Shown: positions 1 to 64,000 of the stretch, piece by piece
Position numbering within the stretch: the first letter of the stretch is position 1
How the letters are laid out: each line of letters opens with the position of its first letter
Source: Pseudomonadota bacterium
GTDB taxonomy: Bacteria; Myxococcota_A; Polyangia; JAAYKL01
Assembly (NCBI GenBank): GCA_023229365.1
Contig: JALNZK010000002.1
Location: forward strand, 190,343-254,342
DNA: 64,000 bases
Direction of reading: 5' to 3'
The notes under the pieces: model-generated
Seen by the model: the letters and a program-made list of their open reading frames with translations, nothing else
Databases searched by the model: none
What the model was told of the DNA's origin: nothing
Position numbers and translations under genes: made by a program

Positions 1-369
1 GCCGAATTCTTCAATCGTTGGCGGATAATGTGTAACCATTTGACTGGAGTCTAAATGTCCGCATGATTCAGCGAATTCAGCATTTCCTGCACGCTCTGCA
101 TCTTCGTAAATGCCAATTCCGCCTAAGCGTTGAACACCACCTAAGCAACAAAAACCCACAAGAGATTTGGCCGCTGCTTCTGGTCCGTAGACTTCAATGA
201 TTTTCCCGCCAGGAATACCACCAGTAATAAATTTGCCAGAACAAATATAATTTAATGCAAAGTTGCCTGTATCGATGTAATAATTGACTTTGCCGGAATC
301 TTTGAACACTTCGCCACCTGTTGCGGTAGCTAACATACTAAAAAAATCTTCTGCTTTCTTTTTTGCCAT
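1..369 (-). CDS. uvsX: UvsX/RecA-family recombinase, N-terminal part (gene continues past window start)
   Basis: Minus-strand translation from the ATG at 369 gives MAKKKAEDFF...GGIPGGKIIEVYGPEAAAKSLVGF. This is a RecA-fold P-loop region with the non-canonical Walker A seen in T4 UvsX. The ORF runs off the window edge. Confidence 0.55.
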   Translation of the reverse strand, partial: MAKKKAEDFFSMLATATGGEVFKDSGKVNYYIDTGNFALNYICSGKFITGGIPGGKIIEVYGPEAAAKSLVGFCCLGGVQRLGGIGIYEDAERAGNAEFAESCGHLDSSQMVTHYPPTIEEFG

Positions 370-468
370 AATTTTTACCTTTATATATATTTTCAGACTA
401 AGCTGATATGAATAATGAAAAATAGCTCAAGCATCATTCGTTGATGCTTGAGCTATAAAGATTACCGA

Positions 469-1377
469 TTAGAGGTTTTCCAAACCAGCAGCAAATTCGT
501 CGTCAGCAAGCTGTTGATCGCCGCCACCGACAGTTACAGGCATCTCAGGCTCTTCAGTCGTTACAGTTGGTTTGGCAACGGCTGTAGTTCCTACAGTAGT
601 GGTTGCGGTTGCATTAGCAAATTCTCTAACGTCGAAACCAACCGAATTGTCCTTTTCCATTCCGAAATGGACTCTCAAATTGAAAAGCAACTCTTCGTAA
701 GGCAATAGCTTACGCAAATCACAGAGATTGTGCAACGATGCAGCCCATTTTGCAACCTCTTCAGGAGTTCCTGCCACGGATGGTTCCTCGAATTTGCTCT
801 TCACATAATCCGGGTATTCTCCGTCCGGTCCCTTTTTGATGTTTTTGACCACACGGAAATCCATGCCATTTTGTGGGTCTGTAACATCGCATGATTCTGA
901 GAGTTTCTCAATGATGATCTCATGTAATGTCTTGCCACAACCAAAAATCTTGGGGCCAACATTGGTGAGCATCGCACCAGTTTCTTGATCTTGCTCTTGT
1001 CGAACGATTACGTTGTAGTAATAGCGTTCAATAGGCTTAATCGCACGGGCAACAGCTTTGTCATGCTCTTGCTCTTCGGGTGACTTGTTTTTCAAAGTCT
1101 TCCAAAGTAGTGAGTAATACTCACAAATTGGGCAAGGACCACGCCAATAACCATCATCACCCAATTCTCTCGGGCAATGAATGTTTTTGCCGTTTATCAT
1201 GTGAATGCGTGTGCGAACGAAAACGCCACCGCTGACTGCATTGAATTTGGGGTTAGACAACAGTCTCAAGACTAGAACCCCTTTACCATCGGGCATTTTT
1301 ACCAGATTTTGCCCAAATCCACCACCACTCGCAAGCCTCCCTGCCTCTTTCTTGATTCCTGAAAAATCCATAGCCAT
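469..1377 (-). CDS. gp32-like single-stranded DNA-binding protein
   Basis: 302 aa. Has a Zn-binding H/C cluster (HCPRELGDDGYWRGPCPIC) and an acidic C-terminal tail, with overall T4 gp32 architecture. Sits next to uvsX. Confidence 0.55.
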   Translation of the reverse strand: MAMDFSGIKKEAGRLASGGGFGQNLVKMPDGKGVLVLRLLSNPKFNAVSGGVFVRTRIHMINGKNIHCPRELGDDGYWRGPCPICEYYSLLWKTLKNKSPEEQEHDKAVARAIKPIERYYYNVIVRQEQDQETGAMLTNVGPKIFGCGKTLHEIIIEKLSESCDVTDPQNGMDFRVVKNIKKGPDGEYPDYVKSKFEEPSVAGTPEEVAKWAASLHNLCDLRKLLPYEELLFNLRVHFGMEKDNSVGFDVREFANATATTTVGTTAVAKPTVTTEEPEMPVTVGGGDQQLADDEFAAGLENL

Positions 1378-1387
1378 AGTTACACCT

Positions 1388-1432
1388 CGTTAAAAAAGTT
1401 AAAAAAGTTAAAAAAGTTAGAAAGTAAAAAGT
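1388..1432 (-). promoter_or_regulatory. (AACTTTTTT)n tandem repeat in the 5' leader of the gp32-like gene; candidate translational operator or promoter region
   Basis: gttaaaaaa repeated 3 times, then degenerate copies, immediately upstream of the start at 1377. Unstructured and AT-rich, like the T4 gene 32 autoregulatory operator. Confidence 0.35.
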
Positions 1433-1510
1433 TACAACGTAGTAAAGTTTTAATCGTTCTTCCTTATATATGAGTTATACGATAAATAATTCATAAAGTC
1501 AATACAATTT

Positions 1511-1987
1511 TTACAAATTATTTTCATCTTTTTTTGGGGCTATATTTATGTCCACCTGATTATATTCATCTTCTATTTGAATCCCATTCATAGCCTCAAG
1601 TGTTTGTTTTGTTTTCTCAATTAATGACATGCCCCCCGCTGCTTTTGTGGCTTTCTCTCCCATCGCTTGAATTTTATCCACCAATGTTAAATGTCCATCT
1701 GCCTCTAGGTCGGCATTGGTTTTCGATCTCCTCTCTTGCTCTTTTTTGTATTCTTCTTCTAGCTTGTGAAGAATTTCCATATTATGGGCCAAAGCCTTTT
1801 GTTTCCTTAATTGTTCTTTATATGGATTTATGATAGGCATAATTTTTTCGACAGACCCTGCTACATCTTTATCCAAGCTTTCATCATATTTCTTCTGTTT
1901 GCGTATTGCTTCTCGCCTACGCACAATCTTACCTTTGGCTTCTTTTTCTCGACGCTTCTTTTTTCGCTCTTGCAATTTTTTATTCAT
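1511..1987 (-). CDS. hypothetical Lys/Glu-rich coiled-coil protein
   Basis: 158 aa ORF, highly charged KKKRREKEAKGK N-terminus. Confidence 0.4.
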   Translation of the reverse strand: MNKKLQERKKKRREKEAKGKIVRRREAIRKQKKYDESLDKDVAGSVEKIMPIINPYKEQLRKQKALAHNMEILHKLEEEYKKEQERRSKTNADLEADGHLTLVDKIQAMGEKATKAAGGMSLIEKTKQTLEAMNGIQIEDEYNQVDINIAPKKDENNL

Positions 1988-2787
1988 TATTTTCTCCGCA
2001 AAGTTGATAAATCTGGCATATCTGTTTTAACTTGATCTCCAAACGATAATGTTGGCTCAGGTCCATCACCACCCACATAAGCCGCACGGTCCTCTATAAA
2101 TGCTCCATCCAAACGAGGCGGCACCACAAAGAATCTGTCACTTAATTCTCTTTGCACACCAGCATCGTCTGTTGTCATATACAACAACCCAAGCCTTGGG
2201 TCTATTCCTACTGGTTTTTCTTGAAGAATTGGATATCTTCTGCCCTTTGTAAACTTAAACCCTTTACTAAGCCCACCTAAAGTTCCTGGGGGTGGAACGC
2301 CGCCCTCTACAGGATCAAAAATCTCAAATCGTATTGGTCCTATTGGGGCGGGTTTGGAACCACCATTTTTACCTAATATTTGTTGTAATTTTGTTTTGTC
2401 CTTAGTGGTGATATTTTCTATTAAATCTAAAATATTAGGATTAGTATTCAGCAATCCCAACAACTTATCCTCAACATCTGATTCATCTGTGTCTTCTGTG
2501 CTGAATTTAACCGTGCCATCAAAACTAAACTTCCGTCCCTTAATCTTTATGCCATCCTCTGCCTCGATGTAATTGACTTTCTTTTTATAATATTCATAAA
2601 CTTCAACGTCAGTCACTAAAATATTGCGGCGAGCTAATTGAGCAATAATCTTTCCGGCAACGTCTTCAAGTGGCGTATCTTCAAATGGCTTGCCACACTT
2701 GATTATCTTCTCTTTAGTTTCTTCCCGATTATATTCTCCCTTTACTTCAGTTTCTTCATGATACTTTAACAAAATTTCATAACTCAT
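1987..2787 (-). CDS. hypothetical protein
   Basis: 266 aa ORF, start/stop-coupled to neighbours, no recognisable motif. Confidence 0.4.
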   Translation of the reverse strand: MSYEILLKYHEETEVKGEYNREETKEKIIKCGKPFEDTPLEDVAGKIIAQLARRNILVTDVEVYEYYKKKVNYIEAEDGIKIKGRKFSFDGTVKFSTEDTDESDVEDKLLGLLNTNPNILDLIENITTKDKTKLQQILGKNGGSKPAPIGPIRFEIFDPVEGGVPPPGTLGGLSKGFKFTKGRRYPILQEKPVGIDPRLGLLYMTTDDAGVQRELSDRFFVVPPRLDGAFIEDRAAYVGGDGPEPTLSFGDQVKTDMPDLSTLRRK

Positions 2788-2788
2788 A

Positions 2789-3385
2789 TTATTTCCTCAA
2801 CAATGCCACTCCATATCGAGTGTCCACAAATACAGGTTTTCGATTAGCTATTTTGAAGAAGTCAGGCAACACCTGCTTACAATCTCCACCATACTTAGCA
2901 TGATCTATTAGCAAAAGACCATCATATGCCAAATGATTCCAAGCTGTATCGAGAACGCTACGGTAATCATCTAAAGCATAATCATCATCATTTATTATAA
3001 CGAAATCAAATTCACCTGCCAAGTCCAAAATGTCATTTATAAAAGTAAATTTATTTTTATATACAGAAAAAATATTTCTACGACCTATTAAAAAACTATA
3101 AAACTCATCCTTGATGTGTTGATAAGCAGTGAACTCCTCGACAGTCTTACAACCCTGAAGAAAACAGCCACTAACAAACCCTAATCCAAACCCTATTTCT
3201 AAAAACCTTTTGGGCTGAATTCGTTTTCCCAAATAATAGAAAAAGGGAAAATACTTGGGATCAGACATAATTTGAGCAAATTTAGAACCTTCAGAGAGAA
3301 AGCAAAATCTGCTCATCAAAATTTTGGTAGGCAGAGTAATTGCTTTATTAATGTCTGCTTCTAATTCTTTGGCCAAATTCTCCAT
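2789..3385 (-). CDS. class I SAM-dependent methyltransferase-like protein
   Basis: LEIGFGLGFVSGCF resembles SAM-binding motif I, and an acidic motif DFVIINDDD follows. Confidence 0.4.
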   Translation of the reverse strand: MENLAKELEADINKAITLPTKILMSRFCFLSEGSKFAQIMSDPKYFPFFYYLGKRIQPKRFLEIGFGLGFVSGCFLQGCKTVEEFTAYQHIKDEFYSFLIGRRNIFSVYKNKFTFINDILDLAGEFDFVIINDDDYALDDYRSVLDTAWNHLAYDGLLLIDHAKYGGDCKQVLPDFFKIANRKPVFVDTRYGVALLRK

Positions 3386-3901
3386 ATAATCATTAGAGTT
3401 AGCTTATAAAAAAAGGCGTCCCCTAAAGTCAATAGTTAAAAACAAAGAGCCGACCCCTATCGCTCCAGTTGAAAAAATAGAACTTGGGATCGGCTCTCTT
3501 GCACGACACGCACTAACTATCAAATTAAAGGAGATATAAAAATGAACGACATAATTATCTCTCCTGCCTTGCTGAGACTTTTTTAGTCTCCCCATCCAGT
3601 CTTTAAGACCCATGTAGAATGGTTTTAGTGTTGCGATACGACATTTAACATGGTTAGCCGAAACCGCCACTTTTGAAACTGCATTTTCAAGGCACTTATA
3701 TTTATGCTTTGTCTGATAAATTTTCTGCTCGATCCTTCTTGGACTCAGCTACCAGATACTCCATAAACACATAATTTTCCATTTCATCCAATGGTAATAA
3801 ATACCAATCATCAGGCAAATAATTTTTCGTCTCTCCTGGCGTTATCTCTATTCCCTGATTATTGAGACTTTGTGTAATTACTATTGCTATATTTTCAGTA
3901 T

Positions 3902-4396
3902 TCATAAACTAGATTGTTCGTCATTGCTCCAATTCTCATCCTTCTCTGCCTTCTCATCTTTGTGGGTGGCTCGCAATATATCCATTATTCTCTCATCAAC
4001 CCCAGGATCAGCCTTAAACCGGATATCACTATTCAATTTTTCCATTTCACGTCTGATGTTGTGTCCAAAAGATATAGCATTTGCATGATTCATGTCCCAT
4101 GCTCTCAAATGACCCTTTATCTTTTTAATAGCTAATGCAAGGTCTACAACATCGGGGTTAGACCTGCATCTGGCTTCTACATATTTCTCCGTGCCGCCCT
4201 CATCCTTGTATTCAATAAATAACAAGTGATACTTTTTGTCATGCAAAGATTCCAACTCAGCTAGCTTAGCCTGCAAATAAGCACATTGCGGACCTGCTTT
4301 TTGTAGGTAGATGTTGAGATTGGATTCATTAAATGCAAACAACTTGTCATCTAAAAAAACCTCAATACCACACACACTAATTTTTTCTTCTGCCAT
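3902..4396 (-). CDS. hypothetical protein
   Basis: 164 aa ORF, coupled to the downstream gene. Confidence 0.35.
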   Translation of the reverse strand: MAEEKISVCGIEVFLDDKLFAFNESNLNIYLQKAGPQCAYLQAKLAELESLHDKKYHLLFIEYKDEGGTEKYVEARCRSNPDVVDLALAIKKIKGHLRAWDMNHANAISFGHNIRREMEKLNSDIRFKADPGVDERIMDILRATHKDEKAEKDENWSNDEQSSL

Positions 4397-4398
4397 AA

Positions 4399-5280
4399 TT
4401 ATTCCTTCTTATTGTATTTTAAATAGTAATCTAATAGAAATTCGCCACAACTTGCTCCCACCCCTTTTCCAGGCGGTTCATAATATTCTACCCTTTGACC
4501 AAACCGCTCAATAATTTCCATAAATGCCTGCACATGGGGGCTGGCTTTATTATCAATAGTAGGACGCTCATTGTATTGCAACAACTTTATGGGAATATCT
4601 CGGCCAAACAACAACTCACATAATCTACGGGCATCTTGGGGCGAATCATTCACCCCTTCAATCAAAGTGTAATGAACCTCTACTTTGCTGCCCCTAGTCA
4701 ATTTCGACATCATCTTCTGATAAAATTCCAAGGCGGCAATGGATGATTCTATTTCTAATGCCGCTGGCATCCATTCTTTACGTAATTTATTGTCCGTAAA
4801 GTGCAAAGATAGATGGATTTTTACATCTAAATGATAAAGTATGATTCCTTCAACCAAATTGAAAAACTTAAACCAATTACGTTTTGGAATAAGAGTGGCA
4901 ACAGCAAATCGACAAGGGGCATACTTCTTTTTGGCAGAAAGCATCACACTCACAACACTATCATTTTCTAATGGTTCGCCACAACCCATAAAAGAAATCA
5001 ACAACATCCGTCCACCAAGTTTTAAGTCTTGGTGAATAAATTCTATTTGCTCATTCATTTCACCCATATCCAAATAATTAACATGCACCTTGCCTTGACA
5101 ATCCGTTGTATGACAGAATTTACATCCCAGATCACAAGACGTGTGCGTAGATACACAAATGATATCTTTGCCAGTATTGTTATCAATATAAGCAACCTCA
5201 CTTATCAAACCACTTTCCAATTGAAAAACATATTTAATTGTCTTGTCAATTTTGGAATGTATTTTGTCAAGTAATTTCAT
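4399..5280 (-). CDS. radical SAM enzyme, RlmN/Cfr-like RNA methyltransferase family (short form)
   Basis: CVSTHTSCDLGCKFCHTTD (CxxxCxxC) and FMGCGEPLEN match the RlmN/Cfr motifs (GCxxxCxFCAT and FMGMGEPLxN). At 293 aa it lacks the N-terminal accessory domain. Confidence 0.55.
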   Translation of the reverse strand: MKLLDKIHSKIDKTIKYVFQLESGLISEVAYIDNNTGKDIICVSTHTSCDLGCKFCHTTDCQGKVHVNYLDMGEMNEQIEFIHQDLKLGGRMLLISFMGCGEPLENDSVVSVMLSAKKKYAPCRFAVATLIPKRNWFKFFNLVEGIILYHLDVKIHLSLHFTDNKLRKEWMPAALEIESSIAALEFYQKMMSKLTRGSKVEVHYTLIEGVNDSPQDARRLCELLFGRDIPIKLLQYNERPTIDNKASPHVQAFMEIIERFGQRVEYYEPPGKGVGASCGEFLLDYYLKYNKKE

Positions 5281-6857
5281 TCTATGGGTTCCCCAGGATC
5301 ACTTTTGAATTTTTTTTCGGCTTTTAATCTTTTCTTTTCATCAGTAATTTGTTGGAGTTGACTTCTCTTGTCTGTTGCTTTCTTTTGCAATTCTTCCAAA
5401 TGCCGAGCAGTCACTTCCTTATTAGCCGACACTTCATTAATTCTCTTATCAAATTCTGCCTTGCTGATCTCTTGCATTCCTAAAGTACGATCTCTATCCA
5501 TTTCTATCCAAAACTCAAAACGACATTCTCCAAAACGAGTTTTTACAACTGATACTCTTGCGACCTTGGCCTCATATTCTACCTTTCGCTGATTCAAACT
5601 CCACAAAGCATCTAGGGGACGTGTCTGGCCTTTAGCATCAGCCAAATTATCATCATCGATCAATTCTCCCATGTTTACCTTGCTGCGAGAATCTCCCGTA
5701 GCCTGCATGGCGGTTAACAAACATACTTTCTCTCGACTGGCAAACCCTTTTAATGCACGAATAATTAAAAATCGACTTTCATAGGTTTTCATACCGGCAA
5801 AATCTTTCATTTCGCCAATATAATCCACTATCACTAAATCAGGCACAAAACCACGCATTTGCAGTTGTTTGTAATAAGCCTGCATCGTGGCCACGTCCAT
5901 CTCACCGCTGGGAAAGTGTTTGATAACCAGTCGGCGTGGGTCTTCATAATCCTTTGTATAATTCTGTAAAGATTGGAATACGATATCCTTGTTGGGAATC
6001 AAATTCTTGATACCGATTCCGTATCGATTGCCAGGATCAGCTAATTGGGCGTCAAATCGTTCAGCAACACGACTTTCATCCAATTCGGTAGAAATATACA
6101 AAACCTTCTTGCCACGATGAATGTTGGCAACCGCCGCCTTGATTAAGCAAAGGGATTTGCCAGAACCAGAGAGCCCAATCCATGACGCTATTTCGCCTCT
6201 CTGCATTCCGCCGCCTTGCATGGCGTTATCAATGGACTCAAAGCCGGAAGTGAAAATATCACCCTCGGCAATGCTTTTAATCATCTTGTCATAACGCTGT
6301 TCATATGTTTGAAAATATTCCTCTCCAATGTCAAAATCCCGATCTACCGACAAAGCATCCTGTAGCTTGGTTTGAATGATGCTCCACTTATCCTGGTGAT
6401 TGTATTTCAATTCATCCATACAACTAAAGAACGCCGCCTTGATTGCTTGTTCTTTAGCAAAGTCTAATATTCTATCCCTTAAATAATCTCTATCTTCTAC
6501 ACCTGGAACGTAGTGTTCGTAGACATTGTTAATTTCGGCTCGCCAATGCATTTTTACATCGGCTGGCTTTTCCTTAATTCTGTCGGCTATGAATTGTTCT
6601 ATAAACAATCGCTTGGGCAGAACTTTATATTGGTCAAAATACTTAAACAACCAATTGGCGACTTCTTTGTGAACTTCATTGGTAAAATAAAAAGGCTTTA
6701 TTAAACCAAAGCTTTGGGTGAGAAACACCGCATCATTTAAAAGAAGAGAAAGAATTGTGCGTTGAAAATTCTCTTCCCACTGATATTGTACTTCAGCTTG
6801 AACATCGGGGTCATCAAACGCCCCCTCCTCATATTTGGAAACATCAATTTCAGGCAT
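5277..6857 (-). CDS. DnaB/T7-gp4-like replicative DNA helicase
   Basis: Walker A GLSGSGKSLCL (compare T7 gp4 SGSGMGKS), a RecA-like core YISTELDE, and a C-terminal coiled coil. Confidence 0.55.
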   Translation of the reverse strand: MPEIDVSKYEEGAFDDPDVQAEVQYQWEENFQRTILSLLLNDAVFLTQSFGLIKPFYFTNEVHKEVANWLFKYFDQYKVLPKRLFIEQFIADRIKEKPADVKMHWRAEINNVYEHYVPGVEDRDYLRDRILDFAKEQAIKAAFFSCMDELKYNHQDKWSIIQTKLQDALSVDRDFDIGEEYFQTYEQRYDKMIKSIAEGDIFTSGFESIDNAMQGGGMQRGEIASWIGLSGSGKSLCLIKAAVANIHRGKKVLYISTELDESRVAERFDAQLADPGNRYGIGIKNLIPNKDIVFQSLQNYTKDYEDPRRLVIKHFPSGEMDVATMQAYYKQLQMRGFVPDLVIVDYIGEMKDFAGMKTYESRFLIIRALKGFASREKVCLLTAMQATGDSRSKVNMGELIDDDNLADAKGQTRPLDALWSLNQRKVEYEAKVARVSVVKTRFGECRFEFWIEMDRDRTLGMQEISKAEFDKRINEVSANKEVTARHLEELQKKATDKRSQLQQITDEKKRLKAEKKFKSDPGEPIE

Positions 6858-7031
6858 TCTATTCTTTCAAAGCTGGTTTGAGCGTTACTAAACGATCTAT
6901 CATATGCTCATAAGTGGCTTGCGTAATTTCGCCTTCCTCAAACTCATGCTCAAAATAATTCATCAAAGCAAGCCAATCATTCCATCTCATATCATCATCA
7001 AGGATGCTGCTCTTGCATTCACTGCACCTTA

Positions 7032-7442
7032 TCATATCACACTACTCCATTTCTTTACCAGCCATTTATATGCCCCGACAATCCTTGCCCATAATATACC
7101 ACCCCGTTTACAACCTTCGGGCTGGTCATCTACCCAAAATAGCACAACATATCCAGCCTTCTCACACACGTCAATCTTCCAATGACGACCACACCAAATA
7201 ACATCGTCTACCCAAGCATTGTCCCCAATCAATCCTGCTTGTTCAAATACTTTAATATCATCGGCTGTGCCTGTTCTGCTAGTTGCTACGATAAGTTTTA
7301 AACTCAAGTCTTTAGCTAACTTAGGCAAATGGGCCGCAAATATAGATGGGGAGAGGGAAATGGTATTGTCATAATCAACCGCTATTGCGAATTTCGTGAG
7401 TAAATTCAATTCCAAATAAGGAGCATAAACATATTCAGACAT
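7032..7442 (-). CDS. HAD-superfamily phosphatase-like small protein
   Basis: AVDYDNTIS (DxDxT motif I) and VATSRTG (motif II-like). Confidence 0.3.
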   Translation of the reverse strand: MSEYVYAPYLELNLLTKFAIAVDYDNTISLSPSIFAAHLPKLAKDLSLKLIVATSRTGTADDIKVFEQAGLIGDNAWVDDVIWCGRHWKIDVCEKAGYVVLFWVDDQPEGCKRGGILWARIVGAYKWLVKKWSSVI

Positions 7443-7999
7443 TATTTTCCCCCAAGATAGTCAAACTCACTTAATGAAACCGATGCTGCTCTAATTGATT
7501 TTTCCTTTGTAATCTTTTTCCCCATCGCCTTTAAACGATTCCAAGAAATGGATTTACAATATGTTTTAAATTTGGCATCGATCTTTAAAGGGGCTTGTTT
7601 TGATGGCTGCTTCTCATCAGGCACATAAGTAGACACCAAGAGCGTCAACATTTGTTCTTGATGTGGCCCAAACTTTTGCCGACTGGCACCATGCCGAGTT
7701 TTATTATTCCATAAATTCTGAAGTTCGTCAAGAACACTCATAAGAAATCTGTCTGTAATATGCAATTTACATATTTTTAAACATTTTTCAATATATGTTT
7801 GCCTCTTAAAATATGTTCCCGCTGTTAGCAAGGAAATTTTTAAATCTTGAACAATATCTTCTTGTTCATCAGTATGATTGTTTTTGGTATTCTTAAAATA
7901 CAATTGCCAAGCCTGATAATGGCTTAATTTGCCGAAGTTATCTTCTAGCTCTTCATACTCCTGATTTGTGACCGGAAAATTTTCAAAAATATAATTCAT
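7442..7999 (-). CDS. hypothetical protein
   Basis: 185 aa ORF. Confidence 0.35.
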   Translation of the reverse strand: MNYIFENFPVTNQEYEELEDNFGKLSHYQAWQLYFKNTKNNHTDEQEDIVQDLKISLLTAGTYFKRQTYIEKCLKICKLHITDRFLMSVLDELQNLWNNKTRHGASRQKFGPHQEQMLTLLVSTYVPDEKQPSKQAPLKIDAKFKTYCKSISWNRLKAMGKKITKEKSIRAASVSLSEFDYLGGK

Positions 8000-8011
8000 A
8001 TAACCTTTCTG

Positions 8012-8233
8012 TTAAATATCATCACATATATCTTTATAGCATTCCTTGCATAACCAAACCTTACGCTTCGCCTCTGGACTGTCTGGATATATCTCGGCAG
8101 CAAATGGGTTTGGTCCATATATCATCCTATCTGCAACGTGTATTTTGTTACAAGAACCACAACAATGTGTATTCTTGCCTTTGGCAAGTTGTACTGCCTC
8201 TTTACGCTTTCTCTTCGATAATATCTTGGTCAT
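8012..8233 (-). CDS. small zinc-ribbon protein
   Basis: CCGSCNKIH...WLCKECYKDICD. Confidence 0.3.
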   Translation of the reverse strand: MTKILSKRKRKEAVQLAKGKNTHCCGSCNKIHVADRMIYGPNPFAAEIYPDSPEAKRKVWLCKECYKDICDDI

Positions 8234-8633
8234 TGCTAAGAATTTCCTTCATAGAAATGGGACAACAATACGATGAAGATTCATATGAAAACGACCAGGG
8301 AATATACTCAAAACCGTAATCTGAATCTGGTTCGTGCATCGGCGGGGGCATCTTTACATCATTAAATTTCCAATATTCCATAAGCTCATTATTACCGCCA
8401 TAGAGCCTTATTTCGGCTGACGTTACGAACGACACAACATCTTGATTAAATTCTTCGAAAACACAAAATTGCATAGTTCCACTAATGGGAACAATCTTGC
8501 CGCCATTTTCATCCCCAACTGCCATATAGGGAAACGCCGGTCGTTCTTCCGGCCTAATAATAATTTCTGGAATTATTATTTTTCCATCAGCATTCTTTCC
8601 CTCAAACATCCATCGCCATTTTCTTTTTAACAT
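8202..8633 (-). CDS. hypothetical protein
   Basis: 143 aa ORF. Confidence 0.3.
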   Translation of the reverse strand: MLKRKWRWMFEGKNADGKIIIPEIIIRPEERPAFPYMAVGDENGGKIVPISGTMQFCVFEEFNQDVVSFVTSAEIRLYGGNNELMEYWKFNDVKMPPPMHEPDSDYGFEYIPWSFSYESSSYCCPISMKEILSNDQDIIEEKA

Positions 8634-8640
8634 TTTTTCC

Positions 8641-8952
8641 TCATATCCCTGCTAGACCAACCTTGTGATCGAATCCAAGTATCACTTCAACCCTGGTTTG
8701 GATTTCTCGGATGGAATGGCCAAGTAAGTGATAACCCTTGTGTTCTAATTCGTCCTGAGTTTTCTCCCAATCCAACCTGCGTTTTTTCTCATGTGGCAGC
8801 GGCTCCACAGGAAGATCATTGTCAGCACAAATCTGTCGAACCATTTCTTCATGAAACCGTTCCCAAAAAAGATTATATTTTGCTCTCCAAACAGAATAAC
8901 GCACCTTTTGGCCACGATAAGCACAACGCTCTTTGTTCTTGACTTTCCTCAT
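8641..8952 (-). CDS. hypothetical protein
   Basis: 103 aa ORF coupled to the pol gene. Confidence 0.3.
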   Translation of the reverse strand: MRKVKNKERCAYRGQKVRYSVWRAKYNLFWERFHEEMVRQICADNDLPVEPLPHEKKRRLDWEKTQDELEHKGYHLLGHSIREIQTRVEVILGFDHKVGLAGI

Positions 8953-10247
8953 TTCACTACTTTCAACTGATTGAGATTTCTACCTCTATAGGCTTTAACC
9001 CGCAATCTTAAACCAGGATACAACCCATCCTCTTCCTCTAAAATGTCTTTACACAAATTTAAAACATTTATTTCTTGCCCCACATTTGGAATTATATAAT
9101 ATCCATCGTGAACATGAAAGCTAATTCTTGCAATTCCCTGAATAATTTTATGTAATTTCACCAATTTGTGTAAACAAATAACAGATGCTGGGGCCTGGAT
9201 GTGGAAGTTTCTTAGTTGTGTGCGATAATATTCTTCTTCAAATAAACGATTTCGCCCATAGTAATCAATTGCCCTATTATCTTTTACGTCCTTGTTGTTC
9301 AACCAGCCCATAGCTATGGGAAACTTTTTATAAATTCGACTAATAATGGTTTTTGCCGTTTCCTCAGCTACATCATTTTTCTTGGCTAAAGTAGCCGCAC
9401 CCATGCCAAATGCCACAGGCAAAAAGAACCCTTTGCACACCTTTCGCCGTGATGGAGAACATTCGAGCCCGGTTATGGTTTCCCAAATAGACTCATACAC
9501 ATCTCGACTACGATTTAAGATATTGCCTAACAAAGTGTCTTTGGATAGCCATTGCAACACGGAAACTTCCATATTTTTGAAGTCGAAATACAAAAAATCC
9601 TTGCTATCGAAATCAGGAGTGGTTAAAAATTGCTTCTCAGATTCTTCAAGGGTATGTGGATTGAAGGACTTATTAAAAGCATCCCTGCACTTCATTCGAC
9701 CATTCTTCTGCCCCTCAATCTCATAATAGGGATGTAAAATAGCCTTTTGATCGGTATGTGCCAATCCCAAGGTTTCAATCCGAGGAAGAACCTCTCGAAT
9801 CAATGGAGTATATATGGTTTTATATATGGTTTTTGTCTGCTCCCAACTAGAATTACCAACAACCCTTGCCAATCGCCCTTTGGCTTGATTAAAACTACCA
9901 GGACAGGGCTCAGAATGCCCCAGGAATGCCTCAATTAGCTTTAAATCAACGATTGATGCCGATATGCTCAATTCCTTGCCCGTAATTGCTAAAATAAAAC
10001 TAAACAAATTCTTGGCATTCCAGGCAATCAACACCTTGGACTGATCTAAATAATACTTTAGCTCGCCAATAATATTAATAAGTTCCGCTGGCTTATGGCT
10101 TAAAGGAATATCCATCCTTTTATTCGGAGCCATAATTACAAGGGTAGCGGGTGCCTTTGGATTGGTAAAATCCAATACTTCGGGAGAAGTGGCAACAAAA
10201 AGGGTTTGACCAACAAGAGACTCTAGAGTTTCTGCCAATTCCGACAT
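8949..10247 (-). CDS. family A (PolA-like) DNA polymerase, polymerase domain only
   Basis: Motif A DFKNMEVSVLQWLS (compare DYSQIELR), motif B RRKVCKGFFLPVAFGMGAATLA (compare RRxAKxxNFGxxYG), motif C ISFHVHDGYYI (compare VHDE), in the correct order. At 432 aa it has no convincing 3'-5' exonuclease motifs. Confidence 0.65.
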   Translation of the reverse strand: MSELAETLESLVGQTLFVATSPEVLDFTNPKAPATLVIMAPNKRMDIPLSHKPAELINIIGELKYYLDQSKVLIAWNAKNLFSFILAITGKELSISASIVDLKLIEAFLGHSEPCPGSFNQAKGRLARVVGNSSWEQTKTIYKTIYTPLIREVLPRIETLGLAHTDQKAILHPYYEIEGQKNGRMKCRDAFNKSFNPHTLEESEKQFLTTPDFDSKDFLYFDFKNMEVSVLQWLSKDTLLGNILNRSRDVYESIWETITGLECSPSRRKVCKGFFLPVAFGMGAATLAKKNDVAEETAKTIISRIYKKFPIAMGWLNNKDVKDNRAIDYYGRNRLFEEEYYRTQLRNFHIQAPASVICLHKLVKLHKIIQGIARISFHVHDGYYIIPNVGQEINVLNLCKDILEEEDGLYPGLRLRVKAYRGRNLNQLKVVK

Positions 10248-10280
10248 AAGATAAAGTATACCAAAAGGAAGGTAAAAAAG

Positions 10281-11936
10281 CTAATCCTCAAAATCACCAA
10301 ACTTTGTGCCAAACTTCTCGCCATGTTTTTTGAAAAACTCTTCCCTTTGTTTGATATTATCGAGAACCCTCTTTAATTCTTCCCCATAATACTTTTGATT
10401 TAATAAATCCAACCAATCCTTTTCCTCTATGAATTTTAAGGTCTCTTGGGGTTTGGCCTTATAACATCTACTCAGAAAGTGATGTAAATTCTCGGCGGCG
10501 GGCTCTTTATACATCATTTCCAACATTTTTTCTGGCTGTTTTTCTGTTTTCCCGTAATTACCATCATAACAATCAAAGACTTTGCGACGATTGTCGTTGT
10601 CGGGAGCATCCTCATATAATTTAAGTACGTCGTTCCAACCCTTCTGTCCAGCCAAATAAATAAATTTTTCTTTTACCAAGTAATAAGGATCAAAACTTCC
10701 TTTGGCTGTGGGGTGGAAAATTTTGGACAACTTCTCCGCAATCATTTTTACAGTTGGCTCTAATTCCTTATTGGTATAGCCACCTGCCTTCCATTTCGCT
10801 TCCGCTTCTTCATAACCTGGATCGTTGTATCTGGTTTTGCGAAATTCCCTATATCGAGTGTAGAATCTATCGAACAAAACTTCAGTATTGCGAAGTTTTA
10901 AAATAGGCTCCTTGGCGGTCAACACCATGTTGATTGTGGCATGTAAATCATTGAAATCCTCTCCCTCCACCTCAGTTCCATCTTTTTCCCAATCCTGTAG
11001 CCCACCATTCACAAATGAATTAAACAACTTTGGATCAAGTTCTCCTGTAAGTGCTTTTTTCGGAACCTTGAAATGAAAGGTGTTTTTTAGGGTGTTAGCG
11101 TCAGCCACCATCATTTCTTCTGGGGTCATGCTCTTATGCCCGCCACGGTTCGACATTGTATCAGAGATATTATACCAACCACCTTGTGGACCATTGGGAC
11201 CAAAATTAGTGGGGACTGTTCCTAAAAGCAAATAAGCAACGTCAGAGGGATTGTAGATATGCCCCTTCTTCCAATTATCCATCACATAATCAACCCGCTC
11301 TTTTTCGTGCTCCCCAGTCAAAACTTTTAGATCACTTTGACGAATTGGGGCTCCTCCAGCACCGATACTAATAACAGGGTCTTCATCATCTTGACCTCCT
11401 TGCTGTGCCCCATAGGAAGAGAGAGGATTGGGTTTAATGGGGTCTACATAAATTCTGGATTTATCGTGGTCAACGTAGGTAACTTTCCAATAGGGTGTCA
11501 TATTTAAAGCATGATCGCCTACCTTGTCGCCTATTTGGACATCTTCTAAATTGTTGATAGAACCAGGGTCATCTGCCCAATCATAATAATAACCCTCGAT
11601 GTTGTCTTGCTTCACATTCCCAAACTTAAGTTGCCAAATACCATAGTGGGCTTTAATTTGTTGTCCTAATACCATTTTCCCAATATAAACCCGGCCTCTT
11701 TGTTGATCTATTCTTTCCACCTGAAATCGACCATCTGGACGTTCGATAGGGGTTTTTATTTTAATTTTGGCCAGTTCATCAATCGCACCACCAGCTTGTT
11801 GAAAATCGATGTAGTAATCCCCATTCTCATCGTTTTGGATTTGTCCCCATTTCAACAAGAGGAAAGAAGGCCAAGGTCTTTTTCTTTGAGCCTCATTCAA
11901 CAACAATAAATTAAAATCAAAAAAGTTCACAAACAT
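10281..11936 (-). CDS. hypothetical large protein (not the pol exonuclease domain)
   Basis: 551 aa. No Exo I/II/III motifs found, Gly/Asp-rich central region. Confidence 0.4.
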   Translation of the reverse strand: MFVNFFDFNLLLLNEAQRKRPWPSFLLLKWGQIQNDENGDYYIDFQQAGGAIDELAKIKIKTPIERPDGRFQVERIDQQRGRVYIGKMVLGQQIKAHYGIWQLKFGNVKQDNIEGYYYDWADDPGSINNLEDVQIGDKVGDHALNMTPYWKVTYVDHDKSRIYVDPIKPNPLSSYGAQQGGQDDEDPVISIGAGGAPIRQSDLKVLTGEHEKERVDYVMDNWKKGHIYNPSDVAYLLLGTVPTNFGPNGPQGGWYNISDTMSNRGGHKSMTPEEMMVADANTLKNTFHFKVPKKALTGELDPKLFNSFVNGGLQDWEKDGTEVEGEDFNDLHATINMVLTAKEPILKLRNTEVLFDRFYTRYREFRKTRYNDPGYEEAEAKWKAGGYTNKELEPTVKMIAEKLSKIFHPTAKGSFDPYYLVKEKFIYLAGQKGWNDVLKLYEDAPDNDNRRKVFDCYDGNYGKTEKQPEKMLEMMYKEPAAENLHHFLSRCYKAKPQETLKFIEEKDWLDLLNQKYYGEELKRVLDNIKQREEFFKKHGEKFGTKFGDFED

Positions 11937-11939
11937 ATG

Positions 11940-12460
11940 TAGCCAAAAAGCCTTTCATTTTTATTGTTGTTTATTTGTTTTATTATATATTATGGCTTTC
12001 CCTTTAGGGGGAAATAAGTACTTAAGTAACTTACTAGACCCTAAAAGTTTTTATACTTGTGGCTAAACGTAACAGAGTCACCTTTGGCACCCCTTTTCAG
12101 GGGTAAAGCCTTATGGGTTCAGGCTGCCTTTAACGGTTCTCTCGCTTTTCACGTTTTCCCCGCCCCTATTCATAAGCTTAGGGGCAAGCGTGACCGGCAA
12201 TAGGCAGACTTTTGACCTGCCTATCGTATACCACTTCTGGTATAGACGTAAATACCCAGCCATTTAACATGCATCCCAATTTCTGTAGGAATGCAAGGAC
12301 GGATCAATACCGCCCCGTTGCCCGGTAGAGATTTACGTTTAGGTCCACAAATATTTTTCTGTTTAAATTGTAGTTCTTTCACGGGGTGACCGTGAATTGG
12401 TTATAATATAGTTTATCGCTTTTCAGGAGTCAACTAGATTTTTCTATTTCATGTTTTTTA
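11940..12460. other. 520-bp non-coding, relatively GC-rich, hairpin-dense region between divergent genes; candidate structured RNA or divergent promoter region
   Basis: No ORF over 60 aa on either strand. Hairpins: ataggcag...ctgcctat, tcacgg-ggtga-ccgtga, acccc-ttttca-ggggt. Confidence 0.3.
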
Positions 12461-12463
12461 TGA

Positions 12464-13156
12464 ATGGTATATAATACTGCCATGAACAACTCCCGTCTAG
12501 AAGCTGTGTTAAAATACAAGATGACAAAACTCGAAGCATTGGCATTTCGGGTAGCATTGTTATGGGAGGAAGTTTCCCAAAAGGAATTTCCCAATGAACA
12601 TTTTGTAAAATTGCGAATAAAAGGTGATCCTCGTAAGTCACTATTGTTTAAATATTGTTACACACTGGTCCGACAAACGCAAGGTCTTTTACAGCCCAAG
12701 GAGTATCGATTTTACATCCTGGCACAACTTCAATTAATGGCAAAAATGGGGAATGGCGAAGTTCACGCTCTGCTGGAGCCCTGTATTTTGGTTGGACCAA
12801 AAGCATGGATACGTTGGACTTGGTGGAAAAGTAAATATGAAAAAAATATGAGGCTATTAACCACCAATACAGAGGATTTGAAACTAACTCCGCAAATAGA
12901 AAATATTCAAAGGGATTTATTAAAAACCAAGAAATTTTTGGGCGATCCTTCAAAAGAGCAAGTACAACAATGGTTGGAAGAAAAAAAATTGCAAGAATGG
13001 ATAACCACCAGTAAAATATCGCCTTATTACATATTGCTACACCCTTTGGTGATTGAGTGCTTATCTGGACAGTCGATCAATCAAGTGTTTGAAAGAGATT
13101 TGAGCATTTATAAAATTTCTGATGAAATAAAATCATTATTCTACACTATATTTTAG
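12464..13156 (+). CDS. hypothetical protein (plus-strand)
   Basis: 230 aa ORF diverging from the pol operon. Confidence 0.4.
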   Translation: MVYNTAMNNSRLEAVLKYKMTKLEALAFRVALLWEEVSQKEFPNEHFVKLRIKGDPRKSLLFKYCYTLVRQTQGLLQPKEYRFYILAQLQLMAKMGNGEVHALLEPCILVGPKAWIRWTWWKSKYEKNMRLLTTNTEDLKLTPQIENIQRDLLKTKKFLGDPSKEQVQQWLEEKKLQEWITTSKISPYYILLHPLVIECLSGQSINQVFERDLSIYKISDEIKSLFYTIF

Positions 13157-13331
13157 ACATATGATAAACATAATCCTCCCAGAAACCGTGGCGGGTTTTG
13201 CCCGCCCTATATGCCCACATTGTGATAAAGAATATGATTTAGAGATTGTTGATAAAGGCCCCACTAAATGCATTGAATGTAGTAGATGGTTTAAGGTGTC
13301 GTCTAAAACCATTTACCAGTCCAGAGAAATT

Positions 13332-13895
13332 TTAGAATAATTTTCTTTGAGGCGGTTCGTCTGGCCATAAAGCAAACTTTTTTTGCCAAGGCTTGAATCT
13401 TAATGTTCCAATTGGCTCGGGTGCTGGTATTTCTATTGGTTTTGGTGGTATTTCTATTGGTTTTGGTGGTATTTCTATTGGTTTTGGTGGTATTTCTATT
13501 GGTTTTGGTGGCACAACGATTGGTGCTGGTTTTTCTATTGGCTTTGGTACTTCGACTGGTTCTTCCGGCTTTTCTGGCTTAAAGCCCTCTTCATCACTCA
13601 GTCTAATTCCCCCTCTTATTCTGCTTCTTTCTAATTGAGCACCAATAAGAGACAATACTTCTTCTATACTGTCATCTTCCGCTTTTTTAAGTCTTTTTAA
13701 TACTTTAGATTTAAATTCATCATAATCAAAACTATATTGATGTTTTTCATACCATCTTTCTATTGCTCTGACTGCAACTGGACCTAATTTAGAAAACTCT
13801 ATATCGCCATCGATAAAATTTAAGTATAGTTCTTCTGCTCGGGACAGAGCACTTTCAGAAATTATCCATTCTTTGAAATTCATTTTTAATACCAA
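13332..13895 (-). CDS. hypothetical protein with PKPIEIP tandem repeats
   Basis: C-terminal (PKPIEIP)x4 is encoded by a 21-bp DNA repeat. Confidence 0.45.
   Translation of the reverse strand: MVLKMNFKEWIISESALSRAEELYLNFIDGDIEFSKLGPVAVRAIERWYEKHQYSFDYDEFKSKVLKRLKKAEDDSIEEVLSLIGAQLERSRIRGGIRLSDEEGFKPEKPEEPVEVPKPIEKPAPIVVPPKPIEIPPKPIEIPPKPIEIPPKPIEIPAPEPIGTLRFKPWQKKFALWPDEPPQRKLF
13426..13509. repeat. 21-bp tandem repeat x4 (ggtatttctattggttttggt)
   Basis: Perfect copies read directly from the sequence, in-frame within CDS 13332..13895. Confidence 0.85.
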
Positions 13896-14662
13896 TACAT
13901 CCAGTTAGAAATGCATTCAACAACTTCCTCCATCGGCTGGCTTGGGAAGAAATATAACTCTAAATCCTGTTGTGATTGTTGCCATTCACGCCCTTTTTGC
14001 GGAGAATAAATATTAAAATTACTTAATTTAATGACGCCGTGATCTTTGTTATAATTTAGCCTTGTATGATTTTCTTCTATGCGTCTTTGTTGTCTCCACC
14101 CTTGTCCCATTCCTCGAACTGAAAAACGGATGATATATTCATCTTCATCATTTTTTCTAGTTCCTTCGAAAATAAACAATGAATTGGATGTCTTTTTTAA
14201 CATATTACTCATAGAGGCTGCTAATTCTTCTAAATCTTTATAGTCATGATTGGCTGAATCAAGTGGTTCCATATCAACTTGTTTGATAACTTCCATAATT
14301 TCTTGAGATACTGATTCTTCTTGACCGCCTGAGCCATCTTGAGGAATTTGATAAAACCTTTTACAACCCCATCGTTTCATGCCTTGTAAGTCTATATTGA
14401 GCCTTTCGACCATAACACAAAGCTTGTTTCCAATTCTTACCCTTATGGCTCCTGGGTCTTGTCCCCATTGAATTTCATTGATAAATCTGATATTGGGTTC
14501 TTTGACTCCCAAAGGATATTGTCCAAGACTGGTCATCAATCGAGTAAGACTAAATTCTTTGACTGGTTTTTCAAGTTTTTCTGGCTTAGGATCAGCATAG
14601 AGTTCTCTTTCAAACCCAAAAATATCTTTTGATTCAATCCAGCATTTAAAGGTATTTTTCAT
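13886..14662 (-). CDS. hypothetical protein
   Basis: 258 aa ORF. Confidence 0.4.
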   Translation of the reverse strand: MKNTFKCWIESKDIFGFERELYADPKPEKLEKPVKEFSLTRLMTSLGQYPLGVKEPNIRFINEIQWGQDPGAIRVRIGNKLCVMVERLNIDLQGMKRWGCKRFYQIPQDGSGGQEESVSQEIMEVIKQVDMEPLDSANHDYKDLEELAASMSNMLKKTSNSLFIFEGTRKNDEDEYIIRFSVRGMGQGWRQQRRIEENHTRLNYNKDHGVIKLSNFNIYSPQKGREWQQSQQDLELYFFPSQPMEEVVECISNWMYWY

Positions 14663-14898
14663 TCGGCGGCTCTCACAACTTTCTCTTTTACCATATTGTC
14701 AAAATCATCAACATAAACTTGATAAATTCTATCTGTGCGTTTGTTTTTCAAATTGTAAGAATCTCTATCTTCTGAAGGCATTACAAGATATGTTCCTTTG
14801 GGCAAGGAAATAGCTCCCCTGGCACCCGCAGGTATATTTTGAAGCACAAACACCCAATTACCCGGTTCTGGGTAAGTAAGCCATTCACGAAATGTCAT
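14659..14898 (-). CDS. hypothetical small protein
   Basis: 79 aa ORF, start/stop coupled. Confidence 0.3.
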   Translation of the reverse strand: MTFREWLTYPEPGNWVFVLQNIPAGARGAISLPKGTYLVMPSEDRDSYNLKNKRTDRIYQVYVDDFDNMVKEKVVRAAE

Positions 14899-14910
14899 AA
14901 GAATATATAG

Positions 14911-15237
14911 CTATGCAGGACCACTTTCTTCTTCCCGATAACTATCAGAATCTTCGTGATGTGTGGATATTTCTAATATTTTAGAATCTTCCAAGCCTGT
15001 AAAACGATGTTTTTGGTGCGGCTCGATTGTCTGTATGTCCATAGGCCCCATCGTTCTTATCTGTCCATCTACCTCCATTAGGACTTTGCCATCCATAATT
15101 ATAAAAGTTTCATCCTTGATATGATGACAATGTAGAGAACATTTAAACCCCTTTTTAAGATTGAGAAATTTACCACAATATTCTCTGTTTACCAACCACA
15201 CTTCGTTTCCCCATACTTTTTCTACTAATTTAATCAT
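14911..15237 (-). CDS. cupin-fold small protein
   Basis: SLHCHHIKDETFIIMDGKV resembles cupin motif 1 (HxH...E). Confidence 0.35.
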   Translation of the reverse strand: MIKLVEKVWGNEVWLVNREYCGKFLNLKKGFKCSLHCHHIKDETFIIMDGKVLMEVDGQIRTMGPMDIQTIEPHQKHRFTGLEDSKILEISTHHEDSDSYREEESGPA

Positions 15238-15260
15238 AATTTACCTCTATATAATAAAGT

Positions 15261-15566
15261 ATGAAATTCTCTATTTGGTTAGAATCGCAGTTTAACGACG
15301 ATATAGAAAAAGCTTTACTTAATTTAAAGTATACTGCACCTGATCTAGATATGAGCAGATTTGATGATTTAATTTCTGATCTAAATGACAGGGGTTTAAT
15401 TCCTGCTGGTGTCAATCCTGCACGCTTTGCAGCGGCTTTGAAATCACGCATAAAAAACCCACCTCTGGACAAAATAGATAAAACTGGGGAACGTATCCCG
15501 CCAGAACATCGAGATGCTGTAGAGCTATCACTAAGAAAATATTGGGGAGCATATAAAAAAAGATGA
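15261..15566 (+). CDS. hypothetical protein, paralog 1 of tandem pair (MKFSIWLE...)
   Basis: Shares the N-terminus MKFSIWLE with the next ORF. Confidence 0.35.
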   Translation: MKFSIWLESQFNDDIEKALLNLKYTAPDLDMSRFDDLISDLNDRGLIPAGVNPARFAAALKSRIKNPPLDKIDKTGERIPPEHRDAVELSLRKYWGAYKKR

Positions 15567-15844
15567 AATTTTCCATTTGGCTTGAAACACGTAGTATAGA
15601 AAATCTCAAAAAAACCATATTGGTTTCTTTATTTCCCACCCTCGATAGCCATCAGCAGGAAGATAATTTGGTACTAACTATGGATACTTTAGACCAAGAC
15701 CTGATTGATAGCATGTTGGATAATGGAAATGTCAAAGAGTATCTTGGCGAACGTAATCCACACCAATTCTTACAATCTAAAAAAGGGATCACTGTTCAGC
15801 AATTTGTTGATTGGTTGGCAAGTGGTCAAGCTGCTACTGTTTAA
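15563..15844 (+). CDS. hypothetical protein, paralog 2 of tandem pair (MKFSIWLE...)
   Basis: Overlaps the previous stop, same N-terminal octapeptide. Confidence 0.35.
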   Translation: MKFSIWLETRSIENLKKTILVSLFPTLDSHQQEDNLVLTMDTLDQDLIDSMLDNGNVKEYLGERNPHQFLQSKKGITVQQFVDWLASGQAATV

Positions 15845-16027
15845 TTTTATCAATAAGCCGCATGATTTGTGCCGCAATCCAAATAGGGATTATAATAATA
15901 AACGCAAATATAAGCCCAACAAGACCGCAGGCCAAGTATAACCAAGTGTGCCAGTCAAACCAATTCATTTTAGGGTCTGCCATGTAAATATATATTGCAT
16001 TGCTTGTCATAATAAGCTACAATAAAA

Positions 16028-17482
16028 TTGATGAATCAATTAGTTTTAGAAAATCATTATTCCCGTTTAATAACACAAGACGACCACCTAAATCTACTTC
16101 TTTGGTCAAAACTAAGATTTAGGGATCGTGACTATTTTCATAGTCGTTTGTATAAACAAAAGAAGTGGGATGGTTTTCATAATTTTTATTCTAAAGAGAC
16201 CGGCAAATTCCTGACAGGCATTCTGCCAGAGATACTGTTGGTTATGAATAAATTGAAAGTCAAATATGAAATCATTGATAATCGTAAGATGATTCAATGG
16301 CGAGTGCCCACAATCAATGACCAGTTTCTTAACTATTGGCTCACCGAATACAACGCCAGTGTCACCACAGAGGAACAACAAAAAGATTATACTTTGCGGG
16401 ACTTTCAACCAGATGTAGTAAATGGAGTGTTGAAGCATTTTAGGGGATTAGTGGTTGCTCCTACTGGCACCGGCAAAACAGCCATCTTGATCTCATTAGT
16501 TAAATGTCTACCCAAACATTGTCCAACTTTAATTTTGTCAAATCGACGGGGCTTATCTGACCAACACTATTCGGACTTAAAGAACTGGGGTGTGCCTGAT
16601 ATTGGTAGACTATATGACAAATATAAAGACCCTAATTTTATTACCTGTGCTACTTGGCAATCAGCGGGCAAATTAGGCAAGTTGTTACCCCAAATTAAAG
16701 TTTTGCTTGTTGATGAAATTCACGAAATGATGACGGCAGGCACCCGTAAAATCTACAATAAATTAACAGGATGTAGTGTCCGGGTTGGTATATCTGGAAC
16801 GCCTTTTAAATACGATGGTAAAGACTCCAAACAGAAATGGCTTACCAAAGGATACTTTGGGCCTCCCATTCAAATAGCTTCTGCCAAAGACGGAAAACTT
16901 ACGGTCAAAGAAGCTCAACAAAAGGGTATGCTTGTATCATGCAAAGCGGTTTTTTGGCCCATTCGAGAGCCGATGTTGCCTTATGATATTTACCTCGATG
17001 CCGTCACCAGAGGCATTGCTGAAAATTATGATTTTCATCATATTATTGAGAGATTGGTAAAAACTCTCAAAGGCAGGACGTTGATCCTGGTAGAAAGATT
17101 GGCTCATGGAGATATATTAAACAACATAATTCCAGGCTCTTTGTGGGTGCAAGGCAAAGACAATCTAGAAACTCGTAAACACGTAATTCGTGAATTGATG
17201 TTTGCAAAGGAATGTGTGGCGATTGCCACAAGTGGTATATTTTCAGCCGGTATCAATGTTTTTTGTCACAATTTTTTGAATGCCCAAGGAGGACAAGCAG
17301 ATCATCAAATTATTCAGAGAATAGGAAGAGGATTGCGTCCTGCTGACGATAAGGATGTATTATATTACCATGACTTCTATTTTCACATAAATGAATATCT
17401 TGAAGATCATTCTAAAAAAAGAATTAAAATTCTAAAAAAACAAGGGCACGAAGTAATTATAAAAGATTCTATAGATTTTTGA
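16028..17482 (+). CDS. SF2 (DEAH-like) helicase, UvsW-like candidate
   Basis: Walker A APTGTGKT, motif II LLVDEIHE, motif V ATSGIFSAGINV, motif VI QRIGRGLRP. Confidence 0.6.
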   Translation: MMNQLVLENHYSRLITQDDHLNLLLWSKLRFRDRDYFHSRLYKQKKWDGFHNFYSKETGKFLTGILPEILLVMNKLKVKYEIIDNRKMIQWRVPTINDQFLNYWLTEYNASVTTEEQQKDYTLRDFQPDVVNGVLKHFRGLVVAPTGTGKTAILISLVKCLPKHCPTLILSNRRGLSDQHYSDLKNWGVPDIGRLYDKYKDPNFITCATWQSAGKLGKLLPQIKVLLVDEIHEMMTAGTRKIYNKLTGCSVRVGISGTPFKYDGKDSKQKWLTKGYFGPPIQIASAKDGKLTVKEAQQKGMLVSCKAVFWPIREPMLPYDIYLDAVTRGIAENYDFHHIIERLVKTLKGRTLILVERLAHGDILNNIIPGSLWVQGKDNLETRKHVIRELMFAKECVAIATSGIFSAGINVFCHNFLNAQGGQADHQIIQRIGRGLRPADDKDVLYYHDFYFHINEYLEDHSKKRIKILKKQGHEVIIKDSIDF

Positions 17483-17504
17483 TAACACAAGCATAAATAT
17501 ATGT

Positions 17505-18203
17505 ATGAACTCAACAGAAATACATAATCAAAAAATTACAAAGATTTGTCCCCAGTGTGGAAAGACATACAAGGTCCGCAGACCAAGTGAAATGTCTATC
17601 CGAATTTTTTGCTCAAAGCAATGTGCCCATGATTCTACTAAAAAAGAAAAAACAATTGTTAGATGTGAAATTTGCGACAAAGAAATTGAGGTTTTGCCAT
17701 GTTTGTTAGAACAAACAAAATATTGTTCAAAAAAATGTAAATGGATTGGAACCAGAAAAATAAGAGACGGTCTTAGTCGTCAATGCAATCAATGTAAAGA
17801 AACGAAACCTTTAGATTGTTTCGGCAGCACAGAATATAGCAGAAAGCATGAATATATTTGTAAAATTTGCAGAGCAAAATTGAGCCACGCCAGAATGCGA
17901 ACAACAAAAGGACAATTTGCTGCCTGTAAACATATTGCTAAACGAAGAAAATTAGAATGGAACATAAGCGAAGAAGAATACACAGAATTACGCAAGATGA
18001 AGTGCCACTATTGTTATGAGTCGTTAAATGAAACAGGAACTGGTCTCGACCGCAAGGACAACAGCAAAGGCTATATATTAGACAATGTGGTGCCTTGCTG
18101 TTGTCATTGCAACAGAACCAGAAGCGACCATTTTACATATGAAGAAATGCTTCGATTAGCAGTGTTGATAAGAGAAATAAAAAGAGATAGGTTAAATGCG
18201 TAA
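17505..18203 (+). CDS. HNH homing-type endonuclease with N-terminal zinc-ribbon repeats
   Basis: C-terminal LDRKDNSKGYILDNVVPCCCHCNRTRSD (HNH). Three CxxC...YCSKKC modules at the N-terminus. Confidence 0.55.
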   Translation: MNSTEIHNQKITKICPQCGKTYKVRRPSEMSIRIFCSKQCAHDSTKKEKTIVRCEICDKEIEVLPCLLEQTKYCSKKCKWIGTRKIRDGLSRQCNQCKETKPLDCFGSTEYSRKHEYICKICRAKLSHARMRTTKGQFAACKHIAKRRKLEWNISEEEYTELRKMKCHYCYESLNETGTGLDRKDNSKGYILDNVVPCCCHCNRTRSDHFTYEEMLRLAVLIREIKRDRLNA

Positions 18204-18232
18204 ACTTCACAGGCCAACCGGGGATGGCTCGA

Positions 18233-18469
18233 TCACTCAGAATCAAGTGAAATTTGACCCAAGCCATATGTGGGAGGGTCTTTTAACGAAATCATCTCCA
18301 CTCTTGTTTCTGAATTAGGTCGAGTAGGCAATACCATCACCTCATAACCATCATCTTGCAATTTTTTAAACAAATCGCCATGATCTTTTTTTGTTTTATC
18401 AACAAAAGCTTCAGCTTGAGTGGGTGCCAAGGTTCCGATATCCAGATAAATAACAAATAAACCGTTCAT
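18233..18469 (-). CDS. hypothetical small protein
   Basis: 78 aa ORF. Confidence 0.3.
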   Translation of the reverse strand: MNGLFVIYLDIGTLAPTQAEAFVDKTKKDHGDLFKKLQDDGYEVMVLPTRPNSETRVEMISLKDPPTYGLGQISLDSE

Positions 18470-18493
18470 ATAATCTCCTTTTTAATAAAGGAG

Positions 18494-19588
18494 TTATATT
18501 TCTGGATATTCCATAATCTTTCCTTCGAAATTTCTTAAAATAACCTTCTCTGGGGTTTGAGAGATCAAATAAGTTGGCAATATTGGAATTTTACCACCAG
18601 GAGTGTCTATCACATATTGAGGGATGGCCAAACCAGATAATCTGCCTCTTAGATGCTCCATAATCTCAATGCCCTTGGCGACCTTTGTTCGAAAGTGATT
18701 GGCACCATTCACTATATCACATTGAAATAAGTAATAAGGTCTTACCCGCATTCTGACAAGTTTGCGGCACAATTCTTCCTGAATAAACTTATCGTCATTC
18801 ACGCCTTTCAATAAAACGGATTGATTATTGACAGGGATACCATTGTCGATGAGTTTTGCACAAGCTGCTTGGGACTGGGCCGTGATTTCCCGAGGATGAT
18901 TGAAATGAGTGTTCACAAAAACTGGTTGGAAATCCTTGAGCGTTTCCACCAATTCGTCATCAATTCTCATTGGTAAAACTACTGGAACTTTGGTGCCGAT
19001 CCTGATGATTTGAACCGATTCAACAGCCCTGACTTGACTGAGAATAAATCGTATGTCATATCTGTCTAATAGCAATGGATCGCCACCAGAAAGAATCACA
19101 TCAGTTATCTCAGGGTGATTTTTAAGATACTCTTTAATATCAGCCACTTCACCATCGGTTAGATTGCAATAGAAAGGACTACCAACTGTTCTTTTTCTGG
19201 TGCAATAACGACAGTAAACACTGCATTGGGCTGTGCAAATAATGAGTGCCCTATCTCTATAACGATGCACAAGATGAGGCACCGGCATTTGTTGGTCTTC
19301 TTGGAGAGGATCATCTACGCAGCAATCTCCCGATAACTCAGCTATATCAGGAACACACATCCTATAGATAGGATCAGATGAGTTGTATTGCTCGATGAGA
19401 GAGAGATAATAAGGCGTAATAGAGAAAGGAAATGTTTGACTGGCCTCTTGAGAAATTGGCAATCCTTTTTTTGCAGCATCTCCTACTGATTGTATCCTGT
19501 TCCTAAGCTGCCACTTCCAATCATTCCATTTACCAGGAGGCTCTTCGGCAACTTCCATGTTACCGAATAAATTCGATTCATTATCCAT
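18494..19588 (-). CDS. radical SAM aminomutase, KamA/EpmB (lysine 2,3-aminomutase) family
   Basis: TAQCSVYCRYCTRKR (the KamA-type CxxxCxxC context) and ILSGGDPLLL. 364 aa, close to EpmB size. Confidence 0.6.
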   Translation of the reverse strand: MDNESNLFGNMEVAEEPPGKWNDWKWQLRNRIQSVGDAAKKGLPISQEASQTFPFSITPYYLSLIEQYNSSDPIYRMCVPDIAELSGDCCVDDPLQEDQQMPVPHLVHRYRDRALIICTAQCSVYCRYCTRKRTVGSPFYCNLTDGEVADIKEYLKNHPEITDVILSGGDPLLLDRYDIRFILSQVRAVESVQIIRIGTKVPVVLPMRIDDELVETLKDFQPVFVNTHFNHPREITAQSQAACAKLIDNGIPVNNQSVLLKGVNDDKFIQEELCRKLVRMRVRPYYLFQCDIVNGANHFRTKVAKGIEIMEHLRGRLSGLAIPQYVIDTPGGKIPILPTYLISQTPEKVILRNFEGKIMEYPEI

Positions 19589-19707
19589 TTTTGTCTTGTG
19601 TGTTTCCTTGTAAAAACAATATTTATAAATAATAAAGTAGTTTGTGTCAAGTGAAAAATTTTTGGTTGAGAAAAATAGATAAGTTGTCCAACCAATAAAG
19701 GAAAATC

Positions 19708-19893
19708 ATGGTCAGCAAAAGAAAAATGAAACCAGCACCAAAGCCGATGCCAGTGCCAACGCCAGCACCAAAACCAGCACCAAAGCCTGCACCAGTGCCA
19801 GCACCAAAGCCTGCACCAAAGCCTGCACCAGTGCCAGCACCAGTGCCAGCAAAACCTGCACCAGCACCAGTGACAACGCCAACTAAGGAATAG
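19708..19893 (+). CDS. small Pro/Ala/Lys-rich repeat peptide (PAPKPAPV)n
   Basis: 61 aa, encoded by a degenerate DNA tandem repeat. Divergent from the KamA-like gene. Confidence 0.3.
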   Translation: MVSKRKMKPAPKPMPVPTPAPKPAPKPAPVPAPKPAPKPAPVPAPVPAKPAPAPVTTPTKE

Positions 19894-19899
19894 CCAGAC

Positions 19900-20316
19900 T
19901 CAACTTGTTTGAAATTCTGGATAAGGACTTATAATATTTACCGCTTTTGGAGAAATGGTTTCTTCTAAATAAACGAAGCCATTCTCCAAAGCGGTTTTTA
20001 AAGAGATCATCCCGAAATTATCCAAAAGCATCTGTACGGCGGCAAAATTTGGCATATGTTCTGGATTAGAACTCTCGACAGAAATCGACATGTGTTTGCA
20101 CCAACCAAATGGCTGCTGCTCAATAGTGAAAACAACTCGAAAGCCCATTGGAATTTCAATGTCGAAACCAACATTTCCGGGGGCATCCATTGTGCCTTCC
20201 AGTATTTTCACTAATGCCTCTAAAGGCATGGGATGTGCTTCCGCAAACTCTATCAGAGTTTTGATTTTGGCTTCTATACTTTCGTCAATGATGAGTGCCG
20301 TCATGATGCTCTCCAA
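19900..20316 (-). CDS. hypothetical protein
   Basis: 138 aa ORF. Confidence 0.35.
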   Translation of the reverse strand: MESIMTALIIDESIEAKIKTLIEFAEAHPMPLEALVKILEGTMDAPGNVGFDIEIPMGFRVVFTIEQQPFGWCKHMSISVESSNPEHMPNFAAVQMLLDNFGMISLKTALENGFVYLEETISPKAVNIISPYPEFQTS

Positions 20317-20509
20317 ACTTTGAGTGTAAATTGCTTTATTTCATCGCCATAACTGACAATTATTTCAATCTTATCAATATCAAGTTTAAATGATTCAACA
20401 ACAATCTGGTCGCCTTGTTCCAACTCACCAAATTCGGTAAGTGGACCTGATTGCAAAAGTATTATTTCAGCAATCTGTGCCATTTGTGGACTAATAGACA
20501 ATAGATCAA

Positions 20510-21715
20510 TCATAGCTTTTTCTCTGGATTGTCCCAAACTAATCGTTCTTTGGGAGCATTGATAGATTCGCACAAAAAGGGCGTGGGGTCGGCAATATAA
20601 TCATGCTTCGGTTGTCCTAGCTTCCAAGACTTAGAGGCAGATTTTGTGCCGTGTTTGTAAAGCTCAATATGCAGCATTGCTCTACTATGACCTGGGATGT
20701 CAGGTCGTTCTTTGCCTTCTTTTAGCACCGGAATCACTTCGCCAAGGGGTTGTCCTCTTACAATGATGTCCCCAACCGAAAACGTATATGGCTTAATTTC
20801 ACCATAACAAACCACTCCTGATCGGCCTTCAACCAAAAGGCAATCAGTGTTATTCCACCAGGGAGATTCATCCTGCTCGCCAGTAAAATGCTCAGTGGCT
20901 ACCACTCTGCCAGATTCTACCGCATGGGCAATAGTGCAATTTTCTCTTGACCGAATATGATGATGAACCTCTGATACATAAAATCGGGGTGTATACAAAT
21001 CGACTCCAGTATGATTGGATTGGCGGCGAGGGAATGCAAAAGCCCCAGGATGGTAATTGATGGGAATACCAGGACAATGTTCAATGGGGAATTGCCACTT
21101 CATAAGCCATTTTAGTTTTTCCACAATGAGTGAAATATCAGCCATTGCCCCTTTGCCCTCATCCCCACATGCCAACATCTTTTTCTGAGGAGGAATAACT
21201 TGGAATTGATCCCCAAATAATTTGACAAGTTTGAATAAATGATCTTCGGTAAATGGACTCTCCCACATACGAGTATTCATAGCGGGAGCAACAATCACTG
21301 GTTTCGCCCAATCCCAAGCTCGAAAAACGCTGGTCAAAAGATTGTCGCAAAGACCATTCGCCATTTTGGCCAAAGTATTAGCCGACAAGGGGGCGATTAC
21401 AAAAACATCAGCCCAGTCACGTAGATTGATGTGAACAACTGGGTCATCTTTCTTCCATACATCGGATATTGCCGCAGCCTGCGACGGTGGCGGCTGTGGA
21501 GCAGGTCGGCTCCATTGCCATTCATCGATGTCTCTCCACAATCTGCAATTTAACAGATCGAACCCAGTAATATCTTCTTTGTCGATAAAATGCATTGCCG
21601 ATTCAGTGGAAACAATTTCGACATTGCCAATTTCCGAAAGTTGTTGGCACATTTTCTTTACCAAAACTGTAGCAACCGAACCAGTGATCCCTAAGAGAAT
21701 GTTTGGTTTATTCAT
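20510..21715 (-). CDS. coaC: phosphopantothenoylcysteine decarboxylase (CoaC, HFCD flavoprotein) fused to a C-terminal M23-peptidase-like domain
   Basis: N-terminal half has ILLGITGSVA, DWADVFVIAPLSANTLAKMANGLCDNLLTSV, PVIVAPAMNTRMW and MLACGDEGKGAMA (the CoaC/Dfp signature). C-terminal half has HTGVDL, FSVGDIIVRGQPLGEV and HSRAMLHIELY (M23/LytM-like HxxxD and HxH motifs). Confidence 0.55.
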   Translation of the reverse strand: MNKPNILLGITGSVATVLVKKMCQQLSEIGNVEIVSTESAMHFIDKEDITGFDLLNCRLWRDIDEWQWSRPAPQPPPSQAAAISDVWKKDDPVVHINLRDWADVFVIAPLSANTLAKMANGLCDNLLTSVFRAWDWAKPVIVAPAMNTRMWESPFTEDHLFKLVKLFGDQFQVIPPQKKMLACGDEGKGAMADISLIVEKLKWLMKWQFPIEHCPGIPINYHPGAFAFPRRQSNHTGVDLYTPRFYVSEVHHHIRSRENCTIAHAVESGRVVATEHFTGEQDESPWWNNTDCLLVEGRSGVVCYGEIKPYTFSVGDIIVRGQPLGEVIPVLKEGKERPDIPGHSRAMLHIELYKHGTKSASKSWKLGQPKHDYIADPTPFLCESINAPKERLVWDNPEKKL

Positions 21716-21972
21716 TATTCATCTCCTCTGCCTGGAAGGCCATATCCACCACCTAAATCAAAAGGAATTTCTGGATAATCTTCTATGGGAGTTGGCATTG
21801 GTAGCTTACTCCATTTTTTTAGTTCCGCAGTTAGAAGCTTGATGGTTTCAACATCGTCATCACAGATTTTTTTGTATTCTTTGCACAACCGTGACCAAAA
21901 AATAGTTTGCAGAAAATTGCCGATCACGGCAGCAACGAACAATATTGCAAACAAAATAGCAAGAAATGTCAT
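21715..21972 (-). CDS. small membrane protein
   Basis: 85 aa with a hydrophobic N-terminus. Confidence 0.3.
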   Translation of the reverse strand: MTFLAILFAILFVAAVIGNFLQTIFWSRLCKEYKKICDDDVETIKLLTAELKKWSKLPMPTPIEDYPEIPFDLGGGYGLPGRGDE

Positions 21973-22325
21973 TTTTGTATCCCCACAATTTCAAATGTTG
22001 CTAGTAAACAACAAAAATGGGCGAATTGATCGAAGCCAATGATATTGAAAAAAAGCCTACAAGGACCATGCTTTCTCCATGCCCAGGATGTCAGACGACT
22101 TGAAGAAAAATCCAGTAAAAAATGCAATAGAAAAGTTATGCAAAAATAGAATGCAATCGATGCGGACCAAAAGAAACTGGCCCAAAATGTCATGCCCACA
22201 CTATAAATGAAACAATGAACTCCCAAAGGGATGTATAAATGGTGTTTGTTCGTCGCCATCCAATTGGATTGTGCTAGGAAATCAAACAAATAATGGCACC
22301 ACATCATACTAATTAATAACCACAT
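21969..22325 (-). CDS. membrane protein
   Basis: 118 aa with multiple hydrophobic segments. Confidence 0.3.
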   Translation of the reverse strand: MWLLISMMWCHYLFDFLAQSNWMATNKHHLYIPLGVHCFIYSVGMTFWASFFWSASIAFYFCITFLLHFLLDFSSSRLTSWAWRKHGPCRLFFNIIGFDQFAHFCCLLATFEIVGIQK

Positions 22326-23101
22326 TTTTCCGCCTTGAGTAACGCCAATGACTCGGCAACAACTACACTGGGCAAATAATGCAAAGACCCAGAATGATAT
22401 TCAGAGGTAATGAAACTCTTGTCACTTTTATTCCAGCGGACAAGTCGCAACGTGTGATCGTTGTTTTTGATGTCACGCAAATCATTGGCCACCACCAAAT
22501 CACAACCATTGGTTTCAATGCTTCTACAAGCGGCTTGAAACAACTCATTACTGGTGCTGTTGACCAACAGTTTGAATCCTACCAGTTTACAGCCTGGATG
22601 CCATCGCTTGATTTTACTAATCAGTTTCTCGGCAGGAGCAAGCTGAATGGATAAAGCATCGCTTGACCGTACTTTGCCTTCTGTGGGATTGGATACCAAG
22701 TAATCACTAACAGCCGCTGCCAGAACCACAATGTCGGGCTTTTGGTCCCTGATAATCATTTCCAATTTCAGGGAATATTCATCATAGTTGCGATAATACA
22801 CTTGATGGCAGCGATGACGAACTTTTTGACACCAAAAATAAAAGTCCCAAAACCTATTGATTGATCTTTGATCGTCAGGATGCATATGAAACTGTTCTGC
22901 ATCCGAGGTAAAATCCACATCTATTTTGAATGGACGACAACCATCCTGGGAGCCTAAATACCACACTTCGATATCGTGATCGGTTCTATCGAGAAATGCC
23001 CGACAAATTTTTGCCCCAAAAGTCCCTTTGGACATATTGGTAATATCCCGTACAGCATCAATGGGAACCTTGGTTCCACCACTAGTGACAAGTATTTTCA
23101 T
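22313..23101 (-). CDS. coaB: phosphopantothenate-cysteine ligase (CoaB)
   Basis: ILVTSGGTKVPIDAVRDITNMSKGTFG (compare ITAGPTxEPIDPVRxISNxSSGKMG), IVVLAAAVSDY, LVGFKLL, DLVVANDL. Confidence 0.6.
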   Translation of the reverse strand: MKILVTSGGTKVPIDAVRDITNMSKGTFGAKICRAFLDRTDHDIEVWYLGSQDGCRPFKIDVDFTSDAEQFHMHPDDQRSINRFWDFYFWCQKVRHRCHQVYYRNYDEYSLKLEMIIRDQKPDIVVLAAAVSDYLVSNPTEGKVRSSDALSIQLAPAEKLISKIKRWHPGCKLVGFKLLVNSTSNELFQAACRSIETNGCDLVVANDLRDIKNNDHTLRLVRWNKSDKSFITSEYHSGSLHYLPSVVVAESLALLKAEKCGY

Positions 23102-23894
23102 CGCAAGCCCTTTCCAGGTTTACATGCAACTCTGCCAATCTGAACAATAACTTGTTCATTTCATCTGCCAAATCTTCTCGCCGCCACTTTTCTATCAAAT
23201 CTTTACCACGCTGTGCCAATGCCTTTTCTCTTTCTAATTCTTTCTCTAGCTCATTGATTTTCAATTGAGAATATTCAGCACCACCGCCAGCTATAGCGAT
23301 GAAAGGCACAATTACAGCCATCATATACCAACCAACATAAACAGCAAATAAACTAAAGAGAGCAGAAGTCACACAACTGCCAATAAAAGAAATTTTCGTG
23401 GCTTTTTCCAGCGGTAGCCAACGAGCTAAGCTCGATCTTATGACTCTACCACCATCAAGCGGAAACACAGGAACGAAAAGATTAAAAGCGGCCCACATCA
23501 AATTGAGCTTTCCTAAACCAAAATCAGAATCATCAAAATATAGTAAAATTAGACCCAGCACCAACGAAATAAAAGGCCCAGTAATGGCAATTAACAATTC
23601 TTGATTTGGGTTTTTGCCCCAATCGCCGTCGATATAAGCGGCGGCACCAAATGGATACCACACAATTTTGGTGGTGCGGAAGCCAAAATGCTGTGCCACT
23701 AGGGAGTGTCCGAGTTCGTGAGCGGTAATACAAATGAACACAAGGAGCAACATACACAAGACGGCAAATGATTCAAGAAAACTCCCGCAAAAAAGAGGAA
23801 TAAGCAGCATTGGCCCGAAAAAGCACCACCAAAAAATGCTGGTTTTAATTGGGATGTTACATAATTTTGCCAAATATAGATTTTTCAATTTCAT
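23082..23894 (-). CDS. membrane zinc metalloprotease, M50/site-2-protease-like
   Basis: HELGHSLVAQHFG (HExxH) within a polytopic membrane protein. C-terminal coiled coil. Confidence 0.45.
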   Translation of the reverse strand: MKLKNLYLAKLCNIPIKTSIFWWCFFGPMLLIPLFCGSFLESFAVLCMLLLVFICITAHELGHSLVAQHFGFRTTKIVWYPFGAAAYIDGDWGKNPNQELLIAITGPFISLVLGLILLYFDDSDFGLGKLNLMWAAFNLFVPVFPLDGGRVIRSSLARWLPLEKATKISFIGSCVTSALFSLFAVYVGWYMMAVIVPFIAIAGGGAEYSQLKINELEKELEREKALAQRGKDLIEKWRREDLADEMNKLLFRLAELHVNLERACDENTCH

Positions 23895-24166
23895 GTTTTG
23901 AAAGTTCCTTTAGGCACATCAGAAGCTTTGCGATGATCCCTGTGTACCCGATGGTGTTCTACTAAATCACTATCTTCGCAAGAAGTTCCCACTCCGGTTA
24001 CAAGCCAACCATCCTCCCAATCCCCGGCCCCATCCCTGATTTTCAGAATCATGCCTTTGATAGCAAATTTTGAGGGAATCCAAGCAATTTGATGCCGGGA
24101 GGAAGTTTCATCTATTTTCTTTTCTAACGAACATTGATTATACATTGTTTTATGATAAAAAAACAC
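23891..24166 (-). CDS. hypothetical protein
   Basis: 91 aa ORF. Confidence 0.3.
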   Translation of the reverse strand: MFFYHKTMYNQCSLEKKIDETSSRHQIAWIPSKFAIKGMILKIRDGAGDWEDGWLVTGVGTSCEDSDLVEHHRVHRDHRKASDVPKGTFKT

Positions 24167-24209
24167 CCTCCACGAAGCATGGCAACGTGGAGGGTTGGTG
24201 AGCCAAATA

Positions 24210-24500
24210 CTAAGCTGCCAAGAGTTTCAGTTGCCGTTTCTTGGGAGTAATGTGGGATTGAGCATAGTTTTCAGCCTGTGCTGTCAAACCGGAACGCCAA
24301 TCCATTACTTTGATGCCGTTTCGTTGCAAACATGAGGAAATACACCTTGTGTCATTTGGTGTAACCCTTTTCAAAGGCTTGTCGAATACAAGCGAAGCAA
24401 TGAATCGGTGTGCAAATCCCCCGAATCGACCTAGTTGACAAACCTTCCAAATTTGGAGCTTGTCGAGACGATTCTTGCGTCTGGCTTTCTTTTTCTCCAC
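24210..24500 (-). CDS. hypothetical basic protein
   Basis: 96 aa ORF. Confidence 0.3.
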   Translation of the reverse strand: MEKKKARRKNRLDKLQIWKVCQLGRFGGFAHRFIASLVFDKPLKRVTPNDTRCISSCLQRNGIKVMDWRSGLTAQAENYAQSHITPKKRQLKLLAA

Positions 24501-24510
24501 AGGAGTCTCC

Positions 24511-24828
24511 TTAGAGTAGGGTTGCGATTACTGCACGTAATTTTTGAATTTCCCGTCGTGCCAATTCCAACTCCACAGATTCAGAAATGGTCGATTCGGG
24601 CTTGGAAATCTTGCGACATGAACGCTTGACCTTCCTTTTGGATTTCTTGACACCAGGAACTAGACCCTGTTCCGTCATGCGGCTTTTAGTGTCATAGAAA
24701 TTAGCGGCATTGATTTCAACACCACTTTTCGCCAATGCAGCCACTGCTTGCTTGGCGTTAAAATCCGGGTGTTTTGTAAGAACAGCCCGAATCGCCTCAG
24801 CCTTAGTAGGCTCGTTCTTCTTTGGCAT
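24511..24828 (-). CDS. small basic protein, putative DNA-binding
   Basis: 105 aa, Lys-rich, helical N-terminus. Confidence 0.3.
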   Translation of the reverse strand: MPKKNEPTKAEAIRAVLTKHPDFNAKQAVAALAKSGVEINAANFYDTKSRMTEQGLVPGVKKSKRKVKRSCRKISKPESTISESVELELARREIQKLRAVIATLL

Positions 24829-25030
24829 ATATGCCCTTTCAAAAAAGAGTTACATCTTCACACAGTTGTCGTTCAAAAAGTTTACCAGCCATTCTTCAAC
24901 AGCGATTTGTCTTGCGGTCGAATAAACATGTCCTTCTGTCACAAGAACTTGTGTCCTTTGAAGAATTAATTGTCGATCTTCAAAACTTTCTTGCCCCTCA
25001 TCCGTCAAAGCCTCTACATGTGAGAGGAAA

Positions 25031-25354
25031 TCATTTCTCAACAGCCTTTCTATTCGTTGAGCTATTTGTCGCATCTTCGCACTCCTTTTGGCGGTAGATT
25101 TCTACGTCATCGGGTCCATTGTAAATGATTGTATACTTCATTCCGTGAATAGTTATGGGAATTGCTTCCCCACTCTTCGGACTATCTATAACAGATCGAG
25201 ACACAGGAGCAACAGGCATATGTGTAATGGATGGCTCTTTTGATTTTCCATTGATGACAGCAAAAATGACCGGCACCAACAACGCAAGCAAAATGCCAGC
25301 AATAGTAATTACTACCAACAATTCAACTAACGTAAATGCTTTTCTACTCTTCAT
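25031..25354 (-). CDS. prepilin-type N-terminal domain protein (type IV pilin/pseudopilin-like)
   Basis: MKSRKAFTLVELLVVITIAGILLALLVP is a class III signal. Start moved to an internal Met because the ORF-track start overlaps the next gene. Confidence 0.4.
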   Translation of the reverse strand: MKSRKAFTLVELLVVITIAGILLALLVPVIFAVINGKSKEPSITHMPVAPVSRSVIDSPKSGEAIPITIHGMKYTIIYNGPDDVEIYRQKECEDATNSSTNRKAVEK

Positions 25355-25871
25355 TGGTAAACTCGTAGGTTCGGTTCCATACTGAGCCTTTGACGATCCA
25401 AACGTCATCGGGGTTATCTCGGTTACGCACAATGTAATCGCCACTGTGCCCTGTTTGACGGAATGAGCCATCAGCTTGGCGGTCGCCCCACAATGCCTTG
25501 ATGTAGAATTCGCCCGTCTCATTCAACTCAATATAACAGGCGTCTCGAATAGCCTCAGGCTTGGGCTCAAAGGTCGTCCACCCCTCTTCGTCAACATGGG
25601 TCGGAACATAAGACTTGTGGAGAGTGGCATTATCTTGCTGCCACACATCATTACAGGGTCCAAGGCAGACCATAGAATTAGCCTTGAGCATCTGAGTGCC
25701 TTCCAGAGTATCCAAGAGAAACTTGGTGATTACCCTGGGATCAGTGAGCAATGCCCTCATGGGCTTTGCCTGCAACGATTTGGTTTTCTTAGCCGTTTTG
25801 AAAGACAGACTGGATGGGTCTATTGTTTCACCCACATCTGCCGAATAGGCAGCAGCTTCAAGCTCAAGCAT
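25344..25871 (-). CDS. hypothetical protein
   Basis: 175 aa ORF. Confidence 0.35.
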   Translation of the reverse strand: MLELEAAAYSADVGETIDPSSLSFKTAKKTKSLQAKPMRALLTDPRVITKFLLDTLEGTQMLKANSMVCLGPCNDVWQQDNATLHKSYVPTHVDEEGWTTFEPKPEAIRDACYIELNETGEFYIKALWGDRQADGSFRQTGHSGDYIVRNRDNPDDVWIVKGSVWNRTYEFTNEE

Positions 25872-25979
25872 GATTTTTCTCCGTAAAAGGCTTCTTTAAC
25901 CACCCCCATTATACTTCAGAAAACGGGGTTGTAAACTACCCATAGCGGAAAAATTGCCGTATGAAAGGGGGGTGTGATC

Positions 25980-26474
25980 CTATGGAAACGGAATGACTTC
26001 ATGCCGATCATGCCTATACCAGTATTGCCCCAAAGCTTCTTCAAAACCTCCACAGACTCGCCATTTTTCATTAGCCCACGTTAATGATACGCTATCAACT
26101 GGCGGTTTTTTTCTGGCCTTGTCGGCAAATGGCAAAAGATACTTGGGCAGTTTTTTATTTCTTCTGGCAAGTACGTCGTTTACATAACCAGGAAGCCTGC
26201 CTTCAAAGTCACGCACAAAATCAGTTTCTCCTGGTCTTGGTTCATATACGCTGTATATTCCAATGATTTTGTTATATCGCTTTACCAAATATATTTTCGC
26301 CCCATCTTTGGGATCGATTCCCTCCACAGAAATAGTGAAGCCATACTTTTGTTCCAAGTATTTAGAAAAATTTTCTGCACCGGGCAATTCTATTTTATTG
26401 GTCTTTGGACCAATCGCACCAGATGCTTTCCATATTTTTTTAAATCTGTTGTCGTTTGCTTTGCTTGTGTTCAT
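25980..26474 (-). CDS. hypothetical protein
   Basis: 164 aa ORF. Confidence 0.35.
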   Translation of the reverse strand: MNTSKANDNRFKKIWKASGAIGPKTNKIELPGAENFSKYLEQKYGFTISVEGIDPKDGAKIYLVKRYNKIIGIYSVYEPRPGETDFVRDFEGRLPGYVNDVLARRNKKLPKYLLPFADKARKKPPVDSVSLTWANEKWRVCGGFEEALGQYWYRHDRHEVIPFP

Positions 26475-26670
26475 TGAGCTTCCTACATACGTTGATAAGC
26501 GTATTTAAAGAGGCAGAGCGGTGATACCCTCCGCAGTATTTACACTTGTAAACTGTCTGATTTTTGCAAATAGCCGCTTCTTCAGTGGTGTATCTTTTTT
26601 TGCGGCCACAAGCCCGAAGACGACGATTATTTTGTTTGGCTATTTCTGCAAAATGAGCATATTTATTCAT
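26440..26670 (-). CDS. small zinc-ribbon protein
   Basis: CKNQTVYKCKYCGGYH. Confidence 0.3.
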   Translation of the reverse strand: MNKYAHFAEIAKQNNRRLRACGRKKRYTTEEAAICKNQTVYKCKYCGGYHRSASLNTLINVCRKLNEHKQSKRQQI

Positions 26671-27575
26671 AAATCTACCATTACATCTACTCGTTGGCCG
26701 GGAAGTAAATTACAATTTTTTAAAGAGAGCCAAAATTCTCTGGTCTTTGTATCTGTTTTTTCAGAGGGCATATCAGAAAATAATACCTTTCTTCCTAAAA
26801 AAGGTGCTGCCTGAGTTACAATTGCTTTTATTGGTTGGAAATTATCAAATGTAATTTTAGCAGATTGTCCTACTTTTATTAAAGAGGCATCAAGTTCATC
26901 AACATAAGCCCTGACTCGTAATTCTGAAATATCTGCCATTATAATTAATGGCATTTGAGAGGTGGCAATTTCTCCAATTCTGGCATCTATTTTTAGAATT
27001 TTGCCATCTATTGGTGCTTCTATTTTTGTGTGGTCTAATTTTATTTGTGCCAATTGTATTTGGGATTTTGATATTTCTATTTGTGACTTGGCAACATCAA
27101 TCTCTGCCCTCAAAGAATCGTAGGAACATTTTAATATGTCCATACCCTCTTCAGACAATACTTTCTTCTTGTTTAATATAATCCCTCTTTCCAAATTCAA
27201 CTTTGCCAACTTTAGTTGTGCCTCTTTAGCCTGTAACAATCCTTTGTTTGCTAATTCCTGAACTATAGCCAACTCTTTCTCGAAAAAATATTGTCTGGCA
27301 TCTATTTCTAGTAAAACATCTCCTTTTTTTACTAATTGATTTTCCCGAACAGGAATGCTTTTTATCTGCCCGGAGATTAGGACACACAAATATGTGTTCT
27401 CCGTTTTTCCTTCGATTCTGCCTGAAGCAAAAACACATTGTTTTTGTGGTAGCGGCGGTCTCACAATAGCAGGGCTGCTATTGTGATCTATTAAAAATGC
27501 TATACCTAATATGACGCCAATACATAAAACAAAAAAAGCAATTATTTTACCACGCATGGTCAATAATTCATCCAA
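26667..27575 (-). CDS. HlyD-family membrane-fusion (periplasmic adaptor) protein
   Basis: N-terminal TM segment, long coiled coil, and beta-barrel region IEAPIDGKILKIDARIGE. Confidence 0.5.
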   Translation of the reverse strand: MDELLTMRGKIIAFFVLCIGVILGIAFLIDHNSSPAIVRPPLPQKQCVFASGRIEGKTENTYLCVLISGQIKSIPVRENQLVKKGDVLLEIDARQYFFEKELAIVQELANKGLLQAKEAQLKLAKLNLERGIILNKKKVLSEEGMDILKCSYDSLRAEIDVAKSQIEISKSQIQLAQIKLDHTKIEAPIDGKILKIDARIGEIATSQMPLIIMADISELRVRAYVDELDASLIKVGQSAKITFDNFQPIKAIVTQAAPFLGRKVLFSDMPSEKTDTKTREFWLSLKNCNLLPGQRVDVMVDL

Positions 27576-28351
27576 AGATTTTCAGTTACTACTGTTTTTT
27601 TACGAGTAGCAGCACCCTTTAGTTCCGCACCCCTGCCAATTGACAATTTTTTGTAGCCTTTTAGCTCTTTGGCATAAAGGTCCGTTTCATAACCACTAAG
27701 AGCCCATCTGAAAGACACACTCTTTAACATCAATAATAACACAGAATGATCGATTTGTCCATAATACTCATCCGATGTTTCGTGATAGGGCGGATCAAGA
27801 TAAACAAAATCTTTGGGACCATAGGTAGTCCAGGGAAGATTTTGCCAATGAAGAGAGGTAATTTTCACGCCCTGAGCAGACAGCAATTCCTTTGCCATTG
27901 CAGCACGGGGAATATATTTGTCTCTAGTAAAAGGTGGATGTGACCCCATTTTGCCTTCTGGAGCTTCATACCCCAAATTAGCACCAGCCGACCAACCTTT
28001 TCCACCCCATGTAATTTCAGGCTCCAAAACAACACCAAGAGGGTTTTCTTTCTCTGCTTGTTTTTGCCAATGCTGAAAACTTTTTTTAGACGTAATAGAT
28101 TTAGGGAGTTTTTCCAAGTCAGCGGCTAAAAGAGAGTTGAAAAAGTTTCCCCGCAAGTCATTGATATGCCATTCTTGGAAATCTAATTCCTGCTTGGCTT
28201 TGAAAAACACATTACCCCGCCCAGCAAAAGGCTCTACATAAATTCTTCCTTCTTTAGGGAAATGGGCAAGCAACCAATTGCGTAATCGACTTTTGCCCCC
28301 TACTGTGCGAAATGACGGTGTTTTCATTCCCATCCATTGTTTAAAATCCAT
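27560..28351 (-). CDS. Dam-like N6-adenine DNA methyltransferase
   Basis: YVEPFAGRGNVFF (motif I) and FVYLDPPY (DPPY motif IV). Confidence 0.65.
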   Translation of the reverse strand: MDFKQWMGMKTPSFRTVGGKSRLRNWLLAHFPKEGRIYVEPFAGRGNVFFKAKQELDFQEWHINDLRGNFFNSLLAADLEKLPKSITSKKSFQHWQKQAEKENPLGVVLEPEITWGGKGWSAGANLGYEAPEGKMGSHPPFTRDKYIPRAAMAKELLSAQGVKITSLHWQNLPWTTYGPKDFVYLDPPYHETSDEYYGQIDHSVLLLMLKSVSFRWALSGYETDLYAKELKGYKKLSIGRGAELKGAATRKKTVVTENLWMNY

Positions 28352-28366
28352 ATTTTATATAGTAAA

Positions 28367-29350
28367 TTATCGCAATTTACTGGATCGGAAACTCTCCTTT
28401 GCTATATCATGGTTATAGATTATTGTTATTTGGGGGTTTTGTGGCGTATATCGGGAATGATACTGACACCAAGCCCCATGATAGGCATTGGGAATAAACC
28501 CCCACCCAGAGGATGATGAGTAAATAGCAATTGGATGTGTGAATACTACCTGATAACCGCCACCATTACGAGTGTATACTTTTTCATTTGGAAACATTTC
28601 GTGAACGGCAGCATAACAATATGACCAGAACTCATTGTGAGATTGGCAGCAATATACTGTGCAATCACAAGAATGAGATCGATGTTTCTGAACGTAGTTT
28701 TTCCACCACTCTGCCCAAACGTCTCTTTGCTGAACCACCGCCTTTATAGGCTTTGGCTTGATAGGCTGAAGTTTTGGCAACTCCACACGGGGAGTTTCCT
28801 TGGCTCGCTGTTTTATTTCGCCATCAATTTTTTTGTGCCATTTTTCAATATCCTTGACAGCAATCTCGGCAGCCTCTTGCTGGCTCAACGATCTGGCAAT
28901 GCCTTCTTCGGGCAAAGTAGGTGCGTCGATAAACTTCTTTACCTCATCCTCTCTCGCCTTGCGATGTGCTTCAAAAACATCTTGATTTACCACATGTCGC
29001 AAATATTCTGCCTCTTTCTTGGCCTTCTTAATACAAACATCTACTTGATGTAACTCGCTGGCCAAGTATCTGGCTACTTCGTCTTTGCCAAGGTCTTCAA
29101 TGGATTTAAAACCTTTGGCTTCAAAAGTACGTATGAGTGTTTCTCGATCAATTTCCAATTTTTTAATCAATTGGACCACATCCTCCAACTTTTGATTGGA
29201 AGATTTTTCCACCGGAGCAACACATTTGGTTGCAGGGGGCGGATCATGCGTCGTCTGCATTTTCTGGCAAGGAAGTCTCCAATCCTGGTCGCAACCCACC
29301 GCAAATACACAAAGCACAATCAAGCAAAAACGTTTCATGGTTTTCTCCAA
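28367..29350 (-). CDS. putative lipoprotein
   Basis: MKRFCLIVLCVFAVGC lipobox-like signal. 327 aa. Confidence 0.4.
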   Translation of the reverse strand: MEKTMKRFCLIVLCVFAVGCDQDWRLPCQKMQTTHDPPPATKCVAPVEKSSNQKLEDVVQLIKKLEIDRETLIRTFEAKGFKSIEDLGKDEVARYLASELHQVDVCIKKAKKEAEYLRHVVNQDVFEAHRKAREDEVKKFIDAPTLPEEGIARSLSQQEAAEIAVKDIEKWHKKIDGEIKQRAKETPRVELPKLQPIKPKPIKAVVQQRDVWAEWWKNYVQKHRSHSCDCTVYCCQSHNEFWSYCYAAVHEMFPNEKVYTRNGGGYQVVFTHPIAIYSSSSGWGFIPNAYHGAWCQYHSRYTPQNPQITIIYNHDIAKESFRSSKLR

Positions 29351-29477
29351 AAAAATATCCGCAACTCTGGGGTAGAGCAGCGGAACCTATTTCACCCAAT
29401 ATTCAATGTAATACATTCCGCCCAATTGTCAATAGTTGCTCGGAAAACACTTCCGCAACATATTGACACAAAAGGAC

Positions 29478-30002
29478 TTACTTCCAAACCCCCCTGTGGT
29501 TTTTCTGAGCTTCTTTTTGAGCAGCGGCAAAATCTTTTCGATTTACCGTGGTTTTTGCCAATCCTGCTCGCAATTGTTCTATGCAGCAATTGTTACCGTT
29601 TTCAGCATAGACAATACCAGCATACCTTCCCCAGCTTTCAAGGACTTCGACTCGCACATCATCATTGGGAGAAACAATTTTAGAAAGATTTTCTTGAGCC
29701 TGTTTGCCAACTGTAGGAGGTATTTCGAGACCATAGAGATACAAATCACTTTCTCTACGGCCAAACAATCCAGCCCTCACAGTTAGATGATTGCCTCCCT
29801 CTACACTCACAACTGCTTCTGTGCCAATAAGTGTTTCTTCTTTGTGTCTGCTAAAAATGCGATTAGAACAAGCGGCCCACCCCAAGATGAAGCAGAAAAT
29901 GTATGGAAAGGATTTTCTGGCATAAGGATAAACGAATTTTACAAATGACCAGCACCAGCCAGCGATTGTAAGAACTAGATTGACAATAGATACCCAACCC
30001 AT
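29478..30002 (-). CDS. membrane-anchored SNase (thermonuclease)-like protein, paralog 1
   Basis: N-terminal TM. C-terminal WGRYAGIVYAENG...CIEQLRAGLAKT...AAQKEAQKNHRGVWK is the SNase C-terminal signature. Confidence 0.45.
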   Translation of the reverse strand: MGWVSIVNLVLTIAGWCWSFVKFVYPYARKSFPYIFCFILGWAACSNRIFSRHKEETLIGTEAVVSVEGGNHLTVRAGLFGRRESDLYLYGLEIPPTVGKQAQENLSKIVSPNDDVRVEVLESWGRYAGIVYAENGNNCCIEQLRAGLAKTTVNRKDFAAAQKEAQKNHRGVWK

Positions 30003-30013
30003 AATTCACCTCA

Positions 30014-30050
30014 TAAAAAAAAAGCCATCCCAAGGAATGGCTTTGTATTT
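30014..30050. terminator. hairpin flanked by A-run and T-run (Rho-independent terminator, minus-strand sense strongest)
   Basis: A9-agccat-cccaagga-atggct-ttg. On the minus strand the stem is followed by T9. Confidence 0.45.
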
Positions 30051-30195
30051 TCAAAAAATAAGGGCCAGTGTTTAATTCCCTTGTTCGACACAGTGCTTTT
30101 CCCTCCTGGCCCTTGCCCATTGCTAAATAGCAAATCTGGGCTCTTTATTAGTTCGGGATTGCATACCATGTCAGGTTATACACTATATATGCGGC

Positions 30196-30414
30196 TCAGC
30201 CCCCTTTCGCTTGCCAATAAAAAGCAATCAGCGTACAAACACCAGTTGCAACAGCTATAACAGGCAACAGAAGGACAGCACAACCCGATAATACTGTTAG
30301 GGTTACAATAAAATCCTTGTCCTGCTTTTGTTTTTGTTTAAAATACCACCAAAGATAGGTAGTAACCAAACAAATAACCAATGATACGATTCCTACGCCT
30401 TGGAGCATCGTCAT
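30196..30414 (-). CDS. small membrane protein
   Basis: 72 aa with two hydrophobic helices. Confidence 0.3.
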   Translation of the reverse strand: MTMLQGVGIVSLVICLVTTYLWWYFKQKQKQDKDFIVTLTVLSGCAVLLLPVIAVATGVCTLIAFYWQAKGG

Positions 30415-31046
30415 TTAGCACCCCCTTCTTCTGTTTCCTTAGTTTTCTTTTTTGCCCAAATACCTCTGTGTGCTTTTTGGGCTTCTTTTTGGGCTGCTAA
30501 GAGTGCGTTATTATCTTTCTCCACAGAGACTTTGGCCAATCCAGCTTTCAATTGTTCCAAACAACAATTCTCGCCACTCTTAGAATATGGCAATCCTGAA
30601 ATATCTCCAAATTTATCCTCTACCCACCCTTCAGCACCTTCTTTAATTTCCACACGAATTTCATCATCAGCAGAAATTAATTGTTCCAAATTAACTTTTG
30701 CTTCTTTTTCCACCTCTGCCGGTATGGATATTCCCCAAAGCGTACAATTTTTGGTTCGCCGTGAACGATCACGTATTCCAGCTTTTAACTTGATAACATT
30801 ACCACTATCTACAGTGACAACAACCTCAGTTTTTGTCACTGTTTTTCCAAAAAACTTATCAATAGTGTTCCTGATTTTATGGCAACCCCACATCCCAAAA
30901 AGCAAACTGGCCAGGGAGATTAGAATTGGTGCCAACACCAACAGGGATATAAATTGTTTTTGAGCCCTTCTTCGCTTATAATCCCAAACTGCCCAACCAA
31001 CTAGAAAGGCAATAAACAAAAGAACTAAAACGTCATAAATACTCAT
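30411..31046 (-). CDS. membrane-anchored SNase-like protein, paralog 2
   Basis: GISIPAEVEKEAK...CLEQLKAGLAKV...AAQKEAQKAHRGIWAK, paralogous to 29478..30002. Confidence 0.45.
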   Translation of the reverse strand: MSIYDVLVLLFIAFLVGWAVWDYKRRRAQKQFISLLVLAPILISLASLLFGMWGCHKIRNTIDKFFGKTVTKTEVVVTVDSGNVIKLKAGIRDRSRRTKNCTLWGISIPAEVEKEAKVNLEQLISADDEIRVEIKEGAEGWVEDKFGDISGLPYSKSGENCCLEQLKAGLAKVSVEKDNNALLAAQKEAQKAHRGIWAKKKTKETEEGGAK

Positions 31047-31393
31047 TACCAGCCTCCTTCCGACCTTATTTGTGATTTCAAAATCACTGTTTCTGGGCTA
31101 CAGCGATCTGTTAAATTTCGACCATACAAACTGAACAACAAAGCGGCGGCGTCTTCGCCAAAATCACGAAAATCATTGAACATAATGGTGTAAAATTCAG
31201 TTTCAAAAGTGTTTTTAGCATCCAATAACTTGGTGTTCTTTTGAATTTCTTTCACCATTTCGTCTCTGCCATCCCACTCAAACAGCGATTTTACAGCCTC
31301 ATCTGGCAGATATTCCTTATCGGATAATATCTGCCAGATGATCGTAAAACTTGCTGAGCTTGAATTAGACACAAAGCCTGTTCTAATTTTCAT
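31046..31393 (-). CDS. MKxRxGFVSNSS-leader family protein, member 1
   Basis: N-terminus MKIRTGFVSNSSSASFTI. Variable acidic C-terminal part. Confidence 0.5.
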   Translation of the reverse strand: MKIRTGFVSNSSSASFTIIWQILSDKEYLPDEAVKSLFEWDGRDEMVKEIQKNTKLLDAKNTFETEFYTIMFNDFRDFGEDAAALLFSLYGRNLTDRCSPETVILKSQIRSEGGW

Positions 31394-31767
31394 TAATAAT
31401 CTTCTTCCTGATAGTATGTATCCTTTTGTTTGCGAACTTTACTGATATACTCCCCGATTAGCTCGCCAGCAAAATATGTGATATCTTCAGCGAATTCAAG
31501 CTTTTCAGATGCATCAAATGCTGCCTGTAAAGCTTTTGCTTTAAACATATCAGCTATCCACTCATCGCCACCCTCGCCAGAAATGTAATTGAGTACAATG
31601 GCATCTTGTCCCAATACTTTTCTTTTTTTCAAGCCACTATAGCCTGACATTGCCTTGGCTTTTAATTCGCCAAGTTTTTCAAGTGCCGCTGCGTGGCTAG
31701 TTGGGGTAGTAATAACCAAAAAACTTGTCGTACTGCTGTTGGACACAAATCCTGTTCTAAATTTCAT
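31393..31767 (-). CDS. MKxRxGFVSNSS-leader family protein, member 2
   Basis: N-terminus MKFRTGFVSNSSTTSFLV. Confidence 0.5.
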   Translation of the reverse strand: MKFRTGFVSNSSTTSFLVITTPTSHAAALEKLGELKAKAMSGYSGLKKRKVLGQDAIVLNYISGEGGDEWIADMFKAKALQAAFDASEKLEFAEDITYFAGELIGEYISKVRKQKDTYYQEEDY

Positions 31768-31776
31768 GATATTCTC

Positions 31777-32136
31777 CTAATCGTGATAGGCTTCTTGATG
31801 AGTTTCACATTCAACTTTCTTGCCGCACATTTTTTCCACAAGGGCTTCTACACGATCTTTGAATTGTCTACCTGTTTCATTATCGTCCACGTCGCTCCAA
31901 GACTTTCCAATATAACAAGGCCAGTCACTATCAGGATGGTGATATTCTAGTCCTAATTCTTGAGTTTTCTTTTCCAAAATTTCATAAAGCTCATCACCAT
32001 AATCATCTTCGTCGTAATTTTCTTCCTGATCCTTGTTCAGAAACATAGCCTCCAAAACATCGCAATCTATGGCTGCACCATAAATACAAAAACTGCTGGT
32101 TGAACTGTTAGACACAAATCCCATTCGTAATTTCAT
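31777..32136 (-). CDS. MKxRxGFVSNSS-leader family protein, member 3
   Basis: N-terminus MKLRMGFVSNSSTSSFCIYG. C-terminus CGKKVECETH is paralogous to member 4. Confidence 0.5.
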   Translation of the reverse strand: MKLRMGFVSNSSTSSFCIYGAAIDCDVLEAMFLNKDQEENYDEDDYGDELYEILEKKTQELGLEYHHPDSDWPCYIGKSWSDVDDNETGRQFKDRVEALVEKMCGKKVECETHQEAYHD

Positions 32137-32151
32137 TTTAATTATCCTTGT

Positions 32152-32448
32152 TTAACCATTATACCAAGCGTCTATATGAGTTGCACATGCAACTTTTTTA
32201 CCGCATAAGTTTTCTATAAGGGCTTCGACACGGGCTTTAAATTGATTTCCTGTTTCATCGCCACCAATATCTGCCCAACATAATCCGACATAATAATTAT
32301 CATATGGTCGATAACATTCAAGCCCAGCTTCTTCCGCTGCTGCGTAGACATCATCATCCTCGGGCAAATCTTTTTTGTCTACCCTGGCACCATAAATGCA
32401 AAAACTGCTCGTAGAGCTATTGGATACAAACCCCATTCGTAATTTCAT
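32152..32448 (-). CDS. MKxRxGFVSNSS-leader family protein, member 4
   Basis: N-terminus MKLRMGFVSNSSTSSFCIYG. C-terminus CGKKVACATH. Confidence 0.5.
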   Translation of the reverse strand: MKLRMGFVSNSSTSSFCIYGARVDKKDLPEDDDVYAAAEEAGLECYRPYDNYYVGLCWADIGGDETGNQFKARVEALIENLCGKKVACATHIDAWYNG

Positions 32449-32768
32449 TTTTGTTTCTCCACTTTCATTTTTGTTTCCACCCCATCTCCTATCGAAGTAT
32501 GGGTGATGGTTAAATATTTTGGATGATAGTAAATTTTGTTTACAACCCCTAATTTTAAATTAATGGGAATATTGTAATAACAACGTAGTTTGGTAATGCG
32601 GCCATCATCAAAATAAAAAAACACTGCTGTGACTGAGTTATCCTCAGGCACACACTGTATTTTTTCTAATTTGCCTTCGCACATCGAGTCTTCGGTTATT
32701 GATGGCGAAACGCTACCCGATTTGCAACCAACTAATAGCACAAGAGCCAAAAGACTAAATCTCCACAT
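32445..32768 (-). CDS. putative lipoprotein
   Basis: MWRFSLLALVLLVGC lipobox. Confidence 0.4.
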   Translation of the reverse strand: MWRFSLLALVLLVGCKSGSVSPSITEDSMCEGKLEKIQCVPEDNSVTAVFFYFDDGRITKLRCYYNIPINLKLGVVNKIYYHPKYLTITHTSIGDGVETKMKVEKQK

Positions 32769-33870
32769 TTTGACTATCCTTACATGCTGTTACATTAAAT
32801 ACCGGACATGATCTGCATTGTTTAACAAATTTACAATTACAACCACAAGAGGATGTTGTAATTGTTGCTCGCCATTGAATGGCCTTTTTGGCAAACCACA
32901 CATCTTTGAGAAAGTCTTGACAATTTAATACATCAAGACCTTCTTCCCATCCTTTTTCGCCTTCGCAGAAAGAGCAAGCAAAATATTTCCCTTCACAATT
33001 GATATATGAGGAAAAGAGCCCCGATTCACACGGCTCAGCCAGGATAAGCATTTGTTCTTCATCAGCTTGTCCTTCTACAGTTTTGAAAAACAAAGGGGCG
33101 GAACAGGAATCGAACCCCGCACCAACACCCTTGTCTTTGGAGTAAGCAATTAACTTTTTGTATTTTTTGACTGTTGAAATAGGATGAAATGCGTCAGTAT
33201 TATGACCCTTGGGCTTATATTGCAGATAAACTATGGCATTGACTTTTTTAAGCCGAGGATCAGAAGCAACATCATCAATAATATTAAATGCTTTTTCCCA
33301 TGTTTCTTCTGACAACATGAAGTGAATGTTTACTGCATTAAGTGTGTTTCCAGGTTTGCCAATTTCATCAGTGAATAATTTTATAGCATCATAGCTTTTT
33401 TCTTTATTCACAATGCTAACAGCTAAGGCTCCACAAAGTCTACCGGCAAGCTCAGCAACCACAGGCGTTACATCTTGTCCTGATGTGGTAAAATTGGGAA
33501 TTATTCCTTTGCTTCTAGCATACATTGCCATTTTAAAGAAGTCAGGATTGCTATGCATATCGCATAACCCAAAAGCAATTTGCGTGAGGACTTTCGGCAT
33601 TTTGTCCAAAATAATTTTGAACTGCTCGAAAGTCATATTGACTTCTTCTTCATTGGGGCCGTTTCGCTTATAACAGAATTTGCAGCCGCTTTTGCACTTG
33701 CCAGAAGAAATCTCCAAATCTAAAATTTCTGGACCATAGGGCGAAAAAGCAGGATCATCATCTAAGTTAGTGCCCCATCTTACAAACAATCCATTTTCTT
33801 TATGGAAGGTATAGTTATACCCTGAAGAACGCACCATTTTCATCTTAACCGTGTCTTTAATCTGCATCAT
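32755..33870 (-). CDS. radical SAM enzyme with C-terminal Cys-rich (SPASM/twitch-like) domain
   Basis: CKSGCKFCY (CxxxCxxC) near the N-terminus. C-terminus has CEGKYFACSFCEG...CGCNCKFVKQCRSCPVFNVTAC. Confidence 0.55.
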   Translation of the reverse strand: MMQIKDTVKMKMVRSSGYNYTFHKENGLFVRWGTNLDDDPAFSPYGPEILDLEISSGKCKSGCKFCYKRNGPNEEEVNMTFEQFKIILDKMPKVLTQIAFGLCDMHSNPDFFKMAMYARSKGIIPNFTTSGQDVTPVVAELAGRLCGALAVSIVNKEKSYDAIKLFTDEIGKPGNTLNAVNIHFMLSEETWEKAFNIIDDVASDPRLKKVNAIVYLQYKPKGHNTDAFHPISTVKKYKKLIAYSKDKGVGAGFDSCSAPLFFKTVEGQADEEQMLILAEPCESGLFSSYINCEGKYFACSFCEGEKGWEEGLDVLNCQDFLKDVWFAKKAIQWRATITTSSCGCNCKFVKQCRSCPVFNVTACKDSQNVEI

Positions 33871-33875
33871 GCTTC

Positions 33876-34103
33876 CTACAGAACTGATCTAATTGCCAAA
33901 ACAAAACAACAAATCGTCCCAGCCGCAGATGAGAATGTCAAAAACCAAAGAAGGATGATGACTGCCCATTCTTTTGCGGTAATATATCCTTTATCGCTTG
34001 CCATAAAAGATAAGCAAGAAACGACGAAAAGACAATAGGTAAAAAATCCCATTGCCACCATACACACCAAATAATACAAGAGCCAAAGAAACCACATTGT
34101 CAA
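33876..34103 (-). CDS. small membrane protein
   Basis: 75 aa, hydrophobic. Confidence 0.3.
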   Translation of the reverse strand: MTMWFLWLLYYLVCMVAMGFFTYCLFVVSCLSFMASDKGYITAKEWAVIILLWFLTFSSAAGTICCFVLAIRSVL

Positions 34104-34396
34104 TAAGTGGGGTTAATATCCATTACTTGTCTCAAATCCGCATTGGATACGCATACGTTGTGCCCTAGTTTCAAATCGGGAGCAGAAAGCCTAACCGTTG
34201 ATTTGTTGTTTTCTAAATCTTCTCCCAACACTGTTACTAACAACCATCCTGCCTGGATAGGGCTATCCTTCACAGCCACAACGTCCCAATAGGGCACATT
34301 TATGCTAAAGGATGTGCCATCCATTAGTTTGCCCATTACAACTCGCATGCTGCTGGTTTCTTTGATGATTTGACACGCCAAATATTTTTCACTCAT
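34100..34396 (-). CDS. hypothetical protein
   Basis: 98 aa ORF. Confidence 0.3.
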   Translation of the reverse strand: MSEKYLACQIIKETSSMRVVMGKLMDGTSFSINVPYWDVVAVKDSPIQAGWLLVTVLGEDLENNKSTVRLSAPDLKLGHNVCVSNADLRQVMDINPTY

Positions 34397-34409
34397 TATT
34401 TTCTACCTT

Positions 34410-35024
34410 TCATGCCGATAGTTTACCACATTTACTTTTTAAATAAAAGACCAATTTTTTCTTCAAATGCGTGTGCTGCGAATAAACTCTCCAGATTAAC
34501 AAATCGAGTTTTGCCGGGGGTTTGTCAACCAGTTTGCACAATCTGAGGAAACTTGCCTCTATTTCCTTGTACTTTTTTTTACTTCCTGGTGTAGCATTGG
34601 GCACATTCATTCCCAAATCCTGTAAAAATTTTAAGATATGCACATCCAAACCAGCACAATCAGCATCTTTCCTGCTGTGCATAATAAAGCATCGAGAAGT
34701 TTTTCTTCCCAATCCCCAAACACTCTCTAAATCATCTACGGTACAAGTACGGAGATTGAGATTGCTACGAGCCAATAAATACAAAGTCTTGGCTTTTTGA
34801 TTAAAACAACCAATGCCACATTTTTTTAACTTGTTGGCAATTCTTTTTTGCCCAAGTTTTCGCAATACCTCGAAAGGATTGCCAAGAGTGCCCGTCCAGA
34901 ATTTTTCGAGAGCAACAGAAATTGTAGAGGCTTTTTTGCCCGCTACACATATCCAAAAAACAAGATGTTCCTCTAATTGTTTGTTGGATAAATTGTATTT
35001 TGTAATATCATTAGGATCAACCAT
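34410..35024 (-). CDS. HhH-GPD DNA glycosylase (endonuclease III-like)
   Basis: LESVWGLGRKTSRCFIMHS...LDVHI (compare Nth LxxLPGVGRKTAxVVL...VDTHI). Confidence 0.5.
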   Translation of the reverse strand: MVDPNDITKYNLSNKQLEEHLVFWICVAGKKASTISVALEKFWTGTLGNPFEVLRKLGQKRIANKLKKCGIGCFNQKAKTLYLLARSNLNLRTCTVDDLESVWGLGRKTSRCFIMHSRKDADCAGLDVHILKFLQDLGMNVPNATPGSKKKYKEIEASFLRLCKLVDKPPAKLDLLIWRVYSQHTHLKKKLVFYLKSKCGKLSA

Positions 35025-35044
35025 GTAGGGATTTTATCATAAAT

Positions 35045-35674
35045 TTAAAATTTACGCAAGTAAATTGCTTCTTCATTGCTCATTGGAACGTTTGTGTATA
35101 TGGGCAATGTTCTAAAAGTCTCTTCATTTATAAAATCTGTTACTGTTGGTCCTTTTTTCATTACAACACTACAAAGAAAACTTCCTAAGTAATGAATTTC
35201 AAGTCTTAAAGTATTAACTAATAATTCATATCCATTCAATCTAGATAATTCTGCAAAGAAAGCAGGTCTGTAATAATAACACTCTTTGTGTCCATCGAAA
35301 TACGGCTGGCCAGGAAGTTCATGCAGAAATAACCCTCCTGGCTTCACTAAATCATGTGCATTTTTAAAAAGATGATATTGATTAGACACATGCTCTCCAA
35401 ACCCAATATCAGTCAATACGTCAAAATTTAATTTTAAATACGAGTGCGAGTCTGGAATTGGCTGAGACATATCTAACGGTAATGCACCTCCCTTTCCATT
35501 GATATCAATAGAAGTATGATCTATACCAGCTAGTTCAAAAAAGCTCTTTATCCAATGATAGGATAATTCATGTCCTACATAAATTTCTTGATCTCCAAGT
35601 TCAATCATTTTTAAACCTGGATACAACACCAAGTTGCGATTAAAAAACTCTAATACACCAGCAGTAATTCCCAT
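35045..35674 (-). CDS. class I SAM-dependent methyltransferase-like
   Basis: KMIELGDQE and VKPGGLFLHELPG are motif I-like and post-I-like. Confidence 0.4.
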   Translation of the reverse strand: MGITAGVLEFFNRNLVLYPGLKMIELGDQEIYVGHELSYHWIKSFFELAGIDHTSIDINGKGGALPLDMSQPIPDSHSYLKLNFDVLTDIGFGEHVSNQYHLFKNAHDLVKPGGLFLHELPGQPYFDGHKECYYYRPAFFAELSRLNGYELLVNTLRLEIHYLGSFLCSVVMKKGPTVTDFINEETFRTLPIYTNVPMSNEEAIYLRKF

Positions 35675-36331
35675 TTATATCTCCATAATTTCTGAAACTT
35701 CTGGATATACTTGTCCTAATTCAAAATCTAAATATTTTGTAAATACATAAGCTATTTTTTCTCTCTTTTTACCATACTGATCCCATCCTATGACGTTTTT
35801 ATTTCTTAACTCAGCCTCCTTTATACCGGGCAAAGGAGCTTTAAGACGAAATCTTAAATTCAAATAAGGCTCTTTGTGATGTTTGGCTATTTCTCCCTTC
35901 CAAGGTGAATCACCAGTTGCAACTAAAGGTTCGGTTGTTACTAAATCTTTGCCAGCCCCTTCTATAAATTGTTGCCAAACTCTTTTGGCATCTGCGTTTA
36001 TTTCTCTGGCAACTCGATTGGGAATTAAACCATTGGGGGATCGATGCATTAGCAACAAATAAAGCAATGGTCCATAACCATGCTGACTAGCTATTCCTGT
36101 GCTTTCATTGGCATTATGGATACTATTTTTGCGGAAAGAAGCCGCTCCCACAATAGTCTTCATCATTTCTTGCCAATCGCCTTTTTCTAAAGCAATTTTC
36201 ATAGCATCGGCGTTGTAGAGTCCCACTAAACGGGCATCATTAAATAGTGCCACATTAGAAAGGCCCTGCATAGCCATTTCCAAATATTGTTCTTCTCGGT
36301 ATTCTTGAAATGTTTTAATCATTTTCCACAA
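35675..36331 (-). CDS. hypothetical protein
   Basis: 218 aa ORF. Confidence 0.35.
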   Translation of the reverse strand: MWKMIKTFQEYREEQYLEMAMQGLSNVALFNDARLVGLYNADAMKIALEKGDWQEMMKTIVGAASFRKNSIHNANESTGIASQHGYGPLLYLLLMHRSPNGLIPNRVAREINADAKRVWQQFIEGAGKDLVTTEPLVATGDSPWKGEIAKHHKEPYLNLRFRLKAPLPGIKEAELRNKNVIGWDQYGKKREKIAYVFTKYLDFELGQVYPEVSEIMEI

Positions 36332-36609
36332 CTAAAAGCTAAAATAAATCCAGCCAAACAAGCCGCTGGGAGTATCAACCCCCACAGCCAACGTAAACTG
36401 CCTCTATATGCACCAATAAGGCTCAATATCCACGCTATGATCCAAGCTGGTATCCATAATAAAATGCAATCAACAGCTAAATACGCTGTCCAGTCCGCAT
36501 ATGGACTATCCAATAGCATGGCAGAAAACAATGCTGGCAATATATCAAGCCCAATAGCCAAAACAGCTATTACACCTACAGCTTCACAGGCTTTTTTTGA
36601 TTTTTCCAT
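36319..36609 (-). CDS. small membrane protein
   Basis: 96 aa, three hydrophobic helices. Confidence 0.3.
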   Translation of the reverse strand: MEKSKKACEAVGVIAVLAIGLDILPALFSAMLLDSPYADWTAYLAVDCILLWIPAWIIAWILSLIGAYRGSLRWLWGLILPAACLAGFILAFSCGK

Positions 36610-36623
36610 AACTCTATATATCT

Positions 36624-37238
36624 TTGATGAATCGACTTATCTTTATTATAATTATACTGAATCAGATATTAATGGCAACTCTTGTTCATTGCAAAAGATA
36701 TCCTGTGCCGGAAAGTTTTATGATACAAAACTTCCCCACCATTACACAACCAGATGATATTTCTTGTGGACCCACAAGTTGTGTAATGGTTGCTGAATAT
36801 TATGGCAAAAAACTAACGGTTGTAGAAGCAAAAAAACTCGGGAAAACTATCTGGGGAACATATAAAGGAAAAGAAATAGGCATGACATCTCCAGATTATG
36901 TTCCTGTTATTTTGCAAAAAGTGGGTTTATCTATCACGTTAGAAAAAGGTAATCTAAATAAATTGCAGCATTATGTCTCCCTCAATAAGCCAATTATGGT
37001 GCTTGTGCGTACTGGGGATAAATTTTGGCATTATGTAGTAGTTATTGGCTATAATCAAGATAAAATCTTTATTTCTGACCCTGGTTTTGGCGAAATTTAC
37101 AGCATATCGAATAAAGATTTCTTGTCCGCATGGAGTTTTTCTGGTACTTTGCGTGGCGAAAAAATACCAACAAATTTGTATGGAATGATAGTAGAATGGG
37201 CAGATGTTAAAGGAAATTTAATGTTTGTCCCTAAATAA
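36624..37238 (+). CDS. papain-like C39-family cysteine peptidase with signal/TM N-terminus
   Basis: QPDDISCGPTSCVMVAEYYG (compare C39 Qx5CGxAxLxM), WHYVVVIGYN (His) and IFISDPGFG (Asp). Confidence 0.45.
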   Translation: MMNRLIFIIIILNQILMATLVHCKRYPVPESFMIQNFPTITQPDDISCGPTSCVMVAEYYGKKLTVVEAKKLGKTIWGTYKGKEIGMTSPDYVPVILQKVGLSITLEKGNLNKLQHYVSLNKPIMVLVRTGDKFWHYVVVIGYNQDKIFISDPGFGEIYSISNKDFLSAWSFSGTLRGEKIPTNLYGMIVEWADVKGNLMFVPK

Positions 37239-37986
37239 TAATATGAATTTCAAACAATGGCTAGAATCAGTAGGAATTATAGGCTCTGTACCCGAAGCTT
37301 TAAGCACTTTGGGGCTAAAACCAGGGGCATCTAAAGAAGAAATTGCAAAAGCATTTAGAGCAATGTCTATGCGACACCATTCTGATGTAGGCGGCTCTGA
37401 TACTATACAAAAACGACTTAATGCTGCATTTGACCTGTTAAAGAGTCGTGATTTTCAGACGGCTGGCGGTAGAGGACCAGAGTGGAATCCACCTGAACCT
37501 CCTAGATGGGATGGAAGCAATGGGCCGGGAGCACGTTGGGCTGCTTATCAACAAAGAAGAAATAATGATTTGCCACCTTGGCAAACAGACGAAAGATCAT
37601 CTAATAACTCAGTTGGCGGCAGTCGCAAAAACATTAATTATTGCTTGAAGGAAATATATGAAAAAGCAATGGAAAATGGCGGCAATGTTAAAAAATATAC
37701 TTTTGACGCTTTTGATGGAAGATTTTTCAGAGGAATATTCACTGCTTATTGCAACCCACAAACATTAGGCTTTGCTGGCGAAGTAATGGATGATTGGAAT
37801 AGTAAGGGAGCTAATTCATACGAAACTTATGCGGTACTAGCATCAAGAGACAATTCTGCACTTCTTGTTCGGTTACGAGGAAAAGATGTGTCAAATATGC
37901 ATATGGGCTGGGAATTTTCCAATGAAGATAGAAATAGTGAGCATTGGAGAAGAGAATTTAAAAAAGAATTAGATGAAATTCAATAG
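37225..37986 (+). CDS. J-domain-like protein with degenerate HSD tripeptide
   Basis: KEEIAKAFRAMSMRHHSDVGGS resembles a DnaJ J-domain but HPD is replaced by HSD. Confidence 0.35.
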   Translation: MSLNNNMNFKQWLESVGIIGSVPEALSTLGLKPGASKEEIAKAFRAMSMRHHSDVGGSDTIQKRLNAAFDLLKSRDFQTAGGRGPEWNPPEPPRWDGSNGPGARWAAYQQRRNNDLPPWQTDERSSNNSVGGSRKNINYCLKEIYEKAMENGGNVKKYTFDAFDGRFFRGIFTAYCNPQTLGFAGEVMDDWNSKGANSYETYAVLASRDNSALLVRLRGKDVSNMHMGWEFSNEDRNSEHWRREFKKELDEIQ

Positions 37987-38066
37987 TTCATACTACATTA
38001 AATTTACATTCCGGTGAAATATTCAATTTCACCACTTATCACACCTTTTTATAAATCGGAGGTTCT

Positions 38067-38651
38067 ATGTCTCAGAGTATGGGCATTGGTGCTCTTGGCG
38101 GCGGCGACGTAACATTCGCCAGAAAGTTTCGTTGGATACTTTCAAGTAAAGAAATTCCTTTAGAGATTATAACACAAACCGTTCATGTAGATTTTATTAA
38201 TAAGTTTTTAAAACTTGATATAATGATGGTTTATTGCGAAAACAAGGATGTAATGGTCGATGAATGGCTAGGAAAAATAATTGACAAAACGATTAGAGAA
38301 AAACTTTGTCTCACCACATATGACGGATGTGGCAATGCTTTAGATCAATATACATTTGATATTGACGACGTGAAAGAACAAGCAATGGATTTCGATTACG
38401 CCAGCAACGATGTTCTTAATATGAATGTAGTCTTGTCATTTAGACAATATGGGCGTCAGTTTTGCCTTAGGAAAAAACTTGGCGACAAACTTGAAGCAAC
38501 GAAATGCTCGACAACACTGCCGCCACCGGGCGAGCTTAAAAGACTTAAAGATTTAAATGGGACTTTTGAAGAAACAACAGTCCATCACTTAAATGGCTCA
38601 GTCGTATTGCCAGGAAGGTTTATAAACAAAAATGAACTATCAAGACAATAA
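38067..38651 (+). CDS. hypothetical protein
   Basis: 194 aa ORF. Confidence 0.35.
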   Translation: MSQSMGIGALGGGDVTFARKFRWILSSKEIPLEIITQTVHVDFINKFLKLDIMMVYCENKDVMVDEWLGKIIDKTIREKLCLTTYDGCGNALDQYTFDIDDVKEQAMDFDYASNDVLNMNVVLSFRQYGRQFCLRKKLGDKLEATKCSTTLPPPGELKRLKDLNGTFEETTVHHLNGSVVLPGRFINKNELSRQ

Positions 38652-38819
38652 TTTGGGGAATAGCAAACCCCAGAGTTGCAAAACCCAGATTGCGTAGTGA
38701 TTTTTTCCAATACTTGTCCCAGGAAGAACCATCAGCCCGTTTGAAAATTAAGCCTGTGCCGAATATTAGCACAACTATAAATACATATAGGGCTGCTACC
38801 ACCCAATAATTTGGAAGAC

Positions 38820-39161
38820 TCATAAGGACTCAACGGTAATGGTGATGCGATAAGATTTATTACGTCCCACTTTTAATTTCTTCATGATGTCATCGGGGTA
38901 AAGACGGGCAAGAGTTGCCTTGGCCATTCTAATGGAGGTTTTGTGATATTCCTCTAGCCCGTCTTCTACCTCTTCATTCTCGCAAGTTTGCACTGCACGT
39001 AAAAAATCTACATCCATAGCATGTGATTTTTTACCAACGATAGCCTTTCGTTGGTCCACGGGAACATCATCCCAACAGAAACATTCTGAATCGCCACTTT
39101 GACGACCTATAAATGATATACTACGGCTCATCCCGTTCGCTCCCTTCCGCATTTTGCACAA
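38820..39161 (-). CDS. hypothetical protein
   Basis: 113 aa ORF. Confidence 0.3.
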   Translation of the reverse strand: MCKMRKGANGMSRSISFIGRQSGDSECFCWDDVPVDQRKAIVGKKSHAMDVDFLRAVQTCENEEVEDGLEEYHKTSIRMAKATLARLYPDDIMKKLKVGRNKSYRITITVESL

Positions 39162-39421
39162 CGAAAAGGCCCTGTGTAAAGAAACCCTTCAAGTCTTGTG
39201 AGATTTGGTGGAGGAACTGGTTTCATTCCTTTTGGGAATGGAATCCTCTCACGAAGAACATCTTCATAATAGTCGCAATCACAAATGACTGGACGATTTG
39301 CAGAACGATCTTCAGGCATATTATTCCTGCGGAGCGGGCTCTCTATGGATAGCGTCGAACACTTCACGGCGATGGACGGGCACCTCCTTGGGGGCCTCGA
39401 CACCCAATCGTACCTTGTCAC
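39128..39421 (-). CDS. hypothetical small protein with C-terminal CxxC
   Basis: 97 aa, ends ...[10 protein letters not shown]. Confidence 0.3.
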
Positions 39422-39564
39422 CTCTAATCTCCACTACAGTGATTGTAATATCGTCGTTGATTACAATCGATTCGTTTTTCTTGCGGCTAAGTACCAGCAT
39501 GATACACTCCTTTGTTGAAGAAAGTAACTAAACTAAGTATAGCAACTTGAAGGTCAACTGTCAA

Positions 39565-39885
39565 TTACACTTTAAAGGATAGCTCGCTGCCTGGACTCGC
39601 TTCATCGATCTCTATAACCCTATAATTACATATGCCCGAGACCAAATAGCCTATTACAGCTTGTTGTCGGCTATCAAGTTGTCTTTTCAAATCAGCAATG
39701 TCATCCAACATTTGGTCAGGACAGTCTCCAAAATCAGCAAACTCTTCCGCCATTTGAACCACTAAATCAATGCATTTCTTATATGGTTTTGGACCTTTTT
39801 TACAAGGTGTTTTGATTGCTGTTTTTTTCTTTGGTGTTTTTTTCACTGATGTTTTTTTATTCATAATTTTCCTTATTTTTAACAT
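39565..39885 (-). CDS. hypothetical basic/acidic bipartite protein
   Basis: 106 aa. Lys-rich N-terminus. Confidence 0.3.
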   Translation of the reverse strand: MLKIRKIMNKKTSVKKTPKKKTAIKTPCKKGPKPYKKCIDLVVQMAEEFADFGDCPDQMLDDIADLKRQLDSRQQAVIGYLVSGICNYRVIEIDEASPGSELSFKV

Positions 39886-40325
39886 GCATATTCTCCTGTG
39901 AAAAAATCTGCCTCCCTTCCAAAGAGAGCCATCATTTTTTCATTCACTTCTTTAAGCTCATCTAATCGATTCACAGCAGCCCTTTTGCCGCCTCGTCCTT
40001 TTAGATTATTACCTATATAGACACCATCACCCAAATCCGTTTCAGAATACAACACCCAACCAAGCTCATTGAGTTTTTCTTCTCTTTCTTCATAGTCGGG
40101 GGCTTTGTGTCCACGTACTGTGCGATACGACTTTACGCCACACTCAGGACAGAATTTCATATTGCCCCGATTAAATTCATGTTTGCAATTGGGCACCTGT
40201 GTGTCGGGTTCTGGTTTGAAATCGGGAAACAAAACTTTGGTTAACTCATCCCAAGTAGTTTGCACCCCAAAAATAGAAAAAGAACTGCTACTGCTGTTAG
40301 ACACAAATCCCAAACGAACTTTCAT
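39879..40325 (-). CDS. MKxRxGFVSNSS-leader family protein, member 5 (with zinc ribbon)
   Basis: N-terminus MKVRLGFVSNSSSSSFSIFG, then CKHEFNRGNMKFCPECG. Confidence 0.5.
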   Translation of the reverse strand: MKVRLGFVSNSSSSSFSIFGVQTTWDELTKVLFPDFKPEPDTQVPNCKHEFNRGNMKFCPECGVKSYRTVRGHKAPDYEEREEKLNELGWVLYSETDLGDGVYIGNNLKGRGGKRAAVNRLDELKEVNEKMMALFGREADFFTGEYAC

Positions 40326-40334
40326 GGTTTTCTC

Positions 40335-40541
40335 CTAATGGTCAGATAATTCGTGCCAAGGCACCCAATTGTCGGGTACTTCTACTGGTTCTCTAAACTG
40401 ATAATTGTGTTGCTCACCATCTTCCTGAGCAGATTCCTTTGTGTCGAAAGGCCCTCTGGGAATCCAATTATGGTCACATCTAAAATACCAGTAAACCCAT
40501 TTCATAGAGCCTCTTATACCATAAAGTTTATGATTGTGCAA
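40335..40541 (-). CDS. hypothetical small protein
   Basis: 68 aa. Confidence 0.3.
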   Translation of the reverse strand: MHNHKLYGIRGSMKWVYWYFRCDHNWIPRGPFDTKESAQEDGEQHNYQFREPVEVPDNWVPWHELSDH

Positions 40542-40727
40542 GGTATATAGAAATAGGAGGACAAAACAATGTTAGCATTACTTTGTGTTATTGTGGGGGC
40601 TTTTCTTTTAGGCAAAGCATTTGCCAAGAAGAATAATCAAGAAAAGGGTATTGTCGTTATTTTGGGCGGAACTCTTTTACTAATCTACTTTTTCCCTGGG
40701 ATTGCACTATTGATTCTGGGATTAGTA

Positions 40728-41099
40728 TTATTGTCGTTCTTTGGGGTGAGTTTTGGATTTTAAAGTTACAATAATAGCTCCTAAATTCCAATCATTTTCC
40801 ACCGCATAAGAAAAATTATGTCGATCTAGCACATCTTTGACTAATTGCTGCATTATTGGGCTGTTGCCCGTTATTATCCGAGCAGGCAGATTTTTGAGAA
40901 AAACAAAATTCTCAACCAATCTGTCTACTTGATGATGCCTAACACTATGTAGGTCTAATTCATCCATAGCGGAGACTAAAGGAATCGAACCTTCACCGGG
41001 GTTTAAGCCGGGCTTGTTTTCGAAACAAGTGCGACAAAGCCAATATTCGCCTAATCTCCATTTTTTGTCAATTCGTTCCAAGAACCAATTCTTTTCCAA
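40728..41099 (-). CDS. hypothetical protein
   Basis: 123 aa. Confidence 0.3.
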   Translation of the reverse strand: MEKNWFLERIDKKWRLGEYWLCRTCFENKPGLNPGEGSIPLVSAMDELDLHSVRHHQVDRLVENFVFLKNLPARIITGNSPIMQQLVKDVLDRHNFSYAVENDWNLGAIIVTLKSKTHPKERQ

Positions 41100-41497
41100 T
41101 GAACACTGCCTTTGGAAAGTTTATTGAAAAACGCCTGTGTTATACAAACCTCACAATTTTGTATAAACATCTCTCCTTCTTCTGCTTTTAAAGGATCGTT
41201 CCATCTATTTCCATCAAACAGAGCTATTAGAACAAAAGTCTCACTGGCCACCTGTGCCAGTATCCAATAGCCATGTTCATTATGAAATATATCACCACTT
41301 TTATACATCATTGGTGGTAATCTACAGAGCGTTGGTTTGCCCAAGGGAATTTCAGCACAGGGATTTTGCACTTTGGATCGAACCTTTGGTTCCAATGGAA
41401 TTTCACTGTAATAGTCCCAATTACGATTCTGTCCATATTGTTCTTCCAACCACTTATTATAGCATTCTTCGTCTTCAATGTATGGATTGGAATACAT
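41051..41497 (-). CDS. hypothetical protein
   Basis: 148 aa. Confidence 0.3.
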   Translation of the reverse strand: MYSNPYIEDEECYNKWLEEQYGQNRNWDYYSEIPLEPKVRSKVQNPCAEIPLGKPTLCRLPPMMYKSGDIFHNEHGYWILAQVASETFVLIALFDGNRWNDPLKAEEGEMFIQNCEVCITQAFFNKLSKGSVHWKRIGSWNELTKNGD

Positions 41498-41499
41498 GC

Positions 41500-42117
41500 T
41501 TATTTTTTCACAAATGAGAAACCAGCAAGGTCTTCATTTTGGCTTTCTCTGTCTTGGTCGAAACCATGAAAAAGATGATCCAATATTGCTTTGCTGTCTA
41601 CCAATCCACAATGCTTGTAATGTACCACTTTCTCTCCACCATGTCGCACCACAACAATTATTGCTTTGATTCTAATGAGCCAATCTACCACATGCTTATA
41701 AAGCAATGCATCCATTCCCTTATCTGTCATTTCTTCTATTGTTAGTAATTCGTATTCCTTATAATAACCACGAGGGGTTATGATAAAACCACAACGATCA
41801 GGACGGAGGTTGGCTGCTAATTTCTTGTTTCGTAGCCATGTGCATTTATAATCTCTGCACAACTGGGGACGGGTTTCATAACAATCACAACCCCCACCCT
41901 CTCTTATGTATGCACACATTGCTTTTGCAGGTTTGTCCCCTTGTTCAAAAAGAAAACAACAGGCATAACAATCACCACAACTATGTGGACGATCTCGAAA
42001 TAATTGCTGCTTTTTATTCCGCTCAGCAGCTTTCTTTTTCTTTTTTTCTAGCTTTTTATTCATAGTGCCCAGGACAGGAGTCGAACCTGCACGGGATTGC
42101 TCCCGCCAGCCCCTCAA
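41500..42117 (-). CDS. Cys-rich hypothetical protein
   Basis: CGDCYACCF...CDCY...CTW. Confidence 0.35.
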   Translation of the reverse strand: MRGWREQSRAGSTPVLGTMNKKLEKKKKKAAERNKKQQLFRDRPHSCGDCYACCFLFEQGDKPAKAMCAYIREGGGCDCYETRPQLCRDYKCTWLRNKKLAANLRPDRCGFIITPRGYYKEYELLTIEEMTDKGMDALLYKHVVDWLIRIKAIIVVVRHGGEKVVHYKHCGLVDSKAILDHLFHGFDQDRESQNEDLAGFSFVKK

Positions 42118-42148
42118 GCTGGTGCGGCTGCCATTTCGCCACCTGGGC
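42066..42148 (-). tRNA. tRNA-Leu (anticodon GAG), class II
   Basis: Hand fold: acceptor gcccagg/cctgggc, anticodon loop ttGAGgg, long variable arm, T-loop GGTTCGACTCC, discriminator A. Confidence 0.6.
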
Positions 42149-42769
42149 TTACAAATGTTGCTTATCTATCCAACCCCTGCTTTTTCTTCCTTTGCCACGA
42201 TTTCTTCCAGCGAAGGTAGGCAATTGCATATCGCAGTTACCACAAACCAACCTTACATTTTCTAATCTATGGTCTTCGGGATCGCCGTTGATGTGATCCA
42301 AAATAAGCGGGATAGGTTTTCCCATCCATTCGCTATTATTGCAGATTTCACATTGCCTTCCTCTAGTTTCAGCTAAATACTTTTTCGCCATGCTCGGATT
42401 ATATCCGTAACCACAATTGGTTGGCAACAAAGCATTACTACTCTCGATCAATTCCTTCTTTTTCTTCCATTTCGATTCATTATTGCAGGCGTAGGAACAG
42501 TATTTTTTGTTCGTGGTTAAAGAGCCACAATTTAAACACTTGCAAAGTACCGGGCTTTGGGTGTTCCTCGCCACTCCTTTGTTGTTGAAGCTTGCCGAAC
42601 AGCCACTACTACAGAAGTCATTCCTTCTTTTCTCATACGCTATTGTGAGTCCACAATTTTTACATAATTTAGGCTTCAGCAAGTACCGATCAAGGCATCT
42701 TTTGTGCTTTTCTCGCTGATAATGTCTGTTTTTTAATCCGCCTAATCTTCCACATTCGCTTTTATTCAT
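42149..42769 (-). CDS. HNH endonuclease with N-terminal zinc-ribbon repeats
   Basis: ILDHINGDPEDHRLENVRLVCGNCDMQ (HNH). CKNCGLTIAYEKRRNDFCSSGC and CLNCGS...YCSYAC modules. Confidence 0.55.
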   Translation of the reverse strand: MNKSECGRLGGLKNRHYQREKHKRCLDRYLLKPKLCKNCGLTIAYEKRRNDFCSSGCSASFNNKGVARNTQSPVLCKCLNCGSLTTNKKYCSYACNNESKWKKKKELIESSNALLPTNCGYGYNPSMAKKYLAETRGRQCEICNNSEWMGKPIPLILDHINGDPEDHRLENVRLVCGNCDMQLPTFAGRNRGKGRKSRGWIDKQHL

Positions 42770-42927
42770 TGCTACCTCTGTTTCTTGAAAATAATTATAA
42801 GATTATATAGTAATCCTACATTCATTTTTCGAGAAACAAATTTGGCAAGAGCTACTTATTGGAATTACACCAATGCCTTCGCATTACGAGTGCGATATAC
42901 TGCTGACTATACGAAAGTAGCATAAGC

Positions 42928-43013
42928 GGAAGGTGTGGGAGTCGAACCCACAAGGCTTTTTACACTCGTCCGCTTTCCAAGCGGGTGCCGTCGCCAATCG
43001 GCTAGACCTTCCT
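42928..43013 (-). tRNA. tRNA-Ser (GGA), class II
   Basis: Acceptor ggaaggt/accttcc, anticodon loop ttGGAaa, long variable arm, T-loop GGTTCGACTCC. Confidence 0.55.
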
Positions 43014-43319
43014 TTTAAACAACTCTGGATTTTCTGCTACAATGCGTTTTGTTTCTTCGTGACGCAACCGCCAATCCTCTTCTTCCTGGGCCATATCACG
43101 AATCAACTGCCCAGTAGCCAGAAATTTGTCCACACAATCATCACAGATGCCGAAAATAAATCGTTCTAAATCATGTCTCGACCCATAGCCAGCCATGAAA
43201 CCATCCACGTTAGCATCATCCCAGCAACTGCTTTGCGGCGTGCCATCCGACGTTTCGGGGTAGGGTTGCAATTGCTTGCAACAGCCTATACAGAGGATTT
43301 TAACATCTTTTGCCTTCAT
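43002..43319 (-). CDS. Cys-rich small protein (start trimmed to an internal Met to clear the tRNA)
   Basis: MKAKDVKILCIGCCKQ...CDDCVDKF. The ORF-track N-terminus overlaps tRNA-Ser(UGA). Confidence 0.35.
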   Translation of the reverse strand: MKAKDVKILCIGCCKQLQPYPETSDGTPQSSCWDDANVDGFMAGYGSRHDLERFIFGICDDCVDKFLATGQLIRDMAQEEEDWRLRHEETKRIVAENPELFKRKV

Positions 43320-43331
43320 TACAATCTCCAG

Positions 43332-43414
43332 CGGAAGCGACAGGATTCGAACCTGCAACCCGTCTTAGGGGCAACGGTTTTCAAGACCGCCCGCTAACCA
43401 TTCGCCTCGCTTCC
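43332..43414 (-). tRNA. tRNA-Ser (UGA), class II
   Basis: Acceptor ggaagcg/cgcttcc, anticodon loop ctTGAaa, long variable arm, T-loop GGTTCGAATCC. Confidence 0.55.
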
Positions 43415-43680
43415 TAATGAGCCTCAAATCCCTTCTTCTCAATATCCTGTTTAATTTGTTCTATTACCTTAGTTCTGTTCACATAAGATTGGATCACGTA
43501 TTGTCTGCCACTTGATGTAGTCAATTCGTTTGTTTCCTCATCAAAAACTTTAGGTGTAGAAACAAACACCGATTTTCCATCTTCAAAATTAGGATGCCCA
43601 TAGACTTGCCCAGATAGCCTCCAAACATCCATCCCACAACCTAATTCCATTTCGTATTTTGCATTTTCTAATATAACCAT
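43414..43680 (-). CDS. hypothetical small protein
   Basis: 88 aa. Confidence 0.3.
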   Translation of the reverse strand: MVILENAKYEMELGCGMDVWRLSGQVYGHPNFEDGKSVFVSTPKVFDEETNELTTSSGRQYVIQSYVNRTKVIEQIKQDIEKKGFEAH

Positions 43681-44105
43681 TAAAAATTTCCTTCTGTCAT
43701 GGCTTTGACAAATGCTTTTGCCATCACCATCCCGCCAGTTGTGGGAACAAATCTCGCAATTGGTGAATAAAAATCAGGATTGTTGGAAAAATGTGGATCA
43801 ATACTACCTTGTGCCAATAAATCCGCCACTGTTCCCTCAGCATAGACCAAGATTTTTACACCCTCAAAGTTTGTGCAATCAGGATATTTAATCCTGACAA
43901 TCAAAAATTCTCCAATTTGTTCCGAATATAAAATCTCAAAATTCTTTGGATTAGGATTCGGAAATTTCTTTTTTGCCTTCCTCCTCCCCTGTGTTTGCAC
44001 CTGACAAGTCTCTGGTGATTGCTGCTGGTTACAATTGCAATATACAACCGTTGGCTTATCGTATGAAGAAGAACTGCCACCAAAACCAAGTCCCATGATT
44101 AGCAT
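43680..44105 (-). CDS. hypothetical protein
   Basis: 141 aa. Confidence 0.3.
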   Translation of the reverse strand: MLIMGLGFGGSSSSYDKPTVVYCNCNQQQSPETCQVQTQGRRKAKKKFPNPNPKNFEILYSEQIGEFLIVRIKYPDCTNFEGVKILVYAEGTVADLLAQGSIDPHFSNNPDFYSPIARFVPTTGGMVMAKAFVKAMTEGNF

Positions 44106-45523
44106 GCCTCCTTTTGTAATTTAGCATCCCTGCGAGCTTTCTTTAATCTATTCGAACAACTTACAGAGCAGGTTTCGTGAGTTGCTTTGCGTTTGGTGTA
44201 CACTTTTTTACACACCAAACAACGAGCCGTTTTTTTTGCCACTGAAGCTTTGAAACATTCTTGGCTGCAAAATCTTGATTGGGCTTTTGTTCTTGCATGA
44301 AACTTTTGACGACAAAATTCACAACAGTAAATTGGCCACGATTGTTTTCGACATTCTTCACTGCAATACTTGGCACCATTTGATTGTTTGGAAAGAATCT
44401 TAAATATATTGCCACAAATTTTGCATTTCTTTTTTGTCAAAAGTCCTTTTGCCGATGCCTCTACATTCTCTTTCTTTAACTGTTGGATTTTATAATAATC
44501 AGTGTTCCAACACTTTTTACTGCAATACATTTGTGTGGCATAATTTACGCCAAATTCTTTTTTGCAACAAATGCAAATTCTTTTGTTTTTTCCACGTTTT
44601 CTGTGTTTTTCTGCCCACCAAGCATTACAACATTTTTTTGAGCAAAATAATGAAATATAGGATTTTGGCTTAAATATATTCCCACAATTCTTGCAGGGAC
44701 GTGGATTCAGCAGTTCTGGGAACTTTCGCCTCACCAAGCTTTTGCATTTTACACTACAATATATCTTTCTAGAGGTTGGTACATCAAACACGTTTCCACA
44801 AATACATATCCTGCGTTGCTCTAGCCACCGCAACACTTTTTTCAAACGTATGCGAATTGCTTCTTTGGTTAGTCCTAATTCATCGCCTATCTCTTTAAGG
44901 GTCATTCTGCGACCCTTCAAACCGTAATATCGAAAAAGGACATCTCTGTATTTTTTAGGTATTTGTTTACGACGCACTAAAGACAACACTTCGTCAACCT
45001 GTTTTGCAACTTCGCTTTGTTGTCCTCTGTTAATATTATCAATTGGCTCTAAGGTTTTGTCTTCTTCAATACAACAACTAAAAGACCCAACAGTTTTTAC
45101 TTTATTTATTTGTTGAAGAAGGGCTTCGTCTTTTGAAGATATTTCTTCTTTATCTTGAGATAGCCGAAATGCTCTTTTGTTTGCCCATTGCGGGATATAA
45201 ATAATTTTTTTCTGAGCACGGGCATCATTTATAGCATGTTCAACCGCTGTGCTGACATAAGTTGACAGCTTTGCTGTGATTCCATCCCAATGATCTACAG
45301 CACGACATATGGCTATGCTGGCTTCTGTTAAAAACTCATCATCTATTTCTTTGCCCTTACAGGCGTCTCTTACTTTGCTAAACGCTAGACGCAAACAAGA
45401 TTCGATGAGCTTGTGTCTTGCTTCTTGGTTGCCTGCCTTTGCTTTTGGAAGCAATTCCAAACACTCTTGATGACTTAGTATTTTGACATGTTTTAAATCA
45501 TTTAAATAAGCATCAATATCCAC
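44099..45523 (-). CDS. sigma-70-family sigma factor with C-terminal zinc-ribbon repeat extension; start uncertain
   Basis: VLFRYYGLKGRRMTLKEIGDELGLTKEAIRIRLKKVLRWL (region 4 HTH), region 2-like KLIESCLRLAFSKVRD, then about 200 aa of CxxCGNxF...YCSxKC repeats. The ORF-track start at 45619 overlaps a tRNA, and no ATG lies downstream of it. The first in-frame alternative is a GTG at 45523 (V of FIVDID), used here as the proposed start. Confidence 0.55.
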   Translation of the reverse strand: MDIDAYLNDLKHVKILSHQECLELLPKAKAGNQEARHKLIESCLRLAFSKVRDACKGKEIDDEFLTEASIAICRAVDHWDGITAKLSTYVSTAVEHAINDARAQKKIIYIPQWANKRAFRLSQDKEEISSKDEALLQQINKVKTVGSFSCCIEEDKTLEPIDNINRGQQSEVAKQVDEVLSLVRRKQIPKKYRDVLFRYYGLKGRRMTLKEIGDELGLTKEAIRIRLKKVLRWLEQRRICICGNVFDVPTSRKIYCSVKCKSLVRRKFPELLNPRPCKNCGNIFKPKSYISLFCSKKCCNAWWAEKHRKRGKNKRICICCKKEFGVNYATQMYCSKKCWNTDYYKIQQLKKENVEASAKGLLTKKKCKICGNIFKILSKQSNGAKYCSEECRKQSWPIYCCEFCRQKFHARTKAQSRFCSQECFKASVAKKTARCLVCKKVYTKRKATHETCSVSCSNRLKKARRDAKLQKEAC

Positions 45524-45558
45524 AATAAACTTCCTTGTGTTTGTATCATCTTGCAGAG

Positions 45559-45634
45559 TAGCACCAGGGGGATTCGAACCCACCACTACCCAGTGTTTAA
45601 AACTGGTGACTTCTGCCAATTGGTCTATGGTGCC
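45559..45634 (-). tRNA. class I tRNA-like gene, anticodon UAA (Leu-type anticodon, short variable arm)
   Basis: Hand fold: acceptor ggcacca/tggtgct with G1-U72, D-loop aattggcag, anticodon arm ccagt-ttTAAac-actgg, T-loop GGTTCGAATCC, discriminator A. Confidence 0.45.
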
Positions 45635-45639
45635 ATGAG

Positions 45640-45713
45640 TAGCGAGGAGGGGATTCGAACCCCTACTGTCTGGTTCCTAAGACCAGTGCCGCTGCCAATT
45701 GGGCTACCTCGCC
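45640..45713 (-). tRNA. class I tRNA-like gene, anticodon UAG (Leu-type anticodon, short variable arm)
   Basis: Anticodon arm ctggt-ctTAGga-accag. Backbone identical to the gene at 47763..47836 except the anticodon arm. Confidence 0.45.
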
Positions 45714-45715
45714 AT

Positions 45716-46033
45716 TTATGATTGTTCTATATCCTGAACATCAACTCTTTTCCTAAGTTCTTTGAAAATTTCGTGTGCAGCTTCTTTTCCAGTTGTTGCA
45801 GCATCAAGCTTCTTTATCAATTCTGTTGTGCCTAATTTCCACACAGCATATTCTTCATCGGTTTCACAGAGTATTAAATTCAGTTTACCAAACCGAACTA
45901 CAGTCGAATGAGGATTGTCAGACAACCTTCGTAACGATTGTGCTGTTCCTGTGTTGACTCGGATAACAAGGTCTACATCTGAGTTTGCGTTTGGCTTGCC
46001 GTAAGCTCTACTGCCCGTAATAAATGCGTTCAT
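45716..46033 (-). CDS. minimal nucleotidyltransferase (MNT/MntA-like)
   Basis: GSRAYGKPNANSDVDLVI (GSxxxGxxxxxSDxDL Pol-beta NTase motif). Confidence 0.5.
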   Translation of the reverse strand: MNAFITGSRAYGKPNANSDVDLVIRVNTGTAQSLRRLSDNPHSTVVRFGKLNLILCETDEEYAVWKLGTTELIKKLDAATTGKEAAHEIFKELRKRVDVQDIEQS

Positions 46034-46311
46034 TTTTTTACCTTGTCATCGTTCACTGGCCAATGCTTTCTGCCTTCTGAAACATGCTCTAATGCTTCTC
46101 GGATTATTTCAGGTGATTCCTCAATCTCAACAAAAGCCCACCCTGGCGGGCAATTGCCTACATTTTTCTTGGGAGATACCATCACCCCCAAGTGTTCGCC
46201 ACAAGTTGCTAGCCCGCCACCAATCGATTTGAGAAATTCCGCATAACTGAGATTATCTGGAACTTCCAAATCATTCCCATGTTCATCCTTGCGACCAATG
46301 ACTTTCATTTT
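46030..46311 (-). CDS. small protein overlapping the MNT gene by 4 nt; possible HEPN-like partner
   Basis: Contains REALEH (an Rx4H motif). Start trimmed to internal MKVIGRK to avoid the tRNA overlap. Weak call. Confidence 0.25.
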   Translation of the reverse strand, partial: KMKVIGRKDEHGNDLEVPDNLSYAEFLKSIGGGLATCGEHLGVMVSPKKNVGNCPPGWAFVEIEESPEIIREALEHVSEGRKHWPVNDDKVKK

Positions 46312-46320
46312 TTCTCCAAG

Positions 46321-46406
46321 CGGAAACGGAGGGAGTCGAACCCCCAAGGCTTTTTACACTCATCTGTTTTCAGAACAGGTTTCGTCACCAATCGATTTGC
46401 GTTTCC
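46321..46406 (-). tRNA. class II Ser-like tRNA, anticodon UGA with atypical loop (C at position 33)
   Basis: Variable arm gagtgtaaaaagccttggg is nearly identical to tRNA-Ser(GGA). Anticodon loop tcTGAaa. Confidence 0.4.
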
Positions 46407-46411
46407 GAAAG

Positions 46412-46485
46412 TAGCACCAGAAGGATTCGAACCTTCACTGAACAGTGTTTGAAACTGTTGCCGCTGCCAATTGGGCTATGGTGCC
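46412..46485 (-). tRNA. class I tRNA-like gene, anticodon CAA
   Basis: Anticodon arm acagt-ttCAAac-actgt. Same acceptor/D backbone as the gene at 45559..45634. Confidence 0.45.
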
Positions 46486-46490
46486 ATAAG

Positions 46491-46564
46491 TAGCATCGGT
46501 GGGATTCGAACCCACAACCTCTACATTTTGAGTGTAGCGACTCTGCCAGTTGGTCTACGATGCC
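46491..46564 (-). tRNA. class I tRNA-like gene, anticodon CAA
   Basis: Acceptor ggcatcg/cgatgct, anticodon arm ctaca-ctCAAaa-tgtag, T-loop GGTTCGAATCC. Confidence 0.45.
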
Positions 46565-46570
46565 AAAATA

Positions 46571-47266
46571 TCAAACAACCCCTAGTTGTGTCAGGATTGT
46601 CGCATGTTGCTCAGTCATGGTTGTCAGTTGTGTATTGAGGGATGCAAGTGATGCTTCCAAATCCGACTTCTCTGCCAGTATTACAGCATGCTGTTCTGTC
46701 AAGACTGCTAATTGTGCATTTAAAGATTCAAGAGATGCTTCCAAATCTGCTTTTTCTATCAACAGTTCTTCCGCTGGTGTTTCTCCACTTGCATCAATGC
46801 CCGCATTTACAACCACCAGTCTTTCAGTCTTTGTTAGTATGTCAGCATTTATCAGGTCAATAGATGCTCCACTTGCATCAACGCTCGCACTTACAACTGC
46901 CAGTCTTTCAGTATTTGTTTGTATGCCAGGATTTATCGCATTTATTGCGGCAACAAGTTGTCGCAATTGATATTCTAATGAAAACAGTAATGCCATGCCC
47001 CCAACAACTTGAGCAGCTAAAGGGTGAGTATAAACCAATTCCCAAATATTATCAAAAAATTCAACTTTGTCCTGATCTGCACCCGGATATAGTTGTTTTG
47101 TGGTGTAATTGTAGGGTCTAAAAACAATTGTCAATGGTTGTTTTGTAGCATCAACGTTTATCGTTTGCACGTTAAATGCCACAATATAAAGCTCGTTATA
47201 CACAGCCTCAACAGTGGCAGGAACTATTAGTGGGCTTGGATTAGGAATCAGAGGTAAATCAGCCAT
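46571..47266 (-). CDS. coiled-coil protein with internal ~66-bp tandem repeats
   Basis: Repeated ...TERLAVVSASVDASGASIDLINADIL... units and DLEASLESLNAQL heptads. Confidence 0.4.
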   Translation of the reverse strand: MADLPLIPNPSPLIVPATVEAVYNELYIVAFNVQTINVDATKQPLTIVFRPYNYTTKQLYPGADQDKVEFFDNIWELVYTHPLAAQVVGGMALLFSLEYQLRQLVAAINAINPGIQTNTERLAVVSASVDASGASIDLINADILTKTERLVVVNAGIDASGETPAEELLIEKADLEASLESLNAQLAVLTEQHAVILAEKSDLEASLASLNTQLTTMTEQHATILTQLGVV

Positions 47267-47280
47267 ATTTTTTCCTTTGT

Positions 47281-47502
47281 TTAATTCAAATGTACTGTAC
47301 CACGACCTTTGGTGGTTCTTACGATTTTTGTTATACCATCTTTTTCAACTTTTACAATACGAAGTGGATCACTTGGATACAAAGAGTCAAATGCGTCTAC
47401 ATAACCATCGCAATAAGCTCTTGTTTTATGCTCTATAAAAGATACTTTACGCCATCCAAGATCGCCACTGTTTCTCTCTACGTAATACATTTTTTTCTCC
47501 AA
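47281..47502 (-). CDS. hypothetical small protein
   Basis: 73 aa. Confidence 0.3.
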   Translation of the reverse strand: MEKKMYYVERNSGDLGWRKVSFIEHKTRAYCDGYVDAFDSLYPSDPLRIVKVEKDGITKIVRTTKGRGTVHLN

Positions 47503-47503
47503 G

Positions 47504-47578
47504 TGCCACGAGCGAGATTCGAACTCGCACTGTCTAGTATCTCGGACTAGCGACTCCTACCAATTGGTCTACCGTGGC
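47504..47578 (-). tRNA. class I tRNA-like gene, anticodon GAG (C at position 33)
   Basis: Acceptor gccacgg/tcgtggc, anticodon arm ctagt-ccGAGat-actag, T-loop GAGTTCGAATCTC. Confidence 0.35.
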
Positions 47579-47584
47579 GTACAT

Positions 47585-47740
47585 CACATATAATGATCTT
47601 GATCTTTTTCTCGCCAATATTCATCCTCTTTTTGCCGATACTCAGCATACTCTGCGTTTGTATAGTATTGATACGATCCACAGGCACACGGATTACAATT
47701 ACATATTCTGCATACTGCTGCATTATCTATATCATTCATT
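47585..47740 (-). CDS. small Cys-rich ORF between tRNA genes (below the 60-aa cutoff of the ORF track)
   Basis: Hand-translated as MNDIDNAAVCRICNCNPCACGSYQYYTNAEYAEYRQKEDEYW... Confidence 0.2.
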
Positions 47741-47762
47741 ATTATTTCTCGGGTGTGTAAAG

Positions 47763-47836
47763 TAGCGAGGAGGGGATTCGAACCCCTACTGGATAGTTCC
47801 TGAAACTATTGCCGCTGCCAATTGGGCTACCTCGCC
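47763..47836 (-). tRNA. class I tRNA-like gene, anticodon CAG
   Basis: Anticodon arm atagt-ttCAGga-actat. Rest identical to the gene at 45640..45713. Confidence 0.45.
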
Positions 47837-47842
47837 ATAAAG

Positions 47843-47920
47843 TGGCTGTGGCGGGTCTCGAAGCCGCAAAACATCACAAAGTTCTGGACTTTGCCGCTTT
47901 TCCGATTTGCGTACACAGCC
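47843..47920 (-). tRNA. atypical tRNA-like gene (degenerate T-arm; anticodon loop tcCAGaa)
   Basis: Acceptor ggctgtg/cacagcc pairs well, but T-loop is cttcgagac and position 33 is C. Possible pseudo-tRNA. Confidence 0.25.
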
Positions 47921-47925
47921 ATAAG

Positions 47926-48008
47926 TGCCCAAGGAGGGACTTGAACCCTCAAGAGATTTCTCTCGCCAGATTTTGAGTCTGGTGCGGTTGCCATTTCGCC
48001 ACCTGGGC
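47926..48008 (-). tRNA. tRNA-Leu (CAA), class II
   Basis: Acceptor gcccagg/cttgggc, anticodon loop ctCAAaa, long variable arm, T-loop GGTTCAAGTCC. Confidence 0.55.
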
Positions 48009-48013
48009 ATAAG

Positions 48014-48085
48014 TGGAGCAGGTGGGTATCGCACCCACGTCTACAGCTTTTCAGACTGTCACTAATCTACCTCAGTTACTGCTCC
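48014..48085 (-). tRNA. tRNA-Phe (GAA) candidate, atypical T-loop (tgcgata)
   Basis: Anticodon arm acagt-ctGAAaa-gctgt, 72 nt. Confidence 0.4.
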
Positions 48086-48090
48086 ATAAG

Positions 48091-48163
48091 TGGTAGGGGT
48101 CGGAGTCGAACCGACACTTCCACGTTTTCAGCGTGGCACTCAGACCAGCTAAGTTACCCTACC
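48091..48163 (-). tRNA. tRNA-Phe (GAA)
   Basis: Anticodon arm ccacg-ctGAAaa-cgtgg, T-arm gtcgg-ttcgact-ccgac. Confidence 0.5.
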
Positions 48164-48614
48164 TCATTCCATCATGTATTTCTCTATGACAATTACTACA
48201 AACAAGCACACATTTTTTTACTTCTTCGATAAGTTTGTCCCAACGTGCTAACATTCCTTTGCTGGAAAATCCAAAACTTTTTTCTTGTTTTTCATCCATG
48301 TTTTTGTGATGAAACTCAAGAGCCTTCATACAACGATTATACCCACATTCTGAACAAGCACCGCCACACATTTTGACTAATTCAATCTTTCTGTTCTTTC
48401 TGGCTTTTCTTTGCCATTTTTTATATTTTTCATTATCACGCTTTCTTTTTTCTTCAGTTGTTAGCGGGATATGTTGAATTTCTAGTTTTTTTGTGTTGCC
48501 ACAACCAAAAGGCGAACATTCAAGGCAATATTTGCGATTGTGCAGGTTTCTTATTTTTCCATCTATTTTAAGTTTTGATGGGAACTTTTTTTTACATAAT
48601 TTACATAATGGCAT
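48159..48614 (-). CDS. HNH endonuclease with zinc-ribbon N-terminus
   Basis: EFHHKN...CVLVCSNCHREIHDG (HNH). CKLCKKKF...YCLECSPFGC. Confidence 0.55.
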   Translation of the reverse strand: MPLCKLCKKKFPSKLKIDGKIRNLHNRKYCLECSPFGCGNTKKLEIQHIPLTTEEKRKRDNEKYKKWQRKARKNRKIELVKMCGGACSECGYNRCMKALEFHHKNMDEKQEKSFGFSSKGMLARWDKLIEEVKKCVLVCSNCHREIHDGMR

Positions 48615-48688
48615 AGTTTTTCTCCTATGCTATTATGTAGTAAAGTAGTATCAAAAAATCCAACTTTTTTAGGCTACTTTTTCCTCAG

Positions 48689-48781
48689 TGGGAAGTGACG
48701 GAATCGAACCGCTCAAAGTCATACCACCCCAAATTCTTTAACGACTAACAGATTTACAGTCTGCCTTGGGGAACACCTCCC
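48689..48781 (-). tRNA. 93-nt tRNA-like element with canonical acceptor and T-arm but no clean D/anticodon arms
   Basis: Acceptor gggaggt/acttccc, T-loop GGTTCGATTCC. Internal ccccaa...ttgggg long-range helix. Confidence 0.25.
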
Positions 48782-48944
48782 ATTTTGGTTCTCAGTGTGT
48801 TATTACACCAAAGGCAAGAGCGACAATACACACTCTTTGCGACACCCAGTATTGTTCTTTCCAGGTGATTGCTTTTCGCCACGCAGCTAACGCTACCACT
48901 CTTTAAATGCTGGACACTCCTAATCCCACATCCTGAGAACCAAG

Positions 48945-49026
48945 TGTGCCGAGCCGGAATTGAACCGACAAGTCCCGAAGGAGTCTCGTTTACAGCGAGG
49001 TGGGCCTGCCAATGCCCAATCGACAC
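48945..49026 (-). tRNA. tRNA-Tyr (GUA), class II
   Basis: Acceptor gtgtcga/tcggcac, D-stem gggc/gccc, anticodon loop ctGTAaa, variable arm with tcc-ttcg-gga hairpin, T-loop GGTTCAATTCC. Confidence 0.5.
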
Positions 49027-49028
49027 AT

Positions 49029-49391
49029 TTATTTTTCTTTCAAGTAACCTTTTTCCTGTGCGTGTTTGTCACATAGGGTTTTAACCCAACCATTTTTGTT
49101 CGTGTGCCTACATCCTTGTTCACCACAAACTTCGCAAATATGATATGAATCTCTTTCTGCCTGTTCAATTAAATTTAGAACAGAATGAACATCCCCGCCA
49201 CCAGTGTCAATTGAGTAGTAGAACCTAAGTCCTCCAAATTTTTCTTTTATTTGCAGAACTTTTAAATCCACCTTATTGGCACGAATCGCCGTAAACAATC
49301 GATCTACAAGATCATTCCAACCTTCCGCTATGGCAATTTCCACATAGCCTGTTGCTGGGAAAAACTCAGGATATTTTTCCTTGAAATTCAT
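49029..49391 (-). CDS. hypothetical protein with C-terminal Cys/His cluster
   Basis: 120 aa, ...YHICEVCGEQGCRHTNKNGWVKTLCDKHAQE. Confidence 0.35.
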   Translation of the reverse strand: MNFKEKYPEFFPATGYVEIAIAEGWNDLVDRLFTAIRANKVDLKVLQIKEKFGGLRFYYSIDTGGGDVHSVLNLIEQAERDSYHICEVCGEQGCRHTNKNGWVKTLCDKHAQEKGYLKEK

Positions 49392-49702
49392 TTCTTTTTA
49401 CCAAAAATTTTCTTGTGGGCTTGCATGTATTTGTTTGTTCTCTCTGCCCAATCTTTTATGATTGCTTCAATTTTATTTTGTGAAACCCTTGTTCCAATCA
49501 ACGCATCCGTTCCCTTGTATTGGCCAGCATAACGATGGTGTTTCGTAAGCATATTTGCTAGTTCATCTGCCAAAAGTGTAGCATCATCCAAATCCTCTCT
49601 ACAACCAGCCGCCTCTATTTTACCATTAGTATGAACCGCATAAGCATAATAAAGTGGCGGGCATTGTTTATCAACATACACTTGTGGGTTCCAACGGGGC
49701 AT
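49388..49702 (-). CDS. hypothetical protein
   Basis: 104 aa, coupled. Confidence 0.3.
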   Translation of the reverse strand: MPRWNPQVYVDKQCPPLYYAYAVHTNGKIEAAGCREDLDDATLLADELANMLTKHHRYAGQYKGTDALIGTRVSQNKIEAIIKDWAERTNKYMQAHKKIFGKKK

Positions 49703-49705
49703 TTT

Positions 49706-50023
49706 CTATTCCTGTATTTGCTTGATAACCATGAAATGTTGTTTTTTGCCGATTCGAATTATTCCCCATCCTGGCCAAATGAATTTAACCAGCGATTCAG
49801 GATCGGTTACTTTTTCGCCATTCCAAGACAAAGAACCTTCTTTAACTTTGCGTCTAACTTCACTGATGCTTGGTAAGGCACCGCCATCAACACAAATCTG
49901 TGCTATTTTTCCATCCTGCACTGTTTTAGGACGCATCCACCACCACATGCTGGCAAATGTTTCTTGACAAACAGCCTTGGGCTTGTTTAGTATTTCCCAT
50001 AATTCATCAAATGTCAACATCAT
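49706..50023 (-). CDS. hypothetical protein (start trimmed to internal MM to clear the tRNA)
   Basis: The ORF-track N-terminal 33 codons are the reverse complement of tRNA-Ser(GCU). Confidence 0.3.
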   Translation of the reverse strand: MMLTFDELWEILNKPKAVCQETFASMWWWMRPKTVQDGKIAQICVDGGALPSISEVRRKVKEGSLSWNGEKVTDPESLVKFIWPGWGIIRIGKKQHFMVIKQIQE

Positions 50024-50037
50024 AATTTCTCCAAAAG

Positions 50038-50126
50038 CGGAAGTGACTAGAATCGAACTAGCACTGGCTTTGACACCAGAACGGTTTAGCAAACCGCCGC
50101 AACAAACCAATATTTGCCTCACTTCC
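50038..50126 (-). tRNA. tRNA-Ser (GCU), class II
   Basis: Acceptor ggaagtg/cacttcc, D-stem gcaa/ttgc, anticodon arm gcggt-ttGCTaa-accgt, long variable arm, T-loop AGTTCGATTCT. Confidence 0.5.
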
Positions 50127-50161
50127 GAAGGCGTTTTTCAATTGTCAAAGAACTCTCACAG

Positions 50162-50245
50162 TGGTCTCGGCGGGAGTCGAACCCGCACGGGCATTACACC
50201 CAGGAGATTTTAAGTCTCCATTGTCTACCATTCCAACACGAGACC
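50162..50245 (-). tRNA. tRNA-Leu (UAA), class II
   Basis: Acceptor ggtctcg/cgagacc, anticodon loop ctTAAaa, long variable arm, T-loop GGTTCGACTCC. Confidence 0.5.
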
Positions 50246-50271
50246 GTTCATAATATTCCTGCGGCCAAACA

Positions 50272-50742
50272 TTATCCATTTTTTATTTTTGCCCAGTTTA
50301 CAAACTGTTCAAAGACCCATTGCATGGTGCCTTTGCTCACAAGTTCTGTTTGTTTACCCTCATCAGTTTGCCTAAATTCCTCCACATCTTTTTCCAACCT
50401 TTCAAGATAATCTTTTTTCATTCCTTCCAACATCATTGGCAGCACAATTTCATCCATCATCAAGCCACCAGGGCTTTCATCCCATTCGACTTTATCCATT
50501 GGAACGCCGATTTTTTCCAAAAAGGCTTCCATATCAAAGTTATCCATCCATGTTTCGCCGCCAATCATTTCATCATTACTGCGAATCGTCCAGGCATCTT
50601 CCTCAGCCCAAGACATACCCATTTCTTTTCCAATAATTGCGTGGTCTGCAATCTTGCCTATTTGATCTTCGGACAAATATTTTTTTAGGATAGCGAAGCT
50701 TGAGCTTGAGCTATTGGACACAAATGTAGTTCTTATTTTCAT
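50272..50742 (-). CDS. MKxRxGFVSNSS-leader family protein, member 6
   Basis: N-terminus MKIRTTFVSNSSSSSFAIL. Acidic C-terminal part. Confidence 0.5.
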   Translation of the reverse strand: MKIRTTFVSNSSSSSFAILKKYLSEDQIGKIADHAIIGKEMGMSWAEEDAWTIRSNDEMIGGETWMDNFDMEAFLEKIGVPMDKVEWDESPGGLMMDEIVLPMMLEGMKKDYLERLEKDVEEFRQTDEGKQTELVSKGTMQWVFEQFVNWAKIKNG

Positions 50743-50781
50743 ATTTCACCTCATGCACACATTATATCATATTTCAGGCAA

Positions 50782-50823
50782 TAAAAAAAGCCCGCTGACG
50801 GTTGACCGCCAGCGGGCTTTTTG
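50782..50823. terminator. bidirectional Rho-independent terminator hairpin
   Basis: aaaaaaa-gcccgctg-acggttgaccgc-cagcgggc-ttttt. 9-bp GC stem flanked by A7 and T5. Confidence 0.6.
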
Positions 50824-51060
50824 AAATGATCCTAGATCAGCCCAGGGCGGTCCATACGCTCGTAAATAAATACGAGAGTGACAAGAGACTGCTCAGACTG
50901 GAATAGGACTTTTTCATTTGTTCTCAACCTTATATACGCTTCTCGCAACAATTCTGTTCAACATCCCTATTATACTTCAGTTTTTTTGAATTGTAAAGAG
51001 GGAAAACAGAAAAATTTCACCCGCCCCCATTTATAGGGGGCAGATGAAATCAGATCGGTA

Positions 51061-51642
51061 TTATTTACCGCAACCGCACCCGCCATCGCAATTGGCTTTA
51101 CGGTATGGAGGCAAAACAGCCTTTACGGCCTTGCCTGCGACTTTTACAGATTTACGCACTGGTTGAGCCGCAACAACGGCTTTCACCGGACCAGCAACGG
51201 CTGCACAAGCTGCCGGGGCACAAGCCTTGACAGGGGCACAAGCTGCTGGAGTATTTTCGCAACAACGTCTTCCCAAAAGCGGTCGCTCCACTCTTACTCG
51301 AACGACTCGGACTTTTTGGGTGGCAACAGGAGCACACGCTGCTACTGGGGCACACGCTGCTGGAGCACACGCCTTTGGTGTACAAGTCTTCGGGGTACGT
51401 ACTTTTTTCACCCGAACAACTTCCTTCACTACCACTCTCTGACAAACCGCTGGGGCACACGCCTTGACGGCTTCACAAGCCTTAGGGGTAACCACCACCG
51501 GAGCGACTGGCGTACAAGCTGCTGGGGCACATGCCTTGACAGGCTCACAAGCCCCGCCAGTCCTGACTCTTGATGCCTGTGCAACCGAGCACATAGCAAC
51601 CAAAGCCACAACACAAACTAAAGCGATAAAACGCTTCATCAC
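51061..51642 (-). CDS. secreted GC-rich low-complexity protein with (CAPAAC/ACAPV)n repeats
   Basis: Signal peptide MMKRFIALVCVVALVAMCSVAQA. Cys/Ala/Pro/Val repeats. The local GC is well above the window average. The overlapping ORFs on other frames are artefacts of the repeat. Confidence 0.4.
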   Translation of the reverse strand: MMKRFIALVCVVALVAMCSVAQASRVRTGGACEPVKACAPAACTPVAPVVVTPKACEAVKACAPAVCQRVVVKEVVRVKKVRTPKTCTPKACAPAACAPVAACAPVATQKVRVVRVRVERPLLGRRCCENTPAACAPVKACAPAACAAVAGPVKAVVAAQPVRKSVKVAGKAVKAVLPPYRKANCDGGCGCGK

Positions 51643-51679
51643 ACACCTCCTTGGTTAAAGGGTTTCTCAAACAGAAAAT

Positions 51680-51982
51680 CTATTCTAACATACTCTTCTT
51701 CTTTTGTCTACCCCGCTTTTCAGATTTTTGACCGACTTTTTGGAATCTTGCGGCATAATCTCTTAGCCCAATTTCCTTAAAAACTGTCAATTTCCACCTT
51801 TGTTTACATTCGGGGCACCTACGACGCAACACACAAGCTATCTTATCGAGAGGAATTTGTTTCAATCCCGCTCCACAGCCACAATAAAGTGTGAGACCTT
51901 TTCCCTCTTTGAAGGCTTCGGCCAACGTTTCGTTTTGATGTGTGAATGCGTGTTGTAACATAATATATGCTTCCTGAATCAA
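51680..51982 (-). CDS. small zinc-ribbon protein
   Basis: CGCGAG...CPECKQRW. Confidence 0.3.
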   Translation of the reverse strand: MIQEAYIMLQHAFTHQNETLAEAFKEGKGLTLYCGCGAGLKQIPLDKIACVLRRRCPECKQRWKLTVFKEIGLRDYAARFQKVGQKSEKRGRQKKKSMLE

Positions 51983-51985
51983 TTT

Positions 51986-52732
51986 TTAGCGAACGTATGG
52001 CGGGTCTTCTGCCACTATCTGAGACTGCGGTTTAGTCTTTTTTTCCGGCTTTGGCGGCACTTGCAGATTTATTTCAATGCCGTGGAAAATCCAATCGGAA
52101 ATCCAGTTGTAGAAACCAGCAGTCCAACGTTGCAACCTTGCATAGAAGCCCATAATGAAGCCACTGCAAAGCCACCAGAACATGCTGGGAATCCACCAGA
52201 ACATATCACGGGTAATATCGACTTTGAAATCCCGTGCTCGCAATTTAATGCGTGGAGTATATGTGCGGTCGGATCGATCACCATAGGTGCCATCACAATC
52301 ACACCATCGATATTTACCACGCATATCGGAGCGATTGCATAAGTATTCCAACCAGTCCCTCATTTTTTCAGGTGGTGGAACCTTCAAATTCGTGTCAAGA
52401 TGATTCATTTCTAGCCAATTGGCCAACAAATCTTGATATGCATGTTTGCGACTAAAACAACGGATGATCCAGTGAATCGTTGCCCATACTACACCGCAAG
52501 CAACAAATTCAAGCACATGCCAGAGCACGTTGTAGGGATGCTCTATGGACCAAGACACCACATCCTTGCCGTTTCCGAAAAAATAAACCAAGGCACAGAA
52601 ACCGGCCAACAGAATGGTGGCTACAAAGCCTTTTTCCCAATCGACTGCCCACACAATAAAACCAAACACGACGGCAGTCAAAATCCAAAAGATTGGATTA
52701 GTGACTATCAATAAAGTCCACACAGCTTCCAT
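51986..52732 (-). CDS. polytopic membrane protein
   Basis: 248 aa with several hydrophobic helices. Confidence 0.35.
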   Translation of the reverse strand: MEAVWTLLIVTNPIFWILTAVVFGFIVWAVDWEKGFVATILLAGFCALVYFFGNGKDVVSWSIEHPYNVLWHVLEFVACGVVWATIHWIIRCFSRKHAYQDLLANWLEMNHLDTNLKVPPPEKMRDWLEYLCNRSDMRGKYRWCDCDGTYGDRSDRTYTPRIKLRARDFKVDITRDMFWWIPSMFWWLCSGFIMGFYARLQRWTAGFYNWISDWIFHGIEINLQVPPKPEKKTKPQSQIVAEDPPYVR

Positions 52733-52888
52733 TTTCTTACCCTTTCATATTAGACTTCAAGAACCACACAGGTTTCCAACTCAGTATCGACTTCGAGGGT
52801 GCAACATTCACCCCATTGAAACCATCTTTTAAGAAGCTCCATTATTTTTTCTTCCTGATCTTCTGGCAATTCCACATGAGCGAGAGCA

Positions 52889-53443
52889 TCAGGGGTTTTC
52901 ATGTGAATTCTTAGCTTCATTTTTTCTTTCCTTTTCTTTGGCGGCTGCTACTGAAGCATATGCAAATGCTTGATGTACTTCCGCATCCATTGTATTCTCT
53001 GGTAGTGCTTCCATTTCGGCATCCCAAGCACCATCAATTTTCATATCTCTTTCCACTGGTTTTTGTGGCTTTTGATTTCTCTTTTTACAACACCACTTCA
53101 CAATTCCCCATTTTTCATTTTTTATTTTGTAAATGGCGGCAAGATCATCAAACATCAATGGTTCGGAATCTGCACAAGCCCAGGCAAATACATCACTGCA
53201 ATTTATGTGTATATTAACTAATCCTTCTTTGTTGCCAAACACCAAAAACTGATCTGTGTCCAGAAGCTCCTTTAATGCCACTACTTCATCGCAACACTCT
53301 TCTCCACCCACATCAAAAATCGCACTTTCCTCTTTTTCTGACGGATGTTGCGACTCCCAATCATCAAGCATATCCGAGATATTGTGAACAGATTCTCCCG
53401 CCGATGTAAGTAGTTCCCGCCATTCTTGCGGTGTGCGGCTCAT
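52889..53443 (-). CDS. hypothetical acidic protein
   Basis: 184 aa. Confidence 0.3.
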   Translation of the reverse strand: MSRTPQEWRELLTSAGESVHNISDMLDDWESQHPSEKEESAIFDVGGEECCDEVVALKELLDTDQFLVFGNKEGLVNIHINCSDVFAWACADSEPLMFDDLAAIYKIKNEKWGIVKWCCKKRNQKPQKPVERDMKIDGAWDAEMEALPENTMDAEVHQAFAYASVAAAKEKERKNEAKNSHENP

Positions 53444-53847
53444 TTAATCGTGCCTTTTGAAAACAAAGCAGCTTCTTCGTCCATTTCTTGAAGTGCTTGC
53501 ATCAAACCAAAACATTGAAATTGGTCTTCATAAGCTACATCGGCAGAGACAACTCCTCCACCACTTTCCTGCATATATGAAATAATTTCTTTTTTGTCGT
53601 CTTCACTTAATTTAGGTGAAATCACCCCATCTACGGTCAAATCCAATACAAATGAAGCTGCCGAGAAAATTCTACTTGTCATAAGATGTGAATCTTTCTC
53701 GAAGTCCACTGTTTTCACATCAAAAAATCCGCATCTTCTATCCAGAGTTTCTGGAGAAATATTTTTTTTGGTTCTGGCATCACGCACCGCATCCACCAGA
53801 TTTTTTTGCATTTGTTCCCAGCTACCGTAATATTTTAACATTTTCAT
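53440..53847 (-). CDS. hypothetical protein
   Basis: 135 aa, coupled. Confidence 0.3.
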   Translation of the reverse strand: MKMLKYYGSWEQMQKNLVDAVRDARTKKNISPETLDRRCGFFDVKTVDFEKDSHLMTSRIFSAASFVLDLTVDGVISPKLSEDDKKEIISYMQESGGGVVSADVAYEDQFQCFGLMQALQEMDEEAALFSKGTIK

Positions 53848-54425
53848 GATTGTTCCTCGCAGGTCTTTTTGTTTTTATCAACATACCTACTGATTTTATG
53901 GAAATTTTTTGCCTCTTTTGCAAGATCGGGCAATTGTTGTTTCTCCATATGTTCTAACACTCGTCGTAGTTCTATTGTTGTTGCATCACTCTTGATGGTG
54001 TTCGCACGATGGGATATTACCTGAACATTTCCCTTCACATAACCATATTGTGGATTGATTCTATCTAACGATGGTGAATTTGGCGATGGATGACCTGTGC
54101 CTATTATAAGAGGAATTCCTAAGATAGGACATTTCTCTGGGATCACTATGTCTTTGTGAGTTAAATTAAAAGGAATACCTCTTTTTTTTGCCCTGCTTTT
54201 TACATTCCATAACATATATGCTATGGGATTTTTTCTGATAGATTCCCTTTTTTTTGCATTTGTCTTTACCCTATCTTTGTTGATGTTTTTTTTCGCTCTT
54301 GCGATTTCTTGCTCTCTGTGTGTTTTATAATATTCTTGACACTTCTTGTAGCACTCTCTGCATTTCAATTTTCCGTGAATGAAATCATCTGGGCTTTTGT
54401 CTACTTTACATCTGTTGCAAATCAT
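53844..54425 (-). CDS. His-Me finger (HNH_3-like) nuclease-domain protein with N-terminal CxxC pairs; catalytic His possibly replaced
   Basis: SLDRINPQYGYVKGNVQVISHRANT resembles SxDHIxxxxxNxxxNLRxxTxxxN but has R in place of H. Confidence 0.35.
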   Translation of the reverse strand: MICNRCKVDKSPDDFIHGKLKCRECYKKCQEYYKTHREQEIARAKKNINKDRVKTNAKKRESIRKNPIAYMLWNVKSRAKKRGIPFNLTHKDIVIPEKCPILGIPLIIGTGHPSPNSPSLDRINPQYGYVKGNVQVISHRANTIKSDATTIELRRVLEHMEKQQLPDLAKEAKNFHKISRYVDKNKKTCEEQS

Positions 54426-54483
54426 TTTTTCTCCATTGCCGAATACCTATCATTATATAGTATTTCGGCAATGGAAATTTTAA

Positions 54484-55422
54484 TTATTTGAAAAATTCTT
54501 CTGGTTTTGCAAATTCCATACCCAATCGGGTGGCAAAAGTTCTGTCGCTGGTAGAATCTCCGACAAAAATGCATTTTTGTGGGTTGAGTTTCCAACTCTC
54601 GATTAGTTGCACCCCCATCCCACTCGCTGGCTTTCTGCAATAGCAAGTCGGCGGCACATAATGTGGGCAAATAACCGTTTCAGCAATCACCCCATCCAAC
54701 AATTTATTGGTGCGTTCAATTGCTGCCAATGCGTTCGCTGCCGTGACCGTTCCTTTTGCGATTCCCGATTGGTTACTGGCAGCCAGCACCATATAACCAT
54801 CTTTTTTGTATTTTTGCAATACCTCTTTTCGCTTTGGAAGAATCACAACCTCCTCTGGAGAGGTAGGGTATGGCTCGGGACTTCCAGAGGGAGTGGATCG
54901 CACCGTATCATCCAAATCACAAATAATCGCCTTACCAGCGTAGGCTGATGAGCGACGAACAAAAGGAATTTTTTTGACACTGGTAAATCCCTCACCAGTG
55001 GTCGGTTTTTGCAATTCTTTGCGGTATCGGAAAAACACAGCAATGGGAAACATATTAGGGTCTTTAACATCCTTCAAAGACTCAGGCGTTAAAAATAATT
55101 TTCCATAACGCTCCCACATGCGATGCAACGCATTGATAATTGCATCTTCAATACTGGTGCTCATCCATTGACAATGAATATCTGCCCCATGTTTTTTAGC
55201 AGCGACAATAAAAGGTGCCCTGCCCAATTCTGTGGCAAATAAATTGTCAATAACGATATTTTGTTTGGCTTGCAAGGCTGCCTCGAAGGCAGGCAACAGG
55301 TCTATGACCTTGCCACCGGCTTTGTCCCGATTCAAATAAGTATATCCCTTGTCGGCAAAGCCTTTGGAAACCGTGCTTTTGCCTGATGCTGGACAACCAC
55401 AAACCAAAACCACTTCTGACAT
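54484..55422 (-). CDS. polynucleotide 5'-kinase / 3'-phosphatase (T4 Pnk-like)
   Basis: N-terminal LVCGCPASGKSTVSK (T4 Pnk has GCPGSGKST). C-terminal HAD phosphatase motifs AIICDLDDTV, LAASNQSGIAKG, IFVGDSTSD. 312 aa (T4 Pnk is 301 aa). Confidence 0.65.
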   Translation of the reverse strand: MSEVVLVCGCPASGKSTVSKGFADKGYTYLNRDKAGGKVIDLLPAFEAALQAKQNIVIDNLFATELGRAPFIVAAKKHGADIHCQWMSTSIEDAIINALHRMWERYGKLFLTPESLKDVKDPNMFPIAVFFRYRKELQKPTTGEGFTSVKKIPFVRRSSAYAGKAIICDLDDTVRSTPSGSPEPYPTSPEEVVILPKRKEVLQKYKKDGYMVLAASNQSGIAKGTVTAANALAAIERTNKLLDGVIAETVICPHYVPPTCYCRKPASGMGVQLIESWKLNPQKCIFVGDSTSDRTFATRLGMEFAKPEEFFK

Positions 55423-55814
55423 TTATTATTCCTCCGAAAAAATCCAATAGATACAATAAAGCCAGCCCAGCAGGAACGCAATGATAGCCCAAATAATATC
55501 TTTATTACGTTTCCAAGACAACAGTGCAGCAATAATGTTGCCAACACCAATATACAACATCGGATTTTCAATGGTAATCGATGGCATCAGTCTACCTTTT
55601 TATATTTAACTGCGACTCTTAATTGTTTTCCAATTTCTGTGTGATCTATTGTTTTGTTTTTTGCAACCCACACAACAAATGCGTCTCTTGAATCCAAGCA
55701 TTTAAATTGAAAAATATCGTGATTTTGAAGGGGGAAAATCATTTCACCTTTCAACGAGGCGGCTTTTTCTCGTATTTTTTCTCGACGTTGTTCGTCAAAA
55801 TTATGCTTGGCCAT

Positions 55815-56492
55815 TTAGTTGACTGCCTCCAATTCTTTTTGGGCTTGTTCCCTGATGGCAGGCTCAACACAAATATCATAAACAGCGACAAAGCTGGAAA
55901 GGGTCTTCCAGTCAAAAGTCTCCTGTCGTTCGTCCGTCAATGTCTTGAAACCTTTTTCTCGACGGCAATGATCGCACACCAAAAATATTTTGTCGCCAAG
56001 CATTTGTCCCGCCATCTGAATTAGCTCATACACTCGCTTGGGAACGGTAATTTTTGTGTTTTCTTTATCCCATCTAGCATACCAGAGAACGGTTTCACCC
56101 ATCAATGACCCGGCAGATTCTTTTATTTCTTCGGGATCAAACATGTTGTGTGAACGACCATGAACAATCTCGAATTTTTTTTGTTCGATCAAAAGCCGAG
56201 AGAAAAAGTCATCTTGTTTCATTCCTTGCCGGTGACAAATCCAACAACGGGGCTTGAGAGGTTCTACAGGTGTTGGCTCTGCTGGATACCAATCTTCTCT
56301 ACGCCAAGTAGCTTTCTTCCACTTTTCTTTTTCTTTTTCTTTGGCAAATTTCTCACCAGCCCGCATATCCTCAGCAGCAGCTTGTGTTTCAGAATGTTTG
56401 CGGCATGCCCGTTTGCCATCACCCAAATGCAATGTTTGGCGATGAGTAACCGTTTCACCACAGACCGAACAGACTACGGTTTTTACGGGCAT
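55815..56492 (-). CDS. hypothetical protein with N- and C-terminal CxxC/HxxC pairs
   Basis: 225 aa. Confidence 0.35.
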   Translation of the reverse strand: MPVKTVVCSVCGETVTHRQTLHLGDGKRACRKHSETQAAAEDMRAGEKFAKEKEKEKWKKATWRREDWYPAEPTPVEPLKPRCWICHRQGMKQDDFFSRLLIEQKKFEIVHGRSHNMFDPEEIKESAGSLMGETVLWYARWDKENTKITVPKRVYELIQMAGQMLGDKIFLVCDHCRREKGFKTLTDERQETFDWKTLSSFVAVYDICVEPAIREQAQKELEAVN

Positions 56493-56787
56493 TGTACAAC
56501 TTCCTTTATTTCAAACACATAATCTTCTGGCGAAATCATTTTAAGTCGTTGAAGAGTCATTTCTAATCTTGCTCTATCTAGCCCAATCACATCCCTTCGT
56601 TCGCCACGGGGAAGAAAATACTCCAAATAATCCTTCAACAGAAGGGTTGTTGGGCCACTTTTCGCTGGATATGTGCAGACAATTTCGTAAAGCATTAGCC
56701 TCATTATACTTCAGAAATGAAGGATGTAAACTCCAAAAAATAAGGGGAATTGGGCTTTACGCACAATTCCCCTTATATCCCAAGAGT

Positions 56788-57678
56788 TTACGACTTCCAG
56801 GCAGCTTTAGCTCCTGTGCTGAAAACAGCAGCACCACCAGTAGAACACGATACAGCGGGGGTATCGACATCAATGGATTTATCCAAATCTGCGGAATCAG
56901 CACTTGCATAATCTGCAAGGCATTCATCCGAATCAGAATACATGTTTTTGCAAGATGAGCCACCGATGCCACGTACCATATTCAACGCAGCAGCATATAC
57001 TCGTTTACTGCTATTTCTGTGACCTGTTCTTGCACCCTTGACAGTTTTATTGTCCCAAAGAGCCACGTTTGCCATTGGAACATTCAAAGCGGCAGCAGCC
57101 TCAGTGAGGTAATGTCGGTCGCAACCCATAAAACTAAATGTCCAGCGACCACTGGCTTCCAATGGCTTCATGAGTTCATCCAACGGAAGTCGAGGATCAG
57201 GCTTTTGTCCAGCCTTGATTTGTGCCTCGGTCAGATGTTCCTGCACCCATTTGTAGTGCGATGATTTATTTTCTTGGCCATCGGTGACAATCACAAAAAT
57301 ATAGTTATTGTCAGGATCGTTGTAATTAGTGGTTTCACGGAGTTTTTCGATGGAGTATCCGATGCCATCGAGCATAGCCGTCCAACCATCGGCATTAAAA
57401 TCTCCTTGTTTGCATTCTTGGAGATCGGAAGCTGGCACTTCCCACAGGTGTTCAAAAACTTCTGTGGCAAAAGTAATCAGGGATACTTTGACTTCTGCGG
57501 TGCCTGCTGTTTCTTCTGCCATTTTCTTGAACAAACGAACTTGATCGTTGTAATTATTTACAGCTTCTTCGGCTGTGGACGACATCGACCCTGAGCGGTC
57601 GATTACAAAAACGACATGAGTAGTCTTCATTATATTTTTCCTTGTTGGTGAATTGTAAAAAAGCAGGCACCCCGGCAA
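56788..57678 (-). CDS. von Willebrand factor A (vWA) domain protein
   Basis: THVVFVIDRSGSMSS (MIDAS DxSxS). Confidence 0.5.
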   Translation of the reverse strand: MPGCLLFYNSPTRKNIMKTTHVVFVIDRSGSMSSTAEEAVNNYNDQVRLFKKMAEETAGTAEVKVSLITFATEVFEHLWEVPASDLQECKQGDFNADGWTAMLDGIGYSIEKLRETTNYNDPDNNYIFVIVTDGQENKSSHYKWVQEHLTEAQIKAGQKPDPRLPLDELMKPLEASGRWTFSFMGCDRHYLTEAAAALNVPMANVALWDNKTVKGARTGHRNSSKRVYAAALNMVRGIGGSSCKNMYSDSDECLADYASADSADLDKSIDVDTPAVSCSTGGAAVFSTGAKAAWKS

Positions 57679-57704
57679 TACACCGGGGGCCTGTGATTAC
57701 GGAT

Positions 57705-58748
57705 TTAGCCGTTCCAATGACGGGCTCGCACCGCATGTCCCCAAACGCCTGTACCTTGCGGAGTTGGAGAATAATAATTGGCATACGGCACAGGCTGTTG
57801 CCAAGCTACCTGTGCCCCTCCATCAAAAGGGTTTGGAGTTTTCCCCTGTGGAGCCGGTTGTCCAAGTGCAATCTGCAAATCGGGCAATTTGTTGTGGCTC
57901 TTCAATTCGTCAAACTTCACCTTGGTTGTGCCGTAGCGTTTGCACAATCTATCCCAGGCATCAGGCAACAAAGCCATATCCAAGAAAGAATGAGCATCTT
58001 CGATGCGAGTGATTTTAATTTCACCCGCCTGCAAACCGACACGGAGAAATTGACGGACTGCCAGAAGCACACCAGCCCAACTACGATTGGTTTGGTCGCA
58101 GGTTCCATCAGGACGGAGGGGACGACCCGGATAGAGCGGATTTTCTTCCGCAAAATTTTCCGGCAGATAGCCGATTGGATAAGCGGGTTTCGTGGTTCCA
58201 CGCACATCCACAATGGCCCATACTTCTCCCTTGGCTTGTGGACGTGGCGGATATTTCCGCTTGAGTTCATCCACCAAAGAATATGTGGCATCCACATCTA
58301 CTACTCGACTGCCGGGCTTGTCGAATACAATGCAGGGACTTCTCCCCACAATTCCCTGAAGTCGTTTGCCCACTTCGCTTTCGGGCTCTTCGGGGTCGAA
58401 ATGTTCTACCAATTGGCGAACAGTCATCTGACGAACTTTTTTCGGACCCACATAACTGGGCTTGTCGGATGTGTCAGCTTCATCCGATTTGTTGCGGAAA
58501 ATATCGGCAATATCTTTTGCCAATTGTTCCGGTTTCACTGGGCAATCGACAATGAGAGCATTGCCGAGACACATGGAAATTTGTTCCCACTTCAGGGAAC
58601 CAAGGGCTGCCTCGGTTGTTCCACCAAGAGCCTTAAGAAATGTGGCAAACTTACCAATGTCAACCGTTCCAGGGTTGCCAGTTCCCACAACCTCATTGTG
58701 CTTCTCAATAAGCACAACAGCAGCATCAACACGATCCTGATACGACAT
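57705..58748 (-). CDS. hypothetical protein (possible vWA partner)
   Basis: 347 aa ORF immediately upstream of the vWA gene. Confidence 0.35.
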   Translation of the reverse strand: MSYQDRVDAAVVLIEKHNEVVGTGNPGTVDIGKFATFLKALGGTTEAALGSLKWEQISMCLGNALIVDCPVKPEQLAKDIADIFRNKSDEADTSDKPSYVGPKKVRQMTVRQLVEHFDPEEPESEVGKRLQGIVGRSPCIVFDKPGSRVVDVDATYSLVDELKRKYPPRPQAKGEVWAIVDVRGTTKPAYPIGYLPENFAEENPLYPGRPLRPDGTCDQTNRSWAGVLLAVRQFLRVGLQAGEIKITRIEDAHSFLDMALLPDAWDRLCKRYGTTKVKFDELKSHNKLPDLQIALGQPAPQGKTPNPFDGGAQVAWQQPVPYANYYSPTPQGTGVWGHAVRARHWNG

Positions 58749-58898
58749 AAAACACCTCTGCTTTCTTCTATGGTGGTCTTGACAGCGGCACCACCATCTA
58801 ACCGCTACCCATATTATAGTGTCAGAACATTGATTTGTAAAGTGGATTCCAAAAAAATTTTTTTGGAGCTAAGAAGCCCCACTAATGGGGCATTATGA

Positions 58899-59915
58899 CT
58901 AAGACAATATTCTGTTCGCTTCCCTTATGTTGTTAAATATCCAATCTTCCATTTTGGGAAAATTAGTAAAACATACGCCATCCACATCGGCATATACGGA
59001 AACAGGGGCACAAATCAAGCCTTCCAACCCCAATTGTTTTGCTTTATGTGCATTTTCTATGACATGTTTTGGACCCTCGGCTCCAGTATACGTGGGGCAA
59101 ATTTTTGCTTGAGCAGCAGCTATGTTTGTCCACCAATCATTGCCAAAAGCAGAAAAAAGAATTGTTTTTAAACCATCTTTATTTTCTAATATTACATTTT
59201 CACACCCAACATTACCAAATACATTATTGTTGGGATCATTATAATAGGGCACATATTGCAACCATTTTTCTTGGTATAAATTTATTCTTTCTTTTGAAAT
59301 TCTCGAAAGTTCTCCCACAATCCATTCTTCCGATGGTTTGCCAGATTCTTGGCATTTTTGCTGAGCAAAAGAATCAAACCACCAAGGCGAATCATGTATG
59401 TTTACCTTTTCCCGGCCATCCGACGACATAAAACAAGTTGCTGGAAATAAATATTCACCACACTGTCCTATTGATGAAATGCAAACAGCATGCTTTAAAA
59501 CTTCTCGTAGTTTCTTGATATATGTTTGAACATAATTTTCTGCGACTTGGTTCCAATAGCTAAATATCCTCCCAGCCAGCACAAGAATGTGACTGAATGA
59601 AATGGAATCTTTAGCATTATACAATTTTGCATAACTGGAAAAATTATTTTTTTCTCCACAACAATTCGACAAATACCAAGATGGATCGTCAGCCCAAAAT
59701 GGCACTCCAATGGGCGTTTGAATCAATAGTTTTACCCCATGTCTGTTTAACATATCTTCATAAGCCAACCAATCACCAAAATCATAAACACCAGGGGAAG
59801 GTTCAGTTTGCCACCACCAATCAAACGCCACAATTGTTTTTGTTCCAGCATCAGCAAATTTCTTTATATCTTCTTCTTGGAAGTTTCGATTATAATCCAA
59901 AAGCATAATATCCAT
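58899..59915 (-). CDS. GH42/GH35-like TIM-barrel glycoside-hydrolase-like protein, paralog A
   Basis: FDWWWQTEPSPGVYDFGDW...GVKLLIQTP (compare WxxxEPxxGxYDF...GLKVxL). 338 aa, shorter than classical GH42. Confidence 0.35.
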   Translation of the reverse strand: MDIMLLDYNRNFQEEDIKKFADAGTKTIVAFDWWWQTEPSPGVYDFGDWLAYEDMLNRHGVKLLIQTPIGVPFWADDPSWYLSNCCGEKNNFSSYAKLYNAKDSISFSHILVLAGRIFSYWNQVAENYVQTYIKKLREVLKHAVCISSIGQCGEYLFPATCFMSSDGREKVNIHDSPWWFDSFAQQKCQESGKPSEEWIVGELSRISKERINLYQEKWLQYVPYYNDPNNNVFGNVGCENVILENKDGLKTILFSAFGNDWWTNIAAAQAKICPTYTGAEGPKHVIENAHKAKQLGLEGLICAPVSVYADVDGVCFTNFPKMEDWIFNNIREANRILS

Positions 59916-59920
59916 GATGC

Positions 59921-60658
59921 TTAACCTATGGTGGGGCGTTGTTTAATGTTATCATATTTCCAACCATCTTCCATATTGATTAAACATGATTTTGCAAGCA
60001 TTTCCACAATGTCCTGGGGGGTGTAACCATCATTTCTGCAATCAGCAATTTTGAAGTTGCCTGCTGTTTTACTTACATCTGACAAATCTGTTATGACATT
60101 GTTTTTTTGTTGCATCAATTTAGGAAGAAAATACAATGCGGGAATAGGAATGTCTAACAATGTGCAAAAATGACAATACAAACTATATTCAGACAATAAA
60201 TCCTCGCCACGAATGATTGTATTACATCCTTCCCTGCAATCTTGAACTACTTTGATTGCTGTGAGATAAGGAACATATGGATAAGGTCGATCTATGCTTT
60301 TGATATGAAGATGTTCATAGTGAGCAAAATGAGCCGAATCTGGATTCCCATCACCAATATCTGGGTCTATACCTCGCATACCCCGCAAATATGACTCATT
60401 TTCTTTTTTTTCTTTGCTTTCATAGGAATATAAATCTGGAACAATGCCCATCCATTCCAAATCTTCTTTGATAAGTTGACAATATTCTTCTATTTTTTCT
60501 ATTCCAATGTTTTTGATCCAATAGGATTGATCGTCGTCAAACCTTACAATAAATTTACCACCAGTAGATTTGGCAGTATGATAATTTACTAGTATTAAAT
60601 AAAGATGGCCTAAATGAAGGCGACCATTTGCGGTGGGATTAAACCTTGTAGTTTTCAT
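59921..60658 (-). CDS. glutamyl-Q tRNA(Asp) synthetase-like / truncated GluRS catalytic-domain paralog
   Basis: RFNPTANGRLHLGHL (HIGH motif), FIVRFDDDQ, VVQDCREGCNTIIRGEDLL (compare VVDDxxxGVTxIVRGxDL), SDVSKTAG (KMSKS-like). Confidence 0.55.
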   Translation of the reverse strand: MKTTRFNPTANGRLHLGHLYLILVNYHTAKSTGGKFIVRFDDDQSYWIKNIGIEKIEEYCQLIKEDLEWMGIVPDLYSYESKEKKENESYLRGMRGIDPDIGDGNPDSAHFAHYEHLHIKSIDRPYPYVPYLTAIKVVQDCREGCNTIIRGEDLLSEYSLYCHFCTLLDIPIPALYFLPKLMQQKNNVITDLSDVSKTAGNFKIADCRNDGYTPQDIVEMLAKSCLINMEDGWKYDNIKQRPTIG

Positions 60659-60661
60659 ATT

Positions 60662-61681
60662 CTATGATAGTAACCATATCTTGTTTGCCTTTTTTACATT
60701 ATCAAATACCCAATTTTCCAAGTGAACGGAATTGACCAAACCACAATGCATAATATTCATAGTGCCACAAATTAAACCACGAAAGCCCAGATTTTTTGCC
60801 TTGTGTGCGTTTTCTACAACATTTTCTGCCCCTTCCGCCCCTGCATATGTGGGACAAATTCTTGCCTGAGCAGTAGCCATGCTTAGCCAATTAGGCATAT
60901 CGTAGAAGGCCGAAAATAAAATTGTGGTCAAATCTTCTTTGTTTTCTAATATTACATTTTCGCACCCAACATTGCCCCAATTCATAGCTGGTCCGAAACT
61001 ACCATTGTTATAATAGGGCACATATTGCAACCATTTTTCTTGGTATAAATTTATTCTTTCTTTTGAAATTCTCGAAAGTTCTCCCACAATCCATTCTTCT
61101 GCTACTTTGCCAGATTCTTGGCATTTTTGTTGAGCAAAAGAATCAAACCACCAAGGCGTTGGATATACGCATGCCCCCATCATGCCAGCAATTGGAGGAA
61201 ATAAAAATTCTCCACACTCTCCTATAGAAGGAATACAAGTGGAATATTTTAATGTTTCTCTTATTTTCCTAATATATTTCCTAACATAATCTTCAGCTTC
61301 AGGATTCCAGTAACTGAATATCCTTCCGCACAATATAAAAAAATGGCAAAAGGGCATAGGGTCTTTAATATTGTATAATTTTGTCCATTGAGCAAAATCA
61401 TTTTTTTGGTTATAATAATTTGATAAATACCAAGCAGGATCATTAGCCCAAAATGGAGTTCCCATTGGTGTTTGAATAAGTAGTTTTACCCCATTCCTTT
61501 TTAACATATCTTCATAATGCAACCAATCATCAAAATCGTAAACGCCAGGAGAAGGTTCTGTTTTCCACCACCAATCAAAGGCTAAAATCGTATCAACCCC
61601 AGAATCAACAAATTTTTTAACATCTTCTTCTTTAAAATTTTTGTTATAATCTAAGACAATTATATTTGAAGTGGAACTCAT
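60662..61681 (-). CDS. GH42/GH35-like TIM-barrel protein, paralog B
   Basis: FDWWWKTEPSPGVYDFDDW...GVKLLIQTP. Paralogous to 58899..59915. Confidence 0.35.
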   Translation of the reverse strand: MSSTSNIIVLDYNKNFKEEDVKKFVDSGVDTILAFDWWWKTEPSPGVYDFDDWLHYEDMLKRNGVKLLIQTPMGTPFWANDPAWYLSNYYNQKNDFAQWTKLYNIKDPMPFCHFFILCGRIFSYWNPEAEDYVRKYIRKIRETLKYSTCIPSIGECGEFLFPPIAGMMGACVYPTPWWFDSFAQQKCQESGKVAEEWIVGELSRISKERINLYQEKWLQYVPYYNNGSFGPAMNWGNVGCENVILENKEDLTTILFSAFYDMPNWLSMATAQARICPTYAGAEGAENVVENAHKAKNLGFRGLICGTMNIMHCGLVNSVHLENWVFDNVKKANKIWLLS

Positions 61682-61715
61682 AAATATTATATAGTCAATT
61701 TAAAAGAAATGAATT

Positions 61716-62324
61716 ATGATAAATTTAAATGTAGTAAACGGTGCTGATGCTCTTTTGTTGAAATATGCTCAATTTTTGACAGAAAAAATAAAGGATATTC
61801 CTTTAATTGGTGCTGAGCTAGGAATCGCCTATGGAGGTGGAGTAGAAGCAATTGGGAAGATGTGGAAAGATTGCGGCGGCACCATTTATGGTTTAGATAC
61901 TTTTTCTGGACATCCGAAACAATTATCAAGCTCACCAGACAATTTTGAAGCAACGTGTATGGACGGATGGTATCAAAATTACGGGATAGAGGCCCTAGAA
62001 TATGACTATCAAAGAAAAACTTTAGATGAGCAAAATTTATCGAATGTAATCCTGATAAAAGGGCTTATCAATTCGCAGAGTTTAGCGAATGTTCCGTATT
62101 TGCACTATGCCTTGCTTGATATGGATTTAATTGCTTCTATGACCGTGGGATGGGAGATTGTGCGACCACTTATGAAAAAAGGTGGATATCTTTGCCTTCA
62201 TGATGTGGTGCCAAGAGGGCATATAACTGGTTTGTGGGAATTATATCAAGAAATATTGGCACAAGGCTACAAAGTAGTTGAAGAAGCTCCCTCTTCATAT
62301 TTGGCTGTATTAGAGAAAACTTAA
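61716..62324 (+). CDS. class I SAM-dependent O-methyltransferase-like (TylF/MycF-like)
   Basis: IGAELGIAYGGGVEAI is glycine-rich motif I. LCLHDVVPRG. Confidence 0.4.
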   Translation: MINLNVVNGADALLLKYAQFLTEKIKDIPLIGAELGIAYGGGVEAIGKMWKDCGGTIYGLDTFSGHPKQLSSSPDNFEATCMDGWYQNYGIEALEYDYQRKTLDEQNLSNVILIKGLINSQSLANVPYLHYALLDMDLIASMTVGWEIVRPLMKKGGYLCLHDVVPRGHITGLWELYQEILAQGYKVVEEAPSSYLAVLEKT

Positions 62325-63283
62325 AATCCCAATGTCGAAAGTGTCCACTTGTCGCCAAAATATTTTTTTATATACAACCTAAGCTCGGCAGCATCATTTG
62401 CTGTTTGCAAGGTTTTCAGTGGCTCATCATTACTGCCACTCGTGAAATCAGGGTATTTCTTGGACTCTTCGCACAACTTGACGGCTCTTGCAATTTGCCA
62501 CTGCATAAATGCTTTAAAATCAACATCCTTGGAGTCCACCTTGTAAATGAGACAGAGTGCCAAATTGTTAAATTCCATCATAAACTGCACAGTGTCTGCT
62601 CTCCGTCCCCAATTCCACTTACCAGTAGCCGCTAAATCTATTCCTGTTTCTGATCCATTAGTGTATGCTACAAATTCATCTATTAAGTAAAGTGGTTCAT
62701 TATTCCAGCCGCCACCACGCAACATTTTGCTACACAAGGTTTTGCAGACGCCAAGCTTGGGGTCTGGCTTCATCATTGCAACTTTTTTGGACTGCATGTT
62801 GATAACGTAGTTCTTGTACATCAATCCACGTAGTGATTTTGGCACTACTTTGGCTATTTCGGACAAGGTGGTACTCGGCTCAGGCAGAACTACAGCTTTG
62901 TTGTCAAAACAATAAAATGCATTTATTTTGCCCTGGCTGGAGTACTTCATTCTAACATATGAATTAATTCCGTGGGTATCTTCATGGGCATTGGTGACAC
63001 GATCAGAATCGCCGTAGGGGTGTCCTTTAGGCAAGTGGCTCTCAAGATCATTCAATTTACCCTCACGATTGGTGACTTGCCTGACTGGGGGATATTCTAC
63101 CCATTTTGGCGTTATTTCTACTATTGGTTCTGGCTTCGGCGGCACTGGCTCTACATGAATATTGGCTGGTTGCAAATAAAAATATACACCAACACCGCAC
63201 AGCAATAATACAGCCACAACGACCACAAGAATACCAATTAGTTTATTCATAATTTGCCCCTGTATCTTATTTAGATGGATCAA
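62321..63283 (-). CDS. membrane-anchored/secreted hypothetical protein
   Basis: N-terminal TM helix LIGILVVVVAVLLLCGVGVYFYL. 320 aa. Confidence 0.35.
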   Translation of the reverse strand: MIHLNKIQGQIMNKLIGILVVVVAVLLLCGVGVYFYLQPANIHVEPVPPKPEPIVEITPKWVEYPPVRQVTNREGKLNDLESHLPKGHPYGDSDRVTNAHEDTHGINSYVRMKYSSQGKINAFYCFDNKAVVLPEPSTTLSEIAKVVPKSLRGLMYKNYVINMQSKKVAMMKPDPKLGVCKTLCSKMLRGGGWNNEPLYLIDEFVAYTNGSETGIDLAATGKWNWGRRADTVQFMMEFNNLALCLIYKVDSKDVDFKAFMQWQIARAVKLCEESKKYPDFTSGSNDEPLKTLQTANDAAELRLYIKKYFGDKWTLSTLGF

Positions 63284-63309
63284 AATAAATATCAGACATC
63301 TATATATTA

Positions 63310-63714
63310 ATGATGAAAACGTTTAAAGATTATGTAATATTGCTTGAGCAAGACCCGATGGGCGGCATGGGTGGTGCCCCTGGTGGAATGCCGGGAATGC
63401 CTCCAGGTGGCGGCATGGGTGGTCCACCGGGAATGGACCCAGGAATGGGCGGCGGTATGGGTGGTCCACCACCAATGGGCGGCGGTATGGGTGGTCCACC
63501 TGGAATGGACCCAATGGGCGGCGGTATGGGTGGTCCACAACAGCAGCCTCCACCAAGTCAGCCCGCTGCATTGACTGCTAAGCCAAAAACAGTCTGGGAA
63601 GCGATGGAATCACTTTTGCAGAAAACTCCAAATCAACCCGTGGTTCAACAACAGCAACAACAGCAAAACCCAAGACCTCAATTGAGTTTCTTAAAAGGCG
63701 TGCCAGGAATGTAA
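63310..63714 (+). CDS. Gly/Met/Pro-rich low-complexity repeat protein
   Basis: (GGMGGPPGMDP)n is encoded by a DNA tandem repeat at about 63350-63545. The minus-strand ORFs over the same DNA are artefacts. Confidence 0.3.
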   Translation: MMKTFKDYVILLEQDPMGGMGGAPGGMPGMPPGGGMGGPPGMDPGMGGGMGGPPPMGGGMGGPPGMDPMGGGMGGPQQQPPPSQPAALTAKPKTVWEAMESLLQKTPNQPVVQQQQQQQNPRPQLSFLKGVPGM

Positions 63715-64000
63715 TGGATAAACCAATAGAAAAATATCCCGTCAACGGCTGTTTAACCATTATAATAACTATCTTTTTAATGTATTTGCTTTTGAGAGCT
63801 TGCAATTCATTAACATTTCCTTGGTACTAGGCTTGACTGTTTTTCGGTAATTGTGTATAAATTAGGAGACAGGGACGAACATTCATTTCCATTCATATTC
63901 ATCATATGTCCCTGTCTTTCTTTTTTATATGAGGTATTTGTGAGTAAAATATTATTGGTTGCCGACGCCCATATCCATCCACACAAAAATTCCGACGAGC

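Follow-up and report, generated by a model that had tools for sequence, protein, structure and literature searches.

A recent review describes tRNA-Leu as long-armed everywhere but in animal mitochondria (PMC9976931). In Escherichia coli, leucine identity resides in A73, the A15-U48 pair, G18G19 and A20a, and the long arm is dispensable (PMC9976931). The sole biochemical study of a bacterial short-armed form treats the Streptomyces case as rare (PMC6614811); the type I tRNALeu(CAA) of Streptomyces coelicolor is leucylated by its own LeuRS (ScoLeuRS), which makes no use of A73, and was not leucylated in vitro by the E. coli LeuRS or by one Streptomyces LeuRS (PMC6614811). An anticodon-swapped tRNALeu(CGA) of the T5-like phage OSYSP puts leucine at TCG codons in E. 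coli, with the identity of the OSYSP Leu gene used not confirmed from the primary paper (PMC13596443). Yet hundreds of phage genomes, those of T5-like coliphages included, carry armless tRNA-Leu genes while keeping the arms of Ser and Tyr tRNAs.

The window examined in the present study is a 64-kb stretch of DNA that forms part of a jumbo phage genome of at least 228 kb. Its minus strand carries six tRNA genes of 74–76 nt, arranged in tandem with spacers of 4–5 nt, which are real leucine tRNA genes without the usual long extra arm. ARAGORN and the general tRNA model of Rfam (RF00005) agree on their strand, ends and anticodons (Table 1), the latter with scores of 46.2–60.8 bits against a gathering score of 29 and E-values of 1e-6 to 1e-10 for the 64-kb window. 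The first-pass annotation, folded by hand, had proposed six minus-strand class I tRNAs with Leu anticodons, and both programs place them where it did, ARAGORN with the same anticodons on the same strand; dissection of the genes returned its anticodon loops exactly. Its statement that class II tRNA-Leu genes (GAG, CAA and UAA) share the cluster also holds, and a 79-nt tRNA-Leu(CAG) has to be added to them.

Table 1 Features of the tRNA island in the window. Positions of the six class I genes are Rfam RF00005 placements
Feature	Position	Strand	ARAGORN call	Characteristics	Evidence
Class I tRNA-Leu(UAA)	45559–45634	-	45558–45634 (taa)	Loop TTTAAAC, G1.U72, A73	ARAGORN; Rfam 46.2 bits
Class I tRNA-Leu(UAG)	45640–45713	-	45639–45713 (tag)	Loop CTTAGGA, variable loop ACAGT, G1.U72, A73	ARAGORN; Rfam 60.8 bits
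Class I tRNA-Leu(CAA), copy 1	46412–46485	-	46411–46485 (caa)	Loop TTCAAAC, G1.U72, A73	ARAGORN; Rfam 57.1 bits
Class I tRNA-Leu(CAA), copy 2	46491–46564	-	46490–46564 (caa)	Loop CTCAAAA, variable loop AGGTT, G1.U72, A73	ARAGORN; Rfam 60.0 bits
Class I tRNA-Leu(GAG)	47504–47578	-	47503–47578 (gag)	Loop CCGAGAT, C33 for U33, A37, G1-C72, A73	ARAGORN; Rfam 49.5 bits
Class I tRNA-Leu(CAG)	47763–47836	-	47762–47836 (cag)	Body as in UAG gene except anticodon arm	ARAGORN; Rfam 55.7 bits
79-nt tRNA-Leu(CAG)	47843–47920	-		Unpaired 9-nt U-rich variable loop TGATGTTTT, C33	ARAGORN; Rfam
Class II tRNA-Leu(GAG)	42066–42148	-			ARAGORN; Rfam
Class II tRNA-Leu(CAA)	47926–48008	-			ARAGORN; Rfam
Class II tRNA-Leu(UAA)	50162–50245	-			ARAGORN; Rfam
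tRNA-Ser(CGA)	40970–41059	-		Class II	ARAGORN
tRNA-Thr(CGU)	42850–42921	-	Not called	Non-canonical T loop	Rfam 54.1 bits
tRNA-Ser(GGA)	42928–43011	-		Class II	ARAGORN; Rfam
tRNA-Ser(UGA)	43332–43414	-		Class II	ARAGORN; Rfam
Candidate Ser-like tRNA-like gene	46322–46406	-		Class II, loop TCTGAAA, C33, weak D stem	
Two tRNA-Phe(GAA)	48014–48085 and 48091–48163	-			ARAGORN; Rfam
tRNA-Tyr(GUA)	48945–49026	-		Class II	ARAGORN
tRNA-Ser(GCU)	50038–50126	-		Class II	ARAGORN
HNH homing-endonuclease-like ORF	42149–42769	-			Pfam HNH_3; PHROG HNH families, E = 2e-21
Second HNH endonuclease-like ORF	48159–48614	-			phrog_2255, E = 4.6e-30
105-aa ORF	49706–50023	-		TyrRS C-terminal (S4-like) tRNA-binding domain	PF22421

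In all six genes the anticodon, within a 7-nt loop, is of a Leu type, NAA or NAG (UAA, UAG, CAA twice, GAG and CAG), and the canonical T loop (TTCGAAT), GG-containing D loop (G18G19) and A73 that had been noted earlier are present in each. They share a signature D-arm, U8 A9 G10 M C C A14 A15 Y U G18 G19 Y A G, in which the D stem has 3 bp and the 13.22 pair is non-Watson-Crick, and all elements of bacterial Leu identity (A73, A14, A15-U48 and the elbow formed by G18G19 and the T loop) are present in 6/6. The stem-loop of more than 10 nt that defines the variable arm of class II tRNA-Leu is replaced by loops of 5 nt (GUAGU(G), ACAGU, UCAGU, AGGUU, ACAGU and CCAGU), that of the UAA gene being readable as 5 or 6 nt. 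Apart from a bulge or mismatch in the T stem of the UAA gene every stem is intact, and of the CCA end only C74 is encoded. The C33 and A37 of the GAG isoacceptor are unusual for a decoding tRNA. An AAYUGGYAG D loop, a 3-bp D stem and A15-U48 are common to the six and to class II Leu tRNAs of the same phage loci; together with the shared A73 these features fit descent from class II tRNA-Leu through loss of the arm.

A G1-U72 pair had been ascribed to all six genes and was found in five, the GAG gene having G1-C72. Two pairs of genes had likewise been described as alike except for the anticodon arm, as if diversified by arm swapping. This is borne out for the genes starting at 45,640 and 47,763, whose seven differences all fall within gene positions 28–45 (P ~3e-4 for random placement), but not for those starting at 45,559 and 46,412, which have a common acceptor stem and a near-identical anticodon arm but unlike D and T stems.

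The six genes are members of a known, widespread and rarely discussed family of class I tRNA-Leu, found in tailed phages and also on Actinomycetota chromosomes, and are not a unique recoding device. The D-arm 20-mer TAGMCCAAYTGGCAGNNGNC matches at least 119 IMG/VR loci, and the tRNAs carrying it there are without exception (116/116) of class I length (74–79 nt) with Leu anticodons; the D-arm motif was limited to Leu-anticodon tRNAs in genomic matches as well (90/90). Among 167 unique class I Leu genes, 163 have A73, 156 have A15-U48 and 146 have a 5-nt variable loop, which places the identity elements at a frequency of 93–98% across the family. These loci were picked with a motif from the six genes themselves, for which 79 genes not selected by motif provide a partial control (77 with A73, 74 with A15-U48 and 67 with a 5-nt loop). 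In an alignment of 66 sequences, compensatory changes occur at 19 of the 20 predicted pairs of a cloverleaf with a 3-bp D stem and without a variable arm, and the family is under clear purifying selection. In GenBank, relatives in phages of Vibrio, Bacillus, Enterococcus and Streptomyces are annotated plainly as tRNA-Leu. The premise of the first-pass annotation that phage tRNA-Leu are class II was therefore mistaken, the short-armed kind being common in phages and present in Actinomycetota chromosomes (PMC6614811). Loss of the arm is specific to Leu, with 62 of the 63 Ser tRNAs and all 23 Tyr tRNAs from the same phage loci keeping theirs long.

Since the family is widespread in phages and actinobacteria, the six genes are probably ordinary leucine decoders. 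The earlier suggestion of mischarging, in which class I bodies would be charged by a synthetase other than LeuRS and Leu codons read as another amino acid, could draw on the atypical architecture, the G1.U72 pair and the odd C33 of the GAG gene. G1.U72 is, however, equally common in class II Leu tRNAs of the same phage loci (14/41) and occurs in E. coli tRNALeu(UAA) (PMC6614811). Every Leu identity element is present, and G3.U70, G73 and the long arm are absent from the six genes (positions 3-70 are C-G and position 73 is A). When the anticodon arm was deleted and the bodies were compared with 939 phage tRNA bodies, the nearest neighbours of each gene were class I Leu; the first non-Leu match ranked 25th–64th, and the best non-Leu isotype varied between Thr, Lys, Glu and Arg with no foreign isotype recurring. 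We thus rejected the body of another isotype joined to a Leu anticodon, the Ala, Ser and Phe identity elements also not being found. Recoding by five anticodons over six Leu codons would moreover change ~9% of all residues, and related tRNAs insert leucine in vivo (PMC13596443) or are leucylated in vitro (PMC6614811). We regard recoding as extremely improbable.

The genes might alternatively be decoys or sponges, tRNA-like RNAs of no use in translation that soak up a tRNA-targeting defence enzyme, as the first-pass annotation had also suggested. The island also has a full class II Leu set, so that the class I genes are redundant, and overexpression of phage tRNAs can blunt Septu (PMC13096335), but bait for an enzyme that recognises the arm should have retained it. 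The retention of A73, A15-U48 and covariation in the anticodon stem, along with Leu anticodons that form a full set without redundancy, points to selection for charging and decoding, and class I genes are the only Leu tRNAs in 78 of 113 loci. Gene copy number follows Leu codon use in the phage (TTG, 35% of Leu codons, three CAA genes; TTA, 26%, two UAA genes), and a decoy role is quite improbable. Even less credible, at a very low probability, is that the six are non-functional, decaying duplicates left by homing-endonuclease-driven rearrangement of the island. The two HNH ORFs inside the island, the mosaic module pattern of the genes and the degenerate look of two neighbours would fit such decay, against which stand scores of 46–61 bits for the general tRNA model, intact stems, canonical elbows and the match to a family under purifying selection. 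A pseudogene or tRNA-like decoy was rejected on the scores, on stems that are intact save for a single bulge in the T stem of the UAA gene, and on the covariation of the family. The tRNA-like genes at 46,322–46,406 and 48,690–48,781 are degenerate in appearance; the former reaches 38.1 bits with the Rfam tRNA-Sec model, under its gathering score, and has 88.6% identity over 70 nt to the tRNA-Ser(UGA) of locus L014.

The Leu identity elements, the restriction of the family to Leu anticodons and the covariation of the cloverleaf make Leu decoding, one of the roles originally put forward, well supported. Judging from sequence, the six genes are most probably genuine, functional Leu isoacceptors of the class I family that the host LeuRS would leucylate; we infer expression, charging by the host LeuRS and any advantage of armlessness. 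They would be transcribed together with the adjoining minus-strand ORFs and tRNAs, after which host RNase P and 3' processing would trim the transcripts and the CCA-adding enzyme would complete the ends. The host LeuRS would then leucylate the tRNAs. LeuRS does not read the anticodon and in bacteria has no need of the long arm; what it relies on (A73, A14, the Levitt pair A15-U48, the elbow of G18G19 and the T loop, and a D stem of 3 bp) is all kept in these genes. Given that two LeuRS enzymes failed to leucylate the Streptomyces tRNA in vitro, charging of class I tRNA-Leu by an arbitrary host enzyme is not guaranteed. Between them, the five anticodons could decode every one of the phage's six Leu codons, coverage that the class II Leu set of the island would duplicate. 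Within the island the genes may have diversified by duplication and by exchange or replacement of the anticodon arm, which would cost no identity because LeuRS ignores the anticodon. A nuclease-resistant scaffold, a further role raised by the first-pass annotation, is plausible and, if true, would have more to do with the variable arm than with the anticodon. The reason we prefer for the short arm is twofold: Leu would be alone among class II isotypes in having a synthetase that tolerates loss of the arm, and an armless Leu tRNA would escape factors recognising or cutting long-armed tRNAs, the latter being a hypothesis that is, on balance, somewhat unlikely.

The composition of the island bears on this last point. 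Nineteen of the 20 tRNA or tRNA-like genes of the window are Leu, Ser, Tyr or Phe, and the island also holds a Thr(CGU) gene. The diverged relative L246 has the same restricted island, Thr(CGU) included, and clusters limited to Leu, Ser and Tyr (and Phe), with both classes of Leu, recur in L103, L114 and L115. The variable arms of the island's class II Leu genes are 15–16 nt long, and the 79-nt tRNA-Leu(CAG), with homologues in L115 and L246, is a separate short-armed lineage. The 105-aa ORF matches PF22421 at E = 1.9e-6 (28.1 bits, cut-off 27), and its best PDB matches are TyrRS C-terminal domains; it sits between tRNA-Ser(GCU) and tRNA-Tyr, a position kept in L246. The window also codes for a T4-like polynucleotide kinase/phosphatase (Pnkp).

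The gene content of such an isotype-restricted island hints that the phage may be answering an attack on tRNAs with long arms. Both the armless Leu tRNAs and the whole Leu/Ser/Tyr island would then owe their existence to inactivation of class II tRNAs by the host or by the phage's own shut-off; the phage would resupply Ser and Tyr tRNAs, whose synthetases require the arm, and would provide Leu tRNAs that escape recognition by the attacker. This proposal is compatible with leucine decoding, to which it adds a specific selective reason, and we hold it as a tentative suggestion that is possible but not favoured. It is consistent with the restricted composition in the window, in L246 and in the other clusters, with the Leu-specific loss of the arm, with the presence of Pnkp and the TyrRS-domain-like ORF, and with known defences that act on variable loops or class II tRNAs: retron-Eco7 PtuAB and Septu cut tRNA-Tyr in its variable loop, which T5 tRNA-Tyr resists (PMC13096335), and AbiEii appears to favour class II tRNAs, with MenT3 directed to tRNA-Ser and MenT1 to tRNA-Leu (bioRxiv 10.64898/2026.01.19.700257). 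Against it, Phe and Thr are not class II isotypes, and other isotypes may be encoded elsewhere in a genome of at least 228 kb of which the window covers 64 kb. Class I Leu genes also occur in phage arrays of full repertoire and as a housekeeping gene in Actinomycetota, so that armlessness does not need a defence rationale. We know of no defence that targets the arm of tRNA-Leu. A more elaborate version, which we consider doubtful, is that the island serves as a dedicated rescue kit for long-armed tRNAs against a bacterial defence, or the host shut-off exerted by the phage itself, that reads the arm. Its parts would be the full Leu, Ser and Tyr sets, Phe, Thr(CGU), the small protein, whose TyrRS domain would be the one that grips long variable arms, and the T4-like RNA-end-healing kinase/phosphatase; Leu tRNAs would escape by shedding the arm, a course open to Leu alone because LeuRS does not need it. 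If true, it would explain the spread of armless Leu tRNAs through many phage lineages.

For the window itself the result is mainly a correction, in that the genes are real and belong to a large existing family of leucine tRNAs. Beyond it, the family offers a natural experiment on LeuRS recognition, as the E. coli LeuRS rejects the Streptomyces tRNA and evidently accepts the T5-like one, and a supply of compact Leu scaffolds, independent of the anticodon, with which to engineer the genetic code. It also gives a lead, namely that defences against long-armed tRNAs may shape phage tRNA repertoires.

Several known systems resemble the locus in part. In phage tRNAs that evade defences, among them anticodon-loop variants and the T5 tRNA-Tyr that withstands retron-Eco7 and Septu (PMC13096335, PMC10264068), a phage isoacceptor departs from the host tRNA in exactly the element that a defence enzyme recognises, as the window genes might; resistance is demonstrated in those cases, whereas for the window genes it is hypothetical, and here a complete arm has been removed. 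Schlafen-11 of mammals, an antiviral nuclease specific for class II (Leu/Ser) tRNAs as cited in PMC13191261, is a precedent for the kind of attack that the counter-defence proposal assumes, although it is eukaryotic and a bacterial counterpart acting on Leu tRNAs was not identified here. Animal mitochondrial tRNA-Leu likewise lacks the long variable arm and uses A73 and A14 as identity elements (PMC9976931), but has reduced elbows and a dedicated LeuRS, in contrast to the canonical G18G19 and T loops of the window genes. In OSYSP (MF402939.1), both Leu genes found in the first 50 kb of the record are 77-nt class I genes, and this T5-like tRNA-Leu gene is present in 388 GenBank records. The OSYSP tRNAs have A73, A14A15, U48 and a 3-bp D stem as the six do, with G1.U72 in the UAA gene, and act as a Leu donor in E. 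coli whatever the anticodon (PMC13596443). They differ in a GUUUU variable loop, an encoded CCA and a D-arm in which 13.22 is G.A, with G at position 9 of the UAG gene and A at that of the UAA gene; the T5-like form probably constitutes a subfamily of its own or lost the arm independently.

The closest counterpart on a chromosome is the S. coelicolor type I tRNA-Leu(CAA) (Fan et al. 2019, PMC6614811), which shares with the six a class I cloverleaf, a 5-nt variable loop (ACAGY), A73 and A14, coexists with class II Leu tRNAs and is charged by a single LeuRS. The D-arm TAGCCCAATTGGCAGCAGGCA and ACAGT loop of Streptomyces chromosomal genes are common to the window family, and the window genes have 63–75% identity to the Streptomyces gene. 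The latter is, however, one chromosomal housekeeping isoacceptor with G1-C72, whereas the window has six phage genes with five anticodons and mostly G1.U72. Among cultivated phages, BLAST with a window gene returned 127 records with genes of 74–78 nt annotated as tRNA-Leu, including tRNA-Leu-3 of Vibrio phage KVP40, tRNA-Leu(tag) of Bacillus phage vB_BcoS-136 and genes of Enterococcus EFDG1-like phages, as well as of Streptomyces, Mycobacterium and Gordonia phages. Long-armed Ser and Tyr tRNAs stand beside class I Leu in these arrays, which usually have between one and four of the latter in a repertoire that covers nearly all isotypes, whereas the window combines six class I and four longer Leu genes in an island of few isotypes.

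ARAGORN predicted 17 tRNA genes in the whole window, every one on the minus strand between 40969 and 50245, among them six tRNA-Leu genes of 75-77 nt (ARAGORN counts C74). The Rfam general tRNA model recovered the same six at 46.2-60.8 bits, against a gathering score of 29, and Infernal aligned each as a complete cloverleaf with a 5-nt variable loop and a non-Watson-Crick 13.22 pair. The first-pass annotation had folded these genes by hand as short-armed tRNA-like genes with leucine anticodons; Rfam returned exactly its coordinates, ARAGORN agreed on strand and anticodons, and a position-by-position dissection bore out the anticodon loops, T loops and discriminator base, A73 and the T loop TTCGAAT being present in all six. 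The G1-U72 pair that had been ascribed to the whole set occurs in five genes, whereas the GAG gene has G1-C72. These are real tRNA genes and not chance folds. In every sequence-level feature they agree with the class I (short variable loop) tRNA-Leu family, and they fit neither canonical class II (long-armed) tRNA-Leu nor recoding chimeras nor pseudogenes. An 8-bp acceptor stem formed through T(-1)-A73 was considered and dropped, as the combination of G1.U72 and A73 is usual in this family and found in class II Leu too.

Coordinates of the tRNA genes, tRNA-like genes and ORFs discussed (window positions unless a contig is named)
Feature	Position	Strand	Remarks
Lysine-2,3-aminomutase-like radical SAM enzyme	18494-19588	-	
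Flavoprotein (Dfp/CoaBC-type domain)	20510-21715	-	
Second radical SAM ORF	32755-33870	-	
CsrA homologue, phage-encoded	39321-39500	-	E = 4.5e-27; just downstream of tRNA island
HNH homing-endonuclease-like ORF	42149-42769	-	Inside island
tRNA-Thr(CGU)	42850-42921	-	Rfam alone, 54 bits; non-canonical T arm (TTGGTGTAATTCCAA), discriminator U
tRNA-Leu(taa), class I	45558-45634	-	ARAGORN + Rfam
tRNA-Leu(tag), class I	45639-45713	-	ARAGORN + Rfam
Minimal nucleotidyltransferase (MNT-like), 105 aa	45716-46033	-	PF01909, E = 7e-5; motif GSRAYG..DVDL
Ser(UGA)-like tRNA-like gene	46322-46406	-	Rfam, missed by ARAGORN; weak D stem
tRNA-Leu(caa), class I, CAA1	46411-46485	-	ARAGORN + Rfam
tRNA-Leu(caa), class I, CAA2	46490-46564	-	ARAGORN + Rfam
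tRNA-Leu(gag), class I	47503-47578	-	ARAGORN + Rfam
tRNA-Leu(cag), class I	47762-47836	-	ARAGORN + Rfam
79-nt Leu(CAG)	47843-47920	-	Unpaired 9-nt variable loop; second short-armed Leu lineage
Second HNH homing-endonuclease-like ORF	48159-48614	-	Inside island
Tyr(GUA)-like tRNA-like gene, 92 nt	48690-48781	-	Rfam, missed by ARAGORN; aberrant D region, long variable region
TyrRS C-terminal S4-like tRNA-binding domain, 105-aa ORF	49706-50023	-	PF22421, E = 1.9e-6, above cut-off
T4-like polynucleotide kinase/3'-phosphatase, 312 aa	54484-55422	-	N-terminal P-loop kinase, C-terminal PNK3P/HAD phosphatase
Glu/Gln-tRNA synthetase class I catalytic domain, N-terminal part, 245 aa	59921-60658	-	PF00749, E = 4e-22
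OSYSP tRNA-Leu, first gene (UAG or UAA)	L245 3693-3769		77-nt class I
OSYSP tRNA-Leu, second gene (UAG or UAA)	L245 9291-9367		77-nt class I

By sequence, the six genes belong to a large known class I tRNA-Leu family. Their D-arm (TAGMCCAAYTGGCAGNNGNC) was found by motif scan in at least 119 IMG/VR loci, and all 116 motif-carrying tRNAs that ARAGORN detected in the loci listed had a leucine anticodon (CAA 34, UAA 32, UAG 28, GAG 13, CAG 7, AAG 2) and a length of 74-79 nt. Many of the listed loci hold two to five class I Leu genes differing in anticodon, and in 78 of 113 class II Leu was absent from the retrieved stretch. With one window gene as query, BLAST matched 127 GenBank phage records, all labelled plain tRNA-Leu, including Vibrio phage KVP40 tRNA-Leu-3 (78 nt), Bacillus phage vB_BcoS-136 tRNA-Leu(tag) (75 nt), Enterococcus EFDG1-like phages (74 nt), together with numerous phages of Streptomyces, Mycobacterium and Gordonia. 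An exact 27-mer of the body common to the UAG and CAG genes had no match in IMG/VR. The premise that phage tRNA-Leu is class II, from which the six genes had first been judged anomalous, is contradicted by these records. Armless tRNA-Leu is thus frequent in phages, although the long arm is reviewed as universal outside animal mitochondria (PMC9976931), and this wide spread is a more interesting outcome than the window genes themselves. No paper in the literature searched treats class I tRNA-Leu of phages as a subject of its own or points out its commonness, which does not prove that none exists elsewhere.

Several lines of evidence point to functional leucine tRNAs. Among 167 unique class I Leu genes from the viral loci listed, 163 have A73, 156 the A15-U48 Levitt pair and 146 a 5-nt variable loop; for the 79 lying outside the search motif, and so unselected by it, the counts are 77, 74 and 67. 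RNAalifold on 66 sequences gave a cloverleaf that has a D stem of 3 bp and lacks a variable arm, in which 19 of 20 predicted pairs hold through changes on both sides. The conserved elements match the identity set of E. coli LeuRS, namely A73, A14, A15-U48, G18G19 and A20a, with anticodon and long arm dispensable (PMC9976931). When bodies were compared without the 17-nt anticodon arm among 939 phage tRNA bodies, each window gene was nearest to class I Leu genes; the first non-Leu body ranked 25th to 64th, and the top non-Leu isotype varied by gene, so that none of the six is the body of a different isotype with a Leu anticodon put in. G1.U72 is no anomaly, being the commonest 1-72 pair of the family (42 of 66 sequences) and occurring in 14 of 41 class II Leu genes of the same listed loci. 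All six Leu codons are in use in the phage, and the copy number of the tRNA genes tracks codon frequency (TTG 35%, three CAA genes; TTA 26%, two UAA genes). The suggested mischarging by another synthetase finds no support, the bodies being Leu-like and unlike recoding chimeras, and nor does a role as decoys.

The UAG and CAG genes differ at seven positions, all within gene positions 28-45 (two compensated stem pairs and positions 32, 34 and 44), the other 57 being identical; such clustering has P ~3e-4 under random placement and supports the view that the anticodon arm was replaced or was the focus of diversification. Anticodon-arm swapping, proposed earlier for two pairs, is supported for this one only; in UAA/CAA1 the acceptor stem is shared and the anticodon arm almost the same, but the D and T stems are unlike. 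The D-arm of CAA1 is common to UAG and CAG, and the D stem of UAA to CAA2 and GAG. This mosaic is consistent with recombination among paralogues, which would have taken place in an island bearing homing endonucleases. On the IMG/VR viral contig L115 the order class II Leu, about 80-nt Leu, class I Leu is the same as in the window with different anticodons, which shows that Leu isoacceptor genes frequently shift anticodon.

A permissive Rfam scan added three genes, Thr(CGU), Ser-like and Tyr-like, bringing the island to about 20 tRNA(-like) genes: six class I Leu, one 79-nt Leu(CAG), three class II Leu (GAG, CAA, UAA), four Ser and one Ser-like, one Tyr and one Tyr-like, two Phe and one Thr. 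The Ser-like and Tyr-like genes could be degenerate copies or unusual tRNAs. Thr(CGU) likewise occurs in the island of L246, a diverged relative. The 79-nt Leu(CAG) has C33 and a C.C at T-stem position 53-61, and represents a second short-armed lineage (D-arm GUACGCAAA..AAAGCGGCA) with further members at L115 8867-8947 and L246 57-133 and 256-366; its U-rich variable region varies widely among homologues (6, 9, 11 and ~41 nt). C33 replaces the near-universal U33 in the anticodon loops of 47504-47578, 47843-47920 and 46322-46406 (minus strand). Among the Leu(GAG) genes of the listed IMG/VR set, 4 of 19 in class I and 2 of 8 in class II have C33, against only ~1% of the other Leu isoacceptors. 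The island's HNH ORFs have homologues in many other phage tRNA arrays (tblastx matches, ~25 loci), and the MNT-like ORF is sandwiched by class I Leu genes.

Gene content (DnaB-like helicase, PolA, gp32, RecA nearby, a sigma-like factor; GC 40%) marks the window as phage-like, and the same genes are found on two larger contigs, one in ENA (ERZ27247350, k141_1691469, 228 kb) and one from JGI (340 kb), which shows that its genome is a jumbo one. The 40-52 kb stretch matched no GenBank phage by Megablast, and the adjacent sigma-like protein retrieved no relatives from IMG/VR; by PolA, the closest relative is an unannotated 595-kb uncultured phage (36% identity). The Glu/Gln-tRNA synthetase match is limited to residues 3-91 (PF00749 profile positions 3-85 of 314), and this protein may be a GluQRS-like tRNA-modifying enzyme. 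The two radical SAM ORFs and the flavoprotein form an unusual auxiliary set for a phage.

The long arm was kept in 62 of 63 Ser and 23 of 23 Tyr tRNAs of the same viral loci listed. This agrees with what is already established: SerRS and bacterial TyrRS use this arm and bacterial LeuRS ignores it, so that Leu is the sole class II isotype free to drop it. The island and its armless Leu genes might also be read as a counter-defence against attack on long-armed tRNAs. In the window, the island is restricted to Leu, Ser, Tyr, Phe and Thr(CGU), and L246 (1-3568) shows an identical choice of isotypes, similarly ordered and with the same CsrA gene after them, whose position relative to the island is kept. 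Clusters of only Leu, Ser and Tyr (and Phe) with both Leu classes occur in the viral contigs L103, L114 and L115, whose tblastx matches to the window are confined to tRNA genes. Within the island, the TyrRS-domain ORF is flanked by tRNA-Ser(GCU) and tRNA-Tyr; its top PDB matches are all bacterial TyrRS C-termini, and it has just four homologues among 5.8 billion proteins (JGI label 'tyrosyl-tRNA synthetase'), one of them, 65% identical, at the equivalent place in the island of L246. The window also encodes the T4-like kinase/phosphatase, which is the end-healing part of T4-type tRNA repair; the window shows no recognisable RNA ligase to go with it, and PADLOC returned nothing meaningful for the island ORFs. 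We nevertheless consider a counter-defence role unlikely: the 64 kb examined belong to a genome of at least 228 kb, class I Leu also occurs in full-repertoire arrays and on bacterial chromosomes, and we know of no arm-directed attack on tRNA-Leu in bacteria.

In bacterial genomes the D-arm motif fell into two kinds, solo chromosomal class I Leu genes and, in other lineages, tRNA arrays. Solo genes read CAA in Streptomyces and UAG or UAA in Micromonospora, Actinoplanes, Pseudonocardia, Nocardioides and Asanoa (e.g. contigs L125, L126, L139 and L149), so that housekeeping armless Leu in Actinomycetota is not confined to Streptomyces Leu(CAA). The Streptomyces gene has the D-arm and the ACAGT variable loop in common with the window genes, and the type I tRNALeu(CAA) of S. 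coelicolor is leucylated by its own LeuRS (PMC6614811). In a preprint, E. coli serT was replaced by an anticodon-swapped 'bacteriophage-derived (GenBank MF402939.1) tRNALeu(CGA)', reading TCG as leucine (PMC13596443). MF402939.1 is the T5-like coliphage OSYSP, whose record annotates no tRNAs; ARAGORN found 23 in the tRNA region of its first 50 kb. Both Leu genes found there are class I, with A73, A14A15 and a GUUUU variable loop, the UAA gene also having G1.U72, and the Ser and Tyr genes are 88-90 nt; the UAA gene recurs in 388 GenBank records, chiefly T5-like Salmonella and Escherichia phages. Taken with the preprint, this indicates that an armless phage tRNA-Leu, from either the UAG or the UAA gene, acts as a leucine donor in E. 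coli, even though the type I tRNA of Streptomyces was not charged by E. coli LeuRS in vitro (PMC6614811). That E. coli LeuRS reportedly refuses this tRNA, whereas the Leu genes of T5-like E. coli phages are all class I (OSYSP, first 50 kb), merits biochemical comparison.
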